Part shown: piece after piece, positions 1 through 64,000 of the stretch
How positions within the stretch are numbered: position 1 is the first letter of the stretch
Layout of the letters: every line of letters begins with the position of its first letter
NCBI GenBank assembly: GCA_947627855.1
Contig: CANQXR010000011.1
Span: 1,638 to 65,637, forward strand
Reading direction: 5' to 3'
From: an uncultured Clostridia bacterium
GTDB taxonomy: Bacteria; Bacillota; Clostridia; Lachnospirales; CAG-274
DNA: 64,000 bases
The notes under the pieces: generated by a model
Database searches by the model: none
Told to the model about the DNA's origin: nothing
The model's input: only the letters and a program-made list of their open reading frames with translations
Made by a program: the position numbers and the translations under genes

Positions 1-138
1 TTCTCCTCCGAGCATAGCCGTATACTTTGCCTCCTCCTCGGCGCAAAGTGGCGCAGGCAAAACCTCCGTTCCTCCTATATAATATACTTCCTCTTCCTTC
101 GTTTTTTCAAACAGGCTTTTCAAAGCCTTAAGCAGCAT
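1..138 (-). CDS. sigE: Sporulation sigma factor SigE precursor (pro-sigma-E), N-terminal 46 codons only; gene continues beyond window start
   Basis: Too short for the ORF track. Reverse strand from ATG 138..136 reads MLLKALKSLFEKTKEEEVYYIGGTEVLPAPLCAEEEAKYTAMLGGE. The VYYIGG.E.LP.PL block is the conserved N-terminus of pro-sigma-E/K. The ATG overlaps the spoIIGA stop (130..128), the canonical spoIIGA-sigE layout. Confidence 0.7.
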   Translation of the reverse strand, partial: MLLKALKSLFEKTKEEEVYYIGGTEVLPAPLCAEEEAKYTAMLGGE

Positions 139-1027
139 TGCAAGCATTCTCCTTAACCTCCCCGACTTCAAGAATTTCTGTATTTATAAGCCCTCTGAAG
201 CTGCCGTCCGATGACAGCTTCATAAAGGATATGCCAATCAATATATTTTCATAGGGCTTTTCATTTATGTAAAGCCTGTCTGGCTCAAAACAGGGCAGGA
301 TTCCGCTGCTGTTCCCAAGGCTTTTGTAAAGGGCAAAATAAAAATTTATATCTCCTCCCCTGTCGGCTATATAGCCATACAAATCTTCCTTCAGCCTGCC
401 GCATTCCGGCAAAGCAGCCTTAACAGCGTCAAATTCGGCAACAATAATCCTTTTGCCCGTTACAGGCTCTTTCAGACTGCTTCCCGTATCGGCAAGAGCC
501 TTAAACTCTGCACTTCCCCATTTAAGCTCCGCCCTGACCTCATAAAATTCCCTTTTTCTTATTACGGAATTTCTGTATATCCTCCTTATGCAGCATATAA
601 CAATATATGAAACGCCCACCGAAATCACAAAAACGCCTGCGGATATATGTTTAAGACCGTATGACAGATTTTCTCCTATGTAGTTTCCCACATTTGTGAA
701 ATAAAAAAGTCCGCTGCATATTCCGCCCACAAAGAAAGCCCCTATAACAACAGCCCCGAAGAGCCTGAAAAAAGCCCCTATGCTTTTGGGCAGATAAGCT
801 ATATATACGCTCGCCGCCATAAGAAGCAGATATCCCACAGGGTTTCTCAGAAAATATGCTCCCCTCCACAGGGCTATGACAGTGTATAAAAGCCCCGCAA
901 ACAGACCGCCCAATATACACAGAAAAACACTTCTTTTCACCTTTAAAAACAGTCTGACGCAAATAAACACAAAGGCAACCATTATAAAATTTATCAGAAA
1001 TACTATGTCGGCATAAACCGTTATCAT
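128..1027 (-). CDS. spoIIGA: Sigma-E processing aspartic peptidase SpoIIGA
   Basis: Multi-TM N-terminal half (MITVYADIVFLINF...) plus a C-terminal ALADTGSSL (DTG aspartic protease motif). Sits directly upstream of sigE. Start moved to ATG 1027 (RBS GAGAGG ~10 nt upstream); ORF-track start is 1048. Confidence 0.85.
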   Translation of the reverse strand: MITVYADIVFLINFIMVAFVFICVRLFLKVKRSVFLCILGGLFAGLLYTVIALWRGAYFLRNPVGYLLLMAASVYIAYLPKSIGAFFRLFGAVVIGAFFVGGICSGLFYFTNVGNYIGENLSYGLKHISAGVFVISVGVSYIVICCIRRIYRNSVIRKREFYEVRAELKWGSAEFKALADTGSSLKEPVTGKRIIVAEFDAVKAALPECGRLKEDLYGYIADRGGDINFYFALYKSLGNSSGILPCFEPDRLYINEKPYENILIGISFMKLSSDGSFRGLINTEILEVGEVKENACNAA

Positions 1028-1188
1028 TTTTTCACACACCTCTCTCATAGCCTCGATGGCGCAGCAGCTTGGGGCAAAATTATTTTATATCCTTGAATAA
1101 ATTATACAACTCACTTATGGCAATAAATGGCAAAACTTGTAGCCTGCCTTATAAAAATTAATTTATTGTTATATATGCACAATCTTAA

Positions 1189-2769
<1,581 letters not shown>

Positions 2770-2782
2770 AACATAATAATAT

Positions 2783-2827
2783 AAGGTCAATCATTCCTTA
2801 CGGGGTCTTGATTGACCTTTTTATTTT
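2783..2827 (+). terminator. Rho-independent terminator after gdhA
   Basis: aaggtcaatca / tgattgacctt stem followed by tttttatttt. Confidence 0.7.
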
Positions 2828-2839
2828 CGGAGGTTATAT

Positions 2840-3337
2840 ATGTTCAGAAAAATGAGAAGAGCGGCTCAGCTTCTGACGGAACAGGAAAGCATTGAAATAC
2901 TGAAAAAATGCTCCTCCGGCGTGCTTGCCGTATCGGGAGATGACGACTATCCCTATGCTGTGCCCCTTAGCTATGTGTATGAAAACGGCAGGCTTTATTT
3001 TCACTGCGCCCTCACAGGTCATAAAATCGACGGAATAAAAAGGAATGAAAAGGCTTCATTCTGCGTGGTGGACAAGGACGAGGTTATACCCGAAAAATAC
3101 ACCACACTTTTCAGAAGTGTTATAGTATTCGGCAAGGCTAAAATAATAGAGAACAAGGAAGAAAAAATAAGGATAGCCCTGATGCTTGGCGAAAAATACA
3201 ATCCCGGTCATATTGATGACGCAATGGACGAAATAAACAGGCTTTTTTCCGCCCTCTGCATAATAGAGCTGAATATAGAGCATATCACCGGCAAAGCCGC
3301 CAAAGAACTGGCTGCAATAAAAAAGGATCTGCCTTAA
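2840..3337 (+). CDS. Pyridoxamine 5'-phosphate oxidase-family FMN-binding protein (Nim/5-nitroimidazole reductase-like)
   Basis: MRRAAQLLTEQESIEILKK...GVLAV.GDDDYPYAVPLSYVY.NGRLYFHCA is the typical N-terminal pattern of Nim/PNPOx split-barrel proteins. Confidence 0.75.
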   Translation: MFRKMRRAAQLLTEQESIEILKKCSSGVLAVSGDDDYPYAVPLSYVYENGRLYFHCALTGHKIDGIKRNEKASFCVVDKDEVIPEKYTTLFRSVIVFGKAKIIENKEEKIRIALMLGEKYNPGHIDDAMDEINRLFSALCIIELNIEHITGKAAKELAAIKKDLP

Positions 3338-3356
3338 TGTGGCAGATCCCTTTTTA
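3325..3356. terminator. Bidirectional terminator hairpin between convergent genes
   Basis: ggatctgcc-N7-ggcagatcc followed by cttttta; lies between the stop at 3337 (+) and the stop at 3358 (-). Confidence 0.6.
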
Positions 3357-3357
3357 T

Positions 3358-4758
3358 TTAAATAGGATATACTCCCTTATCGACATCGGCAAGGTTTGCG
3401 TCAATTCCGTACTTCTGAGCCTGACGGAACTTGAAATATTCCTCCGCAACCTGTGGGAAAAGAACATAGCTAAGCACGTCCTCCGGCTGCTCCTTATATG
3501 CCTTTACAGCCTCCTCAGCAGCGGGAAGCTCAGGCTCAAGAAGATCTGCCGGACGGCATTCAACAACCTTTTCATCGCCTATTATTTTCTTTCTTATTTC
3601 CTTTGAAATAGGTACAGGCGTTCTGCCGTACATACCCTTTACAAGATCCTTTGTTTCCTTTGGAGTCATCTTATATCTTTCACCCATAAGCACATTGAGA
3701 ACAGCCTGTGTGCCCACGATCTGACTTGATGGGGTAACGAGAGGAGGATATCCCAGATCCGCTCTTACACGGGGGATCTCTTCAAGAACCTCTCTGTACT
3801 TGTCCTCGGCGTTTGCATTTTTAAGCTGAGAAACAAGGTTTGAAAGCATTCCGCCGGGAACCTGATAAAGAAGTGTCGCTATATCCACAGACAAAACCTT
3901 CGTACTTAACAGACCGCTCTTAAGAGCTTTCTCACGTATAGGCAGGAAGTAGTCTGCGATTTCCTTAAGAAGAACCTCGTCAAGACCGATTTCATATTTC
4001 GTGCCCTTGAACGCCGCATTCATAACCTCTGTTGCCGGCTGTGACGTACCCATTGCAAAGGGACTCATATCCGTATCTATTATATCCGCTCCTGCTTCAA
4101 CAGCCTTCATATATGTCATTGAAGCAACGCCGCTTGTATAGTGGCTGTGAACCTCAAGAGGAAGCTTTACCTCCGACTTGATAGCCTTTACGAGGTCATA
4201 AGCCGACTGCGGAAGAAGCAGACCTGCCATATCCTTTATACATATGGAATCTGCGCCTATATCTCTGTACTGCTTTGCAAGCTTTACAAAATATTCCTCC
4301 GTATGGAAGTCGCTGAGCGTAAACGAAATGGCAAGCTGAGCATGACCGCCTTCCTTTTTGCAGTATTTTACAGCCGTTTCAAGGTTTCTCGGGTCGTTGA
4401 GAGCGTCGAAAATCCTTATAATGTCAATGCCGTTTTCAATACTCTTTCTTACAAACATTTCAACAACATCGTCTGCATAATGACGATATCCCAATATATT
4501 CTGTCCCCTTAAAAGCATCTGGAGCTTTGTGTTCGGGGCTGCCTTGCGTATAAGGCGAAGTCTTTCCCATGGGTCCTCATGAAGAAATCTAAGACAGGAG
4601 TCAAATGTTGCTCCTCCCCAGACCTCCATAGCGCCGAAACCGACCTTATCCATCTTATCCACAATGGGAAGAATGTCTTTTATTGAAAGTCTTGTAGCTA
4701 TAAGTGACTGCTGACCGTCACGAAGCGTACAATCACAGATTTTAACCTTTTTACTCAT
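3358..4758 (-). CDS. Oxaloacetate decarboxylase alpha / transcarboxylase 5S-type carboxyltransferase subunit (no biotinyl domain)
   Basis: N-terminal ICDCTLRDGQQSL (HMGL-like TIM barrel of OadA/PycB/5S). 466 aa, ends without an AMKM biotin domain. Confidence 0.85.
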   Translation of the reverse strand: MSKKVKICDCTLRDGQQSLIATRLSIKDILPIVDKMDKVGFGAMEVWGGATFDSCLRFLHEDPWERLRLIRKAAPNTKLQMLLRGQNILGYRHYADDVVEMFVRKSIENGIDIIRIFDALNDPRNLETAVKYCKKEGGHAQLAISFTLSDFHTEEYFVKLAKQYRDIGADSICIKDMAGLLLPQSAYDLVKAIKSEVKLPLEVHSHYTSGVASMTYMKAVEAGADIIDTDMSPFAMGTSQPATEVMNAAFKGTKYEIGLDEVLLKEIADYFLPIREKALKSGLLSTKVLSVDIATLLYQVPGGMLSNLVSQLKNANAEDKYREVLEEIPRVRADLGYPPLVTPSSQIVGTQAVLNVLMGERYKMTPKETKDLVKGMYGRTPVPISKEIRKKIIGDEKVVECRPADLLEPELPAAEEAVKAYKEQPEDVLSYVLFPQVAEEYFKFRQAQKYGIDANLADVDKGVYPI

Positions 4759-4774
4759 ATATATTCAACCTCCG

Positions 4775-5938
4775 TCAATCAAAAAGAGCTATGAAAATAC
4801 CTGCGGCAACAGCCGAACCTATAACGCCGGCAACATTCGGCCCCATAGCGTGCATTAAAAGATAGTTATTGGGATTTTCTTCCTTACCTACATTCTGCGC
4901 AACTCTTGCTGCCATAGGCACTGCCGAAACGCCTGCCGCGCCTATGAGGGGGTTTATCTTTCCTCCCGACAGCTTACACATAAGCTTGCCGAGAAGAACT
5001 CCGCCTGCGGTAGAAACCATAAAGGCAAAAAGACCCAGTGCAAGAACCTTAAGCGTATCTACGGTAAGGAATGTTTCGGCGTTTGTGGTTGCGCCTACCG
5101 ATATACCTATGCAAAGGCTCAGAATATACATAAGAGCTTCCGACGCGTGATGAGCTATTTTTTCCGTCACTCCGCACACCTTGAGAAGATTTCCCAGCAT
5201 AAGCATACCTATAAGAGAAGCCGTAGAGGGAAGTATAAGTATAACAAGTATGGAAACAAGAACGGGGAAAATAATCTTTTCCGTCTTTGAAACAGGTCTT
5301 AACTGCTCCATCTTGATTGCCCTTTCCTTCTTTGTTGTGAGAAGCTTCATAATAGGCGGCTGAATTATGGGAATAAGCGCCATATATGAATACGCAGCAA
5401 CCGCTACCGTACTGAGAATATCGGGGGCAAGCTTTGTTGTGGTATAAATCGCCGTAGGACCGTCCGCTCCGCCTATAATACCTATTGAAGCTGCCTCATA
5501 AGGACTCATTCCCAGAAGGAGAGCGCCGAGAAAGGCTACAAATATACCAAGCTGAGCCGATGCGCCGAGAAGCAGGCTCTTGGGATTTGCAATAAGAGGA
5601 CCGAAGTCTGTCATTACGCCTACCCCAAGAAAAATAAGGGGCGGGAAAATGCCCAGAGCATCGCCCTGATAGATATACCATATAAGTCCGCCCACTACAC
5701 CGTCCTTCGGCGGCTCCATAAGCCCTGCGCCGGGCAGATTTGCAAGAAGCATACCGAAGGCAATGGGAAGAAGCAGAAGAGGCTCATATTTTTTTGCAAT
5801 GGCGAGATACATAAAGAAAATAGCAACAGCTATCATTATGAAATATTTATATCCGCCGCTTTCAAAAAACAGCATAAAGCCCGAATCCGCAATAAGTCCC
5901 GAAAAAATTTCGTACAGACTTTGCATAAATGATGACAT
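4775..5938 (-). CDS. Na+-translocating decarboxylase beta subunit (OadB/MmdB/GcdB family)
   Basis: Highly hydrophobic polytopic protein with typical OadB blocks (GADGPT, NLLKVCGV, MHAMGPNVAGVIGSAVAAG). Start set at ATG 5938 behind GGAGG. Confidence 0.9.
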   Translation of the reverse strand: MSSFMQSLYEIFSGLIADSGFMLFFESGGYKYFIMIAVAIFFMYLAIAKKYEPLLLLPIAFGMLLANLPGAGLMEPPKDGVVGGLIWYIYQGDALGIFPPLIFLGVGVMTDFGPLIANPKSLLLGASAQLGIFVAFLGALLLGMSPYEAASIGIIGGADGPTAIYTTTKLAPDILSTVAVAAYSYMALIPIIQPPIMKLLTTKKERAIKMEQLRPVSKTEKIIFPVLVSILVILILPSTASLIGMLMLGNLLKVCGVTEKIAHHASEALMYILSLCIGISVGATTNAETFLTVDTLKVLALGLFAFMVSTAGGVLLGKLMCKLSGGKINPLIGAAGVSAVPMAARVAQNVGKEENPNNYLLMHAMGPNVAGVIGSAVAAGIFIALFD

Positions 5939-5957
5939 ATTATTACCTCCGATAAAG

Positions 5958-6347
5958 TTATTCAACGGTTATAAGTACATCGTCCGAATTTACCGACTGA
6001 CCCTTTGAAACGACAACGGAGGTCACCTTTCCGCCTACGGGTGTTACTATTTCGTTTTCCATCTTCATGGCCTCAAGAATAACGACCACTGAATTCTTTT
6101 CTACCGCATCTCCCACATTTACCTTTATATCAAGTATTGTGCCGGGCATGGGAGCCTTTACGGGTGTTCCGCTGCCTGAGGGCTTTGCCGCAGGAGCAGG
6201 AGCCGGAGCCGGTGCGGGTGCTGCCGGAGCAGGTGTCGGTGCCGCAGGTGCCACAGGAGCTGCCGGAGCTGCTGCGGGACTGTCAAGCTCCTCTACAACA
6301 ACGTCATAAGATGTGCCGTTTACTGTTACTCTGAAATTTTTCAACAT
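5958..6347 (-). CDS. Biotin carboxyl carrier protein (1.3S / MmdC / GcdC-like) with Ala-Pro linker
   Basis: C-terminal VVILEAMKMENEI biotinyl-lysine motif; central (A/P)n linker. Confidence 0.9.
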   Translation of the reverse strand: MLKNFRVTVNGTSYDVVVEELDSPAAAPAAPVAPAAPTPAPAAPAPAPAPAPAAKPSGSGTPVKAPMPGTILDIKVNVGDAVEKNSVVVILEAMKMENEIVTPVGGKVTSVVVSKGQSVNSDDVLITVE

Positions 6348-6366
6348 TATAATTATCCTCCTAATA

Positions 6367-6786
6367 TTAAATCACTATGGTATGCTTTCTTTGTTCGTTT
6401 ATAGCTTCCTTATGCCAGTTTGCTGACTTTTTGAAGCTTCTTACAATAAGTTTGTCCGAGGAAGTGTCAAGACTTGCCGCAATCGCCGCAGTAATAACGG
6501 CTATAAGCTCGGAGTCGTCCCTTGCCGGAGCAGTCTCCTCCTCAGCGTCCTTCCTGACCTCTGCCGGTTTTTCAGCCACAGGCGCAGTTTCGGTTCTTAC
6601 CGTTTTGCGGAGTATTTTCTTTTCACCCCTGTGCTCTATCTGATAGATTATGTTTGCAATTACAGAAATAATAACAGCTATAACCGCAAGTATAAATATA
6701 ACGGTAAGTATACCCGTAACCGCAACGACTACTCCGTCGCCTACTCCGAAATTCGTCGCATCAAGAGCCAATAAACACAATTTCAT
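6367..6786 (-). CDS. OadG-family small membrane subunit of Na+-pumping decarboxylase
   Basis: Single N-terminal TM helix, charged linker, then C-terminal ELIAVITAAIAA segment typical of OadG/MmdD-like subunits. Position inside the decarboxylase cluster. Confidence 0.65.
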   Translation of the reverse strand: MKLCLLALDATNFGVGDGVVVAVTGILTVIFILAVIAVIISVIANIIYQIEHRGEKKILRKTVRTETAPVAEKPAEVRKDAEEETAPARDDSELIAVITAAIAASLDTSSDKLIVRSFKKSANWHKEAINEQRKHTIVI

Positions 6787-6803
6787 ATTATCACCGCCTG
6801 CCT

Positions 6804-8177
6804 TTATACACTGTTATGCTTCTTCGGAACAGCCTGTACTCTCTTGGTGTAGAGCATTTCCAAAGCTGCTATAAGATGTTTTCTTGTGGCCGCCGGAATA
6901 ATAATATCGTCTATATATCCTCTTTCAGCGGAGCTGTACGGTGATGAAGCCTCGTCATAGCTTTCGTCCGTATACTGCTGCATAATGTCCACATGACCCT
7001 TTCTGCTCAGAAGAGAAATCTCAGCCGTCGGCCATGCAAGCACGATGTCAGCCCCTATATATTTTGAGTTCATAAGCAGGAATCCACTGCCTATGCCTCT
7101 CCTTACAATAACATTTACCTTCGGAACGGAGGCCTCTGTAAGTCCCATAAGAAGATGTGACGAAAAGCTCATAAGAATATTCTGCTGACCTGCCGTAATT
7201 CTTTCATATTCGGCAATATCCGTAAGCGTAACTATGGGTATATTGAAAGCATCGCAAATCTTGACAAACTTGCCCGCCTTCTGTGTTCCCTTAAGTCCGA
7301 GAGGACCGTTGTTGGCTATAATGCCTACTGTTCCGCCGTTTATTTTGCTGAAACAGCATATCATCTCTTCGCCGAATCTCGGCTGAATCTCAAAGTAATT
7401 GAAATCGTCTGAAATGCTGCTTATAATATAGCGCATATCTATCGGTGAAGAATCATCAGCGACTATTGAATTCAGGGCTTCGTCCTCTCTGTTGAGGTCG
7501 TCCTCTCCAAGCTCCACAGCCACGTCCATATTGTTAAGCGGAAGGAGGTCAATAAGTCTGCAGGCTCCCTTAAGACAGTCCTCTTCCGTCTTATATGCTC
7601 TGTGAACAAGTCCCGTTTTTGTTGCATGGGTTTCACCGGAGCCATAGTCCTTATAATTAAGCTTGACTTCGTCGGCTCCCTTTATAACGGCAGGGCTTGA
7701 AAGAAACATATTTGCGTCCTGCTCTTTCATAATTCTGAAATCGGCAAGAAGGGGTATATATGTCGCCATACCAAGGCAGTCGCCCAATACAACGGATATC
7801 TGAGGAATCAGACCGCTTGCGCAGGATATATTCTGAAACAGAATACCATATGCCTCCAGCGCCTCCTGTCCGTCCTTAAGCTCCACACCTGTGGAATCCA
7901 GAATGCCCACAATGGGAGCGCCCATATTTATAGCCTTCTCATATACATCGGCTATTTTCTTTGCGTGCTTTTTATTCACAGGACCCTCCTGTGCATATGC
8001 AAAGCAAAGCTTGCCGTTTACGGCTCCATATCCCGTAACTACATTTGCTTCCTTCATAAAACCTTCAAGCTCCACAAAGCTGTTCTCATCGAAAAACTTT
8101 TCCAAACGGATGCGGGCTGCACTTTCTTCAGAATTCTTTAATTCTTTAAGAGTGCTGATTTTACTGAGAGTATCCAT
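6804..8177 (-). CDS. Acyl-CoA carboxyltransferase (12S / MmdA / GcdA / PccB family), divergent and short (457 aa)
   Basis: Two crotonase-like carboxyltransferase halves (VTGYGAVNGKLCFAYAQ..., GAPIVGILDSTG, IPQISVVLG, second half IPIVTLTDI). The usual GPCAGG is replaced by GDCLGM. Confidence 0.8.
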   Translation of the reverse strand: MDTLSKISTLKELKNSEESAARIRLEKFFDENSFVELEGFMKEANVVTGYGAVNGKLCFAYAQEGPVNKKHAKKIADVYEKAINMGAPIVGILDSTGVELKDGQEALEAYGILFQNISCASGLIPQISVVLGDCLGMATYIPLLADFRIMKEQDANMFLSSPAVIKGADEVKLNYKDYGSGETHATKTGLVHRAYKTEEDCLKGACRLIDLLPLNNMDVAVELGEDDLNREDEALNSIVADDSSPIDMRYIISSISDDFNYFEIQPRFGEEMICCFSKINGGTVGIIANNGPLGLKGTQKAGKFVKICDAFNIPIVTLTDIAEYERITAGQQNILMSFSSHLLMGLTEASVPKVNVIVRRGIGSGFLLMNSKYIGADIVLAWPTAEISLLSRKGHVDIMQQYTDESYDEASSPYSSAERGYIDDIIIPAATRKHLIAALEMLYTKRVQAVPKKHNSV

Positions 8178-8411
8178 TGAATTACCTCCAAAAATAAAAA
8201 TTTACTCAAAATATGTTGAAATCCAATCTATTTTATTGTACTATAAATATAAAATAATGCAAGTCTTAATTTATTAAGATTTCTTATGTCATAAGGCTCT
8301 TGGGCAAGACTTTGTAATGCTTGCCGCCAAAGCCTGAAAATCAGCCAAAAAAAACAAAAAATTTCCCCATCGTTTTATATAATATGCCCGAAAGGAAGAA
8401 AGGTAACCGAA

Positions 8412-9020
8412 ATGAATTATATTTGTCTTGACCTTGAATTTAACGGCGCCTTTGATTTTGCAACAGGAAAATCAGCCGAAAGCAACGAAGCCTGTCACCA
8501 CGAGATCATACAGATAGGCGCTGTAAAGCTTGACCGGCAGTTTAATATTACCGACACCTTCAACGCATATGTCAAGCCTACCATTTATCCCAGACTCAAT
8601 CCCTTTATAGCCGATGTGATCAAAATGAAAACCGAGGACTTCAGAAATGCAAACGGCTTTAAAATAAACTATCTGAAATTCAAGGAATTTCTCTCTGACA
8701 GCGAAAACCTGTTTGTGGTATGGGGCGAAACGGATATACCCGTACTATATGAAAATCTGAGCTATTACAGGCTTGTGGACGAGCCTCTCATAATCAAATA
8801 TATGAATCTCCAGTCCTATGTAAGCTCTATGCTCCGCAGGGAAAACGGTCAGCAGATAAGTCTTAAAAACGCCGTTGAAACCCTCGGCATACAGACGGAG
8901 AACAACTATCATAATGCGGTTTATGACGCTTACTATACGGCGCAGATATTTGCAGCGCTGACGCCCCAACTCAGAGGTATCAAAATCTTCTGTTCAAATC
9001 ACTATAAACATCTCAAATAA
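8412..9020 (+). CDS. DEDDh 3'-5' exonuclease (DnaQ/KapD-like)
   Basis: ExoI LDLEFN, ExoII HEIIQIGAV, ExoIII YHNAVYDAYYTA. Confidence 0.75.
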   Translation: MNYICLDLEFNGAFDFATGKSAESNEACHHEIIQIGAVKLDRQFNITDTFNAYVKPTIYPRLNPFIADVIKMKTEDFRNANGFKINYLKFKEFLSDSENLFVVWGETDIPVLYENLSYYRLVDEPLIIKYMNLQSYVSSMLRRENGQQISLKNAVETLGIQTENNYHNAVYDAYYTAQIFAALTPQLRGIKIFCSNHYKHLK

Positions 9021-9052
9021 AAAAGCAGGCGGAAAATTCCGTCTGCCTTTTT
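9021..9052. terminator. Bidirectional terminator between exonuclease gene and thrC
   Basis: aaaa-gcaggcgga-N4-tccgtctgc-cttttt; one G.T pair in the stem. Confidence 0.55.
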
Positions 9053-9055
9053 GCG

Positions 9056-10525
9056 TCAGTTTAATCTGTCCTTTATAAATTCCTCTATGCTGTCCCGTTC
9101 TATACAGAAATTGTGGAGTACGGGGCGCTTGTCTATGTCCTTTATGGGCGCAGGGATTTCCGTTCCGCTTACCTCGGACAATATCCTTACGGCTTCAAAG
9201 GGGTCTGTTCCTTTATATTTGCCGTCTATTGCCCCAAGTACGTCTTTTGCGAATTTGTAGGGGCTTGCCGTTGATACAACAACTGCCGGAACTCCTCCCC
9301 TGCCCTGTCTGATATATTTAAGATAAGCCGAATAGGCCACCGCCGTATGGGTGTCTATCACATAGCCCTCATTTTCAAATAAATACTTTATTGCCCCGAA
9401 AGCCTCCTCCTCAGAGGAATATTCCCCGATAAAACAGCTTCCGTCAGCGGAAAAATCATAACTTCCGTCCTTGGACAGGTTTTCCATAAGTCCCTTTACG
9501 ACCTCTGTGCTTCCGCTTAAATGATAGAGAAGTCTTTCAAGGTTTGATGAAATAAGTATATCCATAGACGGCGAAGAGGTAAGTATGAATTCTCTGTTTA
9601 TATCATACTTTCCCGTTTCAAAAAAGTCAAAAAGAACCTTGTTTTCGTTCGATGCGCATATAAGCCTGTTTACGGGAAGTCCCATTTCCCTTGCATAATA
9701 GCCGGCAAGGATATTTCCGAAATTCCCTGTGGGAACGACAAAATCCATATTATCACCGCATTCAAGGCGTCCTGCCTTTACCATCTGGGCATATGCGTAG
9801 AAGTAATAAACTATCTGCGGCGCAAGTCTGCCTATATTTATTGAGTTGGCGGAGGAAAAAACATAGCCCCTCTCTGCAAGCTCCTCTTTGAGCGCCTTGT
9901 TTGTGAAAGCCTTTTTAACTGCCGTCTGCGCATCGTCAAAGTTGCCCTTTATTCCTGCCACACAGGTATTTTTGCCTTCCTGTGTTATCATCTGCATTTT
10001 CTGCACGTCCGAAACGCCGTCCTGGGGGAAGAAAACTATAATGCCTGTTCCCTCCACATCGGCAAATCCCTCCAAGGCTGCCTTTCCCGTATCTCCGCTT
10101 GTGGCGGTGAGTATAACAATAGTCCTGTCCTCACCGTTTTTCTTTGCGGCGGTTTTAAGGAGATATGGAAGTATGGAAAGAGCCATATCCTTGAATGCAA
10201 TAGTTTTTCCGTGGAAAAGCTCCAGAACGCCGCAGTCCTTTGTAAGTCTGAGGGGAGCGATTGCGGGCGTGTCGAATTTTTCATCATAAGCCCCGTTGAT
10301 GCAGCTCTTCAGCTCCTCCTCCGTATAGTCGTCAAGTATAAGTCTGAGAACCTCATATGCAAGCTCCTTATAGCTCATATTCAATGTGTCCTCAAGCCCA
10401 AAGCCGATTTTCGGTATGCTGCATGGCACATAAAGTCCTCCGTCATCGGCAATTCCCTTTAAAACAGCCTGAGAAGCCGTAATATAGTTTTTATCGCCCC
10501 TTGTGCTTTTATAAAGTAAAGCCAT
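9056..10525 (-). CDS. thrC: Threonine synthase (long, ~490-aa class)
   Basis: MALLYKSTRG start, AFKD PLP-lysine region, TSGDTG block. Start moved to ATG 10525 (RBS GAGG 9 nt upstream); ORF-track start 10534 is a TTG. Confidence 0.9.
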   Translation of the reverse strand: MALLYKSTRGDKNYITASQAVLKGIADDGGLYVPCSIPKIGFGLEDTLNMSYKELAYEVLRLILDDYTEEELKSCINGAYDEKFDTPAIAPLRLTKDCGVLELFHGKTIAFKDMALSILPYLLKTAAKKNGEDRTIVILTATSGDTGKAALEGFADVEGTGIIVFFPQDGVSDVQKMQMITQEGKNTCVAGIKGNFDDAQTAVKKAFTNKALKEELAERGYVFSSANSINIGRLAPQIVYYFYAYAQMVKAGRLECGDNMDFVVPTGNFGNILAGYYAREMGLPVNRLICASNENKVLFDFFETGKYDINREFILTSSPSMDILISSNLERLLYHLSGSTEVVKGLMENLSKDGSYDFSADGSCFIGEYSSEEEAFGAIKYLFENEGYVIDTHTAVAYSAYLKYIRQGRGGVPAVVVSTASPYKFAKDVLGAIDGKYKGTDPFEAVRILSEVSGTEIPAPIKDIDKRPVLHNFCIERDSIEEFIKDRLN

Positions 10526-10573
10526 TTTAATCAACCTCGTTTTATACTGATTTTCACGGGCAGCGACTGCCCT

Positions 10574-11935
10574 TTATTCTTCGTCAAAATAATCAAAGCC
10601 ATAGCCGTCTTTAAGAACCTTGTCCGTAATGACAGGCAGCGCCCCATAGGGCGTATAGTGCCAGTTGCGCACGCCCCACGGCGTAGTTTCAACACTGATA
10701 TAGTCAAAATCTATACTCGGATGGAAGAAAAGCCCAAGCAGACAGCCCCTGTCCTCACAGCGCTGAATTCTGTCAAGCATATCCTCAAGCTCATATATAT
10801 TGTTGAGATAATATGCCGGCAGCGGCACATAGGTCACAGCTCTGCCGGAAACGCTTTTTTTCACAGCAATATCATCTGCCTTGAATATTCCGCCCTCCGC
10901 CTGAAAAATAACGTCATACACCGTTTCCGCCATGGCAAGGTCGTCTTTTGTCGCTCCGTAATGTGGGAATTCAAACGCAGAACCGTCATAGCCCAGAAGC
11001 TCCGCCGTATTCCTCGCAATAACAAGCCTTCTCGCCCTCTCCTCCCGGTCAAGGGAAGAAAAATAGCCGAATTCATAGCCGTCAGCGGAATAATATTCGC
11101 CGAACTGATGGGTATAGCCGTGAATGACAATTTTGCCGCCCCTGTCCAGAAGATAGTCAAGGGTATATAAAAAGCTTGCCGTATAGGTGGTGGTCTGCCT
11201 TGTGAAGTCCACGTCTATCCCTTCGGAGGGATTTATATATCTCATTATCCACGCTATATAGAACCTCTGAGAGCGGCTGTTCAGATAATCCCCCACAACT
11301 CTCAGCTTTTCAAGTCCCTCGTCCGTATATCTCGGATTTTCACAGAAGGCGTCCGGCGTTATGTCCTCAAGGCGCAGCACAGCAGTCTTGGGATTTTCCC
11401 TCACAGCGATTTCGGGAATATCTGACTCATCTGTTTTTCTGTAATATATAAACGCCTTGTCACTGTCAGACTCAAAGCGACAGGTAAGCCCCATTCCCTT
11501 GACTATTTTATAGAAGGAAATAAAACATCTTCCGTCTATCTCCTTGAAATAAGGGTTTATTTCATCATCGCCATAGCCCGAAAATATGAAATTGTCATAT
11601 ATCATACCGAACTTCTCGGCATTTTCGTCTGCAATGGCAGCTATACCGTTGTAGGTTTCCTCAAAAGGAACATACAGTCTGCCGTCATAAAAATAAGTGT
11701 CCACTCCCAGAGGTTTGTCGAGAAAATATATCTGTGTAGGGGCAGGTCTTGCTTCGGAAAGAAGATAAGCCCTTATATCCTCTGTTTCCTCCGAAACCTC
11801 CTCCGAACCCATTACGCTGTGCATAAGTCCGACAGCCCTTTCTTCCGATATGTCGGAACACACCGTCCATATACAGCACGCCCCGGCCGCAAGCACAGCC
11901 GCAGCGACAATGCCCCTCTTCAATATTTTATTCAT
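10574..11935 (-). CDS. Membrane-anchored DUF2334-like (polysaccharide deacetylase-fold) protein
   Basis: N-terminal signal anchor [22 protein letters not shown]-terminal half has [10 protein letters not shown] ... IHGYTHQ, typical of DUF2334. Start set at ATG 11935 to limit the overlap with accA to 8 nt. Confidence 0.55.
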
Positions 11936-12722
11936 TATATTCCCCGAATCCTCTGAATCTCTTATATCTCTGCTCAACAAGCTCTTCGGGAGAAAGCGCC
12001 ATAAGCGCCGGAATTTCCGTTTCGAGATTATGCTTCACAAGGTTTGCGGTGAATTCAAAGTCAATATGCGCTCCCCCGGGAACCTCGTCTATAACCTTTT
12101 CTATAACTCCAAGCTCATAGAGGTCCTTTGCGGTTATTTTCATAATATCCGCAGCCTCCTCGGCCCGTGAGCTGTCCTTCCACAATATGGAGGCAAAGCC
12201 CTCGGGAGATAATACGGCATATACGGAATTCTCAAGCATCCATACTCTGTCGGCAGTAGCGAGCGCCAAGGCTCCTCCGCTTCCACCCTCGCCTATTATA
12301 ATTGAAATTATAGGCGTTTTAAGTCTTGAAAGCTCAAAGAGATTTTTTGCGATAGCCTCTCCCTGTCCTCTTTCTTCGGCACCTACTCCGCAGTAAGCCC
12401 CTGATGTATTCACAAAACAGATGACGGGGCGTCTGAATTTCTCCGCCTGCTTCATAAGCCTTAAAGCCTTGCGATAGCCCTCCGGGTGAGCGCAGCCGAA
12501 ATTCCTCTTTATGTTCTCCGCCGTATCCTTGCCCTTCTGAATGCCTATTACGGTTACGGGAATGCCCTCAAACCATGCAAGTCCGCCCACAACGGCATTA
12601 TCATCGGCAAAAAGCCTGTCGCCGTGAAGCTCCGTAAAGCCCTCGAAGCAGTGATTTATGAAGTCAAGGGCAGTCGGTCTTGCAAGCTGTCTTGCTATTT
12701 TTACGTTGTCATATGCCTTCAC
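11928..12722 (-). CDS. accA: Acetyl-CoA carboxylase carboxyltransferase alpha subunit
   Basis: [38 protein letters not shown] motifs. Confidence 0.9.
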
Positions 12723-13636
12723 TGCTCTCCACCGCCTTTCCCATAGTGCAGCCTTATAAGCTCGGCAAGCTTATCCTTCATATCCTCTCTTTTTACTATA
12801 ATATCCACAAAGCCATGCTCCAGCTGGAATTCGGCCGTCTGGAAATCATCGGGCAGCTTCTGCTTTATGGTTCCCTCTATGACACGTCTGCCGGCAAAGC
12901 CCACAAGCGCCTTTGGCTCTGCAATGATTATATCCCCAAGCATTGCAAAAGATGCCGTAACTCCCCCTGTGGTGGGGTCTGTGAGAACGGAAATATAAAG
13001 TCCCCCTGCGTCAGAGTGCTTTGCGGCGGCAGCGGAGGTTTTCGACATCTGCATAAGGGAAATAATGCCCTCCTGCATTCTTGCGCCGCCCGAAGCCGCA
13101 AATATAACCACCGGCAGCTTATGGGCTATGGCATACTCAAAAGCTCTGGCAAGCTTTTCGCCCACAACGGAACCCATGGACGCCATTATGAATGATGAAT
13201 CCATCGCCCCTATAACGCATTCCTGTCCGCCTATTGTGCATTTTCCCGTTACAACAGCGTCCTTTATGCCTGTTTTCTTCTGCATATCGGCAATTTTTTC
13301 TTCATAATCGGGAAAGCCCAAGGGATTTGCTGCGCTCATACCTGCGTCAAACTCCGTAAAGCTGCCCCTGTCGGCTGTTATATATATTCTTTCTCTTGCG
13401 CCAAGTCTGAAATATTTTCCACATCTGGGGCAAATCTTATATCTTCCGGCTTCTGTCTTTGTTATTTCCTTGCCGCAGCCCCTGCACTTAACACTCACAA
13501 CCGCCTCTTCGGTCTTTGCCTCCTCATCGGCTTCGGTTTCGTGAGATTCAACGGCCTTATTGATTACTATATCGTCCTTTTTTCTGAATATGTTAAGTCC
13601 CAAAGGAAGATATTTTGATTTATTAAAAAGAGCCAA
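12719..13636 (-). CDS. accD: Acetyl-CoA carboxylase carboxyltransferase beta subunit (Zn-ribbon)
   Basis: CRGCGK...CPRCGKYFR zinc ribbon, then [10 protein letters not shown] and SGGARMQEG blocks. 4-nt overlap with accA. Confidence 0.9.
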
Positions 13637-13657
13637 TTTGACAATCTCCTTTGCATT

Positions 13658-14638
13658 TTATTTTTTTGCGGTGTATACGCCGCCCTCTCCCTTAACGCTT
13701 GTATAGTAGGTTTTGAAATCATAGTTTTCAAACGTCCTTAAATTATCTGTTGATTCGGAAAACAAGGGATTGGTTTTAAGCTTGTCCATCACAGTCGCTT
13801 CATTCTTATAATAAAGCTTTACAGGATTTTTTCTGAGCCCCGACAATCTTTTTCCGTTGAAAAAGTCAGTCATTGTATTCCTTCCCGGTGTGAAAAGACC
13901 CAAAAAGTCATAATCAAGTATAAGGGCATCATAGTGGTTATATACGGCATAATAGTCTGTCCTTGACGGCGAAACATAATTTCTTGGTCCCTCCATGATC
14001 AGTTTTCCTGAGGATAAGCTCATAGAATCCGGCTCATAGGGATTGTTGACATTCTTCATCTGCTCCAAAGTGCTTAATCCCGTACACTCTATGGCAAAAT
14101 GATTTTTGTTGTCAAGAATATAGTTATATATTTTTGACTCCGCCGCCTCGTTTTTATTTTCCTCTTTGTGTAAGGTAACCTCCCGACCCACGGGTCTTTC
14201 CAGAAGCTCAGGCTTTTTGCTGTCAACGGTTTTATATCCGTAATAAACCATATTTATAAGATTTCCCCTGAACTCGCCGTTTTCGTCCCAGTCGCTTTCC
14301 TGAAGGGCGGCGTGTCCGTTGACGTCGGTTTTGAAAATATAAAGCTCAGGTATTGCGTCATTATTGCCGTCGGCAATTATATATCTGCGCCCCTTTGCCG
14401 CCTTAAGCCTTTCCCTGTACTCCTTTTTAAGGTCTATATCCACAACGCTTACTGCCTTGCCCTCCGCCTTATATCTATCCTCATAGCTTAGCACAGCTTC
14501 AGCGGTCGTTTCCTCCGTCTTTGCCTCAACGGTTTTCGTCGGAGCCGGAACAACCGCCTTGCCTCCCGCCTCGGCGCTTACGCTGCCGCACAAAAGCGAA
14601 ACCGAAAGAACAGCGGCAAACAAAGCCTTTCTTTTCAT
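13658..14638 (-). CDS. Exported protein of unknown function embedded in the fab-acc operon
   Basis: Sec signal peptide MKRKALFAAVLSVSLLCGSVSA/EA; no motif I recognise. 24-nt and 21-nt gaps to fabZ and accD. Confidence 0.6.
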   Translation of the reverse strand: MKRKALFAAVLSVSLLCGSVSAEAGGKAVVPAPTKTVEAKTEETTAEAVLSYEDRYKAEGKAVSVVDIDLKKEYRERLKAAKGRRYIIADGNNDAIPELYIFKTDVNGHAALQESDWDENGEFRGNLINMVYYGYKTVDSKKPELLERPVGREVTLHKEENKNEAAESKIYNYILDNKNHFAIECTGLSTLEQMKNVNNPYEPDSMSLSSGKLIMEGPRNYVSPSRTDYYAVYNHYDALILDYDFLGLFTPGRNTMTDFFNGKRLSGLRKNPVKLYYKNEATVMDKLKTNPLFSESTDNLRTFENYDFKTYYTSVKGEGGVYTAKK

Positions 14639-14662
14639 AATAATACCCCCTTTGCTGTTGGC

Positions 14663-15085
14663 TCAGGCGATAACAAATGTAAGCTCGCCTTCAGCTACCT
14701 TCTTTCCGTCAACATAAGCGGTTGCCTTGCCTATTCCCGCAACCTTCTTAAGCTTTATGATCTCCATTTCAAGTCTGAGCTGGTCTCCGGGGACAACCTT
14801 TCCTCTGAACTTGCACTTGTCGATAGCACCGAAAAGAGGTATTTTTCCCTTATATTCCTCCATCGAAAGAATGGCTATTGCCCCTGCCTGCGCAAGAGCC
14901 TCCATTATAAGAACTCCGGGCATAACAGGCTCTCCGGGAAAATGTCCCTGAAAGAAAAGCTCGTCCATTGTTACATTCTTTATGGCAACTATCCTTTTGC
15001 CCTCCTCTATCTCAATAACCCTGTCCACAAGAAGAAAAGGATATCTGTGGGGAAGTGTAGCCATAATTTCCTTAATATCCATCAT
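14663..15085 (-). CDS. fabZ: 3-hydroxyacyl-ACP dehydratase
   Basis: [28 protein letters not shown] hot-dog motifs. Confidence 0.9.
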
Positions 15086-15088
15086 ATA

Positions 15089-16321
15089 TTATTCCTCCCA
15101 TCTCTTCAGGCAGACAACGCTGTTGTGTCCGCCAAAGCCGAGGGTGTTGGAAAGAGCGTATTCTATACGTCTTGCCTTTCCCTTATTGGGCGTATAGTCA
15201 AGGTCAAGCTCCTCATCGGGTGTTTCATAGCCTATTGTGGGCGGAATGAATTCATTCTTTATTGCAAGGGCAGTCGCTATTGCTTCAACGGCTCCCGTTG
15301 CTCCAAGAAGATGTCCCGTCATAGACTTTGTGGAACTTATTGAAATGTCATATGCCTTATCTTTGAAAAGCTCCTTTATTGCCCTTGTTTCCGTAAGGTC
15401 GTTAAGGTGGGTGGAGGTTCCGTGGGCGTTTATATAGTCCACAAAATCTGTGCCGGCTTCTTCGCAGGCCTCCTTCATTGCACGCCTTGCGCCCTCGCCG
15501 TCCTCTCTCGGAGCGGTAATGTGATAAGCGTCGTCCGTTGCGCCATAGCCTACTACCTCGGCATATATCTTTGCTCCTCTTGCCTTTGCGTGTTCAAGCT
15601 CTTCAAGAAGCAGAATTCCTGCGCCCTCGCCCATAACAAAGCCGGAGCGGTTTTTGTCAAAGGGTGTTGAAGCCCTGTCCGGATCCTCCGAGTTTGTAAG
15701 CGCTCTTGCGGAAACAAAGCCCGCAACGCCTATTTTCGTGATAGGTGCTTCGGCTCCTCCTGCCAATATCATATCGGAATAGCCGTGCTTTATATTTCTG
15801 AAGGCCTCACCGATACAGTGTGTTGAGGTTGCGCACGCCGTAACTATACAGGTGCAGATACCCTTTGCGCCCACCTGTATGGCTATATTGCCGGCAGCCA
15901 TATTGGTTATTGACATAGGTATAAAGAAGGGGCTGACCTTTTTTGCACCACCCTGATACATCTTTATTACCTGTTCCTCAATAGTGGCTATTCCGCCTAT
16001 GCCGGAGCCTACGATAACGCCGAAGCGCTCCATATTTTCCTTGGAAGTATCTATTCCCGAATCCTTCATACATTCATCGGCAGCCACCATTGCATACTGG
16101 CAGTATATGTCAAGTCTTTTTGCGGATTTCTTGTCTATGACCTCACCGGGGTCAAAGTCCCTTATCTGTCCCGCAACCTTTGCCTTGCTGTCCGAAGCGT
16201 CAAATTTGTCTATAAGAGAGATGCCGTTTTTTCCGTTTTTAAGTCCCTCCCAATATTCGGGGATATTGCCGCCTATGGGTGTAACGGCTCCCATTCCTGT
16301 AATAACTACTCTTTTTGTCAT
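15089..16321 (-). CDS. fabF: 3-oxoacyl-ACP synthase II
   Basis: KRVVITGMG, active-site ACATS, HGTST and GHLLGA motifs. Confidence 0.9.
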   Translation of the reverse strand: MTKRVVITGMGAVTPIGGNIPEYWEGLKNGKNGISLIDKFDASDSKAKVAGQIRDFDPGEVIDKKSAKRLDIYCQYAMVAADECMKDSGIDTSKENMERFGVIVGSGIGGIATIEEQVIKMYQGGAKKVSPFFIPMSITNMAAGNIAIQVGAKGICTCIVTACATSTHCIGEAFRNIKHGYSDMILAGGAEAPITKIGVAGFVSARALTNSEDPDRASTPFDKNRSGFVMGEGAGILLLEELEHAKARGAKIYAEVVGYGATDDAYHITAPREDGEGARRAMKEACEEAGTDFVDYINAHGTSTHLNDLTETRAIKELFKDKAYDISISSTKSMTGHLLGATGAVEAIATALAIKNEFIPPTIGYETPDEELDLDYTPNKGKARRIEYALSNTLGFGGHNSVVCLKRWEE

Positions 16322-16331
16322 AGCTTCCTCC

Positions 16332-17063
16332 TTACTGCATTACCATTCCGCCGTCGCAATTTACGACCTGACCTGTGATATAGTCGTTTTCGGCAAAAAA
16401 TACCGCAACCTTTGCCACGTCCTCCGGAAGTCCCTGTCTGCCGAGAGGTATTGCCGAGAGCATTTCCTTCTTGACCTCATCAGACAACACCTCTGTCATA
16501 GCCGTTTTTATAAAGCCGGGGGCGATGGCGTTGCAGGTTATTCCTCTTGCGCCAAGCTCCTTTGCGGCAGTCTTTGTTATTCCCAGAACGCCGGCCTTGC
16601 TTGCCGAATAATTGAGCTGACCCACATTTCCCGAAAGTCCCACAACAGAACTGAGGTTTATTATGGCGCCGCTTCTCTGTCTGAGCATTATTTTGCTTGC
16701 GTGTCTTATGGTGTTGAAGGTTCCCTTGAGGTTTATTCTTATAACATCGTCAAAGTCCTTTTCCTTCATACGGAGCAGAAGTCCGTCCCTTGTTATGCCT
16801 GCATTGTTTACAAGCACGTCCACAGAACCGAATTTATCCTTGGCGGCGTCAATAAGGCTCTTTGCCTGTTCAAAATCGCTTATGTCAGCCACAACGCCTA
16901 TACAGTCAACGCCGTATGCCTTTATGCTTTCCACCGTTTCATCAGGCACAACGATGTCATTTATAACTATATTTGCGCCTTTTTTTGCAAAAGCCTCTGC
17001 AATTGCAAAGCCTATTCCTCTTGACGAGCCTGTAATAACGGCTGTTTTTCCTTTAAGATCCAT
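16332..17063 (-). CDS. fabG: 3-oxoacyl-ACP reductase
   Basis: SDR TGSSRGIG, NNAGI, YSASKAG motifs. Confidence 0.9.
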   Translation of the reverse strand: MDLKGKTAVITGSSRGIGFAIAEAFAKKGANIVINDIVVPDETVESIKAYGVDCIGVVADISDFEQAKSLIDAAKDKFGSVDVLVNNAGITRDGLLLRMKEKDFDDVIRINLKGTFNTIRHASKIMLRQRSGAIINLSSVVGLSGNVGQLNYSASKAGVLGITKTAAKELGARGITCNAIAPGFIKTAMTEVLSDEVKKEMLSAIPLGRQGLPEDVAKVAVFFAENDYITGQVVNCDGGMVMQ

Positions 17064-17986
17064 TATTTAAGTCCTCCCAAAGCTTTCTCGAATGTTCTCA
17101 AATCTTCTATATTATATGCGCCCGTCTGTCTTGAAACCTTCTTCACAAAGCCCGTGAGGGTTTTGCCGGGTCCCATTTCCAGAAATGTATCGGCGCCCAT
17201 AGCCATAAGCTCCCTTACACTCTGCTCCCATCTGACGGGACTCATAACCTGCGCCGTAAGTGTAGGTATAACGTCCTCTTCCGAAGCATAGGTCTTTCCC
17301 GTGAGGTTTGACACAACGGGAACGGCGAAGCTGCCTATTTTAACGCCCTTAAGCTCCTCCTTCAGTCTGTCTGAGGCAGGCTTCAGAAGCGGCGTATGGA
17401 AAGGTCCCGAAACATTAAGTCTTACAACCTTTCTTGCTCCTGCCTCTGTGAGAAGAGGCTCAGCCTTTGCGACCTCTTGGGCATAGCCTGCAATGGCTAT
17501 CTGACCGGGGCAGTTGTAATTGGCAATAAATACTCTCTCCGGGTCTACCCCGTCAAGAACCTCCTGTATTTTTTCGCCATCAAGATTTATTACAGCGCTC
17601 ATAGCGCCCACTCCCAAAGGAACGGCTTCGGTCATAAAACGACCTCTTTTTCTCACAAGCCTTACAGCCTCGGAAAAATCAAGCACACCTGCCGAAACAA
17701 GGGCGGAATATTCTCCCAAACTCAGTCCTGCGGCAAAGTCGGCTTTTATTCCCTGTTCCTTTACAAGTCTTTCCACGGCGATGCTCATTGTGAGTATTGC
17801 AGGCTGTGTATACTCCGTTTCGTTGAGCCTGTCGTCATTTCCGAAGCATATTTCAGATATTTTAATGCCAAGAGCCTCGTCAGCCTCATGGAAGGTATCT
17901 CTGCATACGGCGTAATTGTCGTAAAGCTCCTTTCCCATGCCGCTGTACTGTGCGCCCTGTCCGCTGAATATAAATGCTGTTTTCAT
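17063..17986 (-). CDS. fabD: Malonyl-CoA-ACP transacylase
   Basis: FSGQGAQY and GLSLGEYSAL motifs. Confidence 0.9.
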   Translation of the reverse strand: MKTAFIFSGQGAQYSGMGKELYDNYAVCRDTFHEADEALGIKISEICFGNDDRLNETEYTQPAILTMSIAVERLVKEQGIKADFAAGLSLGEYSALVSAGVLDFSEAVRLVRKRGRFMTEAVPLGVGAMSAVINLDGEKIQEVLDGVDPERVFIANYNCPGQIAIAGYAQEVAKAEPLLTEAGARKVVRLNVSGPFHTPLLKPASDRLKEELKGVKIGSFAVPVVSNLTGKTYASEEDVIPTLTAQVMSPVRWEQSVRELMAMGADTFLEMGPGKTLTGFVKKVSRQTGAYNIEDLRTFEKALGGLK

Positions 17987-18003
17987 ATAATTATTCTCCC
18001 GAT

Positions 18004-18945
18004 TTAAAATAAAGTAAATATCCTGTCAAGGTCTGCCGTAAGGTCTTTAAGTATGTCCTCACAGCTTTCCTCCTTCTTCACAAGTCCCGCGATCTGTCCG
18101 CTCATGACAGAACCATTGTCAATATCTCCGTCAACAACAGCCTTGCGGAGTGCGCCCGTTCCCAAAGCTTCAAGTCTTTCAAGATCCGGCTCGTCCTTGC
18201 TCGCTTCTTCCTTTTCAATGGCAAGATATGCCTTTGTGAGCTTGTTTTTAAGAACTCTTATGGGGTGTCCCGTTATGTTTCCGGTAATAACCGTGTCGAT
18301 ATCCTTAGCCTTAAGTATCTTGTTTTTGTAATTCTGGTGTACAGTGCATTCGTAAGCCACAAGAAATCTTGTTCCCACCTGAACGCCCTGAGCGCCAAGC
18401 ATAAAAGCGGCGTCAACTCCACGGCTGTCGGCAATTCCCCCTGCGGCTATAACCGGAATCGAAACTGCGTCCACCACCTGTGGAACCAGAGCCATTGTAG
18501 TCAGCTTTCCTATATGTCCGCCGGACTCCATTCCCTCTGCGATAACGGCATTTACGCCCATTTTCTCCATTCTCTTTGCAAGGGCGACACTTGCCACAAC
18601 GGGTATTATGTTTACGCCGTTTTCGGCAAACTTAGCCATATACTTGCCGGGATTGCCTGCGCCTGTGGTAACCACCTTAACGCCCTCCTCGCATACCATG
18701 TCCACAACCTCGTCAACGAAGGGCGAAAGAAGCATTATGTTTACTCCGAACGGCTTGTCGGTAAGCTCCTTTGCCTTTCTTATCTCGGCTCTTACATGGT
18801 CGGCCGGGGCATTTCCTGCGGCGATTATGCCAAGTCCGCCTGCGTTTGATACGGCACTGGCAAGAGATGCATCGGCTATCCAAGCCATTGCCCCCTGAAA
18901 TACAGGGTATTTTATTCCTAAAATATCACAAATTTTTGATTTCAT
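18004..18945 (-). CDS. fabK: Enoyl-ACP reductase II (FMN, nitronate monooxygenase fold)
   Basis: YPVFQGAMAWIA, AAGGIADSRG, GAQGVQVGTRF. Position between acpP and fabD, as in streptococcal/clostridial fab clusters. Confidence 0.85.
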   Translation of the reverse strand: MKSKICDILGIKYPVFQGAMAWIADASLASAVSNAGGLGIIAAGNAPADHVRAEIRKAKELTDKPFGVNIMLLSPFVDEVVDMVCEEGVKVVTTGAGNPGKYMAKFAENGVNIIPVVASVALAKRMEKMGVNAVIAEGMESGGHIGKLTTMALVPQVVDAVSIPVIAAGGIADSRGVDAAFMLGAQGVQVGTRFLVAYECTVHQNYKNKILKAKDIDTVITGNITGHPIRVLKNKLTKAYLAIEKEEASKDEPDLERLEALGTGALRKAVVDGDIDNGSVMSGQIAGLVKKEESCEDILKDLTADLDRIFTLF

Positions 18946-18972
18946 ATTATCCCCTTTATAAGGCAGGCGCTT

Positions 18973-19209
18973 TCAGTCCTGCGCCTCCTTCAACTGCTCC
19001 TGTACGAATTTTACTGCATCATCAACTGTTTCTATGATTTCGGCATATTCTATTTTGATCCCGAATTCGTCCTCTATTTCGTTTACGATTTTGAAAAGAT
19101 CAAGAGAATCTGCCTTAAGATCTTCATTTATGCGCGTTTCCAAAGTTATTTCATCCGGGTCTATTTCCAGATATTTGGAAATTATGCTGCGTATTCTTTC
19201 AAAAACCAT
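18973..19209 (-). CDS. acpP: Acyl carrier protein
   Basis: 78 aa, acidic, DLKADSLDL phosphopantetheine serine motif. Confidence 0.9.
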   Translation of the reverse strand: MVFERIRSIISKYLEIDPDEITLETRINEDLKADSLDLFKIVNEIEDEFGIKIEYAEIIETVDDAVKFVQEQLKEAQD

Positions 19210-19221
19210 ATCCTTTGCCTC

Positions 19222-20196
19222 CTACAGCTCAACTAACATGGTTCCCCACGTAAGACCTCCGCCGAAGCCCGACAAAATTATTTTATCCCCTTTTTTCAGA
19301 AGTCCCTTTTCATTCATCTCCGCAAGAACGATAGGTATGGAACCTCCGGAGGTATTGCCCGTATTCTCTATATTGGAATAGAACCTCTCCTCAGGAACCC
19401 TGAGCCTTTTAGCGATTATCTCGTTTATTCTTACGTTTGCCTGATGAAGTACAAAATACTTTATCTCCTCTGCTCCGACACCGGTTTTTTCAAGGGTCAT
19501 CTTAATGCTTTCGGGAACCTTTCTCGTAGCAAAGGTGAAAATATCCCGACCGTTCATTTCAATAAACCTGCCCCTGCCGTATCCGCCCCTGAAATAGGGA
19601 TTTTCGTTTTGTCTGAAGCCAGCAACGAGAGCGCTCCCCTTGCTTCCGTCAGAGTGTATGTCCTCGTATAATATACCTCCGCCCTCATCGGACGCCTCGG
19701 CAAGCACTCCTCCGGCCCCGTCGGCAAAAAGCACACAGGTGGATCTGTCAGTCCAGTCCGTTATTTTTGAAAGGGTTTCCGCCCCCAGAACAACAGCCCT
19801 TCTGACACTTCCGCATTTTATAAACTTGTCAACAACCGAAAGAGAATAAATAAAGCCGGAACAGGCGGCGGAAATATCAAAGCATACGGCGTTCACACAG
19901 CCAAGAGCCTCCTGAACCATACACGCCGTACTCGGAGTGGAATAATCGGGCGTCACCGTGCCCACAATTATCATATCTACCGATTCGGCAGCCCAGCCGG
20001 CGCCTTCAATAAGCTTTTTTGCGGCGCTTATACAGAGATCGGAGGTGTTTTGGTTTGTGGAGATATGGCGAGATTTTATGCCCGTTCTTGAGGATATCCA
20101 TTCATCTGAAGTATCCACAAGCTTCGCAAGGTCATCGTTTGTAACCGAAAGGGGCGGCAGCTCTCTTTCAAATCCCACTAATTTAGTTTTTATCAT
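19222..20196 (-). CDS. fabH: 3-oxoacyl-ACP synthase III
   Basis: SAACSGF active-site Cys, HQAN, GNTSGGS motifs. Confidence 0.9.
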   Translation of the reverse strand: MIKTKLVGFERELPPLSVTNDDLAKLVDTSDEWISSRTGIKSRHISTNQNTSDLCISAAKKLIEGAGWAAESVDMIIVGTVTPDYSTPSTACMVQEALGCVNAVCFDISAACSGFIYSLSVVDKFIKCGSVRRAVVLGAETLSKITDWTDRSTCVLFADGAGGVLAEASDEGGGILYEDIHSDGSKGSALVAGFRQNENPYFRGGYGRGRFIEMNGRDIFTFATRKVPESIKMTLEKTGVGAEEIKYFVLHQANVRINEIIAKRLRVPEERFYSNIENTGNTSGGSIPIVLAEMNEKGLLKKGDKIILSGFGGGLTWGTMLVEL

Positions 20197-20660
20197 AATA
20201 TATCTCCTTGAACCTTATTTCTGTATCTTTCGTTTATAAAACCGTTTATGCGTATAAGCACATTTCTTGCGACCTCTGCCTCATATTCGCTAAGCCCTAC
20301 AATGGCAGCCTTTATCATCTCGAGATGGAACTTCTGATGTATCCTGTACATGATCCTGCCCTTATTCGTGAGAGAAATAAGCACATGACGCCTGTCCTTT
20401 TCAGACCTTTCTCTGATAACATAGCCCTTTGACACCAGATGTTTCACCGAAACAGTAAGTGTACCCATTGTAATGTCAAGCTTTTTCGCAGTTTCCGACA
20501 TAGAAACGGGGCTGTACATACCGATAGCCTCGATCGTATGTACCTCCGCCAGTGACAGATCCGCAAAAACGCCGTTTTTCTGAGCCTCGTCCTCAGCCCT
20601 CTGTATATCGTTATACAGTCCGAAAAACAATTTATTAACATCTATAAGCGAACTTATCAA
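20193..20660 (-). CDS. MarR-family transcriptional regulator, FabT-like
   Basis: Winged-helix MarR pattern (MSETAKKLDITMGTLTVSVKHLVSKGYV.RE....DRR), first gene of the fab cluster. Likely start is TTG 20660 behind GGAGGTGA; ORF-track start 20684 is also a TTG and has no RBS. Confidence 0.75.
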   Translation of the reverse strand: MISSLIDVNKLFFGLYNDIQRAEDEAQKNGVFADLSLAEVHTIEAIGMYSPVSMSETAKKLDITMGTLTVSVKHLVSKGYVIRERSEKDRRHVLISLTNKGRIMYRIHQKFHLEMIKAAIVGLSEYEAEVARNVLIRINGFINERYRNKVQGDIL

Positions 20661-20688
20661 ATTATCACCTCCCGCACCAATCAAATAC

Positions 20689-20717
20689 TTTGATTTTCAA
20701 ATAGTTTGACATTCAAA
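20689..20717. promoter_or_regulatory. Two adjacent TTTGA-N3-TCAAA palindromes (FabT-box-like operators)
   Basis: tttgatttcaaa-type half sites at 20689..20701 (tttga ttt tcaaa) and 20705..20717 (tttga cat tcaaa), immediately upstream of the MarR gene. Resembles the streptococcal FabT palindrome AGTTTGA-N3-TCAAATT (recalled from literature). Confidence 0.45.
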
Positions 20718-20831
20718 GTATATCCCTTTTACACCCACTTGTCAACCCTCTTTTTTCCACACCTGCAAAATCACTTCAAATCTATACGCTTTTCCCTTAA
20801 TCCGCCGCAGCTAACTGTCAGAGGCTCCTTT

Positions 20832-21020
20832 TCACGCCTTATCACATTCTTTCCGAATACCGCAGGACATATCCTCCTCCCGTTCTAGCCTTGCCCTTAT
20901 AATTGCATTGCGCGCACCTATAACTATATCATCCAGAATAGCATCGATCTCCGCCTGTGTTTTCACCGCTCTTTCCTGATTCAGCTTCAATATCGTATTT
21001 CCGTCCTTTATGATCTCCAT
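20832..21020 (-). CDS. Small hypothetical protein (62 aa)
   Basis: ATG 21020 preceded by GAGGTGA. MEIIKDGNTILKLNQERAVKTQAEIDAILDD...; no recognisable family. Confidence 0.4.
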   Translation of the reverse strand: MEIIKDGNTILKLNQERAVKTQAEIDAILDDIVIGARNAIIRARLEREEDMSCGIRKECDKA

Positions 21021-21210
21021 AATATCACCTCTATAATAACTTATTCCGTTTTTATAGCAGGACTGCCCTTTAAAGTCCCGACTTTTAAAAAACCTTACTC
21101 CGCTGCGCCGTATAGCCGTAACCGACAACCTACTATGTTTTTTGATTATACTACTTGAAATAAGGGCTTGATTGGATATATAATATATAGAAGTATAGGA
21201 GGAAACTATT

Positions 21211-22446
21211 TTGAAGGAATTTTTTACAGCAAACAGAAAGAAAATATATGATTTATTGAATTCAGGGGAAATGGCTGTTTTCTTTTCGGGCAGACCGCCA
21301 AAAAAAATAGGCGATGAAAATTATCCCTTTACGCCAAACAGAAATTTCTATTATCTGACAGGCTTAAGTGAGCCGGGAATAGCTCTTGTGATTTACAAGG
21401 GAAGTACAAAAGACGGAGAAGTCCTTTTTCTGAATATGCCGGACGAGGAAGAGGAAAAATGGACGGGTGAAGTTCTTAAAAACACCGAGGCAAGGGAAAA
21501 AAGCGGTATCAATGACTTTGCGTTTATGAATGCTTTCAGAGATATCACAGGCGACATCATATTCAGAAACCGAATCACAAAGGTTTATGCGGATATGGAA
21601 AAAAGAAGCTTTTACGAAACCACCGATGCCCTTGATTTCGCCGCAGAGCTGAAAAGAAGCTATCCCTATATCCGTATAGCGGATATTTACAATTACCTCG
21701 CAGACATAAGGTCTGTCAAAACGGAATCTGAAATACAAAACATCAGAAAAGCCATTGAGATTACCCAAAAGGGTATTTACGCTATGATGAAGAACTGTCA
21801 CGAGGGAATGTATGAATATGAGGTTGAGGCATATTTTGACTATGAGCTGAAAAGAGCGGGGGTTTTCGACAAGGCATTTGCGTCCATTGTAGCTTCGGGC
21901 ATAAACGGCTGTGTTCTGCACTACTCGGACAACAACACCAAAATAGGTCCCGATTCCTTAATATTGTGCGATGTCGGCGCGACCCACAATTTTTACAGCG
22001 CCGATATTACAAGGACATTTCCTGCCGGCGGTCGTTTTACGCCTTATCAGAGGGACATATACAATATAGTTCTTGAAGGCAATCTTATTACGCAGGAAAA
22101 CATCAGGGCAGGCATACCATTCCGAAGTCTTAACGAAAATCTGAAAAAATACTATGCGAAAGAGCTTAAGGCAATAAAGCTTATAAAGCTTGACGAGGAA
22201 GTGGCAAATTATTACTGGCATGGTGTCAGCCATCTTCTTGGGCTTGAAACCCATGACGTAGGACGTCACAACGAAGGGCTTCTTAAAGAAGGTATGGTTC
22301 TGACTGTGGAGCCGGGTCTGTACATAGCCGAAAAGGCTGTCGGCATACGCATAGAGGACGATGTTGTGGTAAAAAAGAATGGCTGTATAAATTTATCAAG
22401 TGATATAATCAAAACAGCAGATGAAATAGAAGGCTTTATGAAATGA
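21211..22446 (+). CDS. Xaa-Pro aminopeptidase (M24B)
   Basis: M24 pita-bread metal ligands (DVGA...YSADITRT, HGVSHLLGLETHD, EPGLY, IRIEDDVVV). TTG start behind AGGAGG. Confidence 0.85.
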   Translation: MKEFFTANRKKIYDLLNSGEMAVFFSGRPPKKIGDENYPFTPNRNFYYLTGLSEPGIALVIYKGSTKDGEVLFLNMPDEEEEKWTGEVLKNTEAREKSGINDFAFMNAFRDITGDIIFRNRITKVYADMEKRSFYETTDALDFAAELKRSYPYIRIADIYNYLADIRSVKTESEIQNIRKAIEITQKGIYAMMKNCHEGMYEYEVEAYFDYELKRAGVFDKAFASIVASGINGCVLHYSDNNTKIGPDSLILCDVGATHNFYSADITRTFPAGGRFTPYQRDIYNIVLEGNLITQENIRAGIPFRSLNENLKKYYAKELKAIKLIKLDEEVANYYWHGVSHLLGLETHDVGRHNEGLLKEGMVLTVEPGLYIAEKAVGIRIEDDVVVKKNGCINLSSDIIKTADEIEGFMK

Positions 22447-23144
22447 TAGAATATGAAAAGGATTTGTATGAACCCGTAAAAAAGCTTTTTGAAAGCAATG
22501 GATATACGGTAAAGGGAGAAGTCAAAAACTGTGATATTGTTGCCGTCAAGGGCGAAGAGCTTATTGTATGTGAGCTGAAAAAAAATTTCAGTTTAAAACT
22601 CGTTTATCAGCTTCTTGACAGAAAAGCAGTAAGCCCCATAGTATACGGCGCAACCGTAACCCCCAAAAAGGATCTGCGGAGCATAAAAAAGCTTATAAAG
22701 GCAATAGACTGCGGACTTATTTTTGTTTCCGGGGAAACATCCATTGCCGAGGTTGCTGTTAATCCCAAAGGCTTTTCAGCCGGAAAGGGACGCAGAGCCG
22801 CAAATGTAAAAAAGGAATTTGAGGGCAGAAGCTTTGACAACATAGGCGGCGTAAACAAAACAAAACTGATGACGGCATATAAGGAACGCTCAATAAAGCT
22901 GCTTTGCTATCTCGAAGCGTTGGAGGAGGCAAGTCCGGCAGCGCTGAGAAATCTTGGCTTTGATAAAAATGTAAGCAATATTTTATACAATAATTTTTAT
23001 GGTTGGTTTACGCGTGTAAGAAAGGGCGTATACTGCCTTTCCGAATCGGGAACAGATGCCCTGAACTGCGATGAATATAAACAACAGGTGGAATATTTCC
23101 GCCGTGAAATGGAGGACAGAAATGTACAGACTATCAAGAAATGA
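22443..23144 (+). CDS. DUF2161-like putative PD-(D/E)XK nuclease-fold protein with C-terminal winged-helix-like region
   Basis: N-terminal NCDIVAV.GEELIVCELK fits D...E.K of the PD-(D/E)XK fold. ATGA start/stop overlap with the upstream peptidase gene. Confidence 0.5.
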   Translation: MIEYEKDLYEPVKKLFESNGYTVKGEVKNCDIVAVKGEELIVCELKKNFSLKLVYQLLDRKAVSPIVYGATVTPKKDLRSIKKLIKAIDCGLIFVSGETSIAEVAVNPKGFSAGKGRRAANVKKEFEGRSFDNIGGVNKTKLMTAYKERSIKLLCYLEALEEASPAALRNLGFDKNVSNILYNNFYGWFTRVRKGVYCLSESGTDALNCDEYKQQVEYFRREMEDRNVQTIKK

Positions 23145-23988
23145 CAAATGTTGGTGTGGCAGCGGGAAAAAATATAAGCTGTGCCACGAAAGATCCGATG
23201 AGAAAATACTTATGCCGCTTAAAAGAGCAGGCTATCCCATCCCCCCACGCCGCCTCATATTAAATGCGGAACAAATTAACGGAATAAAAGAAAGCGCCAA
23301 AATAACCGTTGCAATACTTGATCAACTGGAGGATATTGTGAAAGAAGGCATCACAACAAATGAAATAAACGACTTCGTTCACAAATACACGATCGACCAC
23401 GGCGGCATTCCTGCGCCCTTAAATTATAATGGGTTTCCAAAAAGCTGCTGCACTTCTGTAAACGATGTAATTTGTCATGGAATACCCGGAAAACAAAAAC
23501 TGAAAAATGGGGATATCGTCAACATAGACATAACAACCATACTTGGCGGCTATTATTCCGATTCAAGCAGAATGTATACTATCGGCGAAATTTCCGACGA
23601 AGCAAGGCAGCTTATAGATGTTACGAAAGAATGTATGTACGAGGGCATAAAAGCCGTAAAGCCATATCACCCCGTAGGTGAAATAGGAAATGTAATTCAC
23701 GATATAGCTGATAAATACGGCTACGGCGTAGTCCGTGATTTGTGCGGTCATGGCGTAGGGCTTAAATTCCACGAGGATCCCCTTGTGTGCCATTACCGTA
23801 CCAAATATCCAACAATGATAATGGTTCCGGGAATGGTTTTCACTGTGGAGCCTATGATAAATCAGGGAACATGGAGAGGACATACCCTTTCCGACAACTG
23901 GACCTTTGTTACAGACGATAAAAAGCTGTCGGCTCAATGGGAGCATACGGTCGTTGTTACCGAGGACGGCTGTGAAATTCTGACTTAA
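23122..23988 (+). CDS. map: Type I methionine aminopeptidase with N-terminal SEC-C zinc motif
   Basis: CWCGSGKKYKLCH SEC-C motif, then M24A motifs (DIVNIDIT, GHGVG, FTVEP, EHTV). Start at ATG 23122 behind GGAGGA. Confidence 0.9.
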   Translation: MYRLSRNDKCWCGSGKKYKLCHERSDEKILMPLKRAGYPIPPRRLILNAEQINGIKESAKITVAILDQLEDIVKEGITTNEINDFVHKYTIDHGGIPAPLNYNGFPKSCCTSVNDVICHGIPGKQKLKNGDIVNIDITTILGGYYSDSSRMYTIGEISDEARQLIDVTKECMYEGIKAVKPYHPVGEIGNVIHDIADKYGYGVVRDLCGHGVGLKFHEDPLVCHYRTKYPTMIMVPGMVFTVEPMINQGTWRGHTLSDNWTFVTDDKKLSAQWEHTVVVTEDGCEILT

Positions 23989-23997
23989 GGAGAAATT

Positions 23998-24711
23998 ATG
24001 AAGCTGAACGAATTTATTATAAATGATGGAAAAATCCACCCGTGTTTTATAATCTGCCCCGGAGGCGGCTATAACCACCTCTCAAACCATGAAGGAGCAA
24101 ATGTCGCCGAAAAACTCAACAGCCGGGACATAAGCTGTTTTGTGCTTGAATATGACTTTACCTTTCCGTCACCCCTTTATGATATAAAAAGAGCAGTTCG
24201 ACTTGTAAGATTCAATGCATCAAAATATAACATCGATCCGTCAAGAGTGGGAGTAATGGGCTTTTCGGCAGGCGGTCATCTTGCGGGAATGTGCAGCGAG
24301 TTTTTCGACAGCTTTGAAAAAAATCCCATAGACGATGCGGACAGAATGTCAGCAAGACCTGATATCACTGTGCTGTGTTATCCTGTCATAACCCTTTCAA
24401 AGGACTATGGTCATACAGGATCAAGGATAATGCTCGGTGAGCATACAGAGCTTGCGGAAACTCTTTCCCTCGAAAATTCCGTTCGGGAGGATATGCCGCC
24501 TGTTTTCATATGGCATACATTCGAGGATAAAAGCGTGTCATACATAAACAGTATAGAGATGGCTAAAGCACTTAAGGATAAAAATGTGCCTTGTGAGCTT
24601 CATATATTCCCATACGGCAGACACGGCTCCGACCTTGCCGAAAATATACCCGGCACCTGTCAATGGACAACTCTTCTCATAGATTTTCTGAAAAGACAAA
24701 GCTTTCTCTGA
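23998..24711 (+). CDS. Alpha/beta hydrolase (acetyl esterase/lipase-like)
   Basis: GFSAGGHLA nucleophile elbow and C-terminal H in GRHGS. Confidence 0.7.
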   Translation: MKLNEFIINDGKIHPCFIICPGGGYNHLSNHEGANVAEKLNSRDISCFVLEYDFTFPSPLYDIKRAVRLVRFNASKYNIDPSRVGVMGFSAGGHLAGMCSEFFDSFEKNPIDDADRMSARPDITVLCYPVITLSKDYGHTGSRIMLGEHTELAETLSLENSVREDMPPVFIWHTFEDKSVSYINSIEMAKALKDKNVPCELHIFPYGRHGSDLAENIPGTCQWTTLLIDFLKRQSFL

Positions 24712-24776
24712 TATGTCCTCCGGTTTAGCATTCATATTCTGCGCCCTAAAAGAATATAATTTTCATGGGTGATATC

Positions 24777-25052
24777 ATGGAAAGAATGTATAACATAAAG
24801 CGTAAGGAGGTTATAAACATAAGGGACGGAGCAAGACTGGGCTTTGTCAGCGATGTTGTGCTTGATGAAAAAAACGGTCAGGTAAAATATTTCATAGTGC
24901 CCGCCCCTACTAAGCTCTCGTGTATTTTCAGCACAAGAGAATATCGCATAAGCTGGTGCGATGTCAAAGTTTTGGGAGAAGATTATCTGCTTATAGATGC
25001 TGATCCCAAAATGTTGCTTTCGGACAGAAAAAATAACCGGCATACCGACTAG
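24777..25052 (+). CDS. YlmC/YmxH-family PRC-barrel sporulation protein
   Basis: KEVINIRDGARLGFVSDVVLDEKNGQV..FIVP pattern. Start at ATG 24777 behind GGGTGA. Confidence 0.75.
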   Translation: MERMYNIKRKEVINIRDGARLGFVSDVVLDEKNGQVKYFIVPAPTKLSCIFSTREYRISWCDVKVLGEDYLLIDADPKMLLSDRKNNRHTD

Positions 25053-25059
25053 CGTCATT

Positions 25060-25170
25060 CCGCAGCGCAGGCAGTCAAGTGGGGGCAGCTTTGCTGCCCC
25101 CACTTGACTGCCTGCGCTACGGGTCGGGGCGTTCAGAGTATACGCCAAGGGCGTATACTCTGAACGCCCC
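25060..25170. repeat. Double-palindrome module, unit 1
   Basis: HP1 ccgcagcgcaggcagtcaagtgggggcagc-ttt-gctgcccccacttgactgcctgcgctacgg (one C.A mismatch). HP2 ggggcgttcagagtatacgcc-aag-ggcgtatactctgaacgcccc. Confidence 0.95.
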
Positions 25171-25312
25171 TGAGCAGCCCTATATAACAAAAAACCAACT
25201 TAATCTATAAGCTATCTTTTTTATATATTATAAATCACTTTTGAGGTTTCAAAATCTGTTGTTGATAATCTTTTTCTTCTGAGCAAAATTCAACTTACTG
25301 ACTAACGTCATT

Positions 25313-25425
25313 CCGCAGGGCAAGCCACCGAGTGGGGGCAGCTCTGCTGCCCCCACTCGGTGGCTTGCCCTGCGGGTCGGGGGCTTTCGGAGTATACGCC
25401 AAAGGCGTATACTCCGAAAGCCCCC
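25313..25425. repeat. Double-palindrome module, unit 2
   Basis: HP1 ccgcagggcaagccaccgagtgggggcagc-tct-gctgcccccactcggtggcttgccctgcgg (perfect). HP2 gggggctttcggagtatacgcc-aaa-ggcgtatactccgaaagccccc (perfect). Confidence 0.95.
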
Positions 25426-25575
25426 GAGCAGCCATACATAATAAAAAATTTGCTATACATTATAACAGACCTTTCTTTTTATATTTTTAAAAACATTCAA
25501 GCCGTCAAAATCCGTTGCTTCGTTGCTTATGATATTTACCTGAAATCAAACTCCGCCATGCCAACTGACATTGTT

Positions 25576-25684
25576 CCGTAGGGCAAACCGTCAAGTGGGA
25601 CAGCCCTGCTGTCCCACTTGACGGTTTGTCCTACGGGTCGGGGCATTCAGAGTATACGCCAAGGGCGTATACTCTGAATGCCCC
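25576..25684. repeat. Double-palindrome module, unit 3
   Basis: HP1 ccgtagggcaaaccgtcaagtgggacagc-cct-gctgtcccacttgacggtttgtcctacgg (one G.T). HP2 ggggcattcagagtatacgcc-aag-ggcgtatactctgaatgcccc. Confidence 0.95.
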
Positions 25685-25830
25685 GGGCAGCCCCATATAA
25701 TAAAAAGCTTACCGTACATTATAGCAGATTTTTTACTTTTTTATATGTTATAAAGCACTTTTTAATTATCAAAGTCAATTGTTAATGATATTTCCACAAT
25801 ACAAAATCCAACATACCGACTAACGTCATT

Positions 25831-25953
25831 CCGTGGGGCAAGCCGCCGAGTGGGAGCAGCTTTGCTGCTCCCACTCGGCGGCTTGCCCCACGGGTCGGGG
25901 GGTGGGATTTAAGAGTACACGCCAAAGGCGTATACTCTTAAATCCCACCCCCC
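25831..25953. repeat. Double-palindrome module, unit 4
   Basis: HP1 ccgtggggcaagccgccgagtgggagcagc-ttt-gctgctcccactcggcggcttgccccacgg (perfect). HP2 ggggggtgggatttaagagtacacgcc-aaa-ggcgtatactcttaaatcccacccccc (one C.A). Confidence 0.95.
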
Positions 25954-25965
25954 GAGCAGCCCATA

Positions 25966-26002
25966 TAAAAAGGTCTGCCGTACATCACAGCAGACCTTTT
26001 TA
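25966..26002. terminator. Bidirectional terminator at the end of the array and the 3' end of ilvB
   Basis: aaaaa-ggtctgc-N11-gcagacc-ttttta. Degenerate versions of the same hairpin plus T-run follow units 1-3. Confidence 0.65.
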
Positions 26003-27679
26003 TTAATACATATCATCAAAGGTTATAAGACTGTCGCAGCCCTTTCCCGCAGGAATCATAGGCAAAACCATTTCATCATTGTCAATTATACAGTTTATAA
26101 GACAGGTTTTTCCCGATTCCATAGCTTTTCTGAGAGCCGGTTCAAATTCTTCAGGCTTTCTTACCTCAAATGCAAGAGCGCCGAAAGCCTCTGCAAGCTT
26201 GCAGAAATCCGTTCCCTTTCTGAGGGTCGTCTGCGAATAGCGTTTGCCGTAAAAAAGTGTCTGCCACTGTCTTACCATACCCAGAACCTCATTATTTATA
26301 AGTACCTCTATAACAGGCAAATCGGAAAAAACAGAGGTTGCAAGCTCGTTGCAGTTCATATAGAAACAACCATCACCGGCTATATTTATAACTGTCTTGT
26401 CAGGGTTGCCGGCCTTTGCGCCTATTGCGGCACCAAGTCCATAGCCCATTGTACCAAGTCCTCCCGAAGTTATCAGGTGACGAGGATATTTCTGTGTAAG
26501 GAACTGACACGCCCACATCTGATGCTGTCCTACCTCAGTGGCAATAATAGCCTCTCCCTTTGTTACTTCATTTATTTTTTCTATTATAAACTGAGGGTGA
26601 AGCTCATTGCCGTCAAAATATTTGAGGGGATTTTCTTTGCATATATTTATGCACTCTTCCTTCCAAGGCGTAAACTTAACAGTACCGACCTTGTTTTTAA
26701 TATGCTTGAAAATCTCTCTCAAATCTCCGACAACACTTGCGTCCGTCATTACGTTTTTGTTAATTTCCGCAGGATCTATGTCAAAATGCAGAACCTTTGC
26801 GCCCGGCACAAACTTAGATACGTCAGTTGCAATTCTGTCCGAAAATCTCGTGCCGGCAGAAATAAACACATCACATTCGTTTGCCGCTACATTTGCGCCT
26901 ACTGTGCCGTGCATACCTATCATACCCATATATCCCGACAAATCGCTGGGTATTACTCCAAGCCCCATGGAGGTGGAGCAGACAGGCATATCCGTTCTCT
27001 TGAGAAATGAAAGTATTTCATCTCTTGCTCCCGAAGCAACAGCCCCGCCGCCTACGCAAAGCAAAGGCTTTTTGGCGTTGTTTATTATTTCAGCTGCGCT
27101 CTCGATATCGCTTTCCTCTATGGAATCCGTTTTGGGCAATATAGGTTCGGGGGCTTTATAGGTATATTCCGCCTTATTCGCCGTTACGTCCTTTGTAATG
27201 TCCACAAGAACGGCGCCCTTTCTGCCCGATGCGGCAATACGAAAAGCCGACCTTATGGTGTCCGCAAGGTCATTTACGTCCTTTACAATGTAGTTATGCT
27301 TTGTAATAGGCATCGTTATGCCTGTAATATCAACCTCCTGAAAGCTGTCCTTGCCCAACAGTGGAAGCCCCACATTGCAGGTTATGGCAACAAGCGGAAT
27401 GGAGTCCAGATTTGCCGTTGCTATGCCTGTTACAAGATTTGTTGCGCCGGGACCGGACGTTGCCAGACACACTCCGACCTTACCTGTCGAACGCGCATAT
27501 CCGTCAGCAGCATGAGATGCTCCCTGCTCGTGAGAGGTAAGGTAGTGCTTTATCTCACTGCTGTGCTTGTAAAGAGCATCGTAAACATTCAGAATAGCTC
27601 CTCCCGGATAGCCAAAAACAACATCAACCCCCTGCTCCTTTAAACATTCTATAAGTATTTCGGAACCTGTTAACAGCAT
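26003..27679 (-). CDS. ilvB: Acetolactate synthase large subunit
   Basis: ThDP enzyme pattern: GYPGGAIL, GPGATNLVTG, GLGTMGYGLGAAIGAK, GDGCF.MN.QEL. Confidence 0.95.
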   Translation of the reverse strand: MLLTGSEILIECLKEQGVDVVFGYPGGAILNVYDALYKHSSEIKHYLTSHEQGASHAADGYARSTGKVGVCLATSGPGATNLVTGIATANLDSIPLVAITCNVGLPLLGKDSFQEVDITGITMPITKHNYIVKDVNDLADTIRSAFRIAASGRKGAVLVDITKDVTANKAEYTYKAPEPILPKTDSIEESDIESAAEIINNAKKPLLCVGGGAVASGARDEILSFLKRTDMPVCSTSMGLGVIPSDLSGYMGMIGMHGTVGANVAANECDVFISAGTRFSDRIATDVSKFVPGAKVLHFDIDPAEINKNVMTDASVVGDLREIFKHIKNKVGTVKFTPWKEECINICKENPLKYFDGNELHPQFIIEKINEVTKGEAIIATEVGQHQMWACQFLTQKYPRHLITSGGLGTMGYGLGAAIGAKAGNPDKTVINIAGDGCFYMNCNELATSVFSDLPVIEVLINNEVLGMVRQWQTLFYGKRYSQTTLRKGTDFCKLAEAFGALAFEVRKPEEFEPALRKAMESGKTCLINCIIDNDEMVLPMIPAGKGCDSLITFDDMY

Positions 27680-27697
27680 ACTTCTCTTTCCTTTCTA

Positions 27698-29368
27698 TCA
27701 ATCGAGTACAGCTCCCCTGTCAGCCGATGAAACAAGTCTTGCATATCTTGCAAGCCAGCCTGTTTTGATTTTCGGCTCAGGCATCTTATGATTCTTTCTT
27801 CTTTCCTCCAGCTCTTCGTCTGAAAGTCTTACATTTATGCTTCCTTCGTTTATGTCAATATCGATTATGTCGCCCTCTTTTACTAAGCCTATGGCTCCTC
27901 CTGCCATGGCTTCGGGTGATATATGACCTATTGAGGCCCCTCTTGACGCTCCCGAAAAACGACCGTCAGTAATAAGGGCAACCTCCTTGTCAAGCTTCAT
28001 GCCTGCAAGAGCCGATGTGGGTGAAAGCATTTCCCTCATACCCGGACCTCCCTTTGGTCCCTCGTAGAGTATGACAACAATATCTCCCGAAACGATTTTG
28101 CCGCCGAATATTGCCGCAATAGCCTCCTCTTCAGAGTTGAAAACTCTTGCCGGACCGCTGTGCTTAAGCATTTCCGGAGCAACTGCCGACCTTTTCACAA
28201 CACAGCCGTTCTTTGCTATATTGCCCTTTAAAACAGCTATACCGCCTGTTTTTGAATACGGATTTTCCACAGGACGTATAAGGCTCGTGTTTTTATTCAC
28301 AGCGTTTTCTATATTCTCTCCCACTGTTTTGAGTGTACAGGTAAGATTGTCGAGAGAGAGGAGTCCGAGCTTGCTTATTTCCTTCATTACGGCAGGTATT
28401 CCTCCTGCTTCGTTAAGCTCTTCTATATAATTCGGTCCCGCGGGGGCAAGATGGCAAAGATTGGGGGTCTTTGCGGAAATCTCGTTTGCTATGTCAAGAT
28501 TCAGCTCCACACCTGCCTCGTGAGCTATTGCGGGAAGATGGAGCATTGAATTTGTGGAGCAGCCCAGCGCCATATCCATTGTAAGAGCGTTTCTGAATGC
28601 CTTTTCATTCATAATATCCTTTGGCTTTATGTCCTTTTCCACAAGCTTCATAATCTGCATGCCGGCGTGCTTTGCAAGAATAATTCTGTCGCCTGATACG
28701 GCAGGAATAGTTCCGTTTCCCGGAAGAGCCATTCCTATTACCTCGGAAAGACAGTTCATTGAATTTGCAGTATACATACCTGAGCATGAGCCGCAGCCCG
28801 GACAGGATTTGTTTTCATATTCCTTAAGCTGCTCATCATTTATAAGCCCTGCCTCATATGCGCCTACTGCCTCAAATGTGGCGGAAAGGCTTAATTTTCT
28901 CATACCCTCGCCGCAGTCCATATGTCCTGCAAGCATAGGTCCGCCGCTTACAACTATTGCCGGAATATTAAGTCTTGCGGCAGCCATAAGCATTCCCGGA
29001 ACTATCTTATCACAATTGGGTATAAGCACAAGTCCGTCAAAGCCGTGAGCCATTGCAAGGGATTCTGTTGAATCGGCAATAAGCTCTCTTGAAGGCAGAG
29101 AATAGTGCATACCTATATGCCCCATTGCAATACCGTCACACACGCCTATGGCAGGTACCTCTATGGGCGTTCCTCCTGCGGCAAGCACTCCCGCCTTTAC
29201 TGCGGCAGCTATTTTGTCAAGGTGCATATGTCCCGGTATAATTTCGCTTTTGGCATTCACAACGCCTATAAGAGGTCTTGCAAGATCTTCATCTGTATAT
29301 CCCATAGCCTTAAAAAGCGAACGATGGGGAGTTTTATCGGGTCCCTTTTTCACTCTGTCACTTATCAT
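27698..29368 (-). CDS. ilvD: Dihydroxy-acid dehydratase
   Basis: [51 protein letters not shown] motifs. Start set at ATG 29368, 10 nt downstream of the preceding gene's stop; the ORF-track extension to 29461 overlaps that gene. Confidence 0.95.
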
Positions 29369-31196
29369 ATTCGTCCTCCTCCTTTGTTGTCCAAGCGGAT
29401 CTGACCGCTTCTTCTCCGTATATTGTATAATATCTGTATTCGCCGTTTTCCAGACGGACATTCACAAGCCCGTTAATATATTTATAGGGGTCTGTTGAAA
29501 CCATTTTTACGTCTGTAACAATCCTGCCCAGAACTCCTTCGGTGTCAAATACGTCAATCTCATTCGGGGATTTTGCCACATAGCCTATACCGTCATAAAC
29601 ATCAATATCGTGTCCCGTTCCCAGATCGATTATCTCTTTGCCGTTTCTGTCAAGGATTTTAAAGGGTGCGCAGTAGCTCCAGTTGGTCTTGTTTATGTCG
29701 CAGGCGTGTATATACTCTCCGCCCTCTTCTGCGCTTATATAATCAAAGCCGAGAGCCGCCGCATCTATAAGAACCTCTCCGTTTTTGTCAAGCAGGAAAT
29801 AATTTTCCTTGCTGTCCTTCGCTATAATATCACCCTTGTCGGTAAACTTCATATATGAATAGCCTCTTATATATTCATTACTGTAAACCCTTAAAAGCAC
29901 ATAACCCTTTTCAAGGCTGTCATTAAGAATCATATTGGTGCCCGATGTTCCCGTTACTTCATATCTGCCTGTGTCTATCTGAACAGACTTCGACTTTTCG
30001 CCGCTTACATTTCTTATTTCATAGCTTCCGCCGCCGTTGTCATATAAGTACCAGCCGTTTATAACAAAGCCTTCGTTTCTGAAATTAGCAAAAGGATCTC
30101 CGTCATATTCGTCCGTTACCTCTCCCGTCTTTAAATCAACCGCCATTGGTGCATAGTTTGCCGAAAAGCCGTATGCCTTGTCGTCGGTAAAACCGTCTAT
30201 CTGACTAAAATCGGGACCTATCTGCTGTTTATCCTTACCTATGAATATACTCCTGCCAACACCTGCTCCCACAGAGGTAACAACCTGCATATAGTCATTT
30301 CCTACGGGATATACATAGCCTTTTTCGGCTGCGGTGTAGGAATTTCCTGCTCCGTCATAATATATCGGCTCGTAGGTATAGTCCTTGCTGACCCACATAT
30401 AAGGGGCGTCAAGCCGATACCTGCCGTTATGGTCGCCATACAGCATATTATCGGCTGAAGGATAAAGCTCAGGCTCAGGTCTTGTAACCTTTCCGGGAGC
30501 TTTACATACATAATAAAGCCTTAAAACAGCCCTGTAAAACTCCTCCCGTGTCATCTCATCATCGGGGCGAAAGCTTTCACTGTCTCCAGACAGAATACCA
30601 AGATGATAAAGCACATTCACAGCTTCTCTGTTTTCCCTTGAAATGTCCTTGCTGTCCTTAAAAATATGAGGCAGGAAAACAGGATTTACGCCGTCTTTGT
30701 TATCAGCCCTCAGATCCTTTACAACAGAGGTTGAAACGTCAAGAAAACGATAGAGCATACCTGCCGTGTTTTCTCTTGTCACCTTTTCAAAATAGTTATA
30801 TTCGGGAGCTTTCTGCTTATAGATCCCCAAAGCCTCCATATAATTTACATACCATGTTTTGTCGTTTTCTGCGTTTTCATCATAGCCGCCTGCAAGAGCC
30901 TTTTCCTTAAGTCCGGCTATTTCGTCCGTATCGAGAAAGCTGCAGCCGTGTAGATTTTCCAGAACGCCGTTAAGGCTGTAACATATTTCGTCCGAAATCA
31001 TTCCCATCTGAAACGCCATTGCGTTGGCTGTGTGGAGAATGCCCAGATCCTGAAGCTCTTCCATCTCGCCTATGACTGCCTGTGAGCTTATACTGTCATA
31101 ATTGGGCGAAGAGCCCGGCTGTGACAATGCTTCAACAGGCGCTGCCACAGACATAACCAACATAAGCGCTGCCGCCCTGATTAAAAATTTCCTCAT
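29358..31196 (-). CDS. Secreted protein with an SLH-like segment and WG-repeat-like C-terminal region
   Basis: Signal peptide [65 protein letters not shown] resembles an SLH module. Repeated (L/I)D.NG.E.I segments resemble WG/KWG repeats. ATG 31196 overlaps the upstream stop (ATGA). Confidence 0.5.
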
Positions 31197-31783
31197 AAAA
31201 ATCCATCCTTTTTGCAATTATAACCCCATTTTTTAAGCCCTTCGGCAACGGACAGATAAATTTCCGCAATATCGGTCTTACCGGAGCCGAATCTGTGAAG
31301 ACCTGCGGCGTGATTGTGAGAAATTCCCGCTTTTTCATCTGTGCCGAAAATACCTCTGAAATTCCCCCACTTGGCGGAGCCTGGAGTTGTCAAGCCATCG
31401 CATACTCCCTCGCAAAGTCTTACGGCAATATAGCGCACTGCCGGTGAAATGTCTGTAAGGGGGCTTTTGTCACCCTTCAAGCGGTAAAATGCGTCAGCAG
31501 CCCTTGAGCCTGCCCTCATCATAAAATCGGGAACGACCCCGAATACAATATCCATAGTACGGGAGCCTCTGTGGGGTGTTGCAAATGTAACAAGTGACGC
31601 CACATTTTCCGCCATACCAAGGCTTGAAATCATATATCCTGCGTCAGGTCCTCCCTTTGAATGGGCGATTATATTCACCTTTTCAAAGCCACCCTGTGAG
31701 AAATAGCCTTTAAAGTCGTCCCTTGCGCCAAAGCCGTGTACAAGAACTATGGGATATTTTGCCGCGCATCTGTTTGTTGTCAT
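31193..31783 (-). CDS. Small alpha/beta-hydrolase (lipase class 2-like), possibly internally deleted
   Basis: YPIVLVHGFG oxyanion segment, IIAHSKGG nucleophile elbow, ATPHRGS. Only ~17 aa lie between HGFG and the elbow strand, versus ~60 in Bacillus LipA-type enzymes. No signal peptide. Confidence 0.45.
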   Translation of the reverse strand: MTTNRCAAKYPIVLVHGFGARDDFKGYFSQGGFEKVNIIAHSKGGPDAGYMISSLGMAENVASLVTFATPHRGSRTMDIVFGVVPDFMMRAGSRAADAFYRLKGDKSPLTDISPAVRYIAVRLCEGVCDGLTTPGSAKWGNFRGIFGTDEKAGISHNHAAGLHRFGSGKTDIAEIYLSVAEGLKKWGYNCKKDGFL

Positions 31784-31786
31784 ATA

Positions 31787-32857
31787 TCAAAGATTTTCAA
31801 CAATAAGTCTGCCCATTTCCTTTGTGCCGACCTTCTTCATGCCCTCTGAGTAGATGTCGGGCGTCCTGTAACCGAGGTCAAGAACCTTTGTTACTGCGTC
31901 CTCTATCGCCTTTGCCTCTTTATCAAGCTTGAAGCTGTATTTAAGCATCATTGCGCCCGAAAGTATAGTTGCTATGGGATTTGCAATGTCCTTTCCCGCA
32001 ATGTCGGGGGCTGAGCCGTGTACAGGCTCATACATACCAAGACTTCCGTCGCCAAGAGATGCCGATGGGAGCATACCTATCGAGCCTGTCATCTGACTTG
32101 CTTCGTCTGAAAGAATGTCGCCGAATATATTTGAAGTCACCATAACGTCAAAGGTTGACGGGCGCATAATAAGCTGCATAGATGCGTTGTCAACATACAG
32201 ATGGTCAAGTGTAACCTCAGGATAGTCCTCTGCGACCTTATTCACAACGGATCTCCAGAGCCTTGAGGACTCAAGCACGTTCTGCTTGTCCACATTTGTA
32301 AGATGCTTGCCTCTCTGCATAGCTATCTCAAAACCTCTTCTGGCTATTCTTTCAACTTCCTTTTCGGAATATATCTCAACGTCATAGGCAGCCTCGCCCA
32401 TATCTGTCTGCTTTCTGCCCTTTTCGCCGAAATACATACCGCCTGTAAGCTCTCTCACAACCATAATGTCAACGCCGTCTGCCACCAGTTCAGGCTTTAA
32501 CGGACAAGCGTCTGCAAGAGCCTTATGGAGAGTTGCGGGACGAAGGTTTGCATATAAGCCAAGCGCGCCTCTCAGACCCAACAGCGCTCTTTCGGGGCGG
32601 AGATTTCCGGGGAGCGTATCCCACTGCCAGCCGCCTACGGCGCCCAGAAGAACTGAGTCGCTTGCCTTGCATACGTCAATAGTTTCCTGCGGAAGCGGTT
32701 CGCCGAATTTATCTATGGCACAGCCGCCGCCCAGAACATAGGTATATTCAAAAGAATGACCGAATTTTTTACCTACTGCATTAAGAACCTTTATATTTTC
32801 TTCCATAACTTCGGGACCGATTCCGTCCCCTGCCACAACTGCAATTTTGAAATTCAT
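31787..32857 (-). CDS. leuB: 3-isopropylmalate dehydrogenase
   Basis: IAVVAGDGIGPEV, NLRP, MVVRELTGG.YFG, NIFGDILSDEAS, GSAPDIAGK. Confidence 0.95.
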   Translation of the reverse strand: MNFKIAVVAGDGIGPEVMEENIKVLNAVGKKFGHSFEYTYVLGGGCAIDKFGEPLPQETIDVCKASDSVLLGAVGGWQWDTLPGNLRPERALLGLRGALGLYANLRPATLHKALADACPLKPELVADGVDIMVVRELTGGMYFGEKGRKQTDMGEAAYDVEIYSEKEVERIARRGFEIAMQRGKHLTNVDKQNVLESSRLWRSVVNKVAEDYPEVTLDHLYVDNASMQLIMRPSTFDVMVTSNIFGDILSDEASQMTGSIGMLPSASLGDGSLGMYEPVHGSAPDIAGKDIANPIATILSGAMMLKYSFKLDKEAKAIEDAVTKVLDLGYRTPDIYSEGMKKVGTKEMGRLIVENL

Positions 32858-32899
32858 TTTTTCTGTCTCCTATTATAAATTAAAATTCAGATAAAGTAA

Positions 32900-33409
32900 T
32901 TATTTATTTACTCCCAGTTTTACCTTTGTCTGCTCTATAAGACCGCCTGCTGCCATAAGCTCCTGCATAAATTCGGGGAAGGGCTGAGCCTTATATGATC
33001 TGTTCTTTGTAATGTTTGTAATAACGCCTGTGCCGAAGTCTACCTCAACCTTGTCGCCCATTTCAATATCGTCCGCAGCCTCATCGCATTCCAGAATAGG
33101 AAGTCCTATATTTATGGCGTTTCTGTAGAAAATTCTGGCAAAGGTCTTTGCTATAACACAGGAAATACCCGAAGCCTTGATTGCTATGGGGGCGTGTTCT
33201 CTTGAAGAGCCACAGCCGAAATTCTTCTGTGCAACAATTATGTCGCCGTCCTTCACGTTTTCAACAAAATTGACGCTTGAATGTATAGCGTCCTCCATAC
33301 AGTGCTTTGCAAGCTCCTTGGGGTCTGAAGAATTGAGATATCTTGCAGGAATTATAACGTCAGTGTCTATGTTGTCGCCGTATTTAAAAACTTTTCCGCA
33401 CGCTTTCAT
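32900..33409 (-). CDS. leuD: 3-isopropylmalate dehydratase small subunit
   Basis: [26 protein letters not shown]. Confidence 0.9.
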
Positions 33410-33431
33410 TTTTATTTAACCGCCTTTCTTG

Positions 33432-34691
33432 TCAAGCCTTTTCAGGATTTGTTATTTTGCCGTAAACAGCAGAAGCCGCAGCAACTGCCGGTGAGCATAA
33501 ATATACCTCAGACTGGGGATCGCCCATTCTGCCTATGAAGTTTCTGTTTGTGGTTGAAAGAGCCCTCTCGCCCTTTGCAAGTATACCCATATGTCCGCCA
33601 AGGCACGGTCCGCAGGTTGGTGTTGAAAAAGCGCAGCCTGCTTCAACAAATATTTCCGCAAGCCCTTCCTTTATGCACTGCAGATATATAGCCTGTGTTC
33701 CCGGAAGGATTATACATCTTATTGACGGGTCGATCTTCTTGCCCTTAAGTATTTCAGCCGCAATTTTAAGGTCTGAAAAACGTCCGTTTGTGCATGAGCC
33801 TATTACGACCTGATCTATCTTAAGCCCCTCCGCATCGTCGATCGTCTTTGTGTTTTCGGGAAGATGAGGATAGGACACTGTGGGCTTAAGCTGTGAAAGA
33901 TCTATTTCAATAACCTCGTCATAAACTGCGTCCTCGTCAGCCTCAAAAATCTTATAGGGCTTTACGGAATGCTCCTTCACATATTCTATGGTCTTTTCGT
34001 CAACGGGGAATATGCCGTTTTTGCCGCCTGCCTCGATAGCCATATTTGAAATGGTAAAGCGGTCGTCCATGGTGAGATATTTAAGCCCGTCCCCTGTAAA
34101 TTCCATTGACTTGTAGAGTGCGCCGTCAACGCCTATTTTACCTATTATATGAAGTATAATATCCTTGCCCGACACCCATTTTGCAGGCGTGTTTTTAAGC
34201 ACGAATTTTATTGCAGAGGGAACCTTGAACCACGCAGAGCCGCTTGCCATACCCACTGCCATATCAGTAGAGCCTACGCCTGTTGAGAAAGCGCCGAGAG
34301 CGCCGTATGTGCAGGTGTGTGAGTCTGCGCCTATTATAACATCTCCGGGAACAGCCAGTCCTTTTTCGGGGAGCAGACAATGCTCTATGCCCATCTGACC
34401 TACCTCGAAGTAGTTTACTATCTCCATTTTATGTGAAAATTCACGGACCATTTTGCAGTGCTCCGCCGATTTGATGTCCTTGTTGGGTGTAAAATGGTCG
34501 GGAACGATAGCTATTTTTTCCTTGTCAAAAACCTTGTCGATACCTATTTTATTGAATTCGGTAATTGCAACAGGTGTTGTTACGTCATTTCCCAGAACAA
34601 GGTCAAGCTTTGCTTCTATAAGCTGTCCTGCCTGTACGCTGTCCAGTCCTGCTGCGGCAGCGAGTATTTTTTGAGTCATTGTCATACCCAT
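33432..34691 (-). CDS. leuC: 3-isopropylmalate dehydratase large subunit
   Basis: Aconitase-family motifs: [30 protein letters not shown]. Confidence 0.9.
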
Positions 34692-34714
34692 GGTTAGTTA
34701 CCTCCTGTAAAAAA

Positions 34715-36325
34715 TTAATAAAATTGCTTAAGCTTTTCTATTTCCTTAATAAGCTTATATTCTATGGAATCCGTAAGGGCTATAAGGCTTGCCTCGATTA
34801 TGTCCTGAGAAACTCCCACTGTCGACCAGCTGTCCTCCTCATCGGCGGACTCTATAAGCACTCTTACCTTTGACGCCGCCGCCGACCTTGAGTCGAGAAC
34901 TCTTACCTTATAGTCCGTCAGGCGTACAGTGGAAAGCTGAGGATAGAACACCTCAAGGGCACGCCTCAGAGCCTTGTCAAGTGCGTCCACGGGACCCATG
35001 CCCTCTGCGGCTGTAATTTCCGACTTTCCCCTGACCTTTACCTTTATAACAGCCGTAGCCGTTTCTCTCATAAAATCCTCGGCATACTTCACCTCGTCAA
35101 GCTCATACTGACTTACTATCTTGAATGTTTCAAGCTCGAAGAAGGGCTTATATTTGCCTATGGTTTTTCTTATAAGAAGCTCAAAGCCCTGGTCTGCGCC
35201 CTCATACTGATAGCCCAGATATTCCATTTCCTTAAGCTTTTCCATAACCATTTCGCATTCCTTTGAATTTTTCTCAACATAGGGTGCGATTTTCTGTATT
35301 ATGGAAATTATGGTAGATTTTCCGGCAACCTCGCTTGTGAGAAAGCGCCGCCTGTTGCCCACTCTTTCGGGGTCGATATGTTCAAAGCTTTTGGGAGCCT
35401 TTGAAACTCCGTCTATGTGCATTCCGCCCTTGTGCGCAAAGGCATATTTGCCCACAAAAGGCTCTCTCACCGACAGCTTATAGTTTGAAATTTCAGAAAC
35501 CTCCGCCGCCATTCTCGTAAGCATAGACAGATTTCCCTCCGGTATGCACTCAATGCCCAGCTTAACCTGAAGAGCGCCTATCACATTCACAAGACAGGTG
35601 TTTCCACATCTTTCCCCAAAGCCTGTAAATGTGCCCTGTACATGGTCTGCGCCTGCCTTTACGGCGAAAAGGGAATCCGCCACGGCAACTCCGCAGTCAT
35701 TATGACAGTGAATACCCACAGACATACCGAAACTTTCAACAACGTCCTTTGTTATGTCGAAAATCTCATCGGGAAAACAGCCGCCGTTTGTGTCGCAGAG
35801 TGAAAGATGGTCAGCCCCTGCGGATCTTGCGGCTTCAAGGGCTTTAATGGCATATTCCCTGTTGTTTTTATAGCCGTCAAAGAAATGCTCGGCGTCAAAA
35901 AAGACCTCCTTGCCCTTGTCCTTGAAAAAGCGTATTGTATCGTATATCATTGCGAGATTTTCTTCAAGAGTTGTTTTTATAATATCCGTCACATGAAAGT
36001 CCCAAGCCTTGCCGAATATCGCCACGGCAGGTGTTTCGGCTGTAAGAAGTGCCTGCACATTTGCGTCGTCCCTTGTTTTTGTACGACATCTTCTTGTGCT
36101 TCCAAAGGCCACAAGAGTGGAATTTTTAAGGCTTATATCCTTCATTCTTGCGAAAAATTCAGCGTCCTTGGGGTTTGAACCGGGATTTCCGGCTTCTATA
36201 TAGGACACGCCCAGAAGGTCGAGGCTTTTTACAATTTTGAGCTTATCCTCAACAGTGAATGAAATTCCGTTTGACTGAGCGCCGTCCCGAAGTGTGGAAT
36301 CAAAAATCATTATCTTTTTTTCCAC
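34715..36325 (-). CDS. cimA: Citramalate synthase-type member of the 2-isopropylmalate synthase family
   Basis: IFDSTLRDGAQSNGISFTVEDKL...YIEAGNPGSNPKD (LeuA-related/CimA-type N-terminus), HCHND, C-terminal LeuA-dimer regulatory domain. CimA versus LeuA cannot be settled without a search. Confidence 0.8.
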   Translation of the reverse strand: MEKKIMIFDSTLRDGAQSNGISFTVEDKLKIVKSLDLLGVSYIEAGNPGSNPKDAEFFARMKDISLKNSTLVAFGSTRRCRTKTRDDANVQALLTAETPAVAIFGKAWDFHVTDIIKTTLEENLAMIYDTIRFFKDKGKEVFFDAEHFFDGYKNNREYAIKALEAARSAGADHLSLCDTNGGCFPDEIFDITKDVVESFGMSVGIHCHNDCGVAVADSLFAVKAGADHVQGTFTGFGERCGNTCLVNVIGALQVKLGIECIPEGNLSMLTRMAAEVSEISNYKLSVREPFVGKYAFAHKGGMHIDGVSKAPKSFEHIDPERVGNRRRFLTSEVAGKSTIISIIQKIAPYVEKNSKECEMVMEKLKEMEYLGYQYEGADQGFELLIRKTIGKYKPFFELETFKIVSQYELDEVKYAEDFMRETATAVIKVKVRGKSEITAAEGMGPVDALDKALRRALEVFYPQLSTVRLTDYKVRVLDSRSAAASKVRVLIESADEEDSWSTVGVSQDIIEASLIALTDSIEYKLIKEIEKLKQFY

Positions 36326-36486
36326 TTAAATCTTCCTTCCGTATTTAATATTTAATTCTGCGCAAGCTTTGTCTGAAGCAATGCCCCCAATCCTCCCAAA
36401 GACTCGGGGCACAGCTTCAAATAAACGGCATATCCGGCGGGAGCGGTGATAAGCCCCGCTCCGCCATTCTGCCGTCATATATAAAA

Positions 36487-37524
<1,038 letters not shown>

Positions 37525-37540
37525 TTAACCCTTTCGGGCA

Positions 37541-38050
37541 TTAATGGTTGTGTTTATAATTTTTAATGGGATTGCTGCCCCGACAAAGTGCAGTAAGTCC
37601 CGTTCTGACAACTTCGATTATGCCGAAATCCTCCATAAGCATTATAAATGAGTCTATCTTCTGCTGATTTCCCGTCAGCTCCACTGTAAGAGAATCCGCC
37701 GCCACATCTATTATGTTTGCTCTGTAAATGCCTGAAATGGAAACTATTTCCCCTCTTGTTTCGGCGCTGCTTTTTACCTTTATAAGGGAAAGCTCTCTGT
37801 AAACCGCCCGTCTTTCGGACATATTCACAACGCGCCTTACATCTATAAGCTTTTCAACCTGCTTTATGATCTGGTCGATAGAGTTCTCGTCACATATAAC
37901 AACAACGGTTATTCTCGATATAGCCGGATTTTCCGTTTCGCCGACACTGAGAGAATCAATGTTATAGCCACGCCTTGAAAACAGCCCCGTTACACGGCTC
38001 AGAACTCCGGCATGGTTGTCTACAAGAATAGAAAGTACATATCTTTTCAT
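37541..38050 (-). CDS. ilvN: Acetolactate synthase small (regulatory) subunit
   Basis: MKRYVLSILVDNHAGVLSRVTGLFSRRGYNIDSL ACT domain. Start at ATG 38050 behind AAAGAGG; the ORF-track extension to 38119 overlaps the leader terminator. Confidence 0.9.
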   Translation of the reverse strand: MKRYVLSILVDNHAGVLSRVTGLFSRRGYNIDSLSVGETENPAISRITVVVICDENSIDQIIKQVEKLIDVRRVVNMSERRAVYRELSLIKVKSSAETRGEIVSISGIYRANIIDVAADSLTVELTGNQQKIDSFIMLMEDFGIIEVVRTGLTALCRGSNPIKNYKHNH

Positions 38051-38104
38051 ATCTGAAACCTCTTTCGCTGAAATAATACCTGCCAAGCAGTGATTTCCTC
38101 CATA

Positions 38105-38395
38105 ATAAAAAACCCGCACCTATCTATACGAAAGACAGGGACGAGATCAATCGTGGTACCACCCTATTTTATTCCCCAAAGGGGAAACTCTGCTGGTTCA
38201 AACAAACCATCTCCTATAACGGGGATAACCGTCTTTTCTTAATAGGCGAAAGCCGTTCTGAAAAGAAGCTTGTGAGGGATAGCGTTACCGGCTGCCTGCC
38301 GCCTTTCACCTATTTTCTGTAAAGAAAAAACAGCGGCTCTCTGAAAAGCAGCAACAGGTAAAGCCAAATCTCAGTCATTGCTTTTAAATATCTGA
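38105..38395 (-). promoter_or_regulatory. T-box riboswitch leader of the ilv-leu operon
   Basis: Reverse strand contains AAUAGGGUGGUACCACG (complement of 38151..38168), the conserved T-box sequence. It is followed by a terminator cucgucccugucu-N7-agauaggugcggg-UUUUUU (38105..38146). An upstream AGAGAG box and GGUGAAAG element fit Stem I. A CUC-A (Leu) specifier candidate sits near 38274..38277 but is not securely assigned. Confidence 0.8.
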
Positions 38396-38400
38396 TGTAT

Positions 38401-38429
38401 ATTGTAACAAATACCCCTCTGCTTGTCAA
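38401..38429 (-). promoter_or_regulatory. Sigma-A promoter driving the T-box leader (TTGACA-17-TACAAT)
   Basis: Reverse strand TTGACA (38429..38424), 17-nt spacer, TACAAT (38406..38401). Confidence 0.6.
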
Positions 38430-38476
38430 CTGTTTTTTACGGTATGAAAATTTTTTTATTCAAATAACAAAACCTG

Positions 38477-38505
38477 TTGACAACAGGGGCGGAATATGGT
38501 AATAT
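38477..38505 (+). promoter_or_regulatory. Sigma-A promoter of the GntR/ABC operon (TTGACA-17-TAATAT)
   Basis: TTGACA 38477..38482, 17-nt spacer, TAATAT 38500..38505. Confidence 0.55.
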
Positions 38506-38509
38506 TAGT

Positions 38510-38528
38510 GTATTAAAACAATTAATAC
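38510..38528. promoter_or_regulatory. Candidate GntR/YtrA operator palindrome GTATTAA-N5-TTAATAC
   Basis: Perfect 7-bp inverted repeat just downstream of the -10. Has the GT...AC character typical of GntR-family operators. Confidence 0.35.
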
Positions 38529-38562
38529 AGTTAATGCAGTCAGTACAGTTGGAGGTGAGATT

Positions 38563-38937
38563 TTGATAATTCTCGATTATAAGGACAAGCGTCCTATTTT
38601 TGAACAGGTTACTGAAAAGCTAAAACGGCTAATATGCAAGGGAGTCATCGCCCCCGAAGAAAAGCTTCCCTCAGTAAGGAATATGGCGGTGGAGCTTTCC
38701 ATAAACCCAAACACTATTTCAAGGGCTTATCAGCAGCTTGAAGGCGAGGGCTACATATACTCCGTAAAAGGCAAGGGCAGCTTTGTCGCCGCCGAAGAAG
38801 AAATAATGCGTCTTAAGTGTTCCGAATATAAACACGCCCTTGGGGCTATCATATCAGACGGAAAGGCGCAGGGTTTTTCGGCGCAGGACATAATCAACTT
38901 GATAAATGAAACAGTAAAGGAGGTTTATAATGATTAA
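38563..38937 (+). CDS. GntR-family transcriptional regulator, YtrA subfamily (short C-terminus)
   Basis: LPSVRNMAVELSINPNTISRAYQQLEGEGYI wHTH. 124 aa; followed by an ABC ATPase with an 8-nt overlap. Confidence 0.85.
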   Translation: MIILDYKDKRPIFEQVTEKLKRLICKGVIAPEEKLPSVRNMAVELSINPNTISRAYQQLEGEGYIYSVKGKGSFVAAEEEIMRLKCSEYKHALGAIISDGKAQGFSAQDIINLINETVKEVYND

Positions 38938-39832
38938 ACTGAGAAATATTTCAAAAAGCTTCGGCGAGGTAAAAGCCCTCTCGGACGTCACCCTCGATAT
39001 AGAGGACGCAACGGTGTTCGGGCTTATAGGCACAAACGGAGCCGGCAAAAGCACACTTATAAGGATACTCGCAGGAATTTATAAGCAGGACAGGGGAGAA
39101 GCGCAAATAGATGGGGAAACTATTTTTGAAAAGCCCGAAGTGAAATCGAAATTCTTTCTGATACCCGATGAGGCATACTTTTTCAAAAATGCAACGCCTG
39201 TTTCCGTAGGCAGCTATTACAGAACCATATATAAAAACTTTGATATGGAAAGATATATAAGCCTTCTGAACAGGTTTTCCCTTGAGCCGAAGCGCAAGAT
39301 AACCACCTTTTCAAAGGGTATGAAAAAACAGGTTTCCGTAATTGCGGCAATATGTTCAAATGTAAAATATATATACTGTGACGAAACCTTTGACGGACTT
39401 GACCCCGTAATGCGTCAGGCGGTAAAGAGCCTTTTTGCCGATGAAATGGAAACAAGAGGGCTAACTCCCATAATGGCGTCCCACAATTTAAGGGAGCTTG
39501 AGGACATTTGCGACAATATAGGCTATCTCCACAAGGGCGGCGTTCTTCTGTCGTCAAGCCTGAACGACCTCAAGCTTGGCATATGCAAAATACAGATCGT
39601 TCCGAAAGAGGGCTGTGACATACTGTCGGTATTTTCCGGCTATAAAATATATAAGCGTGAAAAAAGAGGTACTCTTGTGACGCTCACTATAAAAGGCTCA
39701 CAGTCTGAGGTCGAAGAAATAGCCTCCTCCGTTTCACCTGTGTTCTATGAGGTTCTTCCTCTTTCTCTTGAAGAAATCTTCATAACCGAAGCGGAATCAA
39801 ACGGCTATTCCATAGACAAGCTTATATTGTAA
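38930..39832 (+). CDS. ABC transporter ATP-binding protein (ABC-2 type)
   Basis: Walker A GTNGAGKST, signature FSKGMKKQ, Walker B IYCDETFDGLD. Confidence 0.9.
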   Translation: MIKLRNISKSFGEVKALSDVTLDIEDATVFGLIGTNGAGKSTLIRILAGIYKQDRGEAQIDGETIFEKPEVKSKFFLIPDEAYFFKNATPVSVGSYYRTIYKNFDMERYISLLNRFSLEPKRKITTFSKGMKKQVSVIAAICSNVKYIYCDETFDGLDPVMRQAVKSLFADEMETRGLTPIMASHNLRELEDICDNIGYLHKGGVLLSSSLNDLKLGICKIQIVPKEGCDILSVFSGYKIYKREKRGTLVTLTIKGSQSEVEEIASSVSPVFYEVLPLSLEEIFITEAESNGYSIDKLIL

Positions 39833-39844
39833 AGGAGGTTTATT

Positions 39845-41974
39845 ATGAAAGTATTTTTGAACTTGCTGAAAAAAGAGCTTAAACTGAATATGGGCTTTGG
39901 CATTCTTGCCTTTTTATACATATTTTTTCTGCGCTTTCTTACCTATATGGCGATAATTTCGGAGTGTATAGACAGATATGCCAAAGAACCCGAATACTCA
40001 ACAAACCCAAGTATTGTGGCAGGGCAATATATAGGCACTTCAAGCTTTACGCATATGTGCGCCGTAATCACTCTCGGCGGACTGTTTGCCATACTTTTCG
40101 CCCACTATCTCCATGTAAGGAAAACAGTGGATTTCTACCATTCTATGCCATTTAAGAAAACAACTGTTTTCGGCGCAAAATATCTCTGCGGAATAATTTT
40201 CTTTGCAGCGGTCTATTCTTCGAACACGATACTTATGCTTATAGGAACGGCTTATATGGGGCTTTTAACTCCTCATCTCATATATGTGGGATTTATGACG
40301 TTTTTAAACGCTCTTCTGGGCTTCTGCCTTATATATTCCATAACAATGCTTGCGGGACTTCTCACGGCAACGGTTATAACCCATATAGTACTGGCAGGTA
40401 TATTTACCTATATAATACCCCTTGTGATATTACTTGTTGATGGATGGTTTGAAACGTTTTTCATTACATTTTACTCAACTCTGGACAACGCCGTATATGT
40501 AAGAACCTCCCACTTAGCCTACTTCGTAGCTTCCTGCGCCGAAAACAAGGCTTTAAGTCTTTTGTGTATGCTTGCAGCTTCGGCAATATTTACGGTTATA
40601 TGCTTCGGGGTATGCAAAATAAGAAGGTCGGAGGCAACCGAAACGGCTCTCGCATTTGAAAGGCTCATATCTCCCCTGAGAATATTTTTCTCCGTTGTGC
40701 TGGGAGTTACAGGCGGCTTTATATTCCGTGAAATGTTCGGACACTTAAACGGAGAAGTTGTGTTTACAGTAAGTATGCTTGTAATATCCGTCATATCCTC
40801 TGTCATAATTGAAGTAATATTCCGGCTCGACTTTACGGCGGCGCTGAAAAACAAAAAATGTATAGTCATTACTGCGGCAATATGTGCGGCTATGATTTTT
40901 GTCACATTTGTGGGAGCTAAAAGCTATAATTCATATGTTCCCTCCGAAAACAGAATATCAAGCGCCGCAATATCCATAAGCCGTTTCCGCTCAGACGAGG
41001 ACTTCAGGACACCTTTGCCTTCCGACGAATACGAAAGATATCTGACTGCGGCAAATGACTATAACGGCGAAAAATTGTATGGGTATAACAGCGATGGCGA
41101 CAAAATCATATTGGACAATATGAACATAACCGACACCGCCCTCATAAGAGATTTTCTCACTGCGGCAGCCGAAGAATACGATAACCACCTCTTTACCGAG
41201 CCGGAAAACACAGACGACATATATACGTATGTTCTTGTAAAATGTACTCTTGCAAGCGGCAGAGCCTATTACAGAAATTATTATGTAGACTTTGACAAAA
41301 ACGTGGAAATATTCAGAAGACTTGTGGATTCTCAGGAGTATAAGGAGGGCTTCTGGACGAATATATATAATATGGATCCCGATGAGATAAAACATATAGA
41401 TATAGACAATTCATTTACATTCCATAATTCACAGTCATCTGACATAGATCCATCTATGGCTGAAAAGCTTACAGAGGCGCTTAAAACAGACTATAAAACC
41501 ATAACTCTCGACCAACTGACAGACGTTTCGCCCATAGCGAGAATACGCTATTACAACAAAAAGTTTGGCGATAATAATTATAACTGGGATATATATAATT
41601 CAGGCTCGGTATTTATATATTCCTCATTCAGAAACACCATAGAGCTTCTTAAGGAGCTTGGCTTCAGGGAATATACAGATGAGGAAATAATAGCAAATAT
41701 AAAGCAGATAGGTGTGTATGGTTCTGATATATCGCCGTCAGAGGAAAATCTCTTTACCTCAAGAAACGATATAGAGCAGATTTATCCCTATATGATGTCT
41801 CTGCTGTCAAGATCCCTCTATAACAGCAATATTTATCTCGATGTCTACACCTATGCCGATGCATCGGAAAATAAAGAATACAGATACGAAGCTGAAACCA
41901 CAGATACATACAGTGTGTCTGTCAGTAATAAAAACGGTCTGCCGGACTGTTTAAAGAAGTATATGAAAAATTGA
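39845..41974 (+). CDS. Large polytopic membrane protein (about 10 predicted TM helices, by eye) with ~350-aa C-terminal soluble domain; presumed permease partner
   Basis: Strong RBS AAGGAGG. Hydrophobic segments occupy the first ~350 aa, then a hydrophilic Asp/Tyr/Asn-rich domain. No recognisable family. Confidence 0.55.
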   Translation: MKVFLNLLKKELKLNMGFGILAFLYIFFLRFLTYMAIISECIDRYAKEPEYSTNPSIVAGQYIGTSSFTHMCAVITLGGLFAILFAHYLHVRKTVDFYHSMPFKKTTVFGAKYLCGIIFFAAVYSSNTILMLIGTAYMGLLTPHLIYVGFMTFLNALLGFCLIYSITMLAGLLTATVITHIVLAGIFTYIIPLVILLVDGWFETFFITFYSTLDNAVYVRTSHLAYFVASCAENKALSLLCMLAASAIFTVICFGVCKIRRSEATETALAFERLISPLRIFFSVVLGVTGGFIFREMFGHLNGEVVFTVSMLVISVISSVIIEVIFRLDFTAALKNKKCIVITAAICAAMIFVTFVGAKSYNSYVPSENRISSAAISISRFRSDEDFRTPLPSDEYERYLTAANDYNGEKLYGYNSDGDKIILDNMNITDTALIRDFLTAAAEEYDNHLFTEPENTDDIYTYVLVKCTLASGRAYYRNYYVDFDKNVEIFRRLVDSQEYKEGFWTNIYNMDPDEIKHIDIDNSFTFHNSQSSDIDPSMAEKLTEALKTDYKTITLDQLTDVSPIARIRYYNKKFGDNNYNWDIYNSGSVFIYSSFRNTIELLKELGFREYTDEEIIANIKQIGVYGSDISPSEENLFTSRNDIEQIYPYMMSLLSRSLYNSNIYLDVYTYADASENKEYRYEAETTDTYSVSVSNKNGLPDCLKKYMKN

Positions 41975-41983
41975 TTTTAATGG

Positions 41984-42016
41984 CCTTTCCGCAGGAGCTG
42001 CGGAAAGGTTTTTTTT
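41984..42016 (+). terminator. Rho-independent terminator of the GntR/ABC operon
   Basis: cctttccgcag-gag-ctgcggaaagg followed by tttttttt. Confidence 0.75.
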
Positions 42017-42031
42017 GCGGCGAAACGCCGC

Positions 42032-42063
42032 AAAAAAAAACAGCCGCCCGTAATGGGCGGCTG
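42032..42063 (-). terminator. Rho-independent terminator of the sugar-ABC ATPase gene
   Basis: Reverse strand cagccgccc-attac-gggcggctg followed by ttttttttt. Confidence 0.7.
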
Positions 42064-42080
42064 AATGTCGGCTTAAATAA

Positions 42081-43193
42081 TCAGTTTGTAACTGTAAGCT
42101 CTGATTCCTTATCGAAGATATGGAATTTGTTGATATCGAATGCGATCTTAACGTCGTCGCCGATCTTGTAGTTGTTACGTGCGCTTACACGGCAGGTAAC
42201 CTTCTGACCGTTAACAAGGAGATAAAGGTTTGTATCTGCGCCAAGAAGCTCTGTAACGTCGATGTGAGCATCGATAATAGGTGACTGAGTTGTGTTAAGG
42301 AATACGTCCTCGTTATGTACGTCCTCAGGTCTGATACCAAGGATAACATTCTTGCCAACATATCCGCCGTCAACAACAGCCTTAGCCTTGTTTTCGGGAA
42401 GAGGAAGGTTCTGACCGCCGATTTTTGCGTATACCTTGCCGCCTTCGTTTACGATCTTAGCTTCGAGGAAGTTCATCTGAGGTGTTCCCAAGAAGCCTGC
42501 AACGAAGAGATTCTGAGGTTCATGATAGAGCATCTGAGGTGTATCGCACTGCATAATAAGACCGTCCTTAAGAACAACGATTCTTGTACCAAGAGTCATA
42601 GCCTCTGTCTGGTCGTGTGTTACGTAGATGAAGGTTGTGTCGAGCTTATGGTGAAGCTTAGCGATCTCTGTTCTCATCTGTACACGAAGCTTTGCATCGA
42701 GGTTTGAAAGAGGCTCGTCTAAAAGGAATACTGAAGGTCTGCGGACAATTGCACGACCCATGGCAACTCTCTGTCTCTGACCACCCGAAAGAGCTGCGGG
42801 CTTTCTGTCAAGAAGATGAGCGATTTCAAGGATCTGAGCTGCTTCCTTAACCTGCTTATCGATTTCCGGCTTGGGAACCTTTCTTAATTTAAGACCGAAA
42901 GCCATGTTGTCATAAACAGTCATATGCGGATAAAGAGCATAGTTCTGGAATACCATTGCGATATCTCTGTCACGGGGACCTACGTTATTTACAAGTCTGT
43001 CGCCAATATAAAGCTCGCCGTCCGAGATTTCCTCAAGACCTGCGATCATACGAAGAGTAGTTGACTTACCGCAGCCTGAAGGACCTACGAAAATAATGAA
43101 TTCCTTATCTGCGATTTCAAGGTTGAAGCTGGGAACAGCAACGAAACCGTTAGGATACTTTTTAACGATATTTCTTAAACTTAAACTTGACAT
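42081..43193 (-). CDS. Carbohydrate ABC transporter ATP-binding protein (MsmK/UgpC/MalK type), no adjacent permease genes
   Basis: GPSGCGKST, LSGGQRQRVAMGRA, FLLDEPLSNLD, plus a C-terminal MalK-like OB regulatory domain. Confidence 0.9.
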   Translation of the reverse strand: MSSLSLRNIVKKYPNGFVAVPSFNLEIADKEFIIFVGPSGCGKSTTLRMIAGLEEISDGELYIGDRLVNNVGPRDRDIAMVFQNYALYPHMTVYDNMAFGLKLRKVPKPEIDKQVKEAAQILEIAHLLDRKPAALSGGQRQRVAMGRAIVRRPSVFLLDEPLSNLDAKLRVQMRTEIAKLHHKLDTTFIYVTHDQTEAMTLGTRIVVLKDGLIMQCDTPQMLYHEPQNLFVAGFLGTPQMNFLEAKIVNEGGKVYAKIGGQNLPLPENKAKAVVDGGYVGKNVILGIRPEDVHNEDVFLNTTQSPIIDAHIDVTELLGADTNLYLLVNGQKVTCRVSARNNYKIGDDVKIAFDINKFHIFDKESELTVTN

Positions 43194-43508
43194 TATGTTA
43201 TTCCTCCCTTTATTATAAGACAGAGGGCAAATCCCCTCGGCAGGGGTAAGCCCCTTGCTTTCTTAACATTTATGTTACATTATTTTTCATCGGAATTCCA
43301 TAGATTAATTAAACAAATTATTTTTTAATATTTGTTTAATTTGTACAGAGATTTTATTTTTTAGTCAAATTGACGATAATCAACTGCCTATTATGGGCAA
43401 TACAGCCCGTTCATTTGTTCAAATTTGATTATTGAAACCAAAATACTTTATGATTTGTTTATTCTGCACATATATTTTATTTAAATTTCTGCCAATCTGC
43501 CCATAAAA

Positions 43509-44363
43509 TCAGGCTTTTTCCGTTATAAAGCCCTCCCCTCTCACCTCGGCGGCGTTTGTTATGATCATAAATGCCCTTGGGTCAAGCTCCTCCACAAGTC
43601 TTTTAAGGGGACCCACCTCTCTTTTGGAAACAACACAGAGTATTACATTCTTTGCTTTCTTGGTATACTCCCCTCTTCCCCGCAGAGTAGTCACTCCCCT
43701 TTCAAAGCGCTCCATAATAATATCCGAAAGCTCCTCCGACCTGTCAGAGATTATATATATTGCCTTGCCATAGCCCGCTCCCGTAACGATTATATCCGTA
43801 AGCTTCGCCGCAACATACACCGAGCCAATGGCATACAAAGCGTTGAGAGAGCCGAACTCCCCGAAACCCAGCGCAATTATTGTGCAGTCTATAATCATAA
43901 TAAGGAAAGAAACCGACAGGGACGGCGCTTTTTTGTTTATTATAATTGCCGCAAGGTCACTTCCGCCTGTCGTATAGCCCGAACGGAGTATCAGCCCAAG
44001 CCCCACCCCCTCCGTAAAGCCGCCGAAAACAGCCGCAAGAATAAGGTCGGTTTTAACAGAGGGCAGAAATTCCGTTATCCACAGCGCCAACGAAAGCAAA
44101 GCCGTGGCGGCAAGACTTTTCCTCAGCCTTTCAAAGCCAAGCATATACAGTCCCACAGCAAAAACAGGCACATTTATAATAAAGAAAAGAAACGAAAGAG
44201 AAAGCTTTATGCCAGACAGCCTTGAAAAAATACCCGAAATAAGAATAGCAAGCCCCGATGCGCCGCCAATTACAAGATTATGAGGTTCAAAAAATGTATT
44301 TATGCTTATGCTCATAAGAATTATTCCCAGAAGCATATATGCCGTTTCCTTTTTTATTTTCAA
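43509..44363 (-). CDS. YitT-family membrane protein with C-terminal DUF2179 domain
   Basis: N-terminal TM helices with the GGASG / GGSD pattern. C-terminal ...VTTLRGRGEYT...ILCVVSKREV..LK..V...DP.AFM typical of DUF2179. Confidence 0.75.
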   Translation of the reverse strand: MKIKKETAYMLLGIILMSISINTFFEPHNLVIGGASGLAILISGIFSRLSGIKLSLSFLFFIINVPVFAVGLYMLGFERLRKSLAATALLSLALWITEFLPSVKTDLILAAVFGGFTEGVGLGLILRSGYTTGGSDLAAIIINKKAPSLSVSFLIMIIDCTIIALGFGEFGSLNALYAIGSVYVAAKLTDIIVTGAGYGKAIYIISDRSEELSDIIMERFERGVTTLRGRGEYTKKAKNVILCVVSKREVGPLKRLVEELDPRAFMIITNAAEVRGEGFITEKA

Positions 44364-44553
44364 TATAAAAACCTCCCAAAACTATTTTATATGTTTGCCG
44401 TCCCTGACTTAAAATATTCCCATTGTTTTTTCAAAATGACTGTTGAAATAACATTTGCGTTATGATAATATAATATTAATTTTCAGGGACAATATATGAG
44501 TCTTTAAAGGATCTTTGTCCCTCAAATATTAATTAAGGAAAGAATAGTGTGAT

Positions 44554-45360
44554 ATGTACAGAAAAGAACTGACAAACAGAAAACGAATCGTTGTCAAAAT
44601 AGGAACAACATCGCTGACCTATCCCAACGGAAACATTAACCTCCGCCGTTTTGCCAAGCTTGCCTCGGTTCTTACCGACCTGAAAAACAGCGGCAGAGAA
44701 ATCATACTCGTGTCCTCCGGCGCAATTGCCGTAGGCGCAAAAAGGCTTGGGCTTAAGGAGCGCCCAAGGGACACAATAGGCAAGCAGGCGTCCTCTGCCG
44801 TGGGACAGGGCATACTTATGCAGTATTATGAAAAAAGCTTCAACGAGTATAATCAGAGAGTGGCGCAGATACTAATTACAAAGGACATTTTCAACTATGA
44901 ACACAAGCGCATAAACGTAAGGAACACATTTGAAAAGCTTCTGGAGCTTGACGTAATACCCATAGTAAACGAGAATGACACCGTAGCCACAGAGGAATTC
45001 AATGAATTTTCGGACAACGACACTCTTGCCTCCTATGTGACGGAGCTTATAAAGGGCGATCTGCTTATTATACTTTCCGATATTGACGGAATGTACACAG
45101 GGGATCCGAACAAAGACAAAAATGCAAGCCTTATAAGCGTTATAGAAAACATAAACGATGACATAATAAGTCTTGCCGGCGGCTCCGCTTCTTCACTGGG
45201 AACAGGAGGTATGGCGACAAAGGTTCAGGCGGCTATGAAGGTCACCGCCGCAAACTGCGATATGGTTATAGCAAAGGGGGACGACCCCACGGTAATATAC
45301 AGCATAACATCGGGACAGCCCGTAGGCACGCTTTTTGCAAGGAAGAGATTCTATGAATAA
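44554..45360 (+). CDS. proB: Glutamate 5-kinase (short form without PUA domain)
   Basis: RIVVKIGTTSLT, ILVSSGAIAVG, IVNENDTVAT, DNDTLA, GTGGM.TK. Confidence 0.9.
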   Translation: MYRKELTNRKRIVVKIGTTSLTYPNGNINLRRFAKLASVLTDLKNSGREIILVSSGAIAVGAKRLGLKERPRDTIGKQASSAVGQGILMQYYEKSFNEYNQRVAQILITKDIFNYEHKRINVRNTFEKLLELDVIPIVNENDTVATEEFNEFSDNDTLASYVTELIKGDLLIILSDIDGMYTGDPNKDKNASLISVIENINDDIISLAGGSASSLGTGGMATKVQAAMKVTAANCDMVIAKGDDPTVIYSITSGQPVGTLFARKRFYE

Positions 45361-45895
45361 AAAAGAGCTTCGCCGCAGAATGATCGGAATAAGAAAAGAC
45401 ATACCCGAAATAATAAGGGAGAAAAAAAGTCTTGCCATAGCCCACGCCATTCTCGGAAGCAAAGAATATATGGACTGCGGCAAGGTGTTCTGCTATCTCA
45501 GCTATAAAACCGAGGTAAGCACAGTGGAATTTATAAAAGCTGTTCTTAAGGACGGCAAAAGGATCGCCCTGCCTTATATGGAGGATAATGAAAATATGTG
45601 TTTTATAGAAATACATACTCTTGAAGGGCTTGTCAGAAATTCCACCGGAATATATGAGCCTGCATTTGATAAGAGCAGCGTATGCACTCCCGATGACGAT
45701 ACCCTCGTTGTGGTTCCGGGGCTTGCGTTTACAACGGACGGCTTTCGCCTTGGCTGGGGAGGGGGATATTACGACAGATATCTGAGCAGACACAAAACAA
45801 TGAAAAATATAGGCATATGCTTCAGTGAGCAGCTTGTTGAAAGTCTGCCCACAGAAAAGTCGGACATAAGACTTGACAGAGTAATATACTATTAA
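45353..45895 (+). CDS. 5-formyltetrahydrofolate cyclo-ligase
   Basis: MNKKELRRRM...R, VVVPGLAFTTDGFRLGWGGGYYDRYL motif. ATG 45353 overlaps the proB stop by 8 nt. Confidence 0.85.
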   Translation: MNKKELRRRMIGIRKDIPEIIREKKSLAIAHAILGSKEYMDCGKVFCYLSYKTEVSTVEFIKAVLKDGKRIALPYMEDNENMCFIEIHTLEGLVRNSTGIYEPAFDKSSVCTPDDDTLVVVPGLAFTTDGFRLGWGGGYYDRYLSRHKTMKNIGICFSEQLVESLPTEKSDIRLDRVIYY

Positions 45896-45911
45896 AATAT
45901 GAGGTGATATA

Positions 45912-47162
45912 ATGGATCTGAATATAACAGGCGAAAAAGCAAAGGCAGCGGCACGGATTGCCGCCACTCTGACAACAGGCAAAAAAAATGAGCTTCTGAA
46001 TGCTATGGCGGAGGCTCTTAAAGCCGAAAGGGACAAGATACTTGCTGCAAATGTCATAGATGTGGAAAAAGCGGTAAAGGCAGGCACCAAAGCATCTCTT
46101 GTTGACAGACTTTCACTTAACAAGGACAGAATAGACGCCATGGCGGAGGGGCTTTTGCAGATAGCTAAGCTGCCCGACCCAATAGGCGAAGTAATCAATA
46201 TGAACACTCTGCCCAACGGACTTATTGTGGGAGAAAAGAGAGTTCCCATGGGTGTTGTGGCTATTATATATGAAGCACGACCGAATGTAACAGCCGATGC
46301 GTTCGGGCTTTGCCTTAAATCGGGAAATGCGGTGATATTAAAAGGCGGCTCTGATGCCATAAACTCAAATATAGCCATTGTCGGCACATTCAAAAAAGCC
46401 GTAGCCGAAGCAGGAGTAAACCCGGACATAGTTCAGCTTATTGAAGATACGTCAAGGGAAACAGCCGCCGCCCTTATGAAGCTTAACAAATATATCGATG
46501 TGCTTATACCAAGAGGGGGAGCAGGGCTTATACAGTCAGTCGTACAGAATTCCACTGTCCCTGTTATAGAAACGGGAGTTGGAAACTGCCACGTATATAT
46601 AGACGATTCCGCTGACATACAAATGGGCATAGATATAATAATAAATGCCAAAACACAGCGTCCGGGAGTATGCAACGCAGCCGAAACACTTCTTGTAAGC
46701 GAAAAAGCCGCCAAAAGCTTTCTTCCCGCTGCCGTCAAAGCGCTCAGAGAAAAAAATGTTGAAATAAGAGGCTGTGAAAAAACAGCGGAAATATGCCCGG
46801 ACATGGGTATAATACCTGCCTCGGAAGACGATTATTATACAGAATTTCTCGATTATATTCTCGCTGTAAAGGTGGTTGGCGGTGTGGACGAAGCAATAGA
46901 GCATATTGCAAGATATTCTACCGGTCATTCGGAAGCCATAGTAACGGAAAGCTATACAAACGCAATGAAGTTTTTAAACGAGGTGGATTCCGCCGCCGTA
47001 TATGTAAACGCATCAACACGCTTTACAGATGGCAATGAATTCGGCTTCGGCGCCGAAATAGGAATATCCACTCAGAAGCTCCACGCAAGAGGACCTATGG
47101 GACTTAAAGCACTTACGACCACAAAATTTATAATTTACGGAAACGGTCAGATAAGAGGCTGA
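45912..47162 (+). CDS. proA: Gamma-glutamyl phosphate reductase
   Basis: Aldehyde dehydrogenase fold with the ProA pattern ([53 protein letters not shown]). Confidence 0.95.
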
Positions 47163-47177
47163 GCCGAACAGGGTTCC

Positions 47178-47306
47178 GACCCGTGGGGAGCCGACTTCCA
47201 AACCGTCAGGGACGGTTTGGAAGTCGGCTCCCCACGGGTCGGGTCGGGGCACGCACATCGGGGGCGGCGGATAAATCCGCCGCCCCCGATGTGCGTGCCC
47301 CGACCC
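47178..47306. repeat. Solitary double-palindrome module of the same family as the 25-kb array
   Basis: HP1 ccgtggggagccgacttccaaaccgtc-agg-gacggtttggaagtcggctccccacgg. The junction is GTCGGGTC. HP2 ggggcacgcacatcgggggcggcgg-ataaat-ccgccgcccccgatgtgcgtgcccc. Flanks ttCCG... and ...gggcaacatattcaaaaagc match the array flanks. Fills the convergent proA / PNPOx intergenic gap. Confidence 0.9.
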
Positions 47307-47342
47307 GGGCAACATATTCAAAAAGCTTTAAAATGCCGCAAT

Positions 47343-47735
47343 TTAAAGTTTGATTATAATAGGCTCCTCTGTGAACGAGCATATTCTCGCTTCAACATTT
47401 TTAAGATAAAACACTTCCGTGTTTCCGTCGCCGGGCGAATACATATTCTGAAGTGAAGGATATGCATCAAGCATATGCCTTTGGGCTTCAATGTTGTCGT
47501 CCAAAACAGCCTCGGCACTTATGCGTATCCACTTGCCCCCGGACATGGCTGATATTTCTATGCTTGGGTTTTTCTTCATTTGCGCCGATACGTCCTTTAC
47601 CTTGCCCGTCTGAATATAGAGCCTGTTTTCAAATATATCAATTGTTCCGAAAGGACGGACACGGGGCTTATCTCCATCAATGGTTGCCAGATAATATACC
47701 TCGCTGTTTTTCAGAAAATCATAAATATCATTCAT
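47343..47735 (-). CDS. Pyridoxamine 5'-phosphate oxidase-family protein (general stress protein 26-like)
   Basis: VYYLATIDGDKPRVRPFG ... split-barrel pattern, 130 aa. Confidence 0.7.
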   Translation of the reverse strand: MNDIYDFLKNSEVYYLATIDGDKPRVRPFGTIDIFENRLYIQTGKVKDVSAQMKKNPSIEISAMSGGKWIRISAEAVLDDNIEAQRHMLDAYPSLQNMYSPGDGNTEVFYLKNVEARICSFTEEPIIIKL

Positions 47736-47788
47736 TGTGCTTCCTCCCGTTCCATACCGATTTTCAGTTCAGTCCCAAGTCTGAGGGA

Positions 47789-49159
47789 TCAATAATTTTC
47801 ATCCTTCATCAGGTAGATCTGTATATTCTTTTCCTTTATATTCTCGGTATTTTTATATATTTTGTCTGTGTTTCTTGCCGCAATTCTTATGTTCTTAAGA
47901 TTGACGTCATGTATAGGCTTTTCCCTGAGGCCTGTTATCGACAGAGGTGTTGTGCAGTGAGTACATGTAACATCTTCTATTGTAACATTTCTGAATTCCG
48001 GATATTCCTCAAGAGCAACCTCCTGTCCCTCGTGGGAATCTATGTCATAACCCGTGGTGAAAACAATGGCTTCATTGGGAATATGCATCATATTTATATC
48101 GTGAATATAAATGTCCTCAATCACTCCGCCTCTGCCTATACAGCTTTTAAGCTTTATTCCGCAGTCAGTCGTAATGAAGGTACATTCGGCTATTTCTATG
48201 TCGTGAAGTCCGCCGCTCATTTCACTTCCCAGCACAAAGCCGCCGTGTCCATGATAAACCGTGCAGTTGAAAACATAAACATTATATGTAGATAATCCTC
48301 TTTCTCTGCCCTCGGCATTTTTACCCGACTTCATGCATATTCCGTCATCGCCGACATCGAAGGACGAATTAAGTATTTTAACATTATGGCAGCAGTCGAT
48401 GTCTATGCCGTCAGAATTCTGCGCAGTATCGGAATTGTTTACCTTTATGTCCATAACGGTTATATTGTCGCACATAAAGGGGTGAATGCTCCATGCCGGA
48501 GAATTTTTAAACATAACATTCTGAAGAAGTATGTTATGGCAATCCTCAAAATAAACAAGGCAGGGTCTTAAGAATTCACGATATTCATAGCAAAGGTCAT
48601 AATCCTTTATGTTTGCGCTGTATGAGCTTAACAGTTCATAACCTCTCATGGCATTATAAGAGGGCCACCATGTTTCCTCATGACCGTTTATAACATTTAT
48701 AGCTCCGCCGGAGGAAATAAGCTTCTGCCAGCGTCTTTCCGTTACTTTGAATTTTTTTACGGGACGCCATGGGTCGCCTGTTCCGTTAATAACGCCCTTT
48801 CCCGTTATGGCGATGTTGTGCGCTCCCTTGGCACTTATAGGCGATGCACAGCGATATGCCATACTTCCCTCATAATTAACCATTACAAGGGGATAGTCAT
48901 CAACATTTGATGAAAAAAGCAGAACAGCGCCTGCCTCAAGATGAAGATTTACATAATCCTTAAGCACAATAGGACCGGTCAGGAAAATTCCTCTGGGCAC
49001 CGTTACCATGCCTCCGCCGTTTTCGGAACAATATGTAATGGCTTTGTTGAGAGCCTCCGTATTGTCTGTAAAACCGTCCCCGACTGCGCCGAATTCTCTT
49101 ACGGAATATATAGTATCTTTAAATTCCGGTACTTTTACGTCAAATTTAAGATATTTCAT
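47789..49159 (-). CDS. Glycoside hydrolase family 28 (polygalacturonase-like), cytoplasmic (no signal peptide)
   Basis: GH28 signature blocks NSDGIDID, GDDGICMKSG, GHGGFVLGSE, GIKLKS. Start at ATG 49159 behind GGAGG. Confidence 0.85.
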   Translation of the reverse strand: MKYLKFDVKVPEFKDTIYSVREFGAVGDGFTDNTEALNKAITYCSENGGGMVTVPRGIFLTGPIVLKDYVNLHLEAGAVLLFSSNVDDYPLVMVNYEGSMAYRCASPISAKGAHNIAITGKGVINGTGDPWRPVKKFKVTERRWQKLISSGGAINVINGHEETWWPSYNAMRGYELLSSYSANIKDYDLCYEYREFLRPCLVYFEDCHNILLQNVMFKNSPAWSIHPFMCDNITVMDIKVNNSDTAQNSDGIDIDCCHNVKILNSSFDVGDDGICMKSGKNAEGRERGLSTYNVYVFNCTVYHGHGGFVLGSEMSGGLHDIEIAECTFITTDCGIKLKSCIGRGGVIEDIYIHDINMMHIPNEAIVFTTGYDIDSHEGQEVALEEYPEFRNVTIEDVTCTHCTTPLSITGLREKPIHDVNLKNIRIAARNTDKIYKNTENIKEKNIQIYLMKDENY

Positions 49160-49476
49160 ATTTTTACCTCCAAAATAATACTGCATACTATATTTATTTT
49201 AATATAAAAACATAAATAAAACAATAGTTTTTAAAACAAAAAATAAAATATTTTGGGGCGATTCGTTGTAAAACCAAAAATTACCAAATGCAAAAAATAA
49301 ACGTATTCCGGATAACAATATAGAAACAGCCCCTCAAAATTTCTGAAAGTGCCGTAAACTGAATAAGGACAATCAAGACAAGCTATGATTGACCTATTCT
49401 ATACATAGTTATATTTTGTTGTGATAAAGTGCTCTGTCTGATATTGCAGTTAAGGCAAAAATTACCGTTTTTATAA

Positions 49477-50727
49477 TTAATCTCTCATAAATAAATCTCT
49501 TGTATAAACCTTGTGCTTTACATCGTCAAGCTGTTTGTCATATCTGTTTGCTATGATACAGTTGCTTCTTTTTTTGAACTCATCAATGGAGTTGACAATT
49601 TCACTGCCGAAGAAGGTGGTGCCATTCTGCAGAGAAGGTTCGTAAACAATTACTTTGACTCCTTTTGCCTTTATCCTTTTCATAATGCCCTGTATGGAGC
49701 TTTGTCGGAAGTTGTCAGAGTTGCTTTTCATTGTAAGACGATATATGCCTATAACACAGTCTTCTTTCTCGTCAGGCACATAATTGTTTCTGCTGTAATA
49801 ATCATAACAGCCTGCCATATTCAATACTCTGTCCGCAATGAAATCCTTCCTTGTGCGGTTGCTTTCCACAATTGCTTCAATAAGGTTTTCGGGCACATCC
49901 TTATAGTTGGCAAGAAGCTGTTTTGTATCTTTCGGCAGACAATATCCTCCATAGCCAAAAGATGGATTGTTGTAATGAGAGCCTATTCTCGGATCAAGAC
50001 ATACACCATCTATTATCTGTCTTGTGTCAAGCCCCTTTAATTCGGCATAGGTATCCAGCTCATTGAAATAGGAAACACGAAGAGCCAGATAAGTATTGGC
50101 AAAAAGCTTGACTGCCTCTGCCTCCGTAAAGCCCATATACAAAGTTGGTATATCCTTTTTAACTGCCCCACTGTTAAGAAGTCCCGCAAATGTTCTGCCG
50201 GCTTCCGCAAGCCTTTCATCGTTTGAATCCGTTCCTATTATTATACGGCTCGGATAGAGGTTGTCGTAAAGAGCCTTTCCCTCTCTCAGAAATTCAGGGC
50301 TGAACATAATATTCCTGTTGTTTGTTTTTTCTCTTATGCTCTTTGTAAAGCCAACCGGAATTGTAGACTTAATTACAATATACGCAGCCGGATTGCAGCT
50401 TGTGACAAGCTCTATAACCTGCTCTACAGCCGATGTATCAAAATAATTCTTGCCGGAATCATAATTTGTGGGGGCTGCCACAATAACAAAATCCGCCTCT
50501 TTATATGCAGACTCCCCATCAGTCGTTGCCGTAAGATCCAGATCTTTTTCCGAAAGATATTCACTTATCTCCTCATCGGCTATGGGTGAAATTCTGTTGT
50601 TTATAAGGTCTGTTTTTTCTTTGACAACATCTACCGCATAAACCTTGTTGTGCTGTGCCAGAAGTACGGCAAGACTAAGTCCGACATAGCCTGCTCCGGC
50701 AACTGCTATACATATTTTTTTGCTCAT
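49477..50727 (-). CDS. ugd: UDP-glucose 6-dehydrogenase / nucleotide-sugar dehydrogenase
   Basis: N-terminal GAGYVGLS Rossmann motif, catalytic [10 protein letters not shown]. Confidence 0.8.
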
Positions 50728-50865
50728 TTTATTGAATCTCCTTTATGTCAAGTGTATGTATTCTGCCGGAATGGATCATTGACCGATCAATACGGTTATT
50801 TTTCAGGCGTCCGCTCCGAAAACGGCAATTGGAATACATATCAACATAAGCCGAAGCATATGTTT

Positions 50866-51828
50866 TTAGTCTTTATTTTCATTGTCTGCTCTGTCATAGT
50901 CAAGCTTTCTTACATGATATTGTATGTCCTCAAGAATCTTGCGGTTTTTTGCAATTATATCAGCCTGAAGCCCTATAATTATAGTCATAAAGCCCATCAT
51001 TATAAGTATGCTCGAAAGAATGAGAGACTGAACATGGCCGCCGCCGTTTCCGTACAGCATATATATTAAAAAACGCGCGCCGACAGCACAGCCCGATATA
51101 AAAGGTATAAGCCCTACTATTGTGAAAAATCTAAGCGGACGGTACATTATAAAGGCTCTTATAATAGTTACCATTGATTTCTTCACATATCCCATCATAC
51201 TTGAGAAAAGGCGTGAAGGGCGAAGCTCAGGATTTGTTTTTACAGGCACAGACTCCATAGCGAGTTTTTCACGTCCTGCCTGTACTATTGTTTCGAGAGT
51301 GTAGGTGTATTCATTCGTAACATTCAGGTGCATAGCCGCCTCCCGACTGTAAGCACGAAAACCGCTTGGCGCATCGGGTATATCTGTGTTTGAAGCTTTT
51401 CTTACCACCCAACTTCCCAGATGTTGGAGCTTTTTCTTGATAGGCGAAAAATGCTCAGTCTGGTCTATAGGACGTTCACCGATTACAATATCAGTTTTTC
51501 CCTCCAAAATAGGGCGCACGATCGTTTCTATATCATCGCCGCTGTACTGATTGTCGGCGTCAGTATTTACAATAATGTCGGCTCCGTTTCTCAGACAGGC
51601 GTCAAGTCCTGCCATAAAGCCTCTTGCAAGACCCTTGTTGCGCTTGAAGTTGACAACATAGTTAACGCCCCAGCGTTTAGCCACCTCTACGGTGTTGTCC
51701 TGACTTCCGTCATTAATAATAAGAACCTCGATCTGATCTATTCCGTCTATATGCTTTGGCAGATCATTTAAGGCCACTTCAAGAGTTTCGGCCTCGTTAT
51801 AGCATGGAATCTGTATTATCAGTTTCAT
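50866..51828 (-). CDS. Family 2 glycosyltransferase with two C-terminal TM helices (polyprenyl-phosphate sugar transferase type, GtrB/ArnC-like)
   Basis: IQIPCYNE, INDGSQD, TDADNQ (DXD) motifs plus a C-terminal membrane anchor. Confidence 0.8.
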   Translation of the reverse strand: MKLIIQIPCYNEAETLEVALNDLPKHIDGIDQIEVLIINDGSQDNTVEVAKRWGVNYVVNFKRNKGLARGFMAGLDACLRNGADIIVNTDADNQYSGDDIETIVRPILEGKTDIVIGERPIDQTEHFSPIKKKLQHLGSWVVRKASNTDIPDAPSGFRAYSREAAMHLNVTNEYTYTLETIVQAGREKLAMESVPVKTNPELRPSRLFSSMMGYVKKSMVTIIRAFIMYRPLRFFTIVGLIPFISGCAVGARFLIYMLYGNGGGHVQSLILSSILIMMGFMTIIIGLQADIIAKNRKILEDIQYHVRKLDYDRADNENKD

Positions 51829-52790
51829 TTTTTGTTATCACCTTTTTCCTTTCCTATTTTTTTAGGTATTATAACCGCAAAGTATGCGAGAAAATCTCCT
51901 ATTATTGTTATAAGGCGATGAATTACAGAAAGTGTAAGTATAAGCTCTTTTCCCAAAATCGGTCCGAGAAGAACTATCGAAACTATCTCTCTTACGCCTA
52001 TGCCGCCTGAAGCGCCGGGAGTTACAAAGCCTAATACCCATGCGATTATAAAGCAGGAAATAATAAGATTAAAGTTAGCAAAAGTAATCTTTCCGCCCAT
52101 ATAAGCATATAATATTACCATAATAAATCCCAGAAGATATAAAGCAGCCGCACATTTCAGAATTGCTATAACTGCGCATTTCACAAGCTGCGAAAGGCGG
52201 CATTCCTCAAGAAAGAGCTTCAGCCTTTTCTTAAAGAACACTGCTATCAGAACAAAACAGAAAACAGTAGCCACAGCCAAAATTATAAATATGGCATAGC
52301 TGTGTCCGAAAACCTCATCAAGAGCAATCAGAAGATATTGGCTTGACATCATAATGGTAAGCAAAAAAGGTCCTACAATCAGTCCTATAGTTTCGGCAAC
52401 ACTTGCCAGAGCTATTTTCTTTTGACTTATTCCGAGGTCTGAAGCAAAAATATTCCTCTCAACATAGTGCATTACATTTCCGGGCAAATATTTTCCTATG
52501 TTTGCCCGTGCATATGCGGAAACAGCTCCCTTTCTGTCCTTTGGTGCACTTGGCGAAAATGTAAAAAGCCAGTCTGCCCAGGAACTGCCCATAAAAAAAA
52601 CGCTTACAAATTTTATAAGAACGCCTATTGCGGAAGCCAGAAGAAATAAGGGTATGTTTTCTATTGAATCGAAATCAAAGCCCAATTTGTAGATTGAATA
52701 CGCAACAAAAAGCAGTGATAAAACAGACAAAATTTTGCCTGCCGGTGTTATGATTTTTTTTAATTTATCCGCCCGCTTCGTATCCATCAA
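51825..52790 (-). CDS. UPF0104 / lysyl-PG-synthase-TM-like flippase-like membrane protein
   Basis: Polytopic membrane protein, ends ..PGASGGIGVRE... typical of UPF0104. 4-nt overlap with the GT2 gene. Confidence 0.65.
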   Translation of the reverse strand: MMDTKRADKLKKIITPAGKILSVLSLLFVAYSIYKLGFDFDSIENIPLFLLASAIGVLIKFVSVFFMGSSWADWLFTFSPSAPKDRKGAVSAYARANIGKYLPGNVMHYVERNIFASDLGISQKKIALASVAETIGLIVGPFLLTIMMSSQYLLIALDEVFGHSYAIFIILAVATVFCFVLIAVFFKKRLKLFLEECRLSQLVKCAVIAILKCAAALYLLGFIMVILYAYMGGKITFANFNLIISCFIIAWVLGFVTPGASGGIGVREIVSIVLLGPILGKELILTLSVIHRLITIIGDFLAYFAVIIPKKIGKEKGDNKK

Positions 52791-52860
52791 AATGCTCCTT
52801 GCTTCAATATAAAATCAATATGGCTCCGGATATATACCGCCGGATCCCAATAACAGTGCA

Positions 52861-52889
52861 ATTATACATCACATTCAGACTTATGTCAA
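52861..52889 (-). promoter_or_regulatory. Consensus sigma-A promoter for the UPF0104-GT2 operon (TTGACA-17-TATAAT)
   Basis: Reverse strand TTGACA (52889..52884), 17-nt spacer, TATAAT (52866..52861). Confidence 0.6.
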
Positions 52890-53051
52890 CAATCTATTAA
52901 AAAGTCGAAATAAATTGATGTTAAAGGTCAAATGATTGGTTACACTTCTTCGCCAGATTAGTTGTCAATGGTAGGGTGGAGATTTTTTTAAAAAATTCTA
53001 TTTGATTTTTTAAAAAAATACTACCCGACCTTGACAACGGCAGCTTTCGTA

Positions 53052-54195
53052 ATATAATTGATATCCGGCTTTCAGCATACCCTGCTGAAAGCCCTTATCC
53101 AGCCATTATATATTAAAACATTACACCCAGATACTTTGAAACCACTTCATTCGGGCTTTGCATATTGAGGCACGTTTTTATATATGTATTAGATTTCTTT
53201 TGATAAACAGCGAGCTGTTTCCTGCCATCTTCCAAATTATACATTTTTAACTTGCTGTAAAACCTTTCCTCGTCCTGTCTGTTCTGACGTTCTACTTTGC
53301 CATTATGCCGAGGTGTTGCTATTCGTATTCTTTGATATTCGATACCAAGCTTTTCTAATGCACCCTCAAATAATGTCTTATGCTTTGCTTTTACGACCAA
53401 TAACGCATTGGTAAACTCAGGACCGTTATCCGTTTGTATTCTCAATATAGGAAACGGAGCTGCCTTTATCAAGCTTAGCAGAAACTGATATGAGCTGTAT
53501 GTGCTGTGCTCATCATACATCTGCCTGAAAGTCCACCTGCTGCATTCATCAATGGCAACATAAACATAATATTTCCGACCGTCAACAGTACACCTACTTG
53601 GTACATATTTTACGTCAGAGCGAAAAAATAATTTCTTTTAAAGCTTTATGGATATTATTTTTTCGCTTTTCTGTACCTTTTGTCCAATATATTCTGCCCT
53701 TTTATATGGCTTGGGTTTCCTTTTTGCTTTTTCCTTCTTGACAGTCTTTACCTTTAACCTACTTACAAACTTCCTGAAGCTGTCATAACTGCGAGTGTAT
53801 CCGTATCTTTCTTTCATTTCCTGATATGCCAGTATTACATCTTTCCATTAACGGAACAAGTGAAATACCAATAAATATTAATAGAAATTTCACTTGTTCC
53901 ATATATGCTTTTTCATAAGCCTTTTTATTAGCTTTATCTCTTTGTCTGTATGTGACTTTCGGAGATGATGTGGTCTGTGACTTCTGTCTTCAAGACTTTT
54001 TATGGTTCCATCATACCGTTTCATCCATTTATATACAGTCTTCCGACTTACTCTGAACCTCAAAGATGTTTCTGTTACTGTATGTCCCTCTAAATATTTA
54101 ATTATCCGTTGACGAAAGTTCTTTAATTGTGCTAACATAGTATTGCAAGATTCTCCTTTCTTGATATTTTTGTTGTTTGGACACTTCAATTATAT
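53052..54195 (-). mobile_element. Degenerate IS481-like insertion sequence (boundaries uncertain)
   Basis: Contains the broken DDE transposase gene. The only end signal seen is a 10-bp AT-rich inverted match, atataattga (53052..53061 versus the complement of 54186..54195), which is weak evidence. Confidence 0.4.
53113..54189 (-). pseudogene. IS481-family (rve/DDE) transposase split into three same-frame fragments
   Basis: Fragment 1: HTH ...VSRKTVYKWMKRY...RSHRPH. Fragment 2: WKDVILAYQEMKERYGYTRSYDSF...GQKVQ. Fragment 3: DVKYVPS...YVYVAIDECSR...IQTDNGPEF...ATPRHNGKVERQNR (D, D, E of the rve fold). In-frame stops at 53892..53890 and 53640..53638. Confidence 0.75.
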
Positions 54196-54588
54196 CATAA
54201 AAAGTTGAATCTTGCTTTTTTATTTTTTCAGTATTACCTATCTATTGTCCCTTAACACTATTAAAAAGTCGAAATAAATTGACGCAAAAATAAGTCCCAT
54301 TTATGATCAAAACGAGTTGAAATTTAATTGTCGAAAAGGTATGAAGCAAGGCTGTAAAAATGTCAACAACTGCTCTTGACAACAATAACGGCAGACAAGG
54401 ATTCCGGATTTTCAGACAATGGGGTATTAAAGAAAGCTGACAGCGGAATGCTCAGCCGATTTATTACCAAAGGAACGGATATAGTGACAATATCCGGAAA
54501 TCGGTGAAGCTGTTCAAAAAGTATGGATAATTGTCAGGTCGAACCATATGGAAATAAACGACTGGCACTGTGTTTCATTCATATTTAT

Positions 54589-56019
54589 TTATGATTTTTT
54601 TAATTCAAACCAGAATGTACTCCCTTTCCCCTTCTCGCTGACAACGCCAAAGTCTGAATTATGGGCGGCAAGTATTTCCCTGACTATTGCCAGCCCCAGA
54701 CCGTTTGCGCCGCCTTTTTTTGAAGCAAAATACCTGTCCCATATATGCGGCAGATCTTCGGGGCTTATGCCGTCGCCGTTGTCGCTTATTTCCGTTCTTA
54801 TAATTCCGCTCTTTTCAAAAACCGAAATATGAAGCCTTCCGTTTTGCTTCATATGAGCAGTGGCATTTGATATAAGATTATATAATACCTGCTGTATGCG
54901 CTTTTTATCTGCATCGGCAAATTTATGGGGTTCTATTGTCTTTGTTATGCTGATGCTGTTTGCTTTGCATATTGGGGAAAACTGTTCAGCCGCAGCCTCT
55001 GCCAAAGCGCTTATATCCGTTTTTCCGAAGTCAAACCTGACTGCCCCCGACTGAAGCTTTGAATAATACAGAATGTCATTTACAAGAAGGGATAATCTGT
55101 CGGCTTCTCTTATTATTATTTCTGCGTCATCATTTGTGTTTTCTTTTCCGTCCATATCCCGTATAAGCTCCGCATAGCCTTTTATCATAGTCAGGGGAGT
55201 ACGCAAATCATGAGAAACATTTGCAAGAAGCTCTCTGCGAAGCTTGTCGGTTTCGGAAATTCTTTTTGCGGCATACACCAAAGAATCGGCAAGCTTGTCG
55301 GTTTCGGCGCAAAATCCCCGTTTAAAGCTTATATTAAAGTCGCCCTCCGCCATTTTCAGAGATTGCTCTGACAGCTGTGAAATAGGTTTTGAAAATCTTT
55401 TCGATATAAATATAGCTATGAGAAAACCGATAATAAGTGCAAGTGCAGTTACGGCGCAAAGCTGAAGTCTGATTATTGACACAGCAGAGCCTACTGCGCC
55501 TATCGGAGTATTAATATACAGAACAGACCCATCAGACAGCCTTTGCCCATATATAAGAGTATCGCTTTTTTTATCGTGGTCGATGGTGTAGCATACACTT
55601 TCGCTGTCTCCGAGCTTTTCAAGAAAATCGTCATAATGCTCAGGCAGATGACGATATGACATATATGTATAGTCTGACCTGTATGGGTTTTTATCCTCTC
55701 CATGTCCGGCAAAGTCATATGGTTTTTTATTGTAGGAAAGACTGTATTCATCTGCGCTGTAAAGTATATTTCCATCACCGTCAGTTAAAAGTATCAATAT
55801 TGAATTTTCCGCAGCAGCAGAATCGATTATAAATTCCTTATTCTCATCTGCGCTGCAAATCTCGTTCGCTATCCTTCTGATGTGAGTCCTTTGCATTACA
55901 TCGTAGAAGCTTTCCAGAAATACCGTCTGCAAAAGCCATAGAACAGCAAATATCATTATTGCAAATATTGTAAAATATGTCCATAATTTAAAGCATATGG
56001 ATTTACTTTCTGATTTCAA
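54589..56019 (-). CDS. Sensor histidine kinase (two TM helices, HAMP, HisKA, HATPase)
   Basis: H-box SHDLRTPLT, N/G boxes NLISNA, DNGDGI, GLGLAIV. Confidence 0.9.
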   Translation of the reverse strand: MKSESKSICFKLWTYFTIFAIMIFAVLWLLQTVFLESFYDVMQRTHIRRIANEICSADENKEFIIDSAAAENSILILLTDGDGNILYSADEYSLSYNKKPYDFAGHGEDKNPYRSDYTYMSYRHLPEHYDDFLEKLGDSESVCYTIDHDKKSDTLIYGQRLSDGSVLYINTPIGAVGSAVSIIRLQLCAVTALALIIGFLIAIFISKRFSKPISQLSEQSLKMAEGDFNISFKRGFCAETDKLADSLVYAAKRISETDKLRRELLANVSHDLRTPLTMIKGYAELIRDMDGKENTNDDAEIIIREADRLSLLVNDILYYSKLQSGAVRFDFGKTDISALAEAAAEQFSPICKANSISITKTIEPHKFADADKKRIQQVLYNLISNATAHMKQNGRLHISVFEKSGIIRTEISDNGDGISPEDLPHIWDRYFASKKGGANGLGLAIVREILAAHNSDFGVVSEKGKGSTFWFELKKS

Positions 56020-56671
56020 ATTTATATCCCACTCCCCGCACTGTAACTATATTGTCCCGACATTTACCTATATGTGAGCGAAGCTGTTTTATCTGCCAGT
56101 CAACTGTACGGTCCGCAGAAAAATACTCATAGCCCCATACGGCTTCTATTATCTGTTCCCTTGTAAGCACTATTCCCATATTTCTGACAAGGTATAACAG
56201 CAGATCATACTCCTTTGCCGTAAGCTCCGTTCTTTTGCCCTCTATATAAACAACTCTCCCAAGCGTATCTATTTCTATGTTTCCCACCTTGATTTTATCT
56301 GACGCTGTTCTGCTGTGCCGACTTATCACGACCTTTATGCGTGCCATAAGCTCCCTTGGAGAAAAGGGCTTTACGACATAATCGTCTGCCCCTGTTTCAA
56401 AGCCAAACAGCTTGTCATATTCCTCTCCCCTCGCCGAAAGCATTATAACGGGAATGTCTTTGATGCCCCGTATTTTTTTGCAGGCGGAAAAGCCATCAAG
56501 CTCAGGCATCATGGCATCCATTATTATAACGTCAAAATCCTCATTGCGGCACATTGAAACAGCCTCAAGCCCATCGGAGGCCTCCGCCGTGTCATACCCT
56601 TCATGCTTTGCATATCTGCAAATAAGAGTGCGTATATCCGGTTCATCGTCAACAATAAGTATTTTTGCCAC
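56003..56671 (-). CDS. OmpR-family response regulator
   Basis: ILIVDDEPD, MPELDG receiver motifs, C-terminal winged helix (..TVRGVGYKF). Start set at GTG 56671 behind AGGAGG; ORF-track start is 56710. 17-nt overlap with the kinase gene. Confidence 0.9.
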   Translation of the reverse strand: MAKILIVDDEPDIRTLICRYAKHEGYDTAEASDGLEAVSMCRNEDFDVIIMDAMMPELDGFSACKKIRGIKDIPVIMLSARGEEYDKLFGFETGADDYVVKPFSPRELMARIKVVISRHSRTASDKIKVGNIEIDTLGRVVYIEGKRTELTAKEYDLLLYLVRNMGIVLTREQIIEAVWGYEYFSADRTVDWQIKQLRSHIGKCRDNIVTVRGVGYKFEIRK

Positions 56672-56769
56672 CGTCCTCTCCTCCTTTCGCTTTTTATGAT
56701 ATTCTAACATATATAAGCTGATTTATCAATTAAAAAGAAACACAGGTTCACCGTGTTTCTCTTTTTTCC

Positions 56770-57201
56770 TTATTTGCTTTCTGTGTAATTCTTTATGGAA
56801 TCAGACTGTTCCTTTGTTATAATGCCTTCATCAACAAGCTCTTCAAGCCCGCCCTTGCGCTCTCTCTTTCTTTCCGCAAAAGCCTCATGACGTTCCTCGG
56901 CGCTCATGTTTTCCATATCAGCATATACTGCGCTTATTTCCTCATGCTTCTTTGACATATATTCGGAAATTTTGTCAGCCGTTGCCTGATCGATAATGTC
57001 TGACTCAACAAGAGCTTCCGTGTCAGCGTGATGTCCTGCCGAATAAACAAATGTCTGTTCTCCGCCTGTTCCGTAATGATTTGCCTTTCCCATTCTGAAT
57101 CCATACTCTGACGTAGTGTCAGCTGCAAATGCAGATACTGTAAATACGGTTATAGCAAGCACAGCGGCATAACCGCATATTTTTCTGAAGCAATATTTCA
57201 T
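56770..57201 (-). CDS. Small exported protein of unknown function, first gene of the two-component operon
   Basis: Signal peptide ...AVLAITVFTVSAFA/AD, then an acidic helical C-terminal half. No family recognised. Confidence 0.5.
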   Translation of the reverse strand: MKYCFRKICGYAAVLAITVFTVSAFAADTTSEYGFRMGKANHYGTGGEQTFVYSAGHHADTEALVESDIIDQATADKISEYMSKKHEEISAVYADMENMSAEERHEAFAERKRERKGGLEELVDEGIITKEQSDSIKNYTESK

Positions 57202-57613
57202 AACTATCTTCCTTTCTGTAATTTTTATTATAATAATATCCTAAACCGATTCTGTGTGTAAAATATGTTATGAATGTGTGATTTATGTGGAATATTTATG
57301 TCTGTGAAAATAAAAAAGCTTCATAATTGCTCTTAAGCTGCACTGCTTGTATCTGAAGTTGCAGATATCCACTGTAATTACATCTGCTTTTATACATTTT
57401 TTGACCTGTCATTTACCGTTTACTTTACTTCCCCATCTGAAAGCTGTATATTTCTTACAATTTTACAGATTTACGGGCTTGGCGGCTTTTTAAAACAGGC
57501 GGAATTGTTTGAACGGTTTTTTTAGGGATTTTTTTAATTATGCTTGTAATATTTCGTATTAAATGTTAAAATATTAGAAGAATGTTAAAAAACACTGCTT
57601 GGGAGGTAGATTT

Positions 57614-59260
57614 ATGGATTATGTTGGTATGCTTATAACCTTTGCCGGCGGTCTTGGCTTGTTTTTGTACGGCGTAAGCCTTATGTCATCGGGTCTGCAG
57701 AAGGTTGCAGGCGACAAAATGAGAAGAATACTTGCCATTCTTACCAAAAACAGGCTTGTCAGTGTGGGCGTGGGCGCTCTTGTGACGGCTATTATACATT
57801 CGTCTGCGGCTACCACTGTTATGGTCATAGGCTTTATAAATGCCGGTCTGCTTAACCTTATGCAGTCTGTGGGCATTATAATGGGTGCAAATATAGGTAC
57901 TACCATAACAAGCTGGCTTGTTTCATCATCGGAATGGGCGTCCTTTATGGAGCCGCTTACCATGGGGCCTGTTGCAATTGCCATAGGCGCTATCTGCGGT
58001 GTTTTCTTTTCAAAGGGACTTATAAAGAGCCTGAGTGAAATAGTTGTGGGCTTCGGTATGCTCTTTATGGGTATAGGGCTTATGACACAGGGCGCTGCAC
58101 CCCTGGCAGGTCTGCCGGCGTTTTCACGGGCATTTGCGGAGCTTGGCTCCAATCCTTTCCTCGGCGTAGTAACCGGTGCGGTCGTTACCGCAATAATACA
58201 ATCCTCCACGGCTTCGGTAGGTATACTCCAGTCCCTCGCCCTTTCGGGCATAGTCACATGGAACAGTGCCGTATACATAATCATGGGACAGAACATAGGT
58301 ACCTGTGTAACGGCTATCTTCTCGGCAGTAGGTGCTTCAAAGAATGCCAAGGCGGCTGCCTGCATACATCTTATGTTCAATGTGATAGGCTCCGTTATTT
58401 TCAGCGTGCTTGCATATCTGCTTTTCAGATTCGCCCTTGTGGATCTGGGAAATCAGGTTATAACCATAACGGAAATATCCGTTATACACACAGGCTTCAA
58501 TGTGCTTAATACTGTTTTTATGTTCCCATTTGCCAATATTCTTGTTAAGGCAGCCGAAAAGATGACCTCCTTCTTTAAGGAAAACGAGGACGAAGCTGTT
58601 CTTGTACATCTTGACAACAGGCTTTTGGGCACAACGCCTATCGCAATTGAAAACAGCATTAAGGAAATCGTAAGAATGGGCAAAATGTCCCTTGAAAACC
58701 TTATCCTTGCAAGCGATGCACTTTTCGACCACGACAGCGAAAAAATAGAAAAGGTCGATGCAAGAGAGGACAGCATAGACCAGCTTCAGAACACTATAAC
58801 GAGGTTTATGGTTAAAATATGCAACGCTCCGGGCATAAGCATAAAGGAAAACAAGGTCGTTACATCTCTTTTCCATACTGTAAACGATATGGAGAGAATA
58901 GGTGATTACAGCGAAAACCTTGTTGAGTCGGCTCAGTTTATGATGAAGGAAAATCTTGAGTTTTCCGATAAGCAAAAGGAAGAGCTGAGAAAAATGTGCG
59001 ACGAAACCATCTCCTGCGTTAAAAATGCCCTGAATGCCCTTGAATTCAACGACTATACAAGCGTTGAAAGAACGATCAGAAAAGAGCAGAACATAGACGA
59101 TATGGAAAAGAGCTTCAGAAGGCTCCATGTGGAAAGACTTTCCGAAAATTCAGTAGACCCCACAACGGGCATTTCATATCTCGACACCCTCACAAACCTC
59201 GAAAGAGTCGGCGACCATGCCCTTAATGTGGCGCAGGTCGTAATGAGAAGATTCTTATAA
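57614..59260 (+). CDS. Na/Pi cotransporter family protein with C-terminal PhoU-like repeats
   Basis: Duplicated Na_Pi_cotrans blocks (GANIGTT, GQNIGTC). C-terminal PhoU-type helical repeats with ERIGD / ERVGDHA. Start at ATG 57614 behind GGGAGG. Confidence 0.85.
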   Translation: MDYVGMLITFAGGLGLFLYGVSLMSSGLQKVAGDKMRRILAILTKNRLVSVGVGALVTAIIHSSAATTVMVIGFINAGLLNLMQSVGIIMGANIGTTITSWLVSSSEWASFMEPLTMGPVAIAIGAICGVFFSKGLIKSLSEIVVGFGMLFMGIGLMTQGAAPLAGLPAFSRAFAELGSNPFLGVVTGAVVTAIIQSSTASVGILQSLALSGIVTWNSAVYIIMGQNIGTCVTAIFSAVGASKNAKAAACIHLMFNVIGSVIFSVLAYLLFRFALVDLGNQVITITEISVIHTGFNVLNTVFMFPFANILVKAAEKMTSFFKENEDEAVLVHLDNRLLGTTPIAIENSIKEIVRMGKMSLENLILASDALFDHDSEKIEKVDAREDSIDQLQNTITRFMVKICNAPGISIKENKVVTSLFHTVNDMERIGDYSENLVESAQFMMKENLEFSDKQKEELRKMCDETISCVKNALNALEFNDYTSVERTIRKEQNIDDMEKSFRRLHVERLSENSVDPTTGISYLDTLTNLERVGDHALNVAQVVMRRFL

Positions 59261-59301
59261 TAAAAACATAGGGAAACGCCCTATAATCAGTATTTAAACA
59301 G

Positions 59302-59343
59302 AAAGCCCCTCGGTGAAGCACTTGTCATCGGAGGGGCTTTTTG
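59302..59343. terminator. Terminator hairpin between the Na/Pi transporter gene and the hxlR-like gene
   Basis: aaagcccctc-N19-gaggggcttt followed by ttg; convergent genes on both sides. Confidence 0.65.
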
Positions 59344-59357
59344 CATTCCGCATTCGG

Positions 59358-59687
59358 TTAAAGCATATTTTTATATTCTTTTCCCCATTTTTCCATAGAA
59401 TCGAGTATAGGGCGCATTGTTTCGCCAAGCTCCGAAAGGGAATATTCAACCTTCGGGGGAATCTCGGCGTATACAGTTCTTGTGATTATGCCGTCCGCCT
59501 CCATAGAACGCAGACTATCTGTCAGAACCTTCTGACTTATGCCCTCAAGGGACCTTTTAAGCTCATTGAACCGCCACGGACGCTCTCTTAAATTTCTTAG
59601 TATTAACAGCTTCCATTTGCTGCCTATAAGCTGAACGGTCACGGCGACAGGGCATTCGGGCAATTCTTCCTTCTTAAGCATACACAC
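59358..59687 (-). CDS. HxlR-family winged-helix transcriptional regulator
   Basis: CPVAVTVQLIGSKWKLLILRNL...RFNEL...GISQKVLT..LR.ME.DGII.R is the diagnostic HxlR pattern. Divergent from the peptide operon. Confidence 0.85.
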   Translation of the reverse strand: MCMLKKEELPECPVAVTVQLIGSKWKLLILRNLRERPWRFNELKRSLEGISQKVLTDSLRSMEADGIITRTVYAEIPPKVEYSLSELGETMRPILDSMEKWGKEYKNML

Positions 59688-59875
59688 ACCACCTTTTTAT
59701 TACATTTGAATCTGAATGTATATTAAAATAATAGTGCATAAGTCTGTATTTGTCAACGGTTACATTTTTGTGACTGACTGATAAAAAAGTGCGTACTTGT
59801 TTTGGGGAAAAATTTCCCTTAATATGAATTGTGGGAAGTGAAAAAAATCCCGAAATTACATAAGGAGGAATGAAA

Positions 59876-60022
59876 ATGGCACTTTCAGATTTATACGGCT
59901 GGAACAGAAACAGCAGTAAGGCGGCTCCATCGTCAGCCTGCGGAACAGCCTGTGGTGCCCCTGACAAGCCGGACGACAAACCATCGCCATGCGGCTCTGC
60001 CTGCGGTGCGCCGGACAAATAA
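59876..60022 (+). CDS. 48-aa Cys-rich precursor peptide with tandem ACGX units (candidate RiPP precursor)
   Basis: Not in the ORF track. AAGGAGG at 59862..59868, 7 nt before the ATG. Translation MALSDLYGWNRNSSKAAPSSACGTACGAPDKPDDKPSPCGSACGAPDK*. An 11-residue module C-G-x-A-C-G-A-P-D-K occurs twice. Lies immediately upstream of a radical SAM/SPASM gene. Confidence 0.75.
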   Translation: MALSDLYGWNRNSSKAAPSSACGTACGAPDKPDDKPSPCGSACGAPDK

Positions 60023-60029
60023 TTTTCCG

Positions 60030-60074
60030 CTCCCGACAACAGGACTTTTCCCCTTGTTGTCGGGAGAGCTTTTA
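60030..60074 (+). terminator. Hairpin with short U-tract between precursor and maturase genes (likely partial terminator/attenuator)
   Basis: ctcccgacaaca-N13-tgttgtcgggag (12-bp perfect stem) followed by agctttta. Confidence 0.45.
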
Positions 60075-60091
60075 AGTCACAGGAAAGAGAG

Positions 60092-61132
60092 ATGATACAT
60101 ATGAAGGAATATTTTGCTTTTCAATGGCACATTACGGACGAATGCGACCAAAGATGTAAGCACTGCTATATATTTTCGGAAAATACAGATAAAAAGACGG
60201 ATAATATGACCTATGGGCAAATGAAGGAGGTATTGGCAAACTGCGAGGACTTCTGCATTATGTACGACAGACTGCCCTACTTCTATATTACAGGAGGCGA
60301 CCCACTGCTTAACCCCGACTTCTGGAGGCTTGCGGAGCTTCTGAAAAGCAGGAGCATTCCCTTTGCCATTCTTGGCAACCCTTTTCACCTCACGGAAGAT
60401 GTATGCAGACGGCTGAAGGAAAGCGGCTGTCTGAAATATCAGCTTTCGGTGGACGGCATGAGAAAAACCCACGATTGGTTCAGAAAAAGCGGCTCCTTCG
60501 ACATAACCATGGATAAAATAAGCCTTATCAAAAAAGCAGGTATGAAAGCAGTCGTTATGACCACCGTATCGGGAACAAACATAGACGAAATTCCCGATAT
60601 TACAGACGCCGTTGTCGAAGCCGGAGCGGACGTGTTTGCCTTTGCGAGATATTGTCCCACAAGCAGTGAAAAAAGCGTAAATATAGATCCTTTGCGCTAT
60701 CGCAGACTTCTTGCGGAGTGCGACAGGAAATTCAAGGAATATGAAAAAAAGGACTGCAAAACCTATTTCAGCAGAAAAGACCACCTATGGACACTTTTCA
60801 GATATGAAACGGGAGAATTCACTATTCCCGAAGCTGCCGCAAAGGGTGTTATATACGATGGGTGCAACTGCGGAAACTGCCACCTTACCATTCTGCCCAA
60901 CGGCGACGTTATGGCTTGCAGAAGGGTAAACGGCAGCATATTGGGCAGCGTATTTGAAAACAGACTGGCGGACATATGGGTATGTGAAGCGGAGGAATTC
61001 AGAAACTACGACAAATTCATAAAATGCAGCAAATGTGAATTACTGGCGTGGTGCAGAGGGTGTCCTGCTGTTGCGGCAGGAGCCGGAGGAGATTTTTACG
61101 CTCCCGACCCGCAGTGTTGGAAGGAGGTCTGA
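60092..61132 (+). CDS. Radical SAM / SPASM-domain peptide-modifying enzyme
   Basis: CDQRCKHC (CxxxCxxC) at residues 18-25. C-terminal CNCGNCHLTILPNGDVMAC ... CSKCELLAWCRGC ... DPQC matches the SPASM seven-Cys pattern. 346 aa, no N-terminal RRE-sized extension. ATG 60101 is an alternative start. Confidence 0.9.
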   Translation: MIHMKEYFAFQWHITDECDQRCKHCYIFSENTDKKTDNMTYGQMKEVLANCEDFCIMYDRLPYFYITGGDPLLNPDFWRLAELLKSRSIPFAILGNPFHLTEDVCRRLKESGCLKYQLSVDGMRKTHDWFRKSGSFDITMDKISLIKKAGMKAVVMTTVSGTNIDEIPDITDAVVEAGADVFAFARYCPTSSEKSVNIDPLRYRRLLAECDRKFKEYEKKDCKTYFSRKDHLWTLFRYETGEFTIPEAAAKGVIYDGCNCGNCHLTILPNGDVMACRRVNGSILGSVFENRLADIWVCEAEEFRNYDKFIKCSKCELLAWCRGCPAVAAGAGGDFYAPDPQCWKEV

Positions 61133-61134
61133 AC

Positions 61135-61713
61135 ATGGAGCTTATGGAAATCATAAAAAAACGGCGCTCAATACGCCGATATTCAGACAGACAGATAAGC
61201 CGCAGAGATATGGAAAAAATTATAGAAGCGGGAGCCGCCGCCCCCAACGCAGGAGGAGGACAGAGAAGCATATTGGTCGGAGTGCATAACAGTCGGCTGA
61301 CAACACAAATAGGTCTTATGAATATGAAAAAATTCGACCGCTCCAAGCTTGCAGGCTCCTACGTTTCAAGGGAACAGCCAAGCGTAATAGACGACCCTTC
61401 AATAAGGAACGGATTTTACGGCGCTCCCTCAGTAGTGATTATTTTCGGTCAGAAAAATTTTATGTTCCGTACAGCAGACGCATTCTGCTGCGCCGAAAAT
61501 ATGGTTTTGCAGGCAGCGGAGCTTGACATCGCCTCCTGCATAATTTCAAGAGGAGAAGAAACCTTTTCAGATGAGGAAGGCGAAAAGCTGCTCAGAGAAT
61601 GGGACATACCCGAAAATTATTCCGCCGTATGCTTTGTCATTCTCGGATATACAGACGACAAACAGCCCTCTTCAAAACCCATACGGCAGGGAAGAATAAA
61701 AATTATAGAATGA
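61135..61713 (+). CDS. Nitroreductase-family flavoprotein
   Basis: IIKKRRSIRRYSD, AAPNAGGGQ and other nitroreductase-fold motifs. ATG 61135 lies 2 nt after the rSAM stop, with AAGGAGG inside the rSAM 3' end. The ORF-track start 61048 overlaps the rSAM gene. Confidence 0.85.
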   Translation: MELMEIIKKRRSIRRYSDRQISRRDMEKIIEAGAAAPNAGGGQRSILVGVHNSRLTTQIGLMNMKKFDRSKLAGSYVSREQPSVIDDPSIRNGFYGAPSVVIIFGQKNFMFRTADAFCCAENMVLQAAELDIASCIISRGEETFSDEEGEKLLREWDIPENYSAVCFVILGYTDDKQPSSKPIRQGRIKIIE

Positions 61714-61722
61714 GGTGATTAT

Positions 61723-62343
61723 ATGAACGCAGAAACCTGTTTAAAAAAGCTTCAATATATAGGCGTGCTTGCATTTGCAACAGTTGACGGACAGGGATAT
61801 CCCCAAGTACGCAACATAAGCGCAATACACTATGAGCCGGACTCCCTGTATTTTTTCACCGCAAAGGGAAAGGCATTCTGTCGGGAGCTTATTAAAAGCA
61901 GACACGTTCAGATATTGGGATATACAAAATATAAGGAAATGATACGCCTTTCGGCTGACGCTGAGCCTGTCCGTGAGGAGGAACAGCAGAAATGGACAGA
62001 TATAATATTTGAAGAACAGCCCTATCTTTACAATATATATCCCGACGACACCCGTCTGATGGGAGGAATGGTTTTCCGCATATCAGAGGGTGAAATCGAA
62101 TATTTCAATCTCGGTGTGAACCCAATTTTCAGAGAAAAATATGCCATGGGCGGCAGAAAGTCCCTGTTCAGGGGATATTACGGCATAACCGATAAATGTA
62201 CAGGCTGCGGAAAATGTGTCGTAAGCTGTCCCCAACACTGCATTGAAAAGGGAAAGCCCGCCGTAATAAACAGTATACACTGTCTGAGCTGCGGCATATG
62301 CTTTGACATCTGCCCCGTAAAAGCCATAGAAAGATTGGACTGA
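61723..62343 (+). CDS. PNPOx-like split-barrel domain fused to a 2x[4Fe-4S] ferredoxin domain
   Basis: N-terminal VLAFATVDGQGYPQVR (PNPOx-like). C-terminal CTGCGKCVVSCP and CLSCGICFDICP ferredoxin motifs. 9-nt gap to the nitroreductase gene. Confidence 0.8.
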   Translation: MNAETCLKKLQYIGVLAFATVDGQGYPQVRNISAIHYEPDSLYFFTAKGKAFCRELIKSRHVQILGYTKYKEMIRLSADAEPVREEEQQKWTDIIFEEQPYLYNIYPDDTRLMGGMVFRISEGEIEYFNLGVNPIFREKYAMGGRKSLFRGYYGITDKCTGCGKCVVSCPQHCIEKGKPAVINSIHCLSCGICFDICPVKAIERLD

Positions 62344-62391
62344 AAATTTCATTTATTTATACTGCTTAACGTACATAAAAAAGACTTTTTG

Positions 62392-62428
62392 ACAGGAGGC
62401 GAGAACAGGCTCAGCCTCCTGTGTTTTA
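62392..62428. terminator. Terminator closing the peptide operon (convergent with murC)
   Basis: acaggaggc-N13-gcctcctgt followed by gtttta. Confidence 0.7.
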
Positions 62429-62434
62429 TAAATA

Positions 62435-63793
62435 TCAGTCTTTAACAAGGGCATCGGCAATTCTGAATACTGTGCCTGCGCCTATTGTAAGAATGAGGTC
62501 GCCCTCGCCAAGCTCAGCCTTAAGGCTTTCTATGCAGGAGTCAAAGCTTCCGCTGTATTCGGAGGTCTTTCCCCTGTGTATAAGCGCCTCGGAAAGCTGC
62601 GCCGAGTTTATATCACCCGGATCCTTTTCACGGGCGGCGTATATGTCAATAAGATAGGTTTTGTCGGCAAGAGAAAGAGCATTTACAAAGCCGTCAAACA
62701 AATCCCTCGTTCTGGTGTAGGTATGGGGCTGAAAAACGGCTATTACCCTGTCAAAGCCCATTTCCTTTGCGGCTGAAAGGGTTGCGGCGATTTCTGTGGG
62801 GTGGTGTGCATAGTCGTCAACCACTACGGCTCCATTGTACTCCCCTTTTTTCTCGAAACGTCTGCCTGTACCCGTAAAGCTTTTAAGTCCGTCGTGTATT
62901 GCTTCGACGCCTATGCCAAGCTCCGTACACAGCGCAACTGCCCCAAGACTGTTGTATACATTGTGCTTGCCCGGTACGGAAAGCTCAACGTCCATAATTT
63001 TCCTGCCATTCTGACAGGCTGTATATTTTCCGAAGCCCTTATCCATACGCAGATTTTCAAATGTCCAGTCAGCGCCGCTTTTGCCGTAGGTTATTATCCT
63101 GCCGTCAAAGCCGTCGGTTACCTTTGATAAGTCGGGGATTTCGTTATTTATTACAATAAAATCATCTGTTCTCTTTACAAAGGCATTGAAGGAGACATAC
63201 ATCTGCTCCATAGTCTTGAAATAATCTGTGTGGTCCCTGTCTATATTGAGTATGACGGCACAGGCAGGATTGAATTTCAGAAAGCTGTCCCTGTATTCGC
63301 AGGTTTCAAGGACTATATACTTGCTGCTGCCAAGACGGTAATTGCTGTGGATAGACGGCAGAATTCCCCCTATTGAAACTGTGGGATCGGTTTTTGCTTT
63401 CATAAGTATTTCAGATATCATAGAGCTTGTGGTCGTTTTGCCGTGTGTGCCGGCTATGGATATAGGGCATTCGTACTCGTGCATAAGCCAGCCTATAAGC
63501 TCCGCCCTGTCGATTTCGTCTATGCCCCGTCTTTTGCCCTCGATCCTCTCCGGATTGTCCTCTCCTATGGCTGCATTATATACGATGAGGTCCGTTTCGG
63601 GGGCGATGTTTTTGCCGTCATGCCCGAAAAACACCTTTATGCCTACGCTGTTAAGGTGTTGTGTCATATCCGTGATCTGGAAATCGGAGCCTTGTACCTT
63701 ATAGCCCCTTTTATTGAGTATTTCGGCAAGGGCGGACATACTTATTCCGCCTATTCCTATAAAATGAATGTTTTTATATTTTCTGAGATTCAT
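62435..63793 (-). CDS. murC: UDP-N-acetylmuramate--L-alanine ligase
   Basis: IHFIGIGGISMSALA, GTHGKTTT, DDYAHHP motifs. Start at ATG 63793 (AAGGA 9 nt upstream); ORF-track start 63802 is possible but abuts the RBS. Confidence 0.95.
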   Translation of the reverse strand: MNLRKYKNIHFIGIGGISMSALAEILNKRGYKVQGSDFQITDMTQHLNSVGIKVFFGHDGKNIAPETDLIVYNAAIGEDNPERIEGKRRGIDEIDRAELIGWLMHEYECPISIAGTHGKTTTSSMISEILMKAKTDPTVSIGGILPSIHSNYRLGSSKYIVLETCEYRDSFLKFNPACAVILNIDRDHTDYFKTMEQMYVSFNAFVKRTDDFIVINNEIPDLSKVTDGFDGRIITYGKSGADWTFENLRMDKGFGKYTACQNGRKIMDVELSVPGKHNVYNSLGAVALCTELGIGVEAIHDGLKSFTGTGRRFEKKGEYNGAVVVDDYAHHPTEIAATLSAAKEMGFDRVIAVFQPHTYTRTRDLFDGFVNALSLADKTYLIDIYAAREKDPGDINSAQLSEALIHRGKTSEYSGSFDSCIESLKAELGEGDLILTIGAGTVFRIADALVKD

Positions 63794-64000
63794 GCGCTTC
63801 ATTCCTTATTTATGTTATATATTCCGGCGTCAACAAAAGCCGCTTATTATATTATGATACAAACAATGTTAAAAATCAAGTCCCATATTATACTTGATTG
63901 TGTCAAGTTGTTCTGGGAGAATTTATCAGGAGATTAATGAGTTAATACGGGCATAGGATCTCAGAAGCACAGATGTTCCTGTAAGCTTGCCGTTTGTAAT

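Follow-up and report, generated by a model that had tools for sequence, protein, structure and literature searches.

Long, near-perfect palindromes of a Clostridia lineage form a dispersed element family whose arms may be maintained by intrastrand DNA templating

Introduction

Downstream of the ylmC/ymxH gene of an uncultured Clostridia bacterium of the rabbit gut lies a tandem array of long hairpins, the stems of which vary in sequence from copy to copy while their two arms remain complementary. This raises the question of what kind of element the array is and what keeps its arms paired. An earlier note on this DNA listed three possible identities, namely a multicopy small RNA (sRNA) family in which each unit has its own terminator, a REP/BIME-like element, and replication- or recombination-related palindromes regenerated by templating. 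From our analysis of the window (the whole 64-kb stretch of DNA under study) and of loci in a related species, we conclude that the array is one locus of a dispersed, lineage-specific family of composite palindromic elements, each module consisting of hairpin A, a short GTC linker and hairpin B. This goes beyond the earlier note, as does the origin of the ~255-bp period of the array, which is a tandem duplication.

Results

Anatomy of the array

Positions 25031-26003 of the window comprise four tandem units, each some 255 bp long and diverged from the others (Table 1). The double-palindrome structure with 3-nt loops described earlier was recovered in all four: each has a hairpin A with a stem of 29-30 bp, the linker CGG-GTC-GGGG and a hairpin B with a stem of 21-28 bp. 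The motif CGGGTCGGGG occurs without change in all four units and in a fifth module (at 47240). Unit lengths range from 253 to 263 bp and the units are only about 66-80% alike, which is why the array is invisible to Tandem Repeats Finder; identity among units is higher in the arms (79-80%) than in the tails (66%).

The final nine codons and the TAG stop of ylmC/ymxH lie inside the leader of unit 1, and the ylmC 3' end is repeated as the leader of each of units 2-4. The four units were shown to descend from a ~255-bp segment, made up of the ylmC 3' end, A, B, the terminator and the spacer, that was duplicated in tandem and then diverged, and the periodicity arises because the duplication took along the ylmC 3' end, the terminator and the spacer. 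The closing part of the array is an intact terminator, which adjoins the ilvB stop and is kept in the related metagenome-assembled genome (MAG), and the internal terminator-like tails are indeed decayed, as had been noted. The overlap of unit 1 with the last codons of ylmC, also pointed out earlier, is real and is caused by loss of a stop in the window species: the TAA of the related species has disappeared here through a 1-nt change in an A-run, so that YlmC gains a 9-residue tail. YlmC homologues have 86 aa and the C-terminus ...SDRKK.

Table 1. Features of the array, module 5 and their neighbouring genes in the window.
Feature	Position	Strand	Remarks
ylmC/ymxH (PRC-barrel)	24765..25052	+	Pfam PF05239
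Unit 1, 253 bp	25031..25283	+	leader, A1 (25060-25122), linker, B1 (25126-25170), trailer CCCCTGAGCAGCC, decayed terminator-like stretch, AT-rich tail
Unit 2, 263 bp	25284..25546	+	leader (copy of ylmC 3' end), A2 (25313-25375; 30/30 bp), B2 (25377-25427), trailer, tail
Unit 3, 255 bp	25547..25801	+	A3 (25576-25636; 29 bp, one G.T, mirrored 1-nt deletion), B3 (25639-25685)
Unit 4	25802..25964	+	A4 (25831-25893; 30/30 bp), B4 (25895-25955; 28 bp, mirrored net 6-nt insertion, one C.A), trailer
Bidirectional intrinsic terminator, intact	25965..26003	none	A-run, 16-17 bp imperfect stem, T-run
ilvB-like acetolactate synthase large subunit	26003..27679	-	Pfam TPP_enzyme_N/M/C; convergent with ylmC
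proA (glutamate-5-semialdehyde dehydrogenase)	45912..47162	+	stop overlaps module 5 leader
Module 5	47161..47320	+	A+B at 47176-47307; leader GAGCCGAACAGGGTT, A5 47176-47242 (32 bp), B5 47240-47307 (33 bp), trailer GGCAACATATTC
PNPOx-like gene	47343..47735	-	convergent with proA

Distribution

Further copies beyond the array, which the earlier note had suggested looking for, were found, bringing the family to 12 sites over two species: three in the window species (the array, the proA site and one site 1.5 kb outside the window) and nine within 62 kb of a related rabbit-gut MAG (GCA_947632615.1). No family members were found in more distant relatives, with ProA identities of 75-77% or a YlmC identity of 67%, or in ~1.35 Mb of unrelated DNA. 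At the same ylmC site, the related MAG has six hairpins that abut without tails. One orthologous site was observed both filled and empty (345 bp), and two loci 5 kb apart have a common leader (19/21 nt).

A GTDB genome scan with the leader motif GCCGACCAAACTGCNNTAGC returned just the two known Lapin MAG loci and chance matches, and the same motif gave 2 chance matches in IMG/VR. The looser motif TTCCG..CGGGTCGGGG..CCCC matched at least 120 stretches in IMG/VR, with no hairpin among the matches listed. Scanning JGI metagenomes for CGGGTCGGGGC-N34-64-GCCCCGACCCG gave 52 matches, nearly all in contigs of 60-78% GC; three were full-length hairpins, all in contigs of 63-71% GC, and none came from a low-GC relative. 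BLAST of the array against plasmids and phages gave no match. Rfam yielded no matches at the gathering score for the window and locus L126, and in E-value mode the array matched only generic miRNA-precursor hairpin models, on both strands and far below the gathering score.

These data bear on the simplest account, in which an ordinary terminator region has recently undergone a local tandem duplication or the array is an artefact of assembly. The four units are indeed tandem duplicates that include a terminator, and metagenome contigs often end within family hairpins. The units, however, share only 66-80% identity, too little for a recent duplication; the structures were recovered from several samples assembled independently (ENA, Logan, NCBI), they occupy 12 sites in the two species and differ there in a compensated way, and the hairpins lack T-runs. 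We therefore regard this account as highly improbable.

Pairing and covariation

Among the 26 hairpins, 730 of the 732 predicted pairs are Watson-Crick and two are G.T, only 17 nt are unpaired outside the loops, and 23 hairpins have a 3-nt loop closed by C-G. Stem lengths range from 17 to 47 bp across the family, and perfect stems reach 44-47 bp, which is far past any thermodynamic need. The hairpins have a GC content of 54-78%, compared with 42-44% for the genome, and their 5' arms are purine-rich, as in terminator hairpins. The array contains exactly the three non-Watson-Crick pairs counted before: C.A in A1 and in B4, both of which become G.U on the minus strand, and G.T in A3, a wobble on the plus strand.

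Within the array, 14 of 60 pairs are altered on both sides, and five of these double changes are transversion pairs, for which no wobble intermediate is possible. Our count for units 1 and 2 agrees with the earlier one, with six differences in the 5' arm of A, all mirrored. Indels are mirrored as well (+1, -1 and +6 nt in the array and three in the orthologous proA hairpins), and the net 6-nt insertion lies in hairpin B of unit 4, whose longer stem had been observed. In 500 shuffles, neither the paired fraction nor the number of double changes nor the covariation score came up to the observed value. Pairing fell from 96% to 37-49% when the partners were displaced by 1-3 columns, and fold energies gave z = -19 (DNA) and z = -18 (RNA). 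No hairpin with a stem of at least 14 bp occurred in 20 window shuffles, and hairpins of at least 18 bp numbered three in 1.35 Mb of unrelated loci versus 10 in the 64-kb window.

Between the two species, about 30% of the arm positions of orthologous hairpins differ (indels counted), and pairing is still essentially perfect. In the orthologous proA hairpin A, 8 substitutions and 1 indel over 32 positions are mirrored save at one position, which is the single mismatch in the relative. These orthologues and the mirrored indels strengthen the earlier proposal that selection on the hairpin, or else an intrastrand-templated DNA process, keeps the two arms paired. Identity between the species is 67-75% in orthologous arms versus 44-53% at 4-fold sites; since the arms exceed 4-fold sites, and array arms exceed tails, there is some purifying constraint, which could be RNA-level selection. 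Contigs at strain level, scanned for single-event polymorphism on both arms, were ~100% identical, with few differences, located at contig ends.

Placement and transcription

The modules are intergenic and lie just downstream of stop codons. Ten of the 12 sites are between convergent genes or after a co-directional gene; the others are a divergent spacer, in which the module is upstream of a promoter, and an atypical GC-rich site (L218 5745-6085). One site lies within the his operon, where the A-to-B order follows the direction of the genes. Where an intrinsic terminator is present, the modules are situated between it and the stop codon, which makes their transcription as part of a 3' UTR or of intercistronic RNA probable. 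None of the A or B hairpins was called terminator-like, a free T-run being absent, and flanking A and T runs occur only in the terminator that closes the array. No conserved promoter was found for each array unit.

Module 5 is the sole structure separating two convergent genes without canonical terminators, and neither promoter-like nor terminator-like sites were found in its surroundings. One 8-mer doubles as the base of its A and the base of its B, and the stem length of B5 takes in the base CGGGTCGGGGC...GCCCCGACCCG. Its orthologue in the related MAG is at L152 11280-11406. Elsewhere in the window, the ilvC-leuA spacer hairpin after ilvC (~36420-36476) has 11 nt in common with a his-site hairpin; it is an ordinary imperfect terminator without clear membership in the family. 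Spurious ORFs were called across hairpins in L126 (140 aa) and L218 (163 aa).

The placement would fit an RNA-level element, that is, structured 3'-UTR or intercistronic RNAs or sRNAs (serving, for example, as exonuclease blocks, signals for RNase III or other endoribonucleases, or factor-independent bidirectional terminators) whose stems are under RNA-folding selection and whose covariation is ordinary compensatory evolution. Consistent with this are the positions after stops and ahead of terminators, the orientation in the his operon, the purine-rich 5' arms, the location of module 5, and the persistence of orthologous sites between species with nearly saturated 4-fold sites, the arms being better conserved than neutral positions. 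In cellulolytic Clostridia, GC-rich intergenic stem-loops govern mRNA processing by setting cleavage and transcript stability, and are a plausible functional analogue; unlike the hairpins here, they are single, ordinary-sized and gene-specific, and neither a dispersed family nor perfect-palindrome behaviour has been described for them (PMC10311766). Against RNA-level selection stand the exactly mirrored multi-nucleotide indels, triloops instead of tetraloops, the lack of per-unit promoters, the decay of the internal terminators, the site upstream of a promoter in a divergent region, the lack of a matching Rfam family, and the genuine conserved regulatory hairpin of the ilvC-leuA spacer in the same genomes, which tolerates bulges and internal loops. 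G.U makes up just 2 of 732 pairs, although wobble pairing is neutral in RNA. As RNA, stems of 30-47 perfect pairs would be open to cleavage by RNase III; to our knowledge, they also exceed by far any known RNA requirement. We consider an RNA-level explanation unlikely overall. The more specific proposal of a multicopy sRNA family with a terminator per unit is unsupported, given the decayed internal terminators, the absence of a per-unit promoter, a module 5 with neither promoter nor terminator, the tailless abutting hairpins of the relative and the scarcity of G.U. The data fit a DNA process that recopies arms better than a small-RNA gene family.

Shared bases and possible growth from gene ends

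Likeness between arms at different loci is confined to a base motif of ~11-17 nt. The motif CGGGTCGGGGCGAGG is common to hairpins at non-orthologous loci, and 25 of 472 arm pairs exceed the 99th percentile of shuffles, chiefly through it. The GTC between A and B (CGG-GTC-GGGG) is conserved at four independent sites and often itself paired, as in module 5; CGTC is present 7 nt ahead of hairpin A in the array leaders only. At other loci of the related MAG, the apex GGGCAGC-NNN-GCTGCCC recurs, as does a hairpin resembling B of module 5. The conservation of the base motif across loci argues for dispersal.

One way of dispersal would be a non-autonomous REP/REPIN- or MITE-like mobile element, in which an unlinked hairpin-binding enzyme (a RAYT/IS200-IS605-type Y1 HUH transposase or another) recognises the base together with the GTC linker and places copies of modules at new 3'-end sites. 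The terminal-repeat-like bases CGGGTCGGGGCGAGG...CCTCGCCCCGACCCG at non-orthologous loci of two species, the leader common to two neighbouring loci, the filled and empty site and the BIME-like tandem clusters would agree with this, as would the location between convergent or unidirectional genes, where REPs also lie (PMC3733652). No Y1, RAYT or plausible transposase was found, however, in the 64-kb window or in Pfam tables of ~130 kb more from the two species, in which the only transposase-type gene was an IS630/IS3-type fragment. The terminal-repeat-like bases recall MITEs, and neither the filled/empty site nor the module flanks showed a recognisable target-site duplication. Copies are not near-identical and so give no hint of recent bursts, and the MAG has just two occurrences of the shared leader. 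REP stems are also much shorter, at 5-13 bp (PMC3733652), and transposition alone leaves the perfect arm complementarity and mirrored indels unexplained. We judge this mobile-element explanation quite unlikely.

Some hairpins also contain gene ends. In two of them (L214 12567-12615 and L218 10869-10911) one arm includes the final codons of the upstream gene together with its stop, and the opposite arm is their reverse complement; a nested X-X'-X-X' palindrome at L152 11245-11278 is made from the proA stop region. An inner 'A-tract + GC stem' core resembling canonical bidirectional terminators occurs in about half of the arms. Hairpins encode or shift the C-termini of three proteins. As the affected proteins have unconserved C-terminal tails, copying at gene ends could have run in either direction.

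Discussion

Several known structures were rejected on anatomy. Integron attC sites have R''(RYYYAAC)...R'(GTTRRRY) core sites, extrahelical bases and gene cassettes between sites; the stems here begin with CCG.../GGGG..., and there are no extrahelical bases or ORFs between hairpins, which excludes attC/CALIN arrays. CRISPR arrays consist of short, identical direct repeats with unique spacers of similar length between them; the units here, at 253-263 bp and 66-80% alike, have no short conserved direct repeat, so the earlier dismissal of a CRISPR array holds. That of coding sequence holds as well, and retron msd and toxin-antitoxin repeats were likewise rejected.

The nearest analogy, proposed before, is that with REP, BIME and REPIN elements. 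Both groups are extragenic GC-rich palindromes, mostly downstream of ORFs and between convergent or co-directional ones, often in tandem mosaics, probably transcribed, and with a short conserved motif beside the stem; proposed roles of REP/BIME are mRNA stabilisation and termination. REPs have imperfect stems with loops of 2-20 nt and number in the hundreds, the copies being nearly identical and bearing a GTAG or CGTC tag (PMC3733652). In contrast, the stems here are 17-47 bp long and essentially perfect, with 3-nt loops and hypervariable arms, conservation being limited to the hairpin base and linker, and one shared leader gave two copies in the genome scan. The host belongs to the Clostridia, a group unnamed among REP hosts in that survey (PMC3733652). 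The REP/BIME analogy thus stands for location and form, and fails for stem length and sequence conservation, and perhaps for the tag; no RAYT gene (Y1 transposase, PF01797) was seen in the window or the gene tables of fetched loci.

In form, the family resembles elements of fungal, yeast and sponge mitochondria, in which GC-rich palindromic or double-hairpin modules have invaded AT-richer genomes; these are lineage-specific, intergenic, variable in number and sometimes enter gene ends. They have been treated in the literature as double-hairpin elements, GC clusters and repetitive hairpin-forming elements (e.g. PMC2800124, PMC4478555). Residing in eukaryotic organelle genomes and without sequence relation to the hairpins here, they offer an analogy of form alone. 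Bidirectional intrinsic terminators share the position between convergent genes, a purine-rich 5' arm with a pyrimidine-rich 3' arm and, in many hairpins, the A-tract/GC-stem/T-tract core, an intact one ending the array; the long hairpins differ in lacking a free T-run, and one pair sits inside an operon that needs read-through.

For the pairing itself, the closest parallel is quasi-palindrome correction, on which work in E. coli exists. It is a mutational mechanism, not an element family, and we know of no whole set of 20-47 bp GC-rich palindromes of one bacterial lineage that has been ascribed to it. When one arm is copied onto the other, perfect palindromes, clustered 'compensatory' changes and extended identity result (10.1101/2021.04.15.439925, PMC5453318, PMC3820800): template switching makes and keeps perfect hairpins (10.1101/2021.04.15.439925), and quasi-palindrome mutations lengthen arm identity (PMC3820800). 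Large bacterial inverted repeats are preserved by symmetric indels, and the spacers of bacterial inverted repeats are mostly of 4 nt (PMC13155455), compared with the 3-nt loops in 23 of 26 hairpins here.

Our best reading is that of a REP/BIME-like palindromic element family, positioned between stop codon and terminator, whose arms are complementary through intrastrand DNA templating. As a whole, we think this explanation, a lineage-specific dispersed family with arms kept by templating at the DNA level, probably correct, with modest confidence; it corresponds to the third identity of the earlier note, which fits best of the three. The arms would stay Watson-Crick complementary mainly through quasi-palindrome template switching during replication, or through repair of an extruded hairpin. 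As one arm is rewritten from the other, substitutions and indels would appear on both arms at once. The same templating, seeded on ordinary bidirectional terminators and neighbouring hairpins, may lengthen the palindromes outwards, and the base motif may have been spread by copying between hairpins or by a putative mobilising enzyme. The GC content of the hairpins is not explained by copying of AT-rich flanks alone, so added selection for stability or GC-biased repair is needed. By analogy, a likely consequence, which may be incidental, would be that mRNA 3' ends and intercistronic regions carry a very stable RNA or DNA hairpin as a barrier, with a part in stabilisation, processing or insulation.

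A bolder possibility, which we regard as doubtful, is an active 'palindrome drive' in this lineage, in which perfect palindromes are made from terminators and gene ends, grow beyond 40 bp, become GC-enriched and have their arms continually re-templated, with bases sometimes copied between loci. It would be based on replication or repair, possibly through loss or gain of a nuclease or exonuclease, or through a putative hairpin-specific enzyme. If true, it would represent a class of self-maintaining DNA elements in which the heritable unit is the structure, not the sequence.

If DNA templating keeps the arms complementary, the rule that covariation implies a selected RNA structure gives false positives for such elements, which score as perfect covariation with no need for an RNA function. 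Since the hairpins break short-read assemblies, genomes of this lineage will be fragmented exactly at hairpin sites. Long perfect palindromes are normally removed by SbcCD-type nucleases. If templated, the family would offer a bacterial system, provided by nature, in which to study the making, extension and upkeep of long palindromes by template switching or hairpin repair, how cells tolerate perfect palindromes of 30-47 bp, and how gene ends are reshaped by them.

Structure of the array and of the fifth module

Reading of the sequence from 24700 to 26400, together with a repeat finder, bore out the claim of the earlier note that four diverged double-palindrome units lie in tandem; the array was undetected by Tandem Repeats Finder because the units are only 66-80% alike. 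From 5' to 3', every unit contains a leader, hairpin A (stem of 29-30 bp, loop of 3 nt), the exact decamer CGGGTCGGGG, which runs from the last bases of A through a GTC linker into B, hairpin B itself (stem of 21-28 bp, loop of 3 nt), the trailer CCCC-GAGCAGCC-ATATAA-A-run, a terminator-like hairpin, which is intact in unit 4 only, and an AT-rich tail. As had been described, hairpin A of unit 2 differs from that of unit 1 at six positions, every one of them mirrored, hairpin B of unit 4 has a longer outer stem, and the array holds three non-Watson-Crick pairs, two that would be wobbles if the minus strand were read and one if the plus strand were. Module 5, a fifth A+B module, has stem sequences entirely different from those of the array units, with the same flanks, and its 8-mer CGGGTCGG doubles as the base of A (pairing leftwards) and of B (pairing rightwards).

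Positions of hairpin modules and associated features in the window, in the related MAG (L126, L152 and L218) and in a metagenome contig (L214)
Feature	Sequence	Position	Remarks
C-terminal tail of YlmC	window	25020-25052	nine residues (NNRHTD...)
Unit 1	window	25031 (start)	253 bp
Unit 2	window	25284 (start)	263 bp
Unit 3	window	25547 (start)	255 bp
Unit 4	window	25802 (start)	closes with terminator at 26003
Terminator-like hairpin, unit 4	window	25965-26003	
Promoter-like motif, unit 1	window	25132-25164	called on both strands
Promoter-like motif, unit 3	window	25646-25678	called on both strands
Promoter-like motif, unit 4	window	25909-25936	
Module 5	window	47176-47307	between convergent proA and PNPOx-like gene
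Empty site	window	3316-3358	bidirectional terminator between oxaloacetate-decarboxylase alpha-type gene and PNPOx-like gene
Element at the orthologous site	L218	5745-6085	345 bp, GC-rich
Hairpin sites around his operon	L126	1580-1620 and 6303-6325	5 kb apart
Hairpins at ORF ends	L214; L218	12567-12615; 10869-10911	
Palindrome over proA stop codon	L152	11245-11278	AT-rich, 15 bp, perfect
Hairpin upstream of leuA	window; L126	36326-36420 (minus strand); 18744-18840	ilvC-leuA spacer
Insertion-sequence remnants	window	53113-54189	

The earlier note had also considered that the units might be independent sRNA genes. This reading is disfavoured, as no conserved promoter was found in any unit of the array, and promoter-like and terminator-like sites are both absent from module 5. 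The promoter-like palindromic motif TTCAGA/TTAAGA-N16-TATACT (9/12 matches) inside hairpin B of units 1, 3 and 4 is probably a coincidence.

Properties and statistical support of the hairpins

Counted over 26 hairpins, 730 of the 732 predicted pairs are Watson-Crick and two are G.T, with 17 nt unpaired outside the loops; 23 hairpins have 3-nt loops, every one closed by 5'-C...G-3'. The longest stems reach 44-47 bp, the 5' arms are purine-rich (G 290, C 216, A 162, T 64), and the GC content of the hairpins is 54-78%, compared with 42-44% for the genomes. Published REP stems measure 5-13 bp (PMC3733652), and the spacers of bacterial perfect inverted repeats are mostly 4 nt (PMC13155455).

Against dinucleotide shuffles, the fold of a single module has a z-score of -19 for DNA and -18 for RNA. 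No stem of at least 14 bp arose in 20 shuffles of the whole window, and hairpins of at least 18 bp number 10 in the 64-kb window versus 3 in 1.35 Mb of unrelated DNA. When the four units were aligned, 96% of cells were paired and both sides had changed in 14 of 60 pairs, values reached by none of 500 shuffles; sliding the 3' partners by 1-3 columns as a control lowered pairing to 37-49%. Five of the 14 double changes lack a wobble intermediate, since they are transversion pairs. Both the observation and the existence of the family are secure.

Distribution

The hairpin family is dispersed and lineage-specific. Exact protein matches assign the window to uncultured Clostridia of rabbit gut metagenomes. 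The nearest relative is the rabbit-gut MAG Lapin-018__bin4 (GCA_947632615.1; YlmC 91% and ProA 86% identity), in which 62 kb contain eight sites in addition to ylmC/ilvB; among these are the module 5 orthologue, a site within the his operon and another in a divergent spacer. In the window species, an additional site lies 1.5 kb past the left window edge. Relatives with ProA identities of 75-77% or a YlmC identity of 67% have ordinary terminators only, and nothing related was found among the IMG/VR matches listed or in JGI metagenomes, plasmids and phages. In several samples, short-read metagenome contigs stop inside hairpins (ends of L002, L004, L005, L157 and L214-L216); assemblies are therefore fragmented, and under-representation of the elements in MAGs of the lineage is to be expected.

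One site is occupied in the related MAG and holds only a terminator in the window. The element there has ~93-bp tandem repeats containing GGCGGTCGGGG and an imperfect long-range stem, and the 163-aa ORF called across it has no Pfam match. The two hairpin sites around the his operon share a 19/21-nt leader (GCCGACCAAACTGC..TAGC) before completely different hairpins; the genome record of this MAG holds no third copy.

Divergence and origin

Fourfold degenerate sites are 44-53% identical between the two species, which is near saturation. At the proA site, eight substitutions and one indel are seen within 32 positions of hairpin A; each change is mirrored apart from one position, where the relative has a single mismatch. 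Hairpin B retains its 11-nt base; about half of its interior has changed, two indels included, and it is still perfect. Within the array, each indel (+1, -1 and net +6 nt) has an exact counterpart on the opposite arm. Arms at non-orthologous loci are significantly similar: in 25 of 472 pairs the similarity is above the 99th percentile of shuffles, mainly through the base CGGGTCGGGGCGAGG. Other loci of the relative also contain the apex of the window's hairpin A and a hairpin similar to B of module 5. A useful contrast to these perfect hairpins is the imperfect one upstream of leuA (GAAGC..TGCCCCGA.TCTTTGGGAGGA.TGGGGGCATTGCTTC), kept in both species with bulges and internal loops. It has no Rfam match at gathering score and is probably a leader or attenuator.

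The array lies between ylmC/ymxH (PRC barrel) and the convergent ilvB. That unit 1 starts inside ylmC, as noted earlier, holds as an overlap, which is due to a stop lost: YlmC homologues have 86 aa, and the window protein gained its tail when a 1-nt A-run change abolished the TAA at which the gene ends in the closest relative. Units 2-4 have leaders copied from the ylmC 3' end, and the ~255-bp period therefore reflects tandem duplication of gene end, A, B, terminator and spacer, after which the internal terminator copies decayed. The same spacer of the relative contains six abutting perfect hairpins (stems of 20-44 bp) without tails, which cannot be aligned to those of the window, yet are followed by the same terminator.

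Several features are signs of palindrome growth from local sequence, the 8-mer shared by both hairpins of module 5 among them. At two gene ends (L214 and L218), the 5' arm includes the last codons and stop of an ORF, whose reverse complement forms the 3' arm; the copying direction is not certain, as the C-terminal tails of the affected proteins are not conserved. Polysaccharide deacetylases beside hairpins in both species have non-conserved tails partly encoded by hairpin arms. The palindrome over the proA stop codon of the relative is nested, X-tt-X'-ctt-X-aa-X' (X = GGTTGA), made from the stop-codon region, and has the look of a young palindrome, produced as local sequence was repeatedly copied by fold-back. 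Inner cores of an A-tract and GC stem, resembling ordinary bidirectional terminators, occur in about half of the arms, and short tandem duplications within arms are mirrored on the opposite arm.

Mechanism, classification and possible function

Stepwise selection on an RNA fold would not easily produce the near absence of G.T pairs, multi-nucleotide indels that are mirrored, or perfect stems so much longer than folding requires. Intrastrand DNA templating predicts all three; we therefore take such templating as the main reason for the apparent covariation. The arms would be kept complementary either through template switching at quasi-palindromes or through repair inside an extruded hairpin, a process with published precedent (10.1101/2021.04.15.439925, PMC3820800, PMC13155455). 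A REP/BIME-like palindromic family maintained in this way is our best explanation, to which we give somewhat better than even chances. Templating leaves unexplained the high GC content, the slower-than-neutral arm divergence and the common base motif. These features point to further contributions from selection on stability or function, from GC-biased repair and from copying of some kind between loci.

REP/BIME and mitochondrial double-hairpin/GC-cluster elements are most similar in behaviour, although the family departs from REPs in stem size and sequence conservation and its tag is not clearly matched. Neither the window nor the gene tables of further loci show an IS200/IS605-RAYT type transposase. 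The only transposase-like sequence in the window comprises insertion-sequence remnants (HTH_Tnp_IS630 domain in a 99-aa ORF, weak rve_3 match in a 135-aa ORF) with no evident link to the hairpins. The elements are clearly neither attC sites nor CRISPR, the A and B hairpins are clearly not terminators, and the known Rfam family that had been allowed for was not found, Rfam giving no match. Another palindromic repeat family may be present in an unrelated JGI contig picked up by chance (Ga0209692_10000045, 51% GC), with seven perfect 16-20 bp hairpins (1- or 5-nt loops) in 14.6 kb.

Modules sit between stop codon and terminator, in one case within an operon. This placement makes transcription probable, and the RNA would fold into extreme 3' hairpins. 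By likeness to REPs and to clostridial processing stem-loops, a plausible functional analogue (PMC10311766), the modules may stabilise or delimit transcripts. We file the family under the dispersed extragenic palindromic repeats, with the unusual trait that what is conserved and inherited is the perfect palindrome as such and not its sequence.

Follow-up and report, generated by a model that had tools for sequence, protein, structure and literature searches.

About forty years after bacterial extragenic palindromes such as REPs became known, their origin and persistence are still debated; in E. coli, REPs stabilise upstream mRNA. Outside bacteria, double-hairpin elements are known from the mitochondria of Allomyces. 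REPs lie mostly between unidirectional and convergent ORFs, often in clusters, and have stems of 5–13 bp in units of 20–40 bp (PMC3733652). Mitochondrial GC clusters and repetitive hairpin-forming elements resemble the modules described here in being GC-rich hairpin modules that invade intergenic DNA in a genome richer in AT, in their variable sequence and composition, in differing between close relatives and in having no known transposase (PMC2800124, PMC4478555); they are, however, organellar and mostly shorter, and there is no evidence of an ancestry shared with the Clostridia modules. In a Clostridia operon, GC-rich intercistronic stem-loops control processing and stability (PMC10311766). 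At the DNA level, template switching homogenises and expands the arms of inverted repeats (PMC8604942, PMC13100816, PMC7202029).

We analysed a stretch of 64,000 nucleotides (the window) from an uncultured Clostridia bacterium, which is otherwise an ordinary Clostridia chromosome with genes for SpoIIGA, fatty-acid synthesis, oxaloacetate decarboxylase, ilv/leu and proBA. The convergent gap between proA on the plus strand and a PNPOx-family gene on the minus strand holds a solitary module of two hairpins (Table 1). The arms of hairpin 1 (47176–47207 and 47211–47242) are 32 nt each and those of hairpin 2 (47240–47272 and 47275–47307, with 2 nt between them) 33 nt each; complementarity is 100% in both, with an overlap of 3 nt between the hairpins. 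The left flank motif GCCGAACAGGGTT is preceded by the GA of the proA TGA stop codon and thus reads GAGCCGAAC. With RNA parameters, the module folds at −158 kcal/mol (z = −18) on one strand and at −159.5 kcal/mol (z = −19) on the other, and with DNA parameters at −94 kcal/mol (z = −18); none of the shuffled versions was as stable.

A second convergent gap of the window, between a PRC-barrel ORF (plus strand) and an acetolactate-synthase (ilvB-like) ORF (minus strand), carries an array of four double-hairpin units (25060–25957), about 257–260 bp apart. The initial annotation proposed that the solitary module shares its architecture and junction with this array, and this proved correct: CGGGTCGGG occurs eight times in the window, against 0.14 expected, and seven of these occurrences are inside the five modules, the eighth (61103) being in coding sequence without a hairpin. 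The similar outer flanks that it reported were also found, TTCCG (left) and GRGCARC..ATAT..AAAA (right) being common to the solitary module and the array. Its description of the stems was accurate as to their perfect self-complementarity and too low as to their lengths, which it gave as 27 and 25–30 bp. The stems were also said to be essentially unrelated to those of the array. This is the case for the interior of hairpin 2, the only part of the module that could not be aligned to the family, but not for hairpin 1, which has CCGTGGGG..AGCCG and CAAACCGTC in common with the array copies and other members of the family. When the entire window was scanned for palindromes, these 10 were the only long GC-rich hairpins, the rest being ordinary terminators.

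Table 1. Positions of the solitary module, the four-unit array and their neighbours in the window
Feature	Position	Strand	Remarks
proA (glutamate-5-semialdehyde dehydrogenase; Aldedh/ProA ORF)	45912..47162	+	upstream neighbour of the solitary module
Left flank motif GCCGAACAGGGTT	47163..47175	+	directly after the proA stop codon
Hairpin 1	47176..47242	.	32-bp perfect stem; 3-nt loop agg; foot CCGACCCGTGGGG; apex CAAACCGTC
Junction CGGGTCGGGTCGGGG	47235..47249	+	CGGGTCGGGG core invariant in 5/5 window modules
Hairpin 2	47240..47307	.	33-bp perfect stem; foot CGGGTCGGGGC / GCCCCGACCCG; 5' arm G-rich
Right flank GGGCAACATATTCAAAAAGC	47308..47327	+	common to the array (GRGCAGCC..ATATAA..AAAAA)
PNPOx-family gene	47343..47735	-	convergent neighbour; missing at this position in the sister species
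Array module 1	25060..25170	+	hairpin 1 25060-25122; hairpin 2 25126-25170
Array module 2	25313..25432	+	hairpin 2 with a 1-nt indel mirrored in both arms
Array module 3	25576..25688	+	hairpin 1 with a 1-nt deletion mirrored in both arms
Array module 4	25831..25957	+	hairpin 2 with a ~6-nt insertion mirrored in both arms
Three AT-rich array spacers	25171..25830, interleaved with modules 2 and 3	+	align to 25956-26100
Bidirectional intrinsic terminator of ilvB/PRC, outside the family	25965..26003	.	adjoins the array; conserved in the sister species

In the AT-rich spacers of the array, we recognised decayed copies of the bidirectional ilvB/PRC terminator and of the 3' end of ilvB. Because the spacers align to these sequences, the array is best explained by tandem duplication of the whole intergenic unit. 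The array is not CRISPR-like. Small-RNA genes were also considered for the array units and rejected, as promoter matches were weak, several of them lay inside the palindromes, and the spacers are decayed ilvB copies. Neither are the hairpins intrinsic (Rho-independent) terminators: no T-run follows either hairpin of the solitary module on either strand, a terminator scan gave no hit in its gap, and the ordinary terminators of the window look quite different.

We then found further members beyond the window, in the window species itself and in a sister species (NCBI MAG GCA_947632615.1; identity 86% for ProA, 93% for IlvB and 88% for HisH), as expected from the earlier proposal of a dispersed family defined by structure plus short anchors. 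Both species belong to a sporulating Clostridia lineage, and the survey covered about 123 kb from their two genomes. The double-hairpin modules form a real dispersed family, seen in two related species so far. A module spans about 125–150 bp: two GC-rich hairpins abut at CGGGTCGGGG, their feet are of the GGTCGG type, and short motifs flank the pair. In the window species, locus L152 has one module between hisH and hisA (10623–10755) and another in the convergent hisE/SHMT gap (12945–13092), the foot of which, GCTGCTCGGGGGC...GCCCCCGACCCGC, is that of hairpin 2 of the array in reverse orientation. In the sister species, a double hairpin lies between hisH and hisA within the his operon, and an orthologous one follows proA (locus L136, 11280–11406) with the same junction and right foot. 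Four consecutive hairpins occupy its convergent FBPase/CitMHS gap, and a hairpin with 44-bp arms plus one small hairpin a divergent gap. In its orthologous ilvB/PRC gap, six perfect hairpins follow one another directly; their arms measure about 22–44 bp, AT-rich spacers are absent, and there is no sequence similarity to the window array. The proA, ilvB/PRC and hisH–hisA sites are thus occupied in both species. Altogether there are six independent loci, with clusters of 2–8 hairpins: four convergent, one intra-operon and one divergent. The initial annotation placed all copies in convergent 3'–3' gaps, which is true of the window and untrue of the family, given the members in the his operon and the divergent gap.

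Such hairpins were absent from about 69 kb of sequence from more distant relatives (75–85% identical in the compared proteins); the relatives without hairpins include GCA_965306405.1, GCA_021201395.1 and GCA_021202835.1. In one relative (L140), proA is followed by an ordinary terminator, in a gap that is likewise convergent. Scans of viral, genome and metagenome collections with a pattern made of the junction, hairpin 2 and the right flank gave 0, 1 and 7 matches, respectively, all of them chance matches without a hairpin; the pattern needed GRGCARC, where the sister-species copy has GGGCAGA, and would miss real members. Because the sister-species copy itself fails the pattern, these scans say little about the wider distribution of the family. 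A loose anchor pattern matched viral contigs 120 times, and all were non-palindromic chance hits in GC-rich DNA; a foot pattern, CGGGTCGGGG..CCCCGASCMG, matched them 22 times, again by chance only.

Searches for contigs matching the window's exact ProA or PNPOx returned the same strain only, in several ENA and Logan assemblies, and are thus uninformative on evolution; one of these contigs spans the proA module with identical sequence, and five others stop or turn chimeric within the hairpins. It is scarcely conceivable that the modules are artefacts of metagenome assembly or library preparation, i.e. palindromic chimeras. Many assemblies do break or become chimeric exactly within the hairpins, but the whole module was recovered identically in independent samples, by different assemblers and in an NCBI MAG, and orthologous modules sit at the same gene junctions of two species with conserved flanks. 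As a separate observation, short-read metagenome assemblies of the two species are broken by the hairpins at matching places, and the hairpins give rise to spurious ORF calls.

The his operon allowed us to compare an occupied site with an empty one. In an outgroup (L157; HisH 82% identical), the hisH TAA is followed by a 19-nt spacer with a ribosome-binding site and then by the hisA ATG, while in both hairpin-bearing species about 170 nt, comprising a flank motif and the module, lie between the hisH TAA and AGAAAGG. Because the outgroup site is empty, we conclude that the modules arose by insertion. No obvious target duplication was seen at the hisH–hisA insertion. Modules may thus enter sites by insertion and then multiply locally by tandem duplication, as in the window array, and may survive where they are harmless, mostly at gene 3' ends. 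We also noted that modules coincide with rearrangement boundaries: the sister-species alignment ends at 47311, at the right edge of the solitary module, where PNPOx is present in one species and absent from the other, and synteny between the species stops about 50 bp from the divergent-gap hairpin.

Insertion without obvious target duplication is compatible with a non-autonomous element of the IS200/IS605 type (MITE- or PATE-like), whose left and right ends would carry the subterminal hairpins; the two adjacent hairpins of two recognisable types, and a flank motif conserved on one side only, could be read in the same way. The ends of IS200/IS605-type elements, however, have short imperfect hairpins and conserved sequence. 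Here, a locus holds between 2 and 8 hairpins (four in FBPase/CitMHS, six in the sister ilvB/PRC gap, eight in the window array), and neither TnpA nor TnpB was seen in the sequence examined. We consider such an element very unlikely.

We analysed which parts of the modules are conserved. Recurring motifs are limited to short foot, apex and junction sequences, plus the flank. The foot and apex of hairpin 1 follow the pattern CCG-YRG-G(G)CAAGCC...CAAACCG(Y)C, and the foot of hairpin 2 the pattern CGGGTCGGGG(G)C(G)AG. In both species, the one-sided flank (G)AGCCGAMC comes immediately after the upstream stop codon at the proA and hisH modules, and it also flanks the divergent-gap module (L146). In 2.9 kb of modules, GGTCGG was counted 14 times; shuffling gave an expectation of 2.2, with a maximum of 7 among 500 shuffles, and the frequency outside the modules is 0.29 per kb. 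The stem interiors behave differently: when 22 arms were compared by blastn-short with about 160 kb of sequence, each matched only itself, array paralogues or its orthologue, and no source of the stem sequences was found elsewhere in the 160 kb examined. The conserved feet and flank motif suggest recognition by a protein that may be involved in the spread of the modules. An attempt to orient modules by two hairpin types (a G/A-rich arm with ..GGC nnn GCC.. and one with ..ATCGCC nnn GGCGAT..) was abandoned; the types alternate in most clusters, but the window array joins the foot of one type to the apex of the other.

These features invite comparison with a canonical REP/BIME family, in which short palindromes are mobilised by a RAYT (TnpA-REP) tyrosine transposase and the GYRG foot of hairpin 1 would be the GTAG tag. 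Like REPs, the modules are extragenic GC-rich palindromes that lie after stop codons or inside operons, are often clustered with two alternating hairpin types, are lineage-specific and have a short conserved foot, here GYRG and GGTCGG. The niche is that of REPs, i.e. gene 3' ends and positions within operons, with clusters of alternating types, and the four convergent, one intra-operon and one divergent loci agree with the extragenic, clustered positions of REP/BIME. The foot of hairpin 1 reads CCG-GTAG/GCAG/GTGG-G (GTAG in array copy 3), and insertion without obvious target duplication fits single-strand HUH/Y1 transposition. However, the units measure 31–104 nt with stems of 14–50 bp, and 864 of 869 predicted pairs are Watson–Crick, so that neither the size nor the imperfect stems of REPs are found. 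REPs are imperfect and have an unpaired GTAG or CGTC tag at one end, while here GYRG is base-paired with its complement and the stems are perfect. REP copies should also share a consensus, whereas no arm here has a match beyond array paralogues and orthologues. In contrast to the REP/BIME of Proteobacteria, the host belongs to a low-GC lineage of Clostridia, the stem interiors are not conserved between copies, and the foot is paired. No Y1 transposase (RAYT) was seen in about 123 kb (the window and the further loci of the two species). It is therefore unlikely, in our estimate, that the modules are a REP/BIME family in the canonical sense.

Integron attC sites are a further known system that, like the modules, is defined by its folded single strand more than by its sequence and is found in arrays. 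An attC site needs an imperfect stem with extrahelical bases, R'' and R' boxes (RYYYAAC / GTTRRRY), cassettes and an integrase. The modules do not qualify: their stems are perfect, their flanks read GTTCCGA and GGGCAAC, at variance with GTTRRRY and RYYYAAC, the array spacers are not cassettes, and there is no integrase in the window.

The way in which the stems change gives the clearest indication of how they are maintained. Among the array copies, 14 of 55 pairs have double-sided changes that keep the pair, against about four single mismatches; read on the plus strand, these mismatches are two G:U and two C:A, i.e. they are split evenly between the strands. Between the species, we compared the arms of four orthologous hairpins, two at proA and two at hisH–hisA. 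Of 132 aligned arm positions, 96 are identical (73%). The others comprise 27 substitutions and 9 gaps, and with about three exceptions these differences recur exactly in the opposite arm. At proA, seven substitutions and a 1-nt indel separate hairpin 1 from its orthologue (L136, 11280–11344), and only one substitution among these changes lacks its mirror image; hairpin 2 differs from its own orthologue (L136, 11342–11406) by eight substitutions and two single-base indels, all mirrored. For comparison, identity is 68–69% in the flanking intergenic DNA, and 56% and 64% at third codon positions of proA and hisH, respectively. The drift of the stems is thus close to that of the non-coding DNA nearby. 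At least five indels are mirrored: in array unit 3 hairpin 1 (1 nt), unit 2 hairpin 2 (1 nt) and unit 4 hairpin 2 (about 6 nt), and in the proA orthologues (1 nt and 2 nt).

The 30 hairpins of the two species are also alike in geometry. Besides the Watson–Crick pairs, only five G:U pairs (0.6%) are predicted; the loop has 3 nt in 24 of the 30, stems reach at least 19 bp in all but three, and the distance from one hairpin to the next is −4 to 5 nt. The GC content is 57–77% in all but two hairpins, in a genome of 44% GC. In the sister species, the sequence just upstream of the proA module (L136, 11245–11278), which begins in the last proA codons and covers the stop codon, reads AGGTTGA tt TCAACCT ctt GGTTGA aa TCAACCT. 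The change of the inner loop from tt to aa marks an inverted rather than a direct duplication, and the segment looks like the outcome of a recent fold-back copying event.

Mirrored indels and substitutions, minimal loops, abutting hairpins and the inverted duplication in L136 are all features of template-switch products. We consider it somewhat more probable than not that these intergenic double-hairpin palindromes are kept perfect at the level of DNA, with one arm repeatedly templating the other. During replication, the palindrome would fold and undergo intramolecular template switching or hairpin-templated repair synthesis, by which each new change would be either erased or copied across to the opposite arm. 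Pairing could thereby grow inward, leaving a minimal loop, and outward as far as the neighbouring hairpin. A GC bias of the correction, or selection for stability, may keep the stems GC-rich in the 44% GC genome. Nucleases of the SbcCD type normally attack long perfect palindromes, and it is for this reason that their abundance here needs explaining.

Selection at the level of RNA could in principle maintain pairing by compensatory mutation, the modules serving as bidirectional terminators, or as signals for stabilisation or processing of mRNA at 3' ends and between cistrons. Most copies do lie just after stop codons, four of the six independent loci are in convergent gaps, and a terminator scan found no other terminator in the gap of the solitary module. 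Against this, G:U pairs make up only 0.6%, while in functional RNA helices they usually amount to several percent; mirrored indels reach 6 nt; neither side has a U-tract, and a canonical terminator adjoins the array anyway; and one module lies in a divergent promoter gap. Stems of 30–50 bp are far beyond what termination or protection needs, and would be substrates of RNase III. Rfam 15 gave no match at the gathering score anywhere in the window, and relaxed scans gave sub-threshold hits to generic hairpins (miRNA precursors) on both strands. Templating in DNA is favoured over RNA selection because the indels are mirrored, G:U pairs are rare, the loops are minimal and divergence is near that of neighbouring non-coding DNA. 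Independent compensatory mutation cannot give a mirrored 6-nt insertion, and RNA selection would tolerate G:U, so that arm templating is the simplest reading. Very strong selection for pairing on both strands is possible as a cause of the substitutions, but hardly explains the mirrored 6-nt insertion. We therefore regard maintenance by RNA-level selection as improbable. Of the two origins that the initial annotation held to be typical of such a family, functional RNAs and palindromes regenerated by hairpin-templated synthesis, the second fits much better, given the mirrored indels, the scarcity of G:U and the lack of an Rfam match.

Where modules are transcribed, they would form very strong 3'-end or intercistronic hairpins that may affect mRNA decay or processing. 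The intercistronic stem-loops of Clostridia (PMC10311766), likewise GC-rich and located between cistrons, point by analogy to a plausible RNA-level consequence of the hisH–hisA module; these are, however, single, shorter, locus-specific RNA signals, which are not dispersed and have neither shared anchors nor perfect palindromy. On the reading proposed here, this predicted effect on RNA is not what keeps the palindromes perfect.

Arm-to-arm templating in DNA has precedents in quasipalindrome correction and template-switch mutation (PMC7202029, PMC8604942, PMC13100816), which predict arm-copied multi-base changes and indels, extended arms and minimal loops, as found here. These processes are known to cause sporadic mutations at scattered short repeats, and are not known as the standing upkeep of a dispersed family of 45–104-nt palindromes. 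Template switching copies existing sequence, and on its own explains neither the source of the G/A-rich stem interiors nor the conserved feet and flank motifs. It is possible, though we hold it to be rather doubtful, that the modules are a selfish DNA not previously described in bacteria: a mobile double-hairpin element, the palindromes of which would be rebuilt from one arm, perhaps by way of an intermediate, single-stranded or hairpin-primed, that is handled by an enzyme recognising the GGTCGG/AGCCGAC anchors. Were this so, the family would be a bacterial counterpart of the mitochondrial double-hairpin elements and GC clusters, in which sequence drifts freely while structure stays perfect, and would offer a natural system for measuring arm-to-arm conversion, perhaps GC-biased. 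To our knowledge, perfect arms and mirrored indels have not been described for the mitochondrial hairpin elements.

In the literature, we found no bacterial family of long, perfect, abutting palindromes with freely drifting stems and mirrored indels. The family separates two processes that are usually confounded, the upkeep of a structure by DNA-templated copying and its upkeep by selection on RNA. If maintenance by arm-to-arm templating is confirmed, it would mean that template switching is able to maintain, in a bacterial chromosome, an entire family of palindromes that are long and perfect, and could help to explain the GC enrichment of these palindromes.

The right edge of the solitary double hairpin in the proA/PNPOx gap coincides exactly with an indel boundary. 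The window carries the PNPOx gene within 47312-47787, whereas it is lacking in the sister species (MAG GCA_947632615.1; 11411-11417 of L136, its proA locus); BLAST blocks stop at 47311 and restart at 47788. Another member of the PNPOx family (Pyridox_ox_2, 165 aa) is encoded at 2840-3337 of the window, where it adjoins a glutamate dehydrogenase gene. At the proA end of the sister-species locus lies a perfect palindrome made of two small hairpins, the loops of which are inverted relative to each other (tt and aa). Since the final proA codons are contained in it, the palindrome looks like a recent fold-back (inverted) duplication; its counterpart is absent from the window at 47150-47175.

Synteny between the two species also stops about 50 bp from the sister-species hairpin with 44-bp arms, which lies in a divergent gap (window ~21138 versus 16068-16117 of L146, the sister-species ilvB/PRC and his locus). 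Beyond this break the sister species carries the his operon, and the window carries a 98-aa ORF (20832-21128; no Pfam match), a MarR-type regulator and fab genes. Between leuB and ilvD, the window contains a segment of ~2.4 kb (29358-31783) that codes for a 619-aa SLH-domain protein and has a further ORF of 196 aa, which lacks a Pfam match. The sister species lacks this segment and has 102 bp at the same position; a more distant relative (L151) has an SLH protein at the equivalent place.

In both species, the hairpins are recurrent end points of short-read metagenome assemblies (L123, L124, L126, L127, L128, L137, L138, L147-L150 and L153-L155); in one contig, L127, the middle of hairpin 2 is the point of a chimeric join. 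The six-hairpin cluster in the sister-species ilvB/PRC gap was overlaid by one gene caller with a 140-aa ORF (L146 11719-12141), for which there was no Pfam match.

Among the chance matches of the foot pattern in viral contigs, two fall in unusual repeats. One match (L165 9021-9085, in a 505-kb contig) is a partly palindromic (77%) hairpin with many GGGGC/GGGTC repeats; the other (L173 19-103, where a contig of 55 kb ends) consists of GGTCGGGGC-type repeats in tandem. Both appear unrelated to the family. The insertion-sequence gene fragments of the window (a 135-aa and a 99-aa ORF, together within 53113-54189), which lie within long non-coding gaps, are unrelated to the hairpins.

Features in the window and in the sister-species proA locus
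Feature	Location	Details
Perfect palindrome, AGGTTGATTTCAACC tctt GGTTGAAATCAACCT	L136 11245-11278	15-nt arms; overlaps proA stop codon
135-aa ORF	window 53113-54189	weak rve_3 match in gene tables; no Pfam match at E<=1e-5
99-aa ORF	window 53113-54189	HTH_Tnp_IS630/HTH_28
Ordinary bidirectional intrinsic terminators, other convergent gaps	window 3316-3358, 25965-26003, 42007-42041	

The ordinary terminators of the window consist of an A-run, then a GC stem of 7-10 bp, then a T-run, and provide a yardstick for the normal appearance of a terminator in this genome.

Follow-up and report, generated by a model that had tools for sequence, protein, structure and literature searches.

Examination of the window, a 64,000-nucleotide stretch of a contig from an uncultured Clostridia bacterium, reveals a compact locus (Table 1) in which the gene for an HxlR-type regulator is divergent from a co-directional series coding for a cysteine-rich peptide, a radical SAM/SPASM enzyme, a nitroreductase-fold flavoprotein and a fusion of a PNPOx-like split barrel with a ferredoxin. 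The regulator and peptide genes are separated by 188 nt (59688-59875), and the gaps on either side of the nitroreductase gene are 2 nt (from the radical SAM gene) and 9 nt (to the fusion). An initial annotation, made from the sequence alone, had described these open reading frames and gaps, and all of them were found as reported, as was the order of ribosome-binding site, short cysteine-rich ORF, hairpin and radical SAM gene. Its description of the locus as bounded by terminators also holds, with terminator-like hairpins flanking both ends (59303-59342 and 62405-62422). The left one lies between hxlR and a convergent Na/Pi-PhoU gene and includes a minus-strand terminator-like site recovered by a terminator scan (59319-59305); the right one is followed by GTTTTAT. 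Beyond the right boundary is a convergent murC gene (TIGR01082, 467.7 bits), which is not a conserved neighbor in the comparison of related loci.

Table 1. Features of the ACGX locus (window coordinates)
Feature	Position	Strand	Basis and remarks
GC-rich hairpin AAGCCCCTC...GAGGGGCTT	59303..59342	.	Sequence reading; T-runs on either side; left boundary
HxlR (MarR/DUF24)-type regulator, 109 aa	59358..59687	-	PF01638, 112.9 bits
Sigma-70-like hxlR promoter, TTGACA-17-TATTAT	59728..59756	-	Promoter scan, 11/12 matches; abuts inverted repeat
Inverted repeat GTTAC-N6-GTGAC, candidate HxlR operator	59759..59774	.	Anchored intergenic alignment
Near-palindrome AAGTGCGTACTT with 10-mer GTGCGTACTT, second candidate operator	59787..59798	.	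Overlaps inferred peptide -35
Inferred peptide/operon promoter: -35-like TTGTTT, 17-nt spacer, -10 TAATAT	59797..59825	+	Anchored alignment
5'-UTR stem-loop, core GGGA...TCCC	59825..59860	+	Hairpin at same position across loci
ACGX-repeat precursor peptide, 48 aa	59876..60022	+	TIGR04341; orthologous ORFs
Hairpin in peptide-radical SAM spacer	60030..60066	+	14-bp stem, tail AGCTTTTAAG; MFE -27.1 kcal/mol, z -4.2
Radical SAM/SPASM enzyme, ACGX system, 346 aa	60092..61132	+	TIGR04340; Pfam Radical_SAM and SPASM
Nitroreductase-fold flavoprotein, type A, 192 aa	61135..61713	+	PF00881, 73.9 bits; best PDB match 3ek3
PNPOx/Nim-like split-barrel + 2x[4Fe-4S] ferredoxin fusion, 206 aa	61723..62343	+	PNPOx_N 35.5 bits, Fer4 42.6 bits
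Terminator-like hairpin ACAGGCTCAGCCTCCTGT + GTTTTATA	62405..62430	+	Terminator scan; right boundary

The peptide (MALSDLYGWNRNSSKAAPSSACGTACGAPDKPDDKPSPCGSACGAPDK) is composed of a leader beginning MALSDLYGW followed by two units, ACGTACGAPDKP and PCGSACGAPDK. Its ATG at 59876 is preceded at a distance of 6 nt by a ribosome-binding site (AAGGAGGA, 59862-59869); the ATG at 59870, which gives a longer ORF call, abuts this site, and the homologs begin MALSNL. The NCBIfam families that the initial annotation had cited do exist: the peptide matches TIGR04341 (ACGX-repeat peptide) with 41.9 bits (cutoff 28, E 1.2e-10) and the enzyme matches TIGR04340 (radical SAM/SPASM, ACGX system) with 572.8 bits (cutoff 400). 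Given that both exceed their cutoffs, the predicted pairing of peptide and maturase is borne out, and the profiles identify the locus as a typical ACGX system, a family that is already curated but defined bioinformatically only. As that annotation had stated of product structure and function, we found no paper on the ACGX system, and none on what its product is or does.

We compared 160 related loci, with neighborhood counts taken over 80 loci and over 66 for the downstream genes. The enzyme family includes more than 3,555 protein clusters at E <= 1e-20 (the best 120 all being about 70% identical) and at least 577 matches in species-representative genomes, and the operon is spread over hundreds of species of gut Clostridia. 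Conservation of the peptide ORF in orthologous loci, proposed earlier as a test, is evident: of 80 related genomes, 74 encode a peptide sharing this leader and these repeats immediately upstream of the radical SAM gene, a pairing far beyond chance. These peptides range from 30 to 142 residues with 2-15 cysteines, retain the reading frame despite this variation and share the leader motif M-A-L-S-N/D-L-x-G-W. The number of repeats varies from 1 to more than 9, whereas the enzyme, leader and regulator remain 70-80% identical. GC-rich hairpins comparable to the one between the peptide and enzyme genes occur in nearly all of 75 such spacers, with a clear T-run in only 7; the T-run is likewise weak here and the terminator scan does not call a terminator, and this element is probably a partial terminator or an mRNA-stabilizing structure.

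The HxlR protein, which probably starts at an ATG 6 nt inside the called ORF, finds its best NCBIfam matches, below cutoff, in the redox regulators RrpB and RrpA. It contains a single conserved cysteine (Cys12, in an LPxCPV motif), which is kept in 94% of 62 orthologs. The divergent arrangement noted at this locus proved to be conserved: among 69 loci with enough upstream DNA the regulator is encoded within 2.6 kb upstream in 59 and divergently in 57, with 60-83% identity. The DUF24/HxlR regulator HypR senses disulfide stress through a conserved N-terminal cysteine (Cys14) and activates a nitroreductase (PMC3351151). An anchored alignment of 50 intergenic regions showed that the inverted repeat is kept as gGTTAC-aaaaag-GTGACt, and GTTAC-N6-GTGAC occurs once in the window against 0.09 occurrences expected by chance. 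The 10-mer of the second candidate operator is present in 50 of 54 regulator-peptide intergenic regions, at a median of 89 nt (range 70-114) 5' of the peptide ATG, and the exact 12-mer is unique within the window. Both operator-like motifs keep a fixed distance from the peptide start codon. Binding of HxlR to them, and the direction of its regulation, are predictions. A TAnAAT-like box is found in the alignment at the same offset as the proposed -10 element of the peptide promoter, which we grade as inferred because a stricter consensus scan does not find it. Of 50 loci, 82% have a hairpin where the 5'-UTR stem-loop lies here (z < -1.5 versus shuffles); the stems differ in sequence among loci, and RNAalifold gave no alignment of the stem-loop.

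The slot after the radical SAM gene is occupied by an NAD(P)H/flavin oxidoreductase in 62 of the 66 loci, namely a type A nitroreductase as here (24), a type B nitroreductase about 40% identical to it (23) or a Zn-ADH-type enzyme (15). In P0005-P0008 the radical SAM enzyme and nitroreductase are fused in frame inside a canonical locus. The PNPOx-ferredoxin protein, whose N-terminal domain matches the NimA/NimC family (2ig6), is encoded on the same strand in 39 of 66 loci (51-70% identical), and a Macro-SirTM pair occurs in 38. Thus, both redox proteins previously assigned to this operon are genuine conserved partners, and a conserved co-directional gene set comprises the peptide, the radical SAM/SPASM enzyme and one oxidoreductase, in most cases joined by the PNPOx-ferredoxin. 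Across the 80 neighborhoods there is no recurrent gene for a protease, an ABC/MATE exporter or immunity, the commonest transporter-like cluster being found in 9 of them, on either strand.

The radical SAM enzyme probably begins at ATG 60101 (343 residues), since its homologs begin MKEYF. It contains the CX3CX2C cluster motif (C18/C22/C25) and a seven-cysteine SPASM motif (C258, C276, C312, C315, C321, C324 and C342); these cysteines are invariant in alignments. Its best characterized match is SbtM, a thio(seleno)oxazole maturase (171 bits, cutoff 350), which is always second-best in ten divergent relatives as well. AhbD (128 bits) and the NirJ models (102-105 bits) are also among the better matches and reach at most one quarter of their respective cutoffs. 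Orthology with AhbD/NirJ or the sulfatase maturases, a placement that the initial annotation had named as refuting its reading, was rejected, with all scores far below cutoff. Given that SbtM is itself below cutoff and has a 196-residue N-terminal region of its own that is absent from the ACGX enzyme, with AhbD, whose substrate is not a peptide, scoring not much lower, similarity of the enzyme is a weak guide to its chemistry. The N-terminal RRE is indeed missing, as had been pointed out; however, this is not unusual in itself, as the enzyme can be aligned over its full length with the 330-position model of the PapB family, indicating the same compact architecture. In the AF2 model the SPASM half is poorly predicted (pLDDT <50 from residue 291), and the fold search was generic.

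Together these observations suggest, with a probability of about 0.55, that this is a stress-regulated operon producing a cysteine-repeat peptide that is modified after translation at its cysteines and is probably retained in the cell. HxlR would bind both candidate operators (GTTAC-N6-GTGAC and AAGTGCGTACTT), sense thiol-reactive oxidants or electrophiles via Cys12 and switch the operon, and the strong ribosome-binding site, 5' stem-loop and post-ORF hairpin could yield the peptide in large excess over the enzyme. The latter might recognize the short conserved leader without an RRE and use a 5'-deoxyadenosyl radical to start oxidation at every A-C-G unit, the SPASM clusters handling electrons, with the nitroreductase or Zn-ADH and the PNPOx-ferredoxin possibly feeding or recycling electrons for enzyme or product. 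The product could then serve in thiol, redox or soft-metal buffering, in an amount set by repeat number, rather than as a secreted antibiotic.

The cores of 75 core-clade peptides (489 cysteines) are devoid of aromatic residues, leaving cysteine as the only plausible reactive side chain. We tentatively rank first a Cys-local four-electron heterocyclization to a 5-thiooxazole, as in SbtM, where a Cys or Sec residue loses 4 H on its way to a thio(seleno)oxazole (PMC11002830). Substrates of O2-dependent thiooxazole metallophore systems are likewise tandem x-C-G repeats (e.g. EGKCG), in which Cys is preferably followed by a small residue, and these metallophores have been tied to oxidative and metal stress (bioRxiv 10.1101/2025.11.18.689057); we counted this resemblance to the ACGX repeats for the thiooxazole, along with the absence of a conserved acceptor residue among relatives. 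Ranked second, and doubtful though well worth weighing, is a thioether between Cys-S and Asp-C-beta within C-x3-D. This is exactly the motif of PapB, which forms six in-line Cys-X3-Asp/Glu thioethers and accepts Glu too (PMC9413430), and among PDB sequences the enzyme is closest to two thioether synthases, SkfB (1.7e-11) and CteB (2e-9). Asp occupies position +4 for 253 of the 273 cysteines (93%) without Cys there, a conservation that a thioether acceptor explains better than heterocyclization does. However, about half of all cysteines (44%) have Cys and not an acid at +4, and the flanking Ala at -1 (94%) and Gly at +1 (99%) are stricter than Asp. Some related clades also have another residue in place of the Asp or lack it altogether: at position +4 the cores of the ACGX-type loci L104, L113 and L124 have Lys, Glu or Gly, or else they terminate in ...ACGAK, and sister-clade peptides have Cys/Ser/Gly cores without acids. 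Moreover, PapB scores only 62.9 bits (cutoff 340) and sactipeptide models lower still, against the higher scores of SbtM and AhbD. Thus, the sactipeptide/ranthipeptide-type class originally proposed is not established. Some other chemistry at the A-C-G units, ranked third, appears unlikely.

Alternatively, the peptide or excised repeat units might be exported by machinery encoded elsewhere as a bacteriocin or quorum signal. The layout of peptide, hairpin and maturase is typical of bacteriocin operons, multi-core precursors exist in other RiPP classes, and the Lys flanking each unit could be a cleavage site. This seems improbable, given that the lack of a recurrent exporter, protease or immunity gene, together with a regulon of thiol/redox-stress type with reductases as partners, argues against a classical secreted antimicrobial, and that the enzyme, leader and regulator are conserved across Clostridia families, unlike diversifying antimicrobials. 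A missing exporter nearby is in itself no proof of an intracellular product. Still less expected is a redox cofactor or an electron carrier derived from the peptide and used by the co-encoded oxidoreductases. The maturases of mycofactocin and PQQ are also SPASM enzymes, mycofactocin systems co-occur with dehydrogenases, and the near-constant adjoining oxidoreductase and its fusion to the radical SAM enzyme would fit; but MftC scores far under cutoff (83.7 versus 265 bits), no peptidase for release of a small cofactor is found in the neighborhoods, and a variable count of identical units is odd for such a precursor. Further, three oxidoreductase folds are interchangeable in one slot, making it unlikely that each binds a specific cofactor.

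These unrelated or distant oxidoreductases also fit a generic detoxification regulon, and may therefore be unconnected with the peptide. In the extreme form of this argument the small ORF is incidental and the radical SAM enzyme acts on a small molecule or cofactor, as AhbD and NirJ do. Although these are among its better matches, and regulons that combine HxlR with a nitroreductase or quinone reductase are known (PMC3351151), this is very improbable on account of the low AhbD and NirJ scores, and the frame-preserving, HMM-matching peptide directly upstream of the enzyme comes close to refuting it already through co-occurrence. The sister-clade enzymes likewise adjoin Cys-rich peptides.

Pfam searches confirmed every domain of the locus, and all the genes, gaps and hairpins that the initial annotation had described there are present in the sequence (see the table below). 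That annotation had also stated, rightly, that NCBIfam carries ACGX families: the 48-residue peptide matches TIGR04341 ('ACGX-repeat peptide') with 41.9 bits (cutoff 28), and the radical SAM enzyme gives a full-length match (1-341/341) to TIGR04340 ('radical SAM/SPASM domain protein, ACGX system') with 572.8 bits (cutoff 400). Judged by its sequence, the locus belongs to the ACGX system and displays every one of its defining features, with the peptide gene next to and upstream of the enzyme gene in a Clostridia-type host. It does not represent a new kind of system: the ACGX family (TIGR04340/TIGR04341) is already known and is classified in NCBIfam/TIGRFAMs as a 'hypothetical equivalog', defined from sequence alone. 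Full-text literature searches returned no publication on the product or role of ACGX, and nothing relevant on the combination of an HxlR regulator, a radical SAM enzyme and a precursor peptide or on SPASM enzymes with nitroreductases in Lachnospiraceae. As far as can be told, the present analysis goes beyond the family definitions with the conserved context of regulation and accessory genes, candidate operators, the sequence rules of the peptide, the kinship of the enzyme with SbtM and the linkage to Macro-SirTM pairs.

Features of the ACGX locus and its immediate surroundings in the window
Feature	Position	Strand	Remarks
Na/Pi-cotransporter domain fused to PhoU domain, 553 aa	57599-59260		upstream neighbour of the locus
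HxlR-family gene, 109 aa	59358-59687	-	PF01638, 112.9 bits
hxlR-peptide intergenic region			188 nt
Inverted repeat gGTTAC-N6-GTGACt	59759-59774		candidate HxlR operator
Near-palindrome AAGTGCGTACTT	59787-59798		candidate HxlR operator; contains the conserved 10-mer
5'-UTR stem-loop	59825-59860		
Ribosome-binding site AAGGAGGA	59862-59869		
Peptide ORF, 48 codons	59876-60022		encodes MALSDLYGWNRNSSKAAPSSACGTACGAPDKPDDKPSPCGSACGAPDK
Hairpin, 14-bp stem	60030-60066		no good T-run, no terminator score
Radical SAM enzyme, 346 aa	60092-61132		CX3CX2C (C18/C22/C25) and SPASM domain
Nitroreductase-fold protein	61135-61713		2-nt gap after the radical SAM gene
PNPOx-like/2x[4Fe-4S] fusion	61723-62343		9-nt gap after the nitroreductase gene
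Terminator-like hairpins			flank the locus on the left and right

In the window the peptide and radical SAM genes are separated by 69 nt, and the enzyme probably starts, like its homologues, at the ATG at 60101 (MKEYF...). The peptide includes ACGT-ACGA and PCGS-ACGA units; with only two such diverged units its repeat is clear from the protein sequence, and Tandem Repeats Finder detected no DNA repeat in the gene. The possibility of a chance small ORF is ruled out by the TIGR04341 match and by the conservation of the ORF in related genomes. The GC content of the locus is that of its flanks, and nothing points to a mobile island; the flanking Na/Pi-PhoU and murC genes are not conserved neighbours in the 80 best related loci. 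An Rfam search of the locus and of the entire 64-kb window gave no match.

More than 3,555 clusters at 90% identity are homologous to the radical SAM enzyme at E <= 1e-20, the best 120 being all about 70% identical, and a 50%-identity library holds 354 representatives at E <= 1e-30 that grade without a break to some 30% identity. When each species was represented by one genome, a scan recovered at least 577 encoding stretches, and the matches listed come nearly all from gut Lachnospiraceae, Oscillospiraceae and other Clostridia. Among peptide-maturation systems of gut Clostridia that are still uncharacterised, ACGX is one of the more widespread. We compared the gene neighbourhoods of the 80 best genome loci. 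The peptide ORF, whose loss from orthologous loci would have spoken against the initial annotation, is retained with the same leader upstream of the enzyme in 74 of them, and most of the misses are contigs that end early. Of the 69 loci with enough DNA, 59 have an HxlR gene no more than 2.6 kb upstream, divergently oriented in 57. Where at least 3.5 kb of downstream DNA is available (66 loci), 62 encode a same-strand oxidoreductase within 3.5 kb of the radical SAM gene, usually as the next gene: the nitroreductase kind found in the window (type A, 24 loci), a second kind of nitroreductase about 40% identical to it (type B, 23) or a Zn-ADH/MDR-type enzyme (15). Across genomes, one operon slot after the radical SAM gene is taken by these three different oxidoreductases. 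The PNPOx-ferredoxin is present in 39 of the same 66 loci, and the 80 neighbourhoods show no recurring gene for a protease, an exporter or immunity. Furthermore, the same gene set surrounds enzymes merely 51-65% identical to that of the window in a metagenome scan, which indicates that the association is old. Four protein clusters (P0005-P0008) consist of in-frame fusions of the radical SAM enzyme to a type A nitroreductase (553 aa, linker DTEKDNVKRTP); one such fusion lies beside HxlR, peptide and PNPOx-ferredoxin genes in an otherwise canonical locus (L161, 3001-4662), and the fusions argue for some direct link between the flavoprotein and the radical SAM enzyme. In L161, a metagenome-assembled locus, the peptide ORF (2667-2975) changes frame after the first repeat; given that assembly collapse of the repeat array is the likely cause, repeat counts from metagenome-assembled genomes may be underestimates.

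An alignment of 75 peptides with 489 cysteines reveals a leader of the form M-A-L-S-N-L-x-G-W, with an invariant tryptophan, followed by about 10 variable residues and then by a core in which a unit of approximately ACG(S/T)ACGA(G/S)DKP(E/A)EKPA is present in 1 to more than 9 copies and which terminates in ...CGAGDK; total lengths range from 30 to 142 aa. Alanine precedes 94% of the cysteines and glycine follows 99% of them, while the +4 position is occupied by another cysteine in 44% and, in the core clade, by aspartate in 253 of the remaining 273. No aromatic residue occurs in the core of any of the 75 peptides, which leaves cysteine as the sole plausible site of radical chemistry. In divergent loci the leader becomes ...W...(R/H)(S/T)AQ(S/G)(Y/F)(M/L)..., and the +4 aspartate is missing or replaced both in L104, L113 and L124, whose cores lack Asp (ACGSACGAAKPEEKP...ACGSACGAK), and in a sister clade of loci (L081-L088, L094, L095). 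The sister-clade enzymes are 41-47% identical, lack the HxlR/reductase context and accompany peptides whose C-termini are dense in Cys, Ser and Gly (such as ...CECLSGCTSCGTSSCASGCMDN) and whose leader reads ...FW..RRSAQSFL...; around L094, apart from a transposase and a methyltransferase, all genes found were housekeeping ones, and this clade appears to be uncharacterised as well. The sole substrate feature that is constant throughout the family is a cysteine flanked by small residues.

The enzyme combines a radical SAM domain (PF04055, 80.8 bits) with a SPASM domain (PF13186, 33.6 bits), whose seven-cysteine motif (C258, C276, C312, C315, C321, C324 and C342) is invariant across the wider enzyme family, and it is expected to work like other radical SAM/SPASM peptide maturases. 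Among models of characterised enzymes the best-scoring is that of SbtM (TIGR04082; 171.4 bits, cutoff 350), which aligns enzyme residues 6-342 with model positions 197-515 only, and SbtM is also the runner-up, at 158-217 bits, for all ten divergent ACGX relatives that were compared. It is followed by AhbD (127.9, cutoff 500), the NirJ-type models (93-105 overall, cutoffs 500-650; NirJ 102.3 against 515, NirJ2 104.6 against 500), MftC (83.7, cutoff 265), PapB (62.9, cutoff 340), StsB (55.3, cutoff 625), anSME (51.4, cutoff 349) and SkfB (49.6, cutoff 300). With all these models under their cutoffs, the enzyme is, by profile comparison, placed outside the PapB, CteB, sactisynthase, SbtM, MftC, AhbD/NirJ and anSME families. 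Membership of the AhbD/NirJ or anSME clades, an outcome that the initial annotation had set against its own proposal, is contradicted by scores far under the cutoffs, and an AhbD/NirJ-like cofactor enzyme is further ruled out by the co-occurrence with the peptide; a mycofactocin-type cofactor system is made unlikely by the MftC score and the lack of a conserved peptidase in the neighbourhoods. A sequence search of the PDB gave only weak matches, to SkfB, CteB, BlsE and SuiB. An AlphaFold2 model built on a 19-sequence alignment reaches a mean pLDDT of 68 and stays below 50 in the SPASM half, and a Foldseek search with it against the PDB retrieved generic radical SAM folds (SkfB, BlsE, SuiB, HydE, anSME) and nothing that bears on chemistry. 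Six cysteines (C51, C55, C105, C113, C260 and C263), invariant in the ACGX clade and not in the wider enzyme family, come on top of the 10 cluster cysteines that are invariant family-wide, three in CX3CX2C and seven in the SPASM motif; they may form an extra metal site or disulfides.

The initial annotation had read the locus as an operon for a thioether-type (sactipeptide/ranthipeptide) RiPP. The operon of an ACGX peptide and a radical SAM enzyme is supported by the model matches and by the co-occurrence of the genes; the thioether product is unproven, the PapB model scoring 62.9 bits against a cutoff of 340. The analysis narrows the main candidates to a thiooxazole and a thioether. We favor an SbtM-like, thiooxazole-type reaction, with a probability of roughly 0.4. 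SbtM, a radical SAM/SPASM enzyme, converts a peptide Cys or Sec to a thio(seleno)oxazole with the loss of 4 H in a reaction that starts at the cysteine itself (Lewis et al. 2021, as described in PMC11002830). It is the closest characterised enzyme model, and the uniform A-C-G context of every ACGX cysteine, whether Cys or Asp stands at +4, together with the loss of the Asp in some clades and the acid-free cores of the sister clade, favors a reaction local to the cysteine. A tentative second choice is a PapB-like thioether from the cysteine sulfur to Asp, against which these same observations count. In its favor, the C-x3-D spacing is present exactly in the ACGX core with its Asp 93% conserved, and PapB joins the cysteine sulfur to the Asp beta-carbon at six in-line Cys-X3-Asp motifs of PapA, so that the freyrasin (ranthipeptide) pair shares with ACGX both several such motifs in line and one compact radical SAM/SPASM enzyme (PMC9413430). 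In contrast to PapA, the +4 residue is a Cys for half of the cysteines in ACGX, and some ACGX-type clades have no Asp. Chemistry of some other kind is less likely still; with AhbD scoring close behind SbtM, enzyme similarity is a weak guide in this choice.

SbtM has about 196 additional N-terminal residues relative to the enzyme of the window, and its precursors carry selenocysteine and an insertion element according to PMC11002830, whereas the 48-codon peptide ORF reaches its TAA stop without any TGA in frame; tandem repeats, typical of ACGX peptides, are not described for SbtM. On the side of the thioether, we know of no HxlR-type regulator or redox partners as a feature of pap clusters. SCIFF/CteB (thermocellin-type ranthipeptides) likewise pairs a short Cys-rich peptide with a SPASM maturase and is widely conserved in Clostridia, and to our knowledge it has no dedicated exporter and its physiological role is unclear. 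CteB is the second-best PDB sequence match of the window enzyme, at low similarity (E 2e-9); unlike that enzyme it is about 450 aa long with an N-terminal RRE, and SCIFF is one 45-aa unit with six cysteines, whereas ACGX is a variable tandem array. The design of the ACGX substrate resembles that of the thiooxazole metallophores made by MNIO enzymes ('captophorins': fontiphorin, oxazolin and bufferins), whose precursors repeat an x-C-G motif in tandem (EGKCG) and prefer a small residue following the cysteine, in which every cysteine is converted with the loss of 4 H per repeat and which have a role in copper and oxidative stress (bioRxiv 10.1101/2025.11.18.689057). The likeness is one of substrate design only: captophorins are made by O2-dependent non-haem iron enzymes of Pseudomonadota without a radical SAM enzyme (bioRxiv 10.1101/2025.11.18.689057), and they share no homology with any part of the ACGX locus. 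If the ACGX product is a thiooxazole, it would represent an O2-independent route to a group made so far mainly by O2-dependent enzymes.

The regulator of the window is, on its domain assignment, a member of the HxlR/DUF24 family. When 54 HxlR-peptide intergenic regions were aligned on a shared word, the 10-mer GTGCGTACTT was present in 50 of them at a median of 89 nt (range 70-114) from the peptide ATG. Just 5' of it lies a conserved inverted repeat, and about 30 nt 3' of it a TAnAAT box, by which the 10-mer would overlap the -35 element; the hxlR promoter on the opposite strand (11/12 sigma-70-like) adjoins the inverted repeat. The inverted repeat and the near-palindrome each occur once in the 64-kb window, and we consider both as candidate HxlR operators. 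The sole conserved cysteine of the regulator is Cys12 in an LPxCPV motif, present in 94% of 62 orthologues. The MarR/DUF24 thiol-stress regulons of YodB and QsrR combine a small HxlR-fold regulator bearing an N-terminal sensing cysteine with an inverted-repeat operator and a quinone reductase or nitroreductase as target. HypR-HypO has the same arrangement: HypR (DUF24/HxlR family) senses redox state through Cys14 and in disulfide stress activates a nitroreductase (PMC3351151). ACGX is like it, with Cys12, the equivalent of Cys14, as putative sensor and the inverted repeat as candidate operator. Unlike ACGX, the HypR-HypO, YodB and QsrR regulons have no peptide/radical SAM pair, and the HypR box (GTATCAAAATTGATAC) differs from the candidate ACGX operators. 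By the parallel with HypR, the ACGX regulator would bind the conserved motifs and sense thiol-reactive compounds.

A stem-loop occupies a fixed place in the 5'-UTR of 82% of 50 loci (z < -1.5 in per-sequence folding) and may stabilise the mRNA or be regulatory. It directly follows the inferred -10 box, its stems vary in sequence, and CTGAATA comes next in many loci. RNAalifold returned no consensus structure for the 5'-UTRs, since variable loops defeat the alignment, and the stem-loop has no match in Rfam. Almost all loci have a strong GC-rich hairpin 3' of the peptide ORF; these hairpins and the strong ribosome-binding site suggest a stable, highly translated peptide message with lower expression of the enzymes. 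Many loci, L015, L029, L052, L053 and L071 among them, have directly 5' of the radical SAM start another small hairpin that is conserved, CTCGGTnnAnCCGATTT(T), and that is absent from the peptide-enzyme spacer of the window.

A Macro-domain gene (PF01661, 135.8 bits) and/or a SirTM-type sirtuin (E 1e-78 against PDB 5a3a) is found in 38 of the 66 loci, usually as a same-strand pair that follows the ACGX operon and overlaps by 43-52 nt; neither gene occurs in the 64-kb window. In L001 (8350-10000), L025, L031 and L052, for example, the pair is located downstream of the PNPOx-ferredoxin gene. Staphylococcus and Streptococcus also have a Macro-SirTM pair, as part of their SirTM/Zn-Macro/GcvH-L/LplA 'extended operon'; the module is connected with oxidative stress, and both systems have a small thiol-bearing carrier, a modifying enzyme, flavin oxidoreductases and a link to oxidative stress (PMC11490716). 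Unlike that operon, ACGX has no GcvH-L or LplA. The targets of SirTM/Zn-Macro outside the GcvH-L operon are unknown according to PMC11490716, and the frequent linkage to ACGX offers a candidate answer for such 'lone' pairs, though any tie of the ACGX peptide to ADP-ribosylation is speculative.

In its gene content the ACGX operon is built like a thiol/redox-stress regulon and not like a bacteriocin cluster. We infer that its product is an inducible intracellular peptide used in bulk as a thiol/redox or soft-metal buffer, and the evidence points away from a secreted antibiotic: the regulator is of a thiol-stress type, an NAD(P)H/flavin oxidoreductase is obligatory and yet interchangeable, a Nim-like PNPOx domain is fused to ferredoxin, a SirTM/Macro pair is frequent, export and processing genes are absent, the enzyme, leader and regulator are under strong purifying selection, and the number of identical units varies freely. 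The flavoproteins could reduce the radical SAM cluster, re-reduce the product or merely detoxify the inducers. A more specific scheme, quite improbable in its entirety, would make the ACGX peptides the anaerobes' counterpart of the O2-dependent thiooxazole metallophores: each A-C-G unit would be turned by a radical SAM enzyme of the SbtM kind into a thiooxazole, or into a different heterocycle that bears a thiol, yielding an intracellular array of sites that scavenge soft metals or oxidants, with a capacity set by the repeat number. The thiol-stress sensor would induce the peptide, which the flavoproteins encoded with it would hold in the reduced state, and in the many species with a Macro-SirTM pair behind the operon the modified peptide, with its conserved Asp beside each site, might be the target of the 'lone' SirTM/Zn-Macro pairs, in parallel with lipoyl-GcvH-L in Staphylococcus.

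Several ACGX-like radical SAM proteins are longer than that of the window. P0127, P0129, P0133, P0160 and P0172 have N-terminal extensions of 200-470 residues, in which a Pfam search detected no domain, and P0251 bears a methyltransferase domain.

Follow-up and report, generated by a model that had tools for sequence, protein, structure and literature searches.

The 48-residue ORF at positions 59876..60022 of the forward strand (stop codon included) is almost certainly the precursor gene of an ACGX-system operon, which encodes a peptide, a radical SAM (rSAM)/SPASM enzyme, a nitroreductase-type flavoprotein and a PNPOx-ferredoxin protein, and which is divergent from a gene for an HxlR-type regulator. 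The encoded peptide, MALSDLYGWNRNSSKAAPSSACGTACGAPDKPDDKPSPCGSACGAPDK, is matched over its full length by the NCBIfam model TIGR04341, "ACGX-repeat peptide" (41.9 bits, cut-off 28, E = 1.2e-10), and the Pfam family PF27855 (Target_ACGX) has been precomputed on the identical protein. The rSAM enzyme next door, which is presumed to modify the cysteines of the peptide, scores 572.8 bits against TIGR04340 (cut-off 400), so that both proteins in the window, by which we mean the whole stretch of 64,000 nucleotides analyzed, exceed the curated cut-offs that define the ACGX system (TIGR04341/PF27855 and TIGR04340). Tandem ACGX units, the MALS..GW N terminus and a peptide gene directly 5' of the enzyme gene are all present, and the window shows no essential difference from the system, only a short length and a proline before C39, a position usually occupied by alanine in the family.

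A search of 5.8 billion proteins at E<=0.01 returned 22 matches to the peptide, the window's own sequence and 21 homologues, all carrying PF27855. Of 80 related genome loci, 76 have the peptide gene upstream of that for the rSAM enzyme, and the number of cysteines per peptide varies in the family from 2 to 15, placing the window's peptide, with 4, at the short end. At least 561 stretches of a species-representative genome collection contain the cassette, and clustering of the enzyme at 90% identity gives at least 3,626 clusters; the carriers, at about 70% identity, are mostly gut Oscillospiraceae and Lachnospiraceae. Among them are cultured strains, namely Massilicoli timonensis Marseille-P3755, Brotonthovivens ammoniilytica and Lachnospiraceae bacterium KGMB03038. 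The original prediction had described the peptide as hidden, which does not hold, since the exact gene call is public in NCBI, ENA and Logan data, and curated NCBIfam and Pfam models exist. NCBI names the relatives of the peptide "ACGX-repeat peptide," and both NCBI and JGI name the TIGR04340 enzyme "radical SAM/SPASM domain protein, ACGX system." The gene is thus no discovery: both families were defined bioinformatically years ago, and the names are assigned automatically by the NCBI pipeline. As for the chemistry of the ACGX system, we found nothing published in the searchable full-text literature (8 million texts), nor did we find in the literature a characterized equivalent of the combination of rSAM, SPASM, nitroreductase and precursor peptide.

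The position, the sequence and the duplicated module originally proposed for the ORF are exact, as is the numbering of its two Cys-Cys-Asp sets (C22/C26/D30 and C39/C43/D47). A strong Shine-Dalgarno (SD) sequence, AAGGAGG, is found at 59862..59868 on the forward strand, 7 nt 5' of the ATG at 59876, and an SD-like motif is present no more than 20 nt upstream of the start in 57 of 58 homologues. An alternative in-frame ATG at 59870 (MKMALS...) was ruled out because it is too near the SD sequence and because all homologues begin with MALS. The leader, corresponding to residues 1 to about 20, displays the conserved motif MALS(D/N)LxGW; its first residues, MALSDLYGWN, agree with M1, A2, L3, S4 and W9, which are invariant in the alignment of the 58 homologues. 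C-terminal to the leader, the core consists of two modules, (A/P)CG(T/S)ACGAPDK, on the forward strand at 59939..59968 and 59990..60019, and reads ACGT-ACGA ... PCGS-ACGA, that is, as tandem A-C-G-x units. The two copies of CG(T/S)ACGAPDK are identical at 23 of 30 nucleotides, and six of the seven differences fall in third codon positions, which indicates a repeat maintained at the protein level rather than a recent DNA duplication. The leader-like segment and core that had been suspected are therefore those of a genuine precursor with repeated cysteine modules, directly 5' of an rSAM/SPASM maturase. That adjoining maturase gene had gone unmentioned in the earlier description of the locus.

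The maturase is encoded at 60092..61132 on the forward strand (the public call starts at 60101), 70-79 nt after the stop codon of the peptide. Besides TIGR04340, it is matched by the Pfam families Radical_SAM (80.8 bits) and SPASM (33.6 bits, cut-off 21.5). The CX3CX2C motif is C18-x3-C22-x2-C25, the SPASM cysteines are C258, C260, C263, C276 and C342 together with C312-x2-C315-x5-C321-x2-C324, and a separate recognition domain at the N terminus is lacking. The best-scoring characterized family of the enzyme in NCBIfam is SbtM (TIGR04082), with 171.4 bits (cut-off 350); the tetrapyrrole enzyme AhbD gives 128 bits, PapB 62.9, StsB 55 and SkfB 50. The SbtM match spans profile positions 197-515 of 516, an N-terminal region of about 195 residues being missing in the ACGX enzyme. 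Since this match is far below the cut-off and not much above that to AhbD, function is not simply transferable. SbtM was always ranked second in 10 more distant relatives of the enzyme, and none of the 10 classified proteins among its 150 best representatives was an SbtM-family member above the cut-off. A sequence search of the PDB gave only weak matches (SkfB, CteB, BlsE and SuiB), and an AlphaFold2 model (mean pLDDT 67.6) was good in the core and below 50 in the SPASM domain (residues 249-343). When this model was compared to the PDB with Foldseek, generic rSAM neighbors were recovered with a TM of about 0.5, which does not tell the chemistries apart.

To define the sequence context of the cysteines we rely on 397 of them in 57 distinct peptides (58 were recovered, one of which was frameshifted and left out). 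These cysteines are preceded by alanine in 96% of cases and followed by glycine in 99%, with or without a following aspartate. An aspartate is found at +4 of 199 of the 217 module-terminal cysteines (92%), and a glutamate in 6 more; for 180 of the 397 cysteines (45%), the residue at +4 is cysteine, not aspartate, with the same near-invariant Ala and Gly flanks. The overall ratio of cysteines to core aspartates is 397:214. In the window's peptide, C26-D30 and C43-D47 fit a Cys-x3-Asp spacing and C22 and C39 do not, their next aspartate being at +8. Asp-Lys is retained even at the extreme C terminus, where no linker comes after it. Candidate substrates of five divergent ACGX-like enzymes, each assigned by adjacency only and from one locus, all contain Cys-Gly, and an acidic residue follows a cysteine in only two of them. 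It is Ala-Cys-Gly, and not Cys-x3-Asp, that forms the conserved unit.

Every reading of the ACGX chemistry is one that we infer only. The chemical class we tentatively favor is in-place modification, with each cysteine reacting inside the A-C-G unit to which it belongs. The MALS(D/N)LxGW motif would provide the handle for recognition by the enzyme, whose 5'-deoxyadenosyl radical chemistry would then act on the Ala-Cys-Gly repeats of the core, altering each cysteine where it stands. One option would be an SbtM-like four-electron oxidation to a 5-thiooxazole involving the carbonyl of the preceding alanine, and this specific product we consider doubtful; another would be a six-membered ring linking Cys-S to Gly-C-alpha. 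The flavoproteins may be electron partners or perform a second oxidation step, and the conserved Asp-Lys after each module may be a functional part of it (charge or metal ligand) instead of a cross-link acceptor. In-place chemistry is favored by the A-C-G context, kept with or without a following aspartate, by the excess of cysteines over core aspartates, by the Cys-Gly of the divergent candidate substrates, by the PapB-like/ACGX-like domain fusions of distant relatives and by the SbtM score, which at 171 bits is far above those of the thioether-forming families PapB (63), StsB (55) and SkfB (50). SbtM is described as converting Cys or Sec to a thio(seleno)oxazole with the loss of 4 H (PMC11002830), and the signs of a 5-thio(seleno)oxazole, according to that report and to 10.1101/2025.11.18.689057, are a change of -4 Da and an absorbance at about 305 nm. 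The enteropeptins provide a precedent for a six-membered ring between Cys-S and an adjacent C-alpha (PMC12395415). SbtM/SbtMa (TIGR04082; Lewis et al. 2021, as cited in PMC11002830) is likewise an rSAM/SPASM system acting on Cys/Sec of a ribosomal peptide. The ACGX enzyme differs in scoring 171 bits, below 350, and in having no counterpart of the approximately 195-residue N-terminal region, and the ACGX peptide in having no selenocysteine. Counting against modification in place are the aspartate at +4 in 92% of module-terminal cysteines and the Asp-Lys kept at the C terminus, as expected were aspartate involved in the chemistry. Its weak points are substrates assigned by adjacency only and the fact that nitroreductase and PNPOx-ferredoxin are lacking at some loci.

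A possible, if somewhat doubtful, alternative is a PapB-type reaction, in which one small Cys-Asp thioether ring would be formed per module, making the product a ranthipeptide. Such Cys-Asp thioethers were the chemistry originally predicted, with freyrasin as precedent, and that precedent is described correctly: PapB links Cys-S to Asp-C-beta in the six CX3D motifs of PapA (PMC9413430). PapB uses CX3D/E and tolerates n = 0-6 intervening residues (PMC9413430), and the ACGX system resembles freyrasin in the Cys-x3-Asp at the second cysteine of each module, in its rSAM/SPASM maturase and in a multi-repeat core. The prevalence of aspartate (199 of 217) or glutamate (6 more) at +4 of module-terminal cysteines fits this chemistry, as do single-cysteine modules of the type ACGAxDKP (locus L065) with a Cys:Asp ratio of 1:1, the retention of the C-terminal Asp-Lys, and the candidate substrate of one divergent relative (L085), which is rich in Cys and Asp/Glu. 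The prediction is only partly supported: the spacing fits most module-terminal cysteines but not the 45% of all cysteines without such an aspartate, 180 of 397 having none within reach (the next is at +8), in an unchanged A-C-G context. Most modules at locus L060 are without aspartate at +4, with ACGASAPEEKP occurring four times, and P0016 has none at +4 at all. Moreover, the residues between Cys and Asp are unconstrained in PapA (PMC9413430), whereas the flanks of the ACGX cysteines are the most constrained positions, with Ala-1 and Gly+1 near-invariant, and the ACGX leader is different and very short. Half of the ACGX cysteines have no partner aspartate, and in three of the five divergent candidate substrates none of the cysteines is followed by an acidic residue, although Cys-Gly is kept. 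On the enzyme side, the maturase falls outside the PapB family: the model NF047865 gives 62.9 bits against a cut-off of 340, only the 15th rank in NCBIfam and well under SbtM, which is closest at 171 bits, AhbD and NirJ. That it is a SPASM rSAM protein whose nearest solved structures include thioether-forming enzymes (SkfB and CteB by sequence, SkfB by fold) is favorable, but SuiB, BlsE and anSME, which form no thioethers, are also among these neighbors. Finally, in distant relatives a PapB-like rSAM domain is fused to an ACGX-like one in a single protein; the coexistence of the two domains suggests that they catalyze different reactions.

It is unlikely that the chemistry is instead of the sactipeptide type or a conversion of another kind. 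Cys-S would then be bonded to C-alpha of a residue other than its direct neighbor (Gly, Ala, Ser or Thr), in the same or a neighboring module, producing a ladder of rings, or Cys would be converted to formylglycine, a dehydro residue or an epimerized one. SkfB is the best PDB match by both sequence and fold, followed by CteB and anSME, and good alpha-H donors (Gly, Ala and Ser) abound in the cores. However, these PDB matches (47 bits; TM about 0.5) are weak and of a generic kind, and the StsB (55 bits) and SkfB (50 bits) scores are far under that of SbtM. The motif of anSME substrates is C/S-x-P/A-x-R, which is absent from the peptide, arguing against a conversion of the anSME type.

That the antisense 121-residue frame at 59674..60039 on the reverse strand is the real gene, and the 48-residue frame incidental, can be dismissed, and we judge this frame non-coding. 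It had been expected to mask the peptide in automated calls; the frame is indeed open, but public calls on the identical contig list the peptide and nothing antisense. In 51 of 58 homologues, too, the equivalent frame across from the peptide gene is open, an openness that follows from the GCN/TGC/GGN codon composition of the peptide gene and is expected of GCN/TGY/GGN codons in reverse. Antisense stop codons were consequently uninformative as a coding test, Ala, Cys and Gly codons seldom giving stops when read backwards, and this test was replaced by codon-position entropy and by conservation of the non-overlapping part of the antisense frame. In the leader, entropy across the 58 homologues is 3.7/3.3/9.8 bits for codon positions 1/2/3, and all synonymous codons are in use for the invariant Ala, Cys and Gly. 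Variation therefore gathers at the third positions of the sense frame, and the synonymous pattern across homologues, a check proposed at the outset, favors the peptide. Beyond the peptide gene the antisense frame is not conserved, with three tblastn matches (E<1e-3) among 80 related loci (L003-L082). Moreover, it starts with TTG, has no obvious SD sequence and crosses the promoter/operator region.

The neighboring genes place the peptide in a redox context. Upstream and divergent, on the reverse strand at 59358..59687 (public call starting at 59681), is a gene for an HxlR/DUF24-type winged-helix regulator (Pfam HxlR, 112.9 bits), which is found divergently oriented within 1.2 kb upstream of the rSAM gene in 50 of the 68 loci whose flanks are long enough. 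Members of this family are thiol-based sensors of electrophiles and oxidants that control nitroreductases (PMC3351151). Downstream, and both on the forward strand, the nitroreductase-family flavoprotein gene (61135..61713; Pfam Nitroreductase, 73.9 bits) starts 2 nt after the rSAM stop, and the gene for a PNPOx-like flavoprotein fused to a 2x[4Fe-4S] ferredoxin domain (61723..62343; Pfam PNPOx_N and Fer4) follows after a gap of 9 nt. A nitroreductase lies directly 3' of the rSAM gene in 45 of the 67 loci with sufficient flanking sequence, and natural rSAM-nitroreductase fusions exist (P0177-P0180, 553 aa); PNPOx-ferredoxin follows at no more than 2.5 kb downstream in 42 of the 67. Both are absent in 8 of 67 loci and are thus not obligatory. 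The nitroreductase does not specifically resemble azoline dehydrogenases and gives only weak matches to NfsA, BluB and FbiB. Unbiased clustering of the ORFs neighboring ACGX loci revealed no recurring protease or transporter, and no metal-related gene was seen in the neighborhood. Since there is no conserved protease or exporter and the redox flavoproteins are under a regulator of the thiol-sensing type, the product would stay intracellular; most likely it acts there in the response to electrophile, oxidant or metal stress and is not a secreted antibiotic.

The intergenic region displays operator-like sites. A conserved palindrome, GGTTAC-N6-GTGACT, is located at 59758..59775, with a consensus of ggTtac-N6-gtgac across 42 anchored intergenic regions. 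An invariant 10-mer, GTGCGTACTT, at 59789..59798, forms the core of the near-palindrome AAAGTnCGnACTTT. This 10-mer recurs in 42 of the 43 regions between HxlR and peptide genes, in most cases 86-92 nt 5' of the peptide ATG. GGTTAC-N6-GTGACT and AAAGTGCGTACTTT are candidate operator sequences for the HxlR protein. On the reverse strand, a sigma-70-like promoter of the HxlR gene, TTGACA-17-TATTAT, is predicted at 59728..59756 from an 11/12 consensus match only. For the peptide, a putative promoter can be read by eye, with a -35 TTGTTT at 59797..59802, which the 10-mer abuts or overlaps, and a -10 TAATAT at 59820..59825; these hexamers were not called by the promoter scan. The locus thus shows the layout of an HxlR/DUF24 stress unit, consisting of a divergent HxlR gene, flavin oxidoreductase genes in an operon and candidate inverted-repeat operators. 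Directly 3' of the peptide stop, folding predicts a strong hairpin on the forward strand (60030..60066) with no good T-tract, the 70 nt 3' of the stop having an MFE of -27.1 kcal/mol (z = -5.2). In the 58 homologues this hairpin has z < -2 in 88% of cases and a T-rich tail in 10% only, and it was not called as an intrinsic terminator by the terminator scan; it is probably an attenuator or mRNA stabilizer between the precursor and enzyme genes. A terminator-like hairpin, a consensus match only, marks the end of the four-gene operon at 62405..62422 on the forward strand. No Rfam family was found anywhere in the window.

Two other systems bear on the role of the ACGX product. SCIFF/CteA-CteB, widespread in Clostridia, consists of a small cysteine-rich peptide and one rSAM/SPASM enzyme in surroundings free of protease and exporter genes, and its suspected role is physiological, not antibiotic. 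The ACGX system shares with it the cysteine-rich peptide, the single rSAM/SPASM enzyme, the occurrence in Clostridia and the lack of a protease or exporter. The peptide and enzyme families are nevertheless different (CteB scores 40 bits with phmmer, and the SCIFF maturase model is outside the best 25 NCBIfam matches of the ACGX enzyme), and the flavoprotein genes and HxlR regulator are features of the ACGX cassette. The CGSC of MbnA has paired cysteines, resembling those of ACGX, which are spaced by about 3 residues. In bufferins and methanobactin-type peptides, according to 10.1101/2024.03.18.585515 and PMC12538549, cysteines beside small residues become thiooxazole or oxazolone-thioamide metal ligands in stress adaptation. 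The enzymes differ: MNIOs are non-haem iron oxidases that use molecular oxygen, whereas the ACGX enzyme is an rSAM protein.

What is added here to the known families is a conserved operon with flavoproteins, in one case fused to the enzyme, operator-like sites beside an HxlR-type redox regulator, the lack of export or cleavage genes, and Ala-Cys-Gly as the conserved unit. Together, these features point to the ACGX product being an intracellular, stress-linked modified peptide of common gut anaerobes. A more speculative view, which we hold to be quite improbable, is that ACGX peptides are stress-induced intracellular poly-cysteine scaffolds, switched on by a thiol-sensing HxlR regulator, on which the rSAM enzyme and the flavoproteins would make strings of heterocycles such as 5-thiooxazoles, providing strictly anaerobic gut Clostridia with an oxygen-independent counterpart of the MNIO-made metal- or redox-active peptides of the bufferin/methanobactin type. 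If true, both the physiological role and the class of substrate would be new for rSAM thiooxazole chemistry.

The 48-codon ORF at 59876..60022 on the forward strand, whose coordinates and sequence had been predicted exactly, almost certainly encodes a bona fide ACGX-system precursor and belongs to an established, curated family. A Shine-Dalgarno sequence (AAGGAGG) is found 7 nt 5' of its ATG, and an NCBIfam scan identifies its product as TIGR04341, "ACGX-repeat peptide," with 41.9 bits against a cut-off of 28. The identical public protein carries the precomputed Pfam label PF27855 (Target_ACGX). The two CG(T/S)ACGAPDK modules, encoded on the same strand at 59939..59968 and 59990..60019, are identical at 23 of 30 nt, and since six of the seven differences fall in third codon positions, the duplication is maintained at the protein level.

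The peptide had also been described as hidden, masked in automated calls by a 121-aa antisense ORF, which is not the case. Its exact 48-aa sequence is already in a public protein collection (NCBI, ENA, and Logan sources), and the identical ENA contig has the peptide as a called gene and no call on the opposite strand. NCBI names its relatives "ACGX-repeat peptide," while NCBI and JGI both name the neighboring enzyme "radical SAM/SPASM domain protein, ACGX system." The coding pattern across homologs, a set of 58 distinct peptides recovered from 80 related genome loci, favors the peptide frame. Summed column entropy over the first ten codons is 9.8 bits at the third codon position, against 3.7 at the first and 3.3 at the second; the Ala, Cys, and Gly that are invariant in the ACG units draw on all of their synonymous codons, and 57 of the 58 homologs have a Shine-Dalgarno-like motif within 20 nt upstream. 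In most homologs, the antisense frame has no stop opposite the peptide gene because of the codon composition of that gene; the part beyond the gene crosses the promoter region, and a search with it gave only three matches (E<1e-3) in the 80 loci (L003-L082). Two peptide genes among about 60 homologs look frameshifted (L026 and L083), probably reflecting assembly errors in repeats or occasional decay; in L083 (3667..3975), the frameshift follows MALSNLSGWHEMAAPASACGAGDEACG.

The single most informative neighbor of the peptide, absent from the original prediction, is the radical SAM (rSAM) gene at 60092/60101..61132 on the same strand. Its product scores 572.8 bits against TIGR04340 (cut-off of 400) and contains the Pfam domains Radical_SAM and SPASM. 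It matches at least 561 stretches of a species-representative genome collection, most carriers among the matches listed being gut Oscillospiraceae, Lachnospiraceae, and other Clostridia with 69-75% identity, and at 90% identity the family falls into at least 3,626 clusters. A sequence search of the PDB gave weak matches only; the AlphaFold model is confident for the rSAM core only, and its Foldseek neighbors are generic. The peptide lies 5' of the enzyme in 76 of the 80 related loci. Three of the other four have no upstream sequence, leaving L024 as the only real exception. There, the enzyme (4977..6056, 69% identical) is followed by a Zn-dependent dehydrogenase-like gene, and a search for ACGX peptide, HxlR, nitroreductase, and PNPOx genes found none nearby; this enzyme is either an orphan or has its peptide encoded elsewhere.

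As for the rest of the cassette, loci with enough flanking sequence show a divergent HxlR regulator within 1.2 kb upstream (50 of 68), a nitroreductase directly 3' (45 of 67; gaps of 3-155 nt, mostly <40), and a PNPOx-ferredoxin downstream (42 of 67), with neither flavoprotein in 8 of 67. In the window, the four forward-strand genes lie close together, with gaps of 2 nt and 9 nt, and a terminator-like hairpin marks their end. Natural rSAM-nitroreductase fusions of 553 aa form four protein clusters (P0177-P0180), which argues that the two enzymes work together; fusion genes followed by a PNPOx-ferredoxin gene occur in L083 (4001..5662) and L084 (47..1708). When all neighboring ORFs across the related loci were clustered without bias, neither a protease nor a transporter recurred. 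Additional genes of redox or stress type were found 0.5-4 kb 3' of the rSAM gene within L003-L082, encoding Sir2-family (42 loci), Macro domain (30), and Zn-dependent dehydrogenase (quinone-oxidoreductase-like; 20) proteins; none of these is beside the cassette in the window. This arrangement is reminiscent of sirtuin/macrodomain oxidative-stress operons. Upstream of the cassette are a histidine kinase/response regulator pair (54589..56710, reverse strand), a 143-aa protein with a hydrophobic N terminus (56770..57201, reverse), and a Na/Pi-cotransporter-PhoU fusion (57599..59260, forward). These genes appear unrelated to the ACGX system since their synteny is limited to the identical contigs L001 and L002 and does not extend to other ACGX loci.

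The HxlR-peptide intergenic region contains an invariant 10-mer, GTGCGTACTT (59789..59798), found in 42 of 43 such regions across families. This 10-mer makes up the center of a near-palindrome, AAAGTnCGnACTTT, mostly 86-92 nt 5' of the peptide ATG, and a second conserved palindrome, GGTNAC-N6-GTNAC (59758..59775), lies just upstream. Both are probably operators. Regulators of the HxlR/DUF24 type, among them YodB, CatR, and HypR, sense electrophiles and oxidants through thiols and control nitroreductases and azoreductases via inverted-repeat operators (PMC3351151). A strong hairpin (60030..60066, z = -5.2) 3' of the peptide stop codon is kept in 88% of the 58 homologs. Since it usually lacks a T-tract, it does not qualify as a canonical intrinsic terminator, and it may act as an attenuator or stabilizer favoring precursor over enzyme transcript. 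No Rfam family was found across the window.

Within the original prediction, the reading as a RiPP precursor with Cys as the predicted target stands, while the proposed Cys-Asp thioethers are unproven and somewhat disfavored. It is quite possible, though we say so tentatively, that each Ala-Cys-Gly cysteine is modified in place; a thiooxazole would be the leading candidate, rather unlikely as that specific product is. The top-scoring characterized NCBIfam family for the enzyme is SbtM (171 bits), followed by AhbD (128) and NirJ-type enzymes, with thioether formers other than PapB at 50-55 bits; ten more distant relatives rank the families in the same order. SbtM turns Cys or Sec into a thio(seleno)oxazole, removing four hydrogens in the process (PMC11002830). 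Such a ring uses the carbonyl of the preceding residue, which would fit the conserved small Ala(-1), while the six-membered ring of enteropeptins, from Cys sulfur to the adjacent C-alpha (PMC12395415), would fit the invariant Gly(+1).

We consider PapB-like thioethers at each module's second Cys, perhaps in combination with another modification, somewhat less likely than modification in place. The premise was correct, as PapB joins the sulfur of Cys to the C-beta of Asp in six CX3D/E motifs (PMC9413430), and Asp indeed occupies +4 of 199 of 217 module-terminal Cys, Asp-Lys being retained even at the peptide C terminus. Other findings speak against such thioethers as the full account: 180 of all 397 Cys have Cys instead of Asp at +4, and some members have few or no such Asp (L060 reads ACGASAPEEKP four times; homolog P0016 has none). 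While PapB accepts zero to six intervening residues of nearly any kind (PMC9413430), leaving these positions free in PapA, the flanks common to all Cys in ACGX peptides are near-constant, with Ala(-1) in 96% and Gly(+1) in 99%. Moreover, the enzyme falls short of the PapB model cut-off (62.9 versus 340 bits), and two of the ten distant relatives fuse a PapB-like to an ACGX-like rSAM domain, which suggests complementary rather than redundant reactions. Candidate substrates of five divergent ACGX-like enzymes, assigned by adjacency only, all keep Cys-Gly, often without acidic residues: an acidic residue follows Cys in L085 (CNCGGDCNSECGEGECNDGGCNI) and L092 (EMCCCGDRS) but not in L086 (CGSGCSGGGCSGPGCGSSCGSSCR), L091 (LCSSCSSCGSSGSCG), or L093 (GGACGTGGGGGGGGC). 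Other cross-links account for the remaining probability.

These divergent loci are varied. The candidate leaders of L085 and L086 keep the ACGX hydrophobic-x-x-Trp spacing. In L092, a 38-aa ORF (96..212) ending in YAYEMCCCGDRS lies 5' of a gene (380..2593) for a 737-aa double radical SAM/SPASM protein, PapB-like in its N-terminal half (194 bits) and ACGX-like in its C-terminal half (303 bits). The L091 core is the C-terminal tail of a larger protein whose gene is truncated at the contig boundary (2..214); the protein may be structural, perhaps phage-related, with its Cys-rich tail serving as an rSAM substrate. Its gene is followed by three others, for an ACGX-like rSAM enzyme (255..1241), another rSAM/SPASM enzyme (1248..2066), and a DUF4376 protein (2066..2581). 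In L093, an 89-aa peptide (3590..3859, reverse strand) ends in NLGIDGGACGTGGGGGGGGC, an A-C-G unit and then Gly8-Cys, and adjoins two rSAM enzymes (132..1532 and 1587..3455), one of them ACGX-like and extended at its N terminus by about 270 aa of no recognized type.

Our literature search turned up neither a paper on the ACGX system nor a report of the family's chemistry or function. The finding itself is of modest interest, and the biochemistry of the family is of higher interest. The context, with no export or cleavage genes, flavoprotein partners, and an HxlR-type regulator, points to an intracellular, stress-linked role for the ACGX product.
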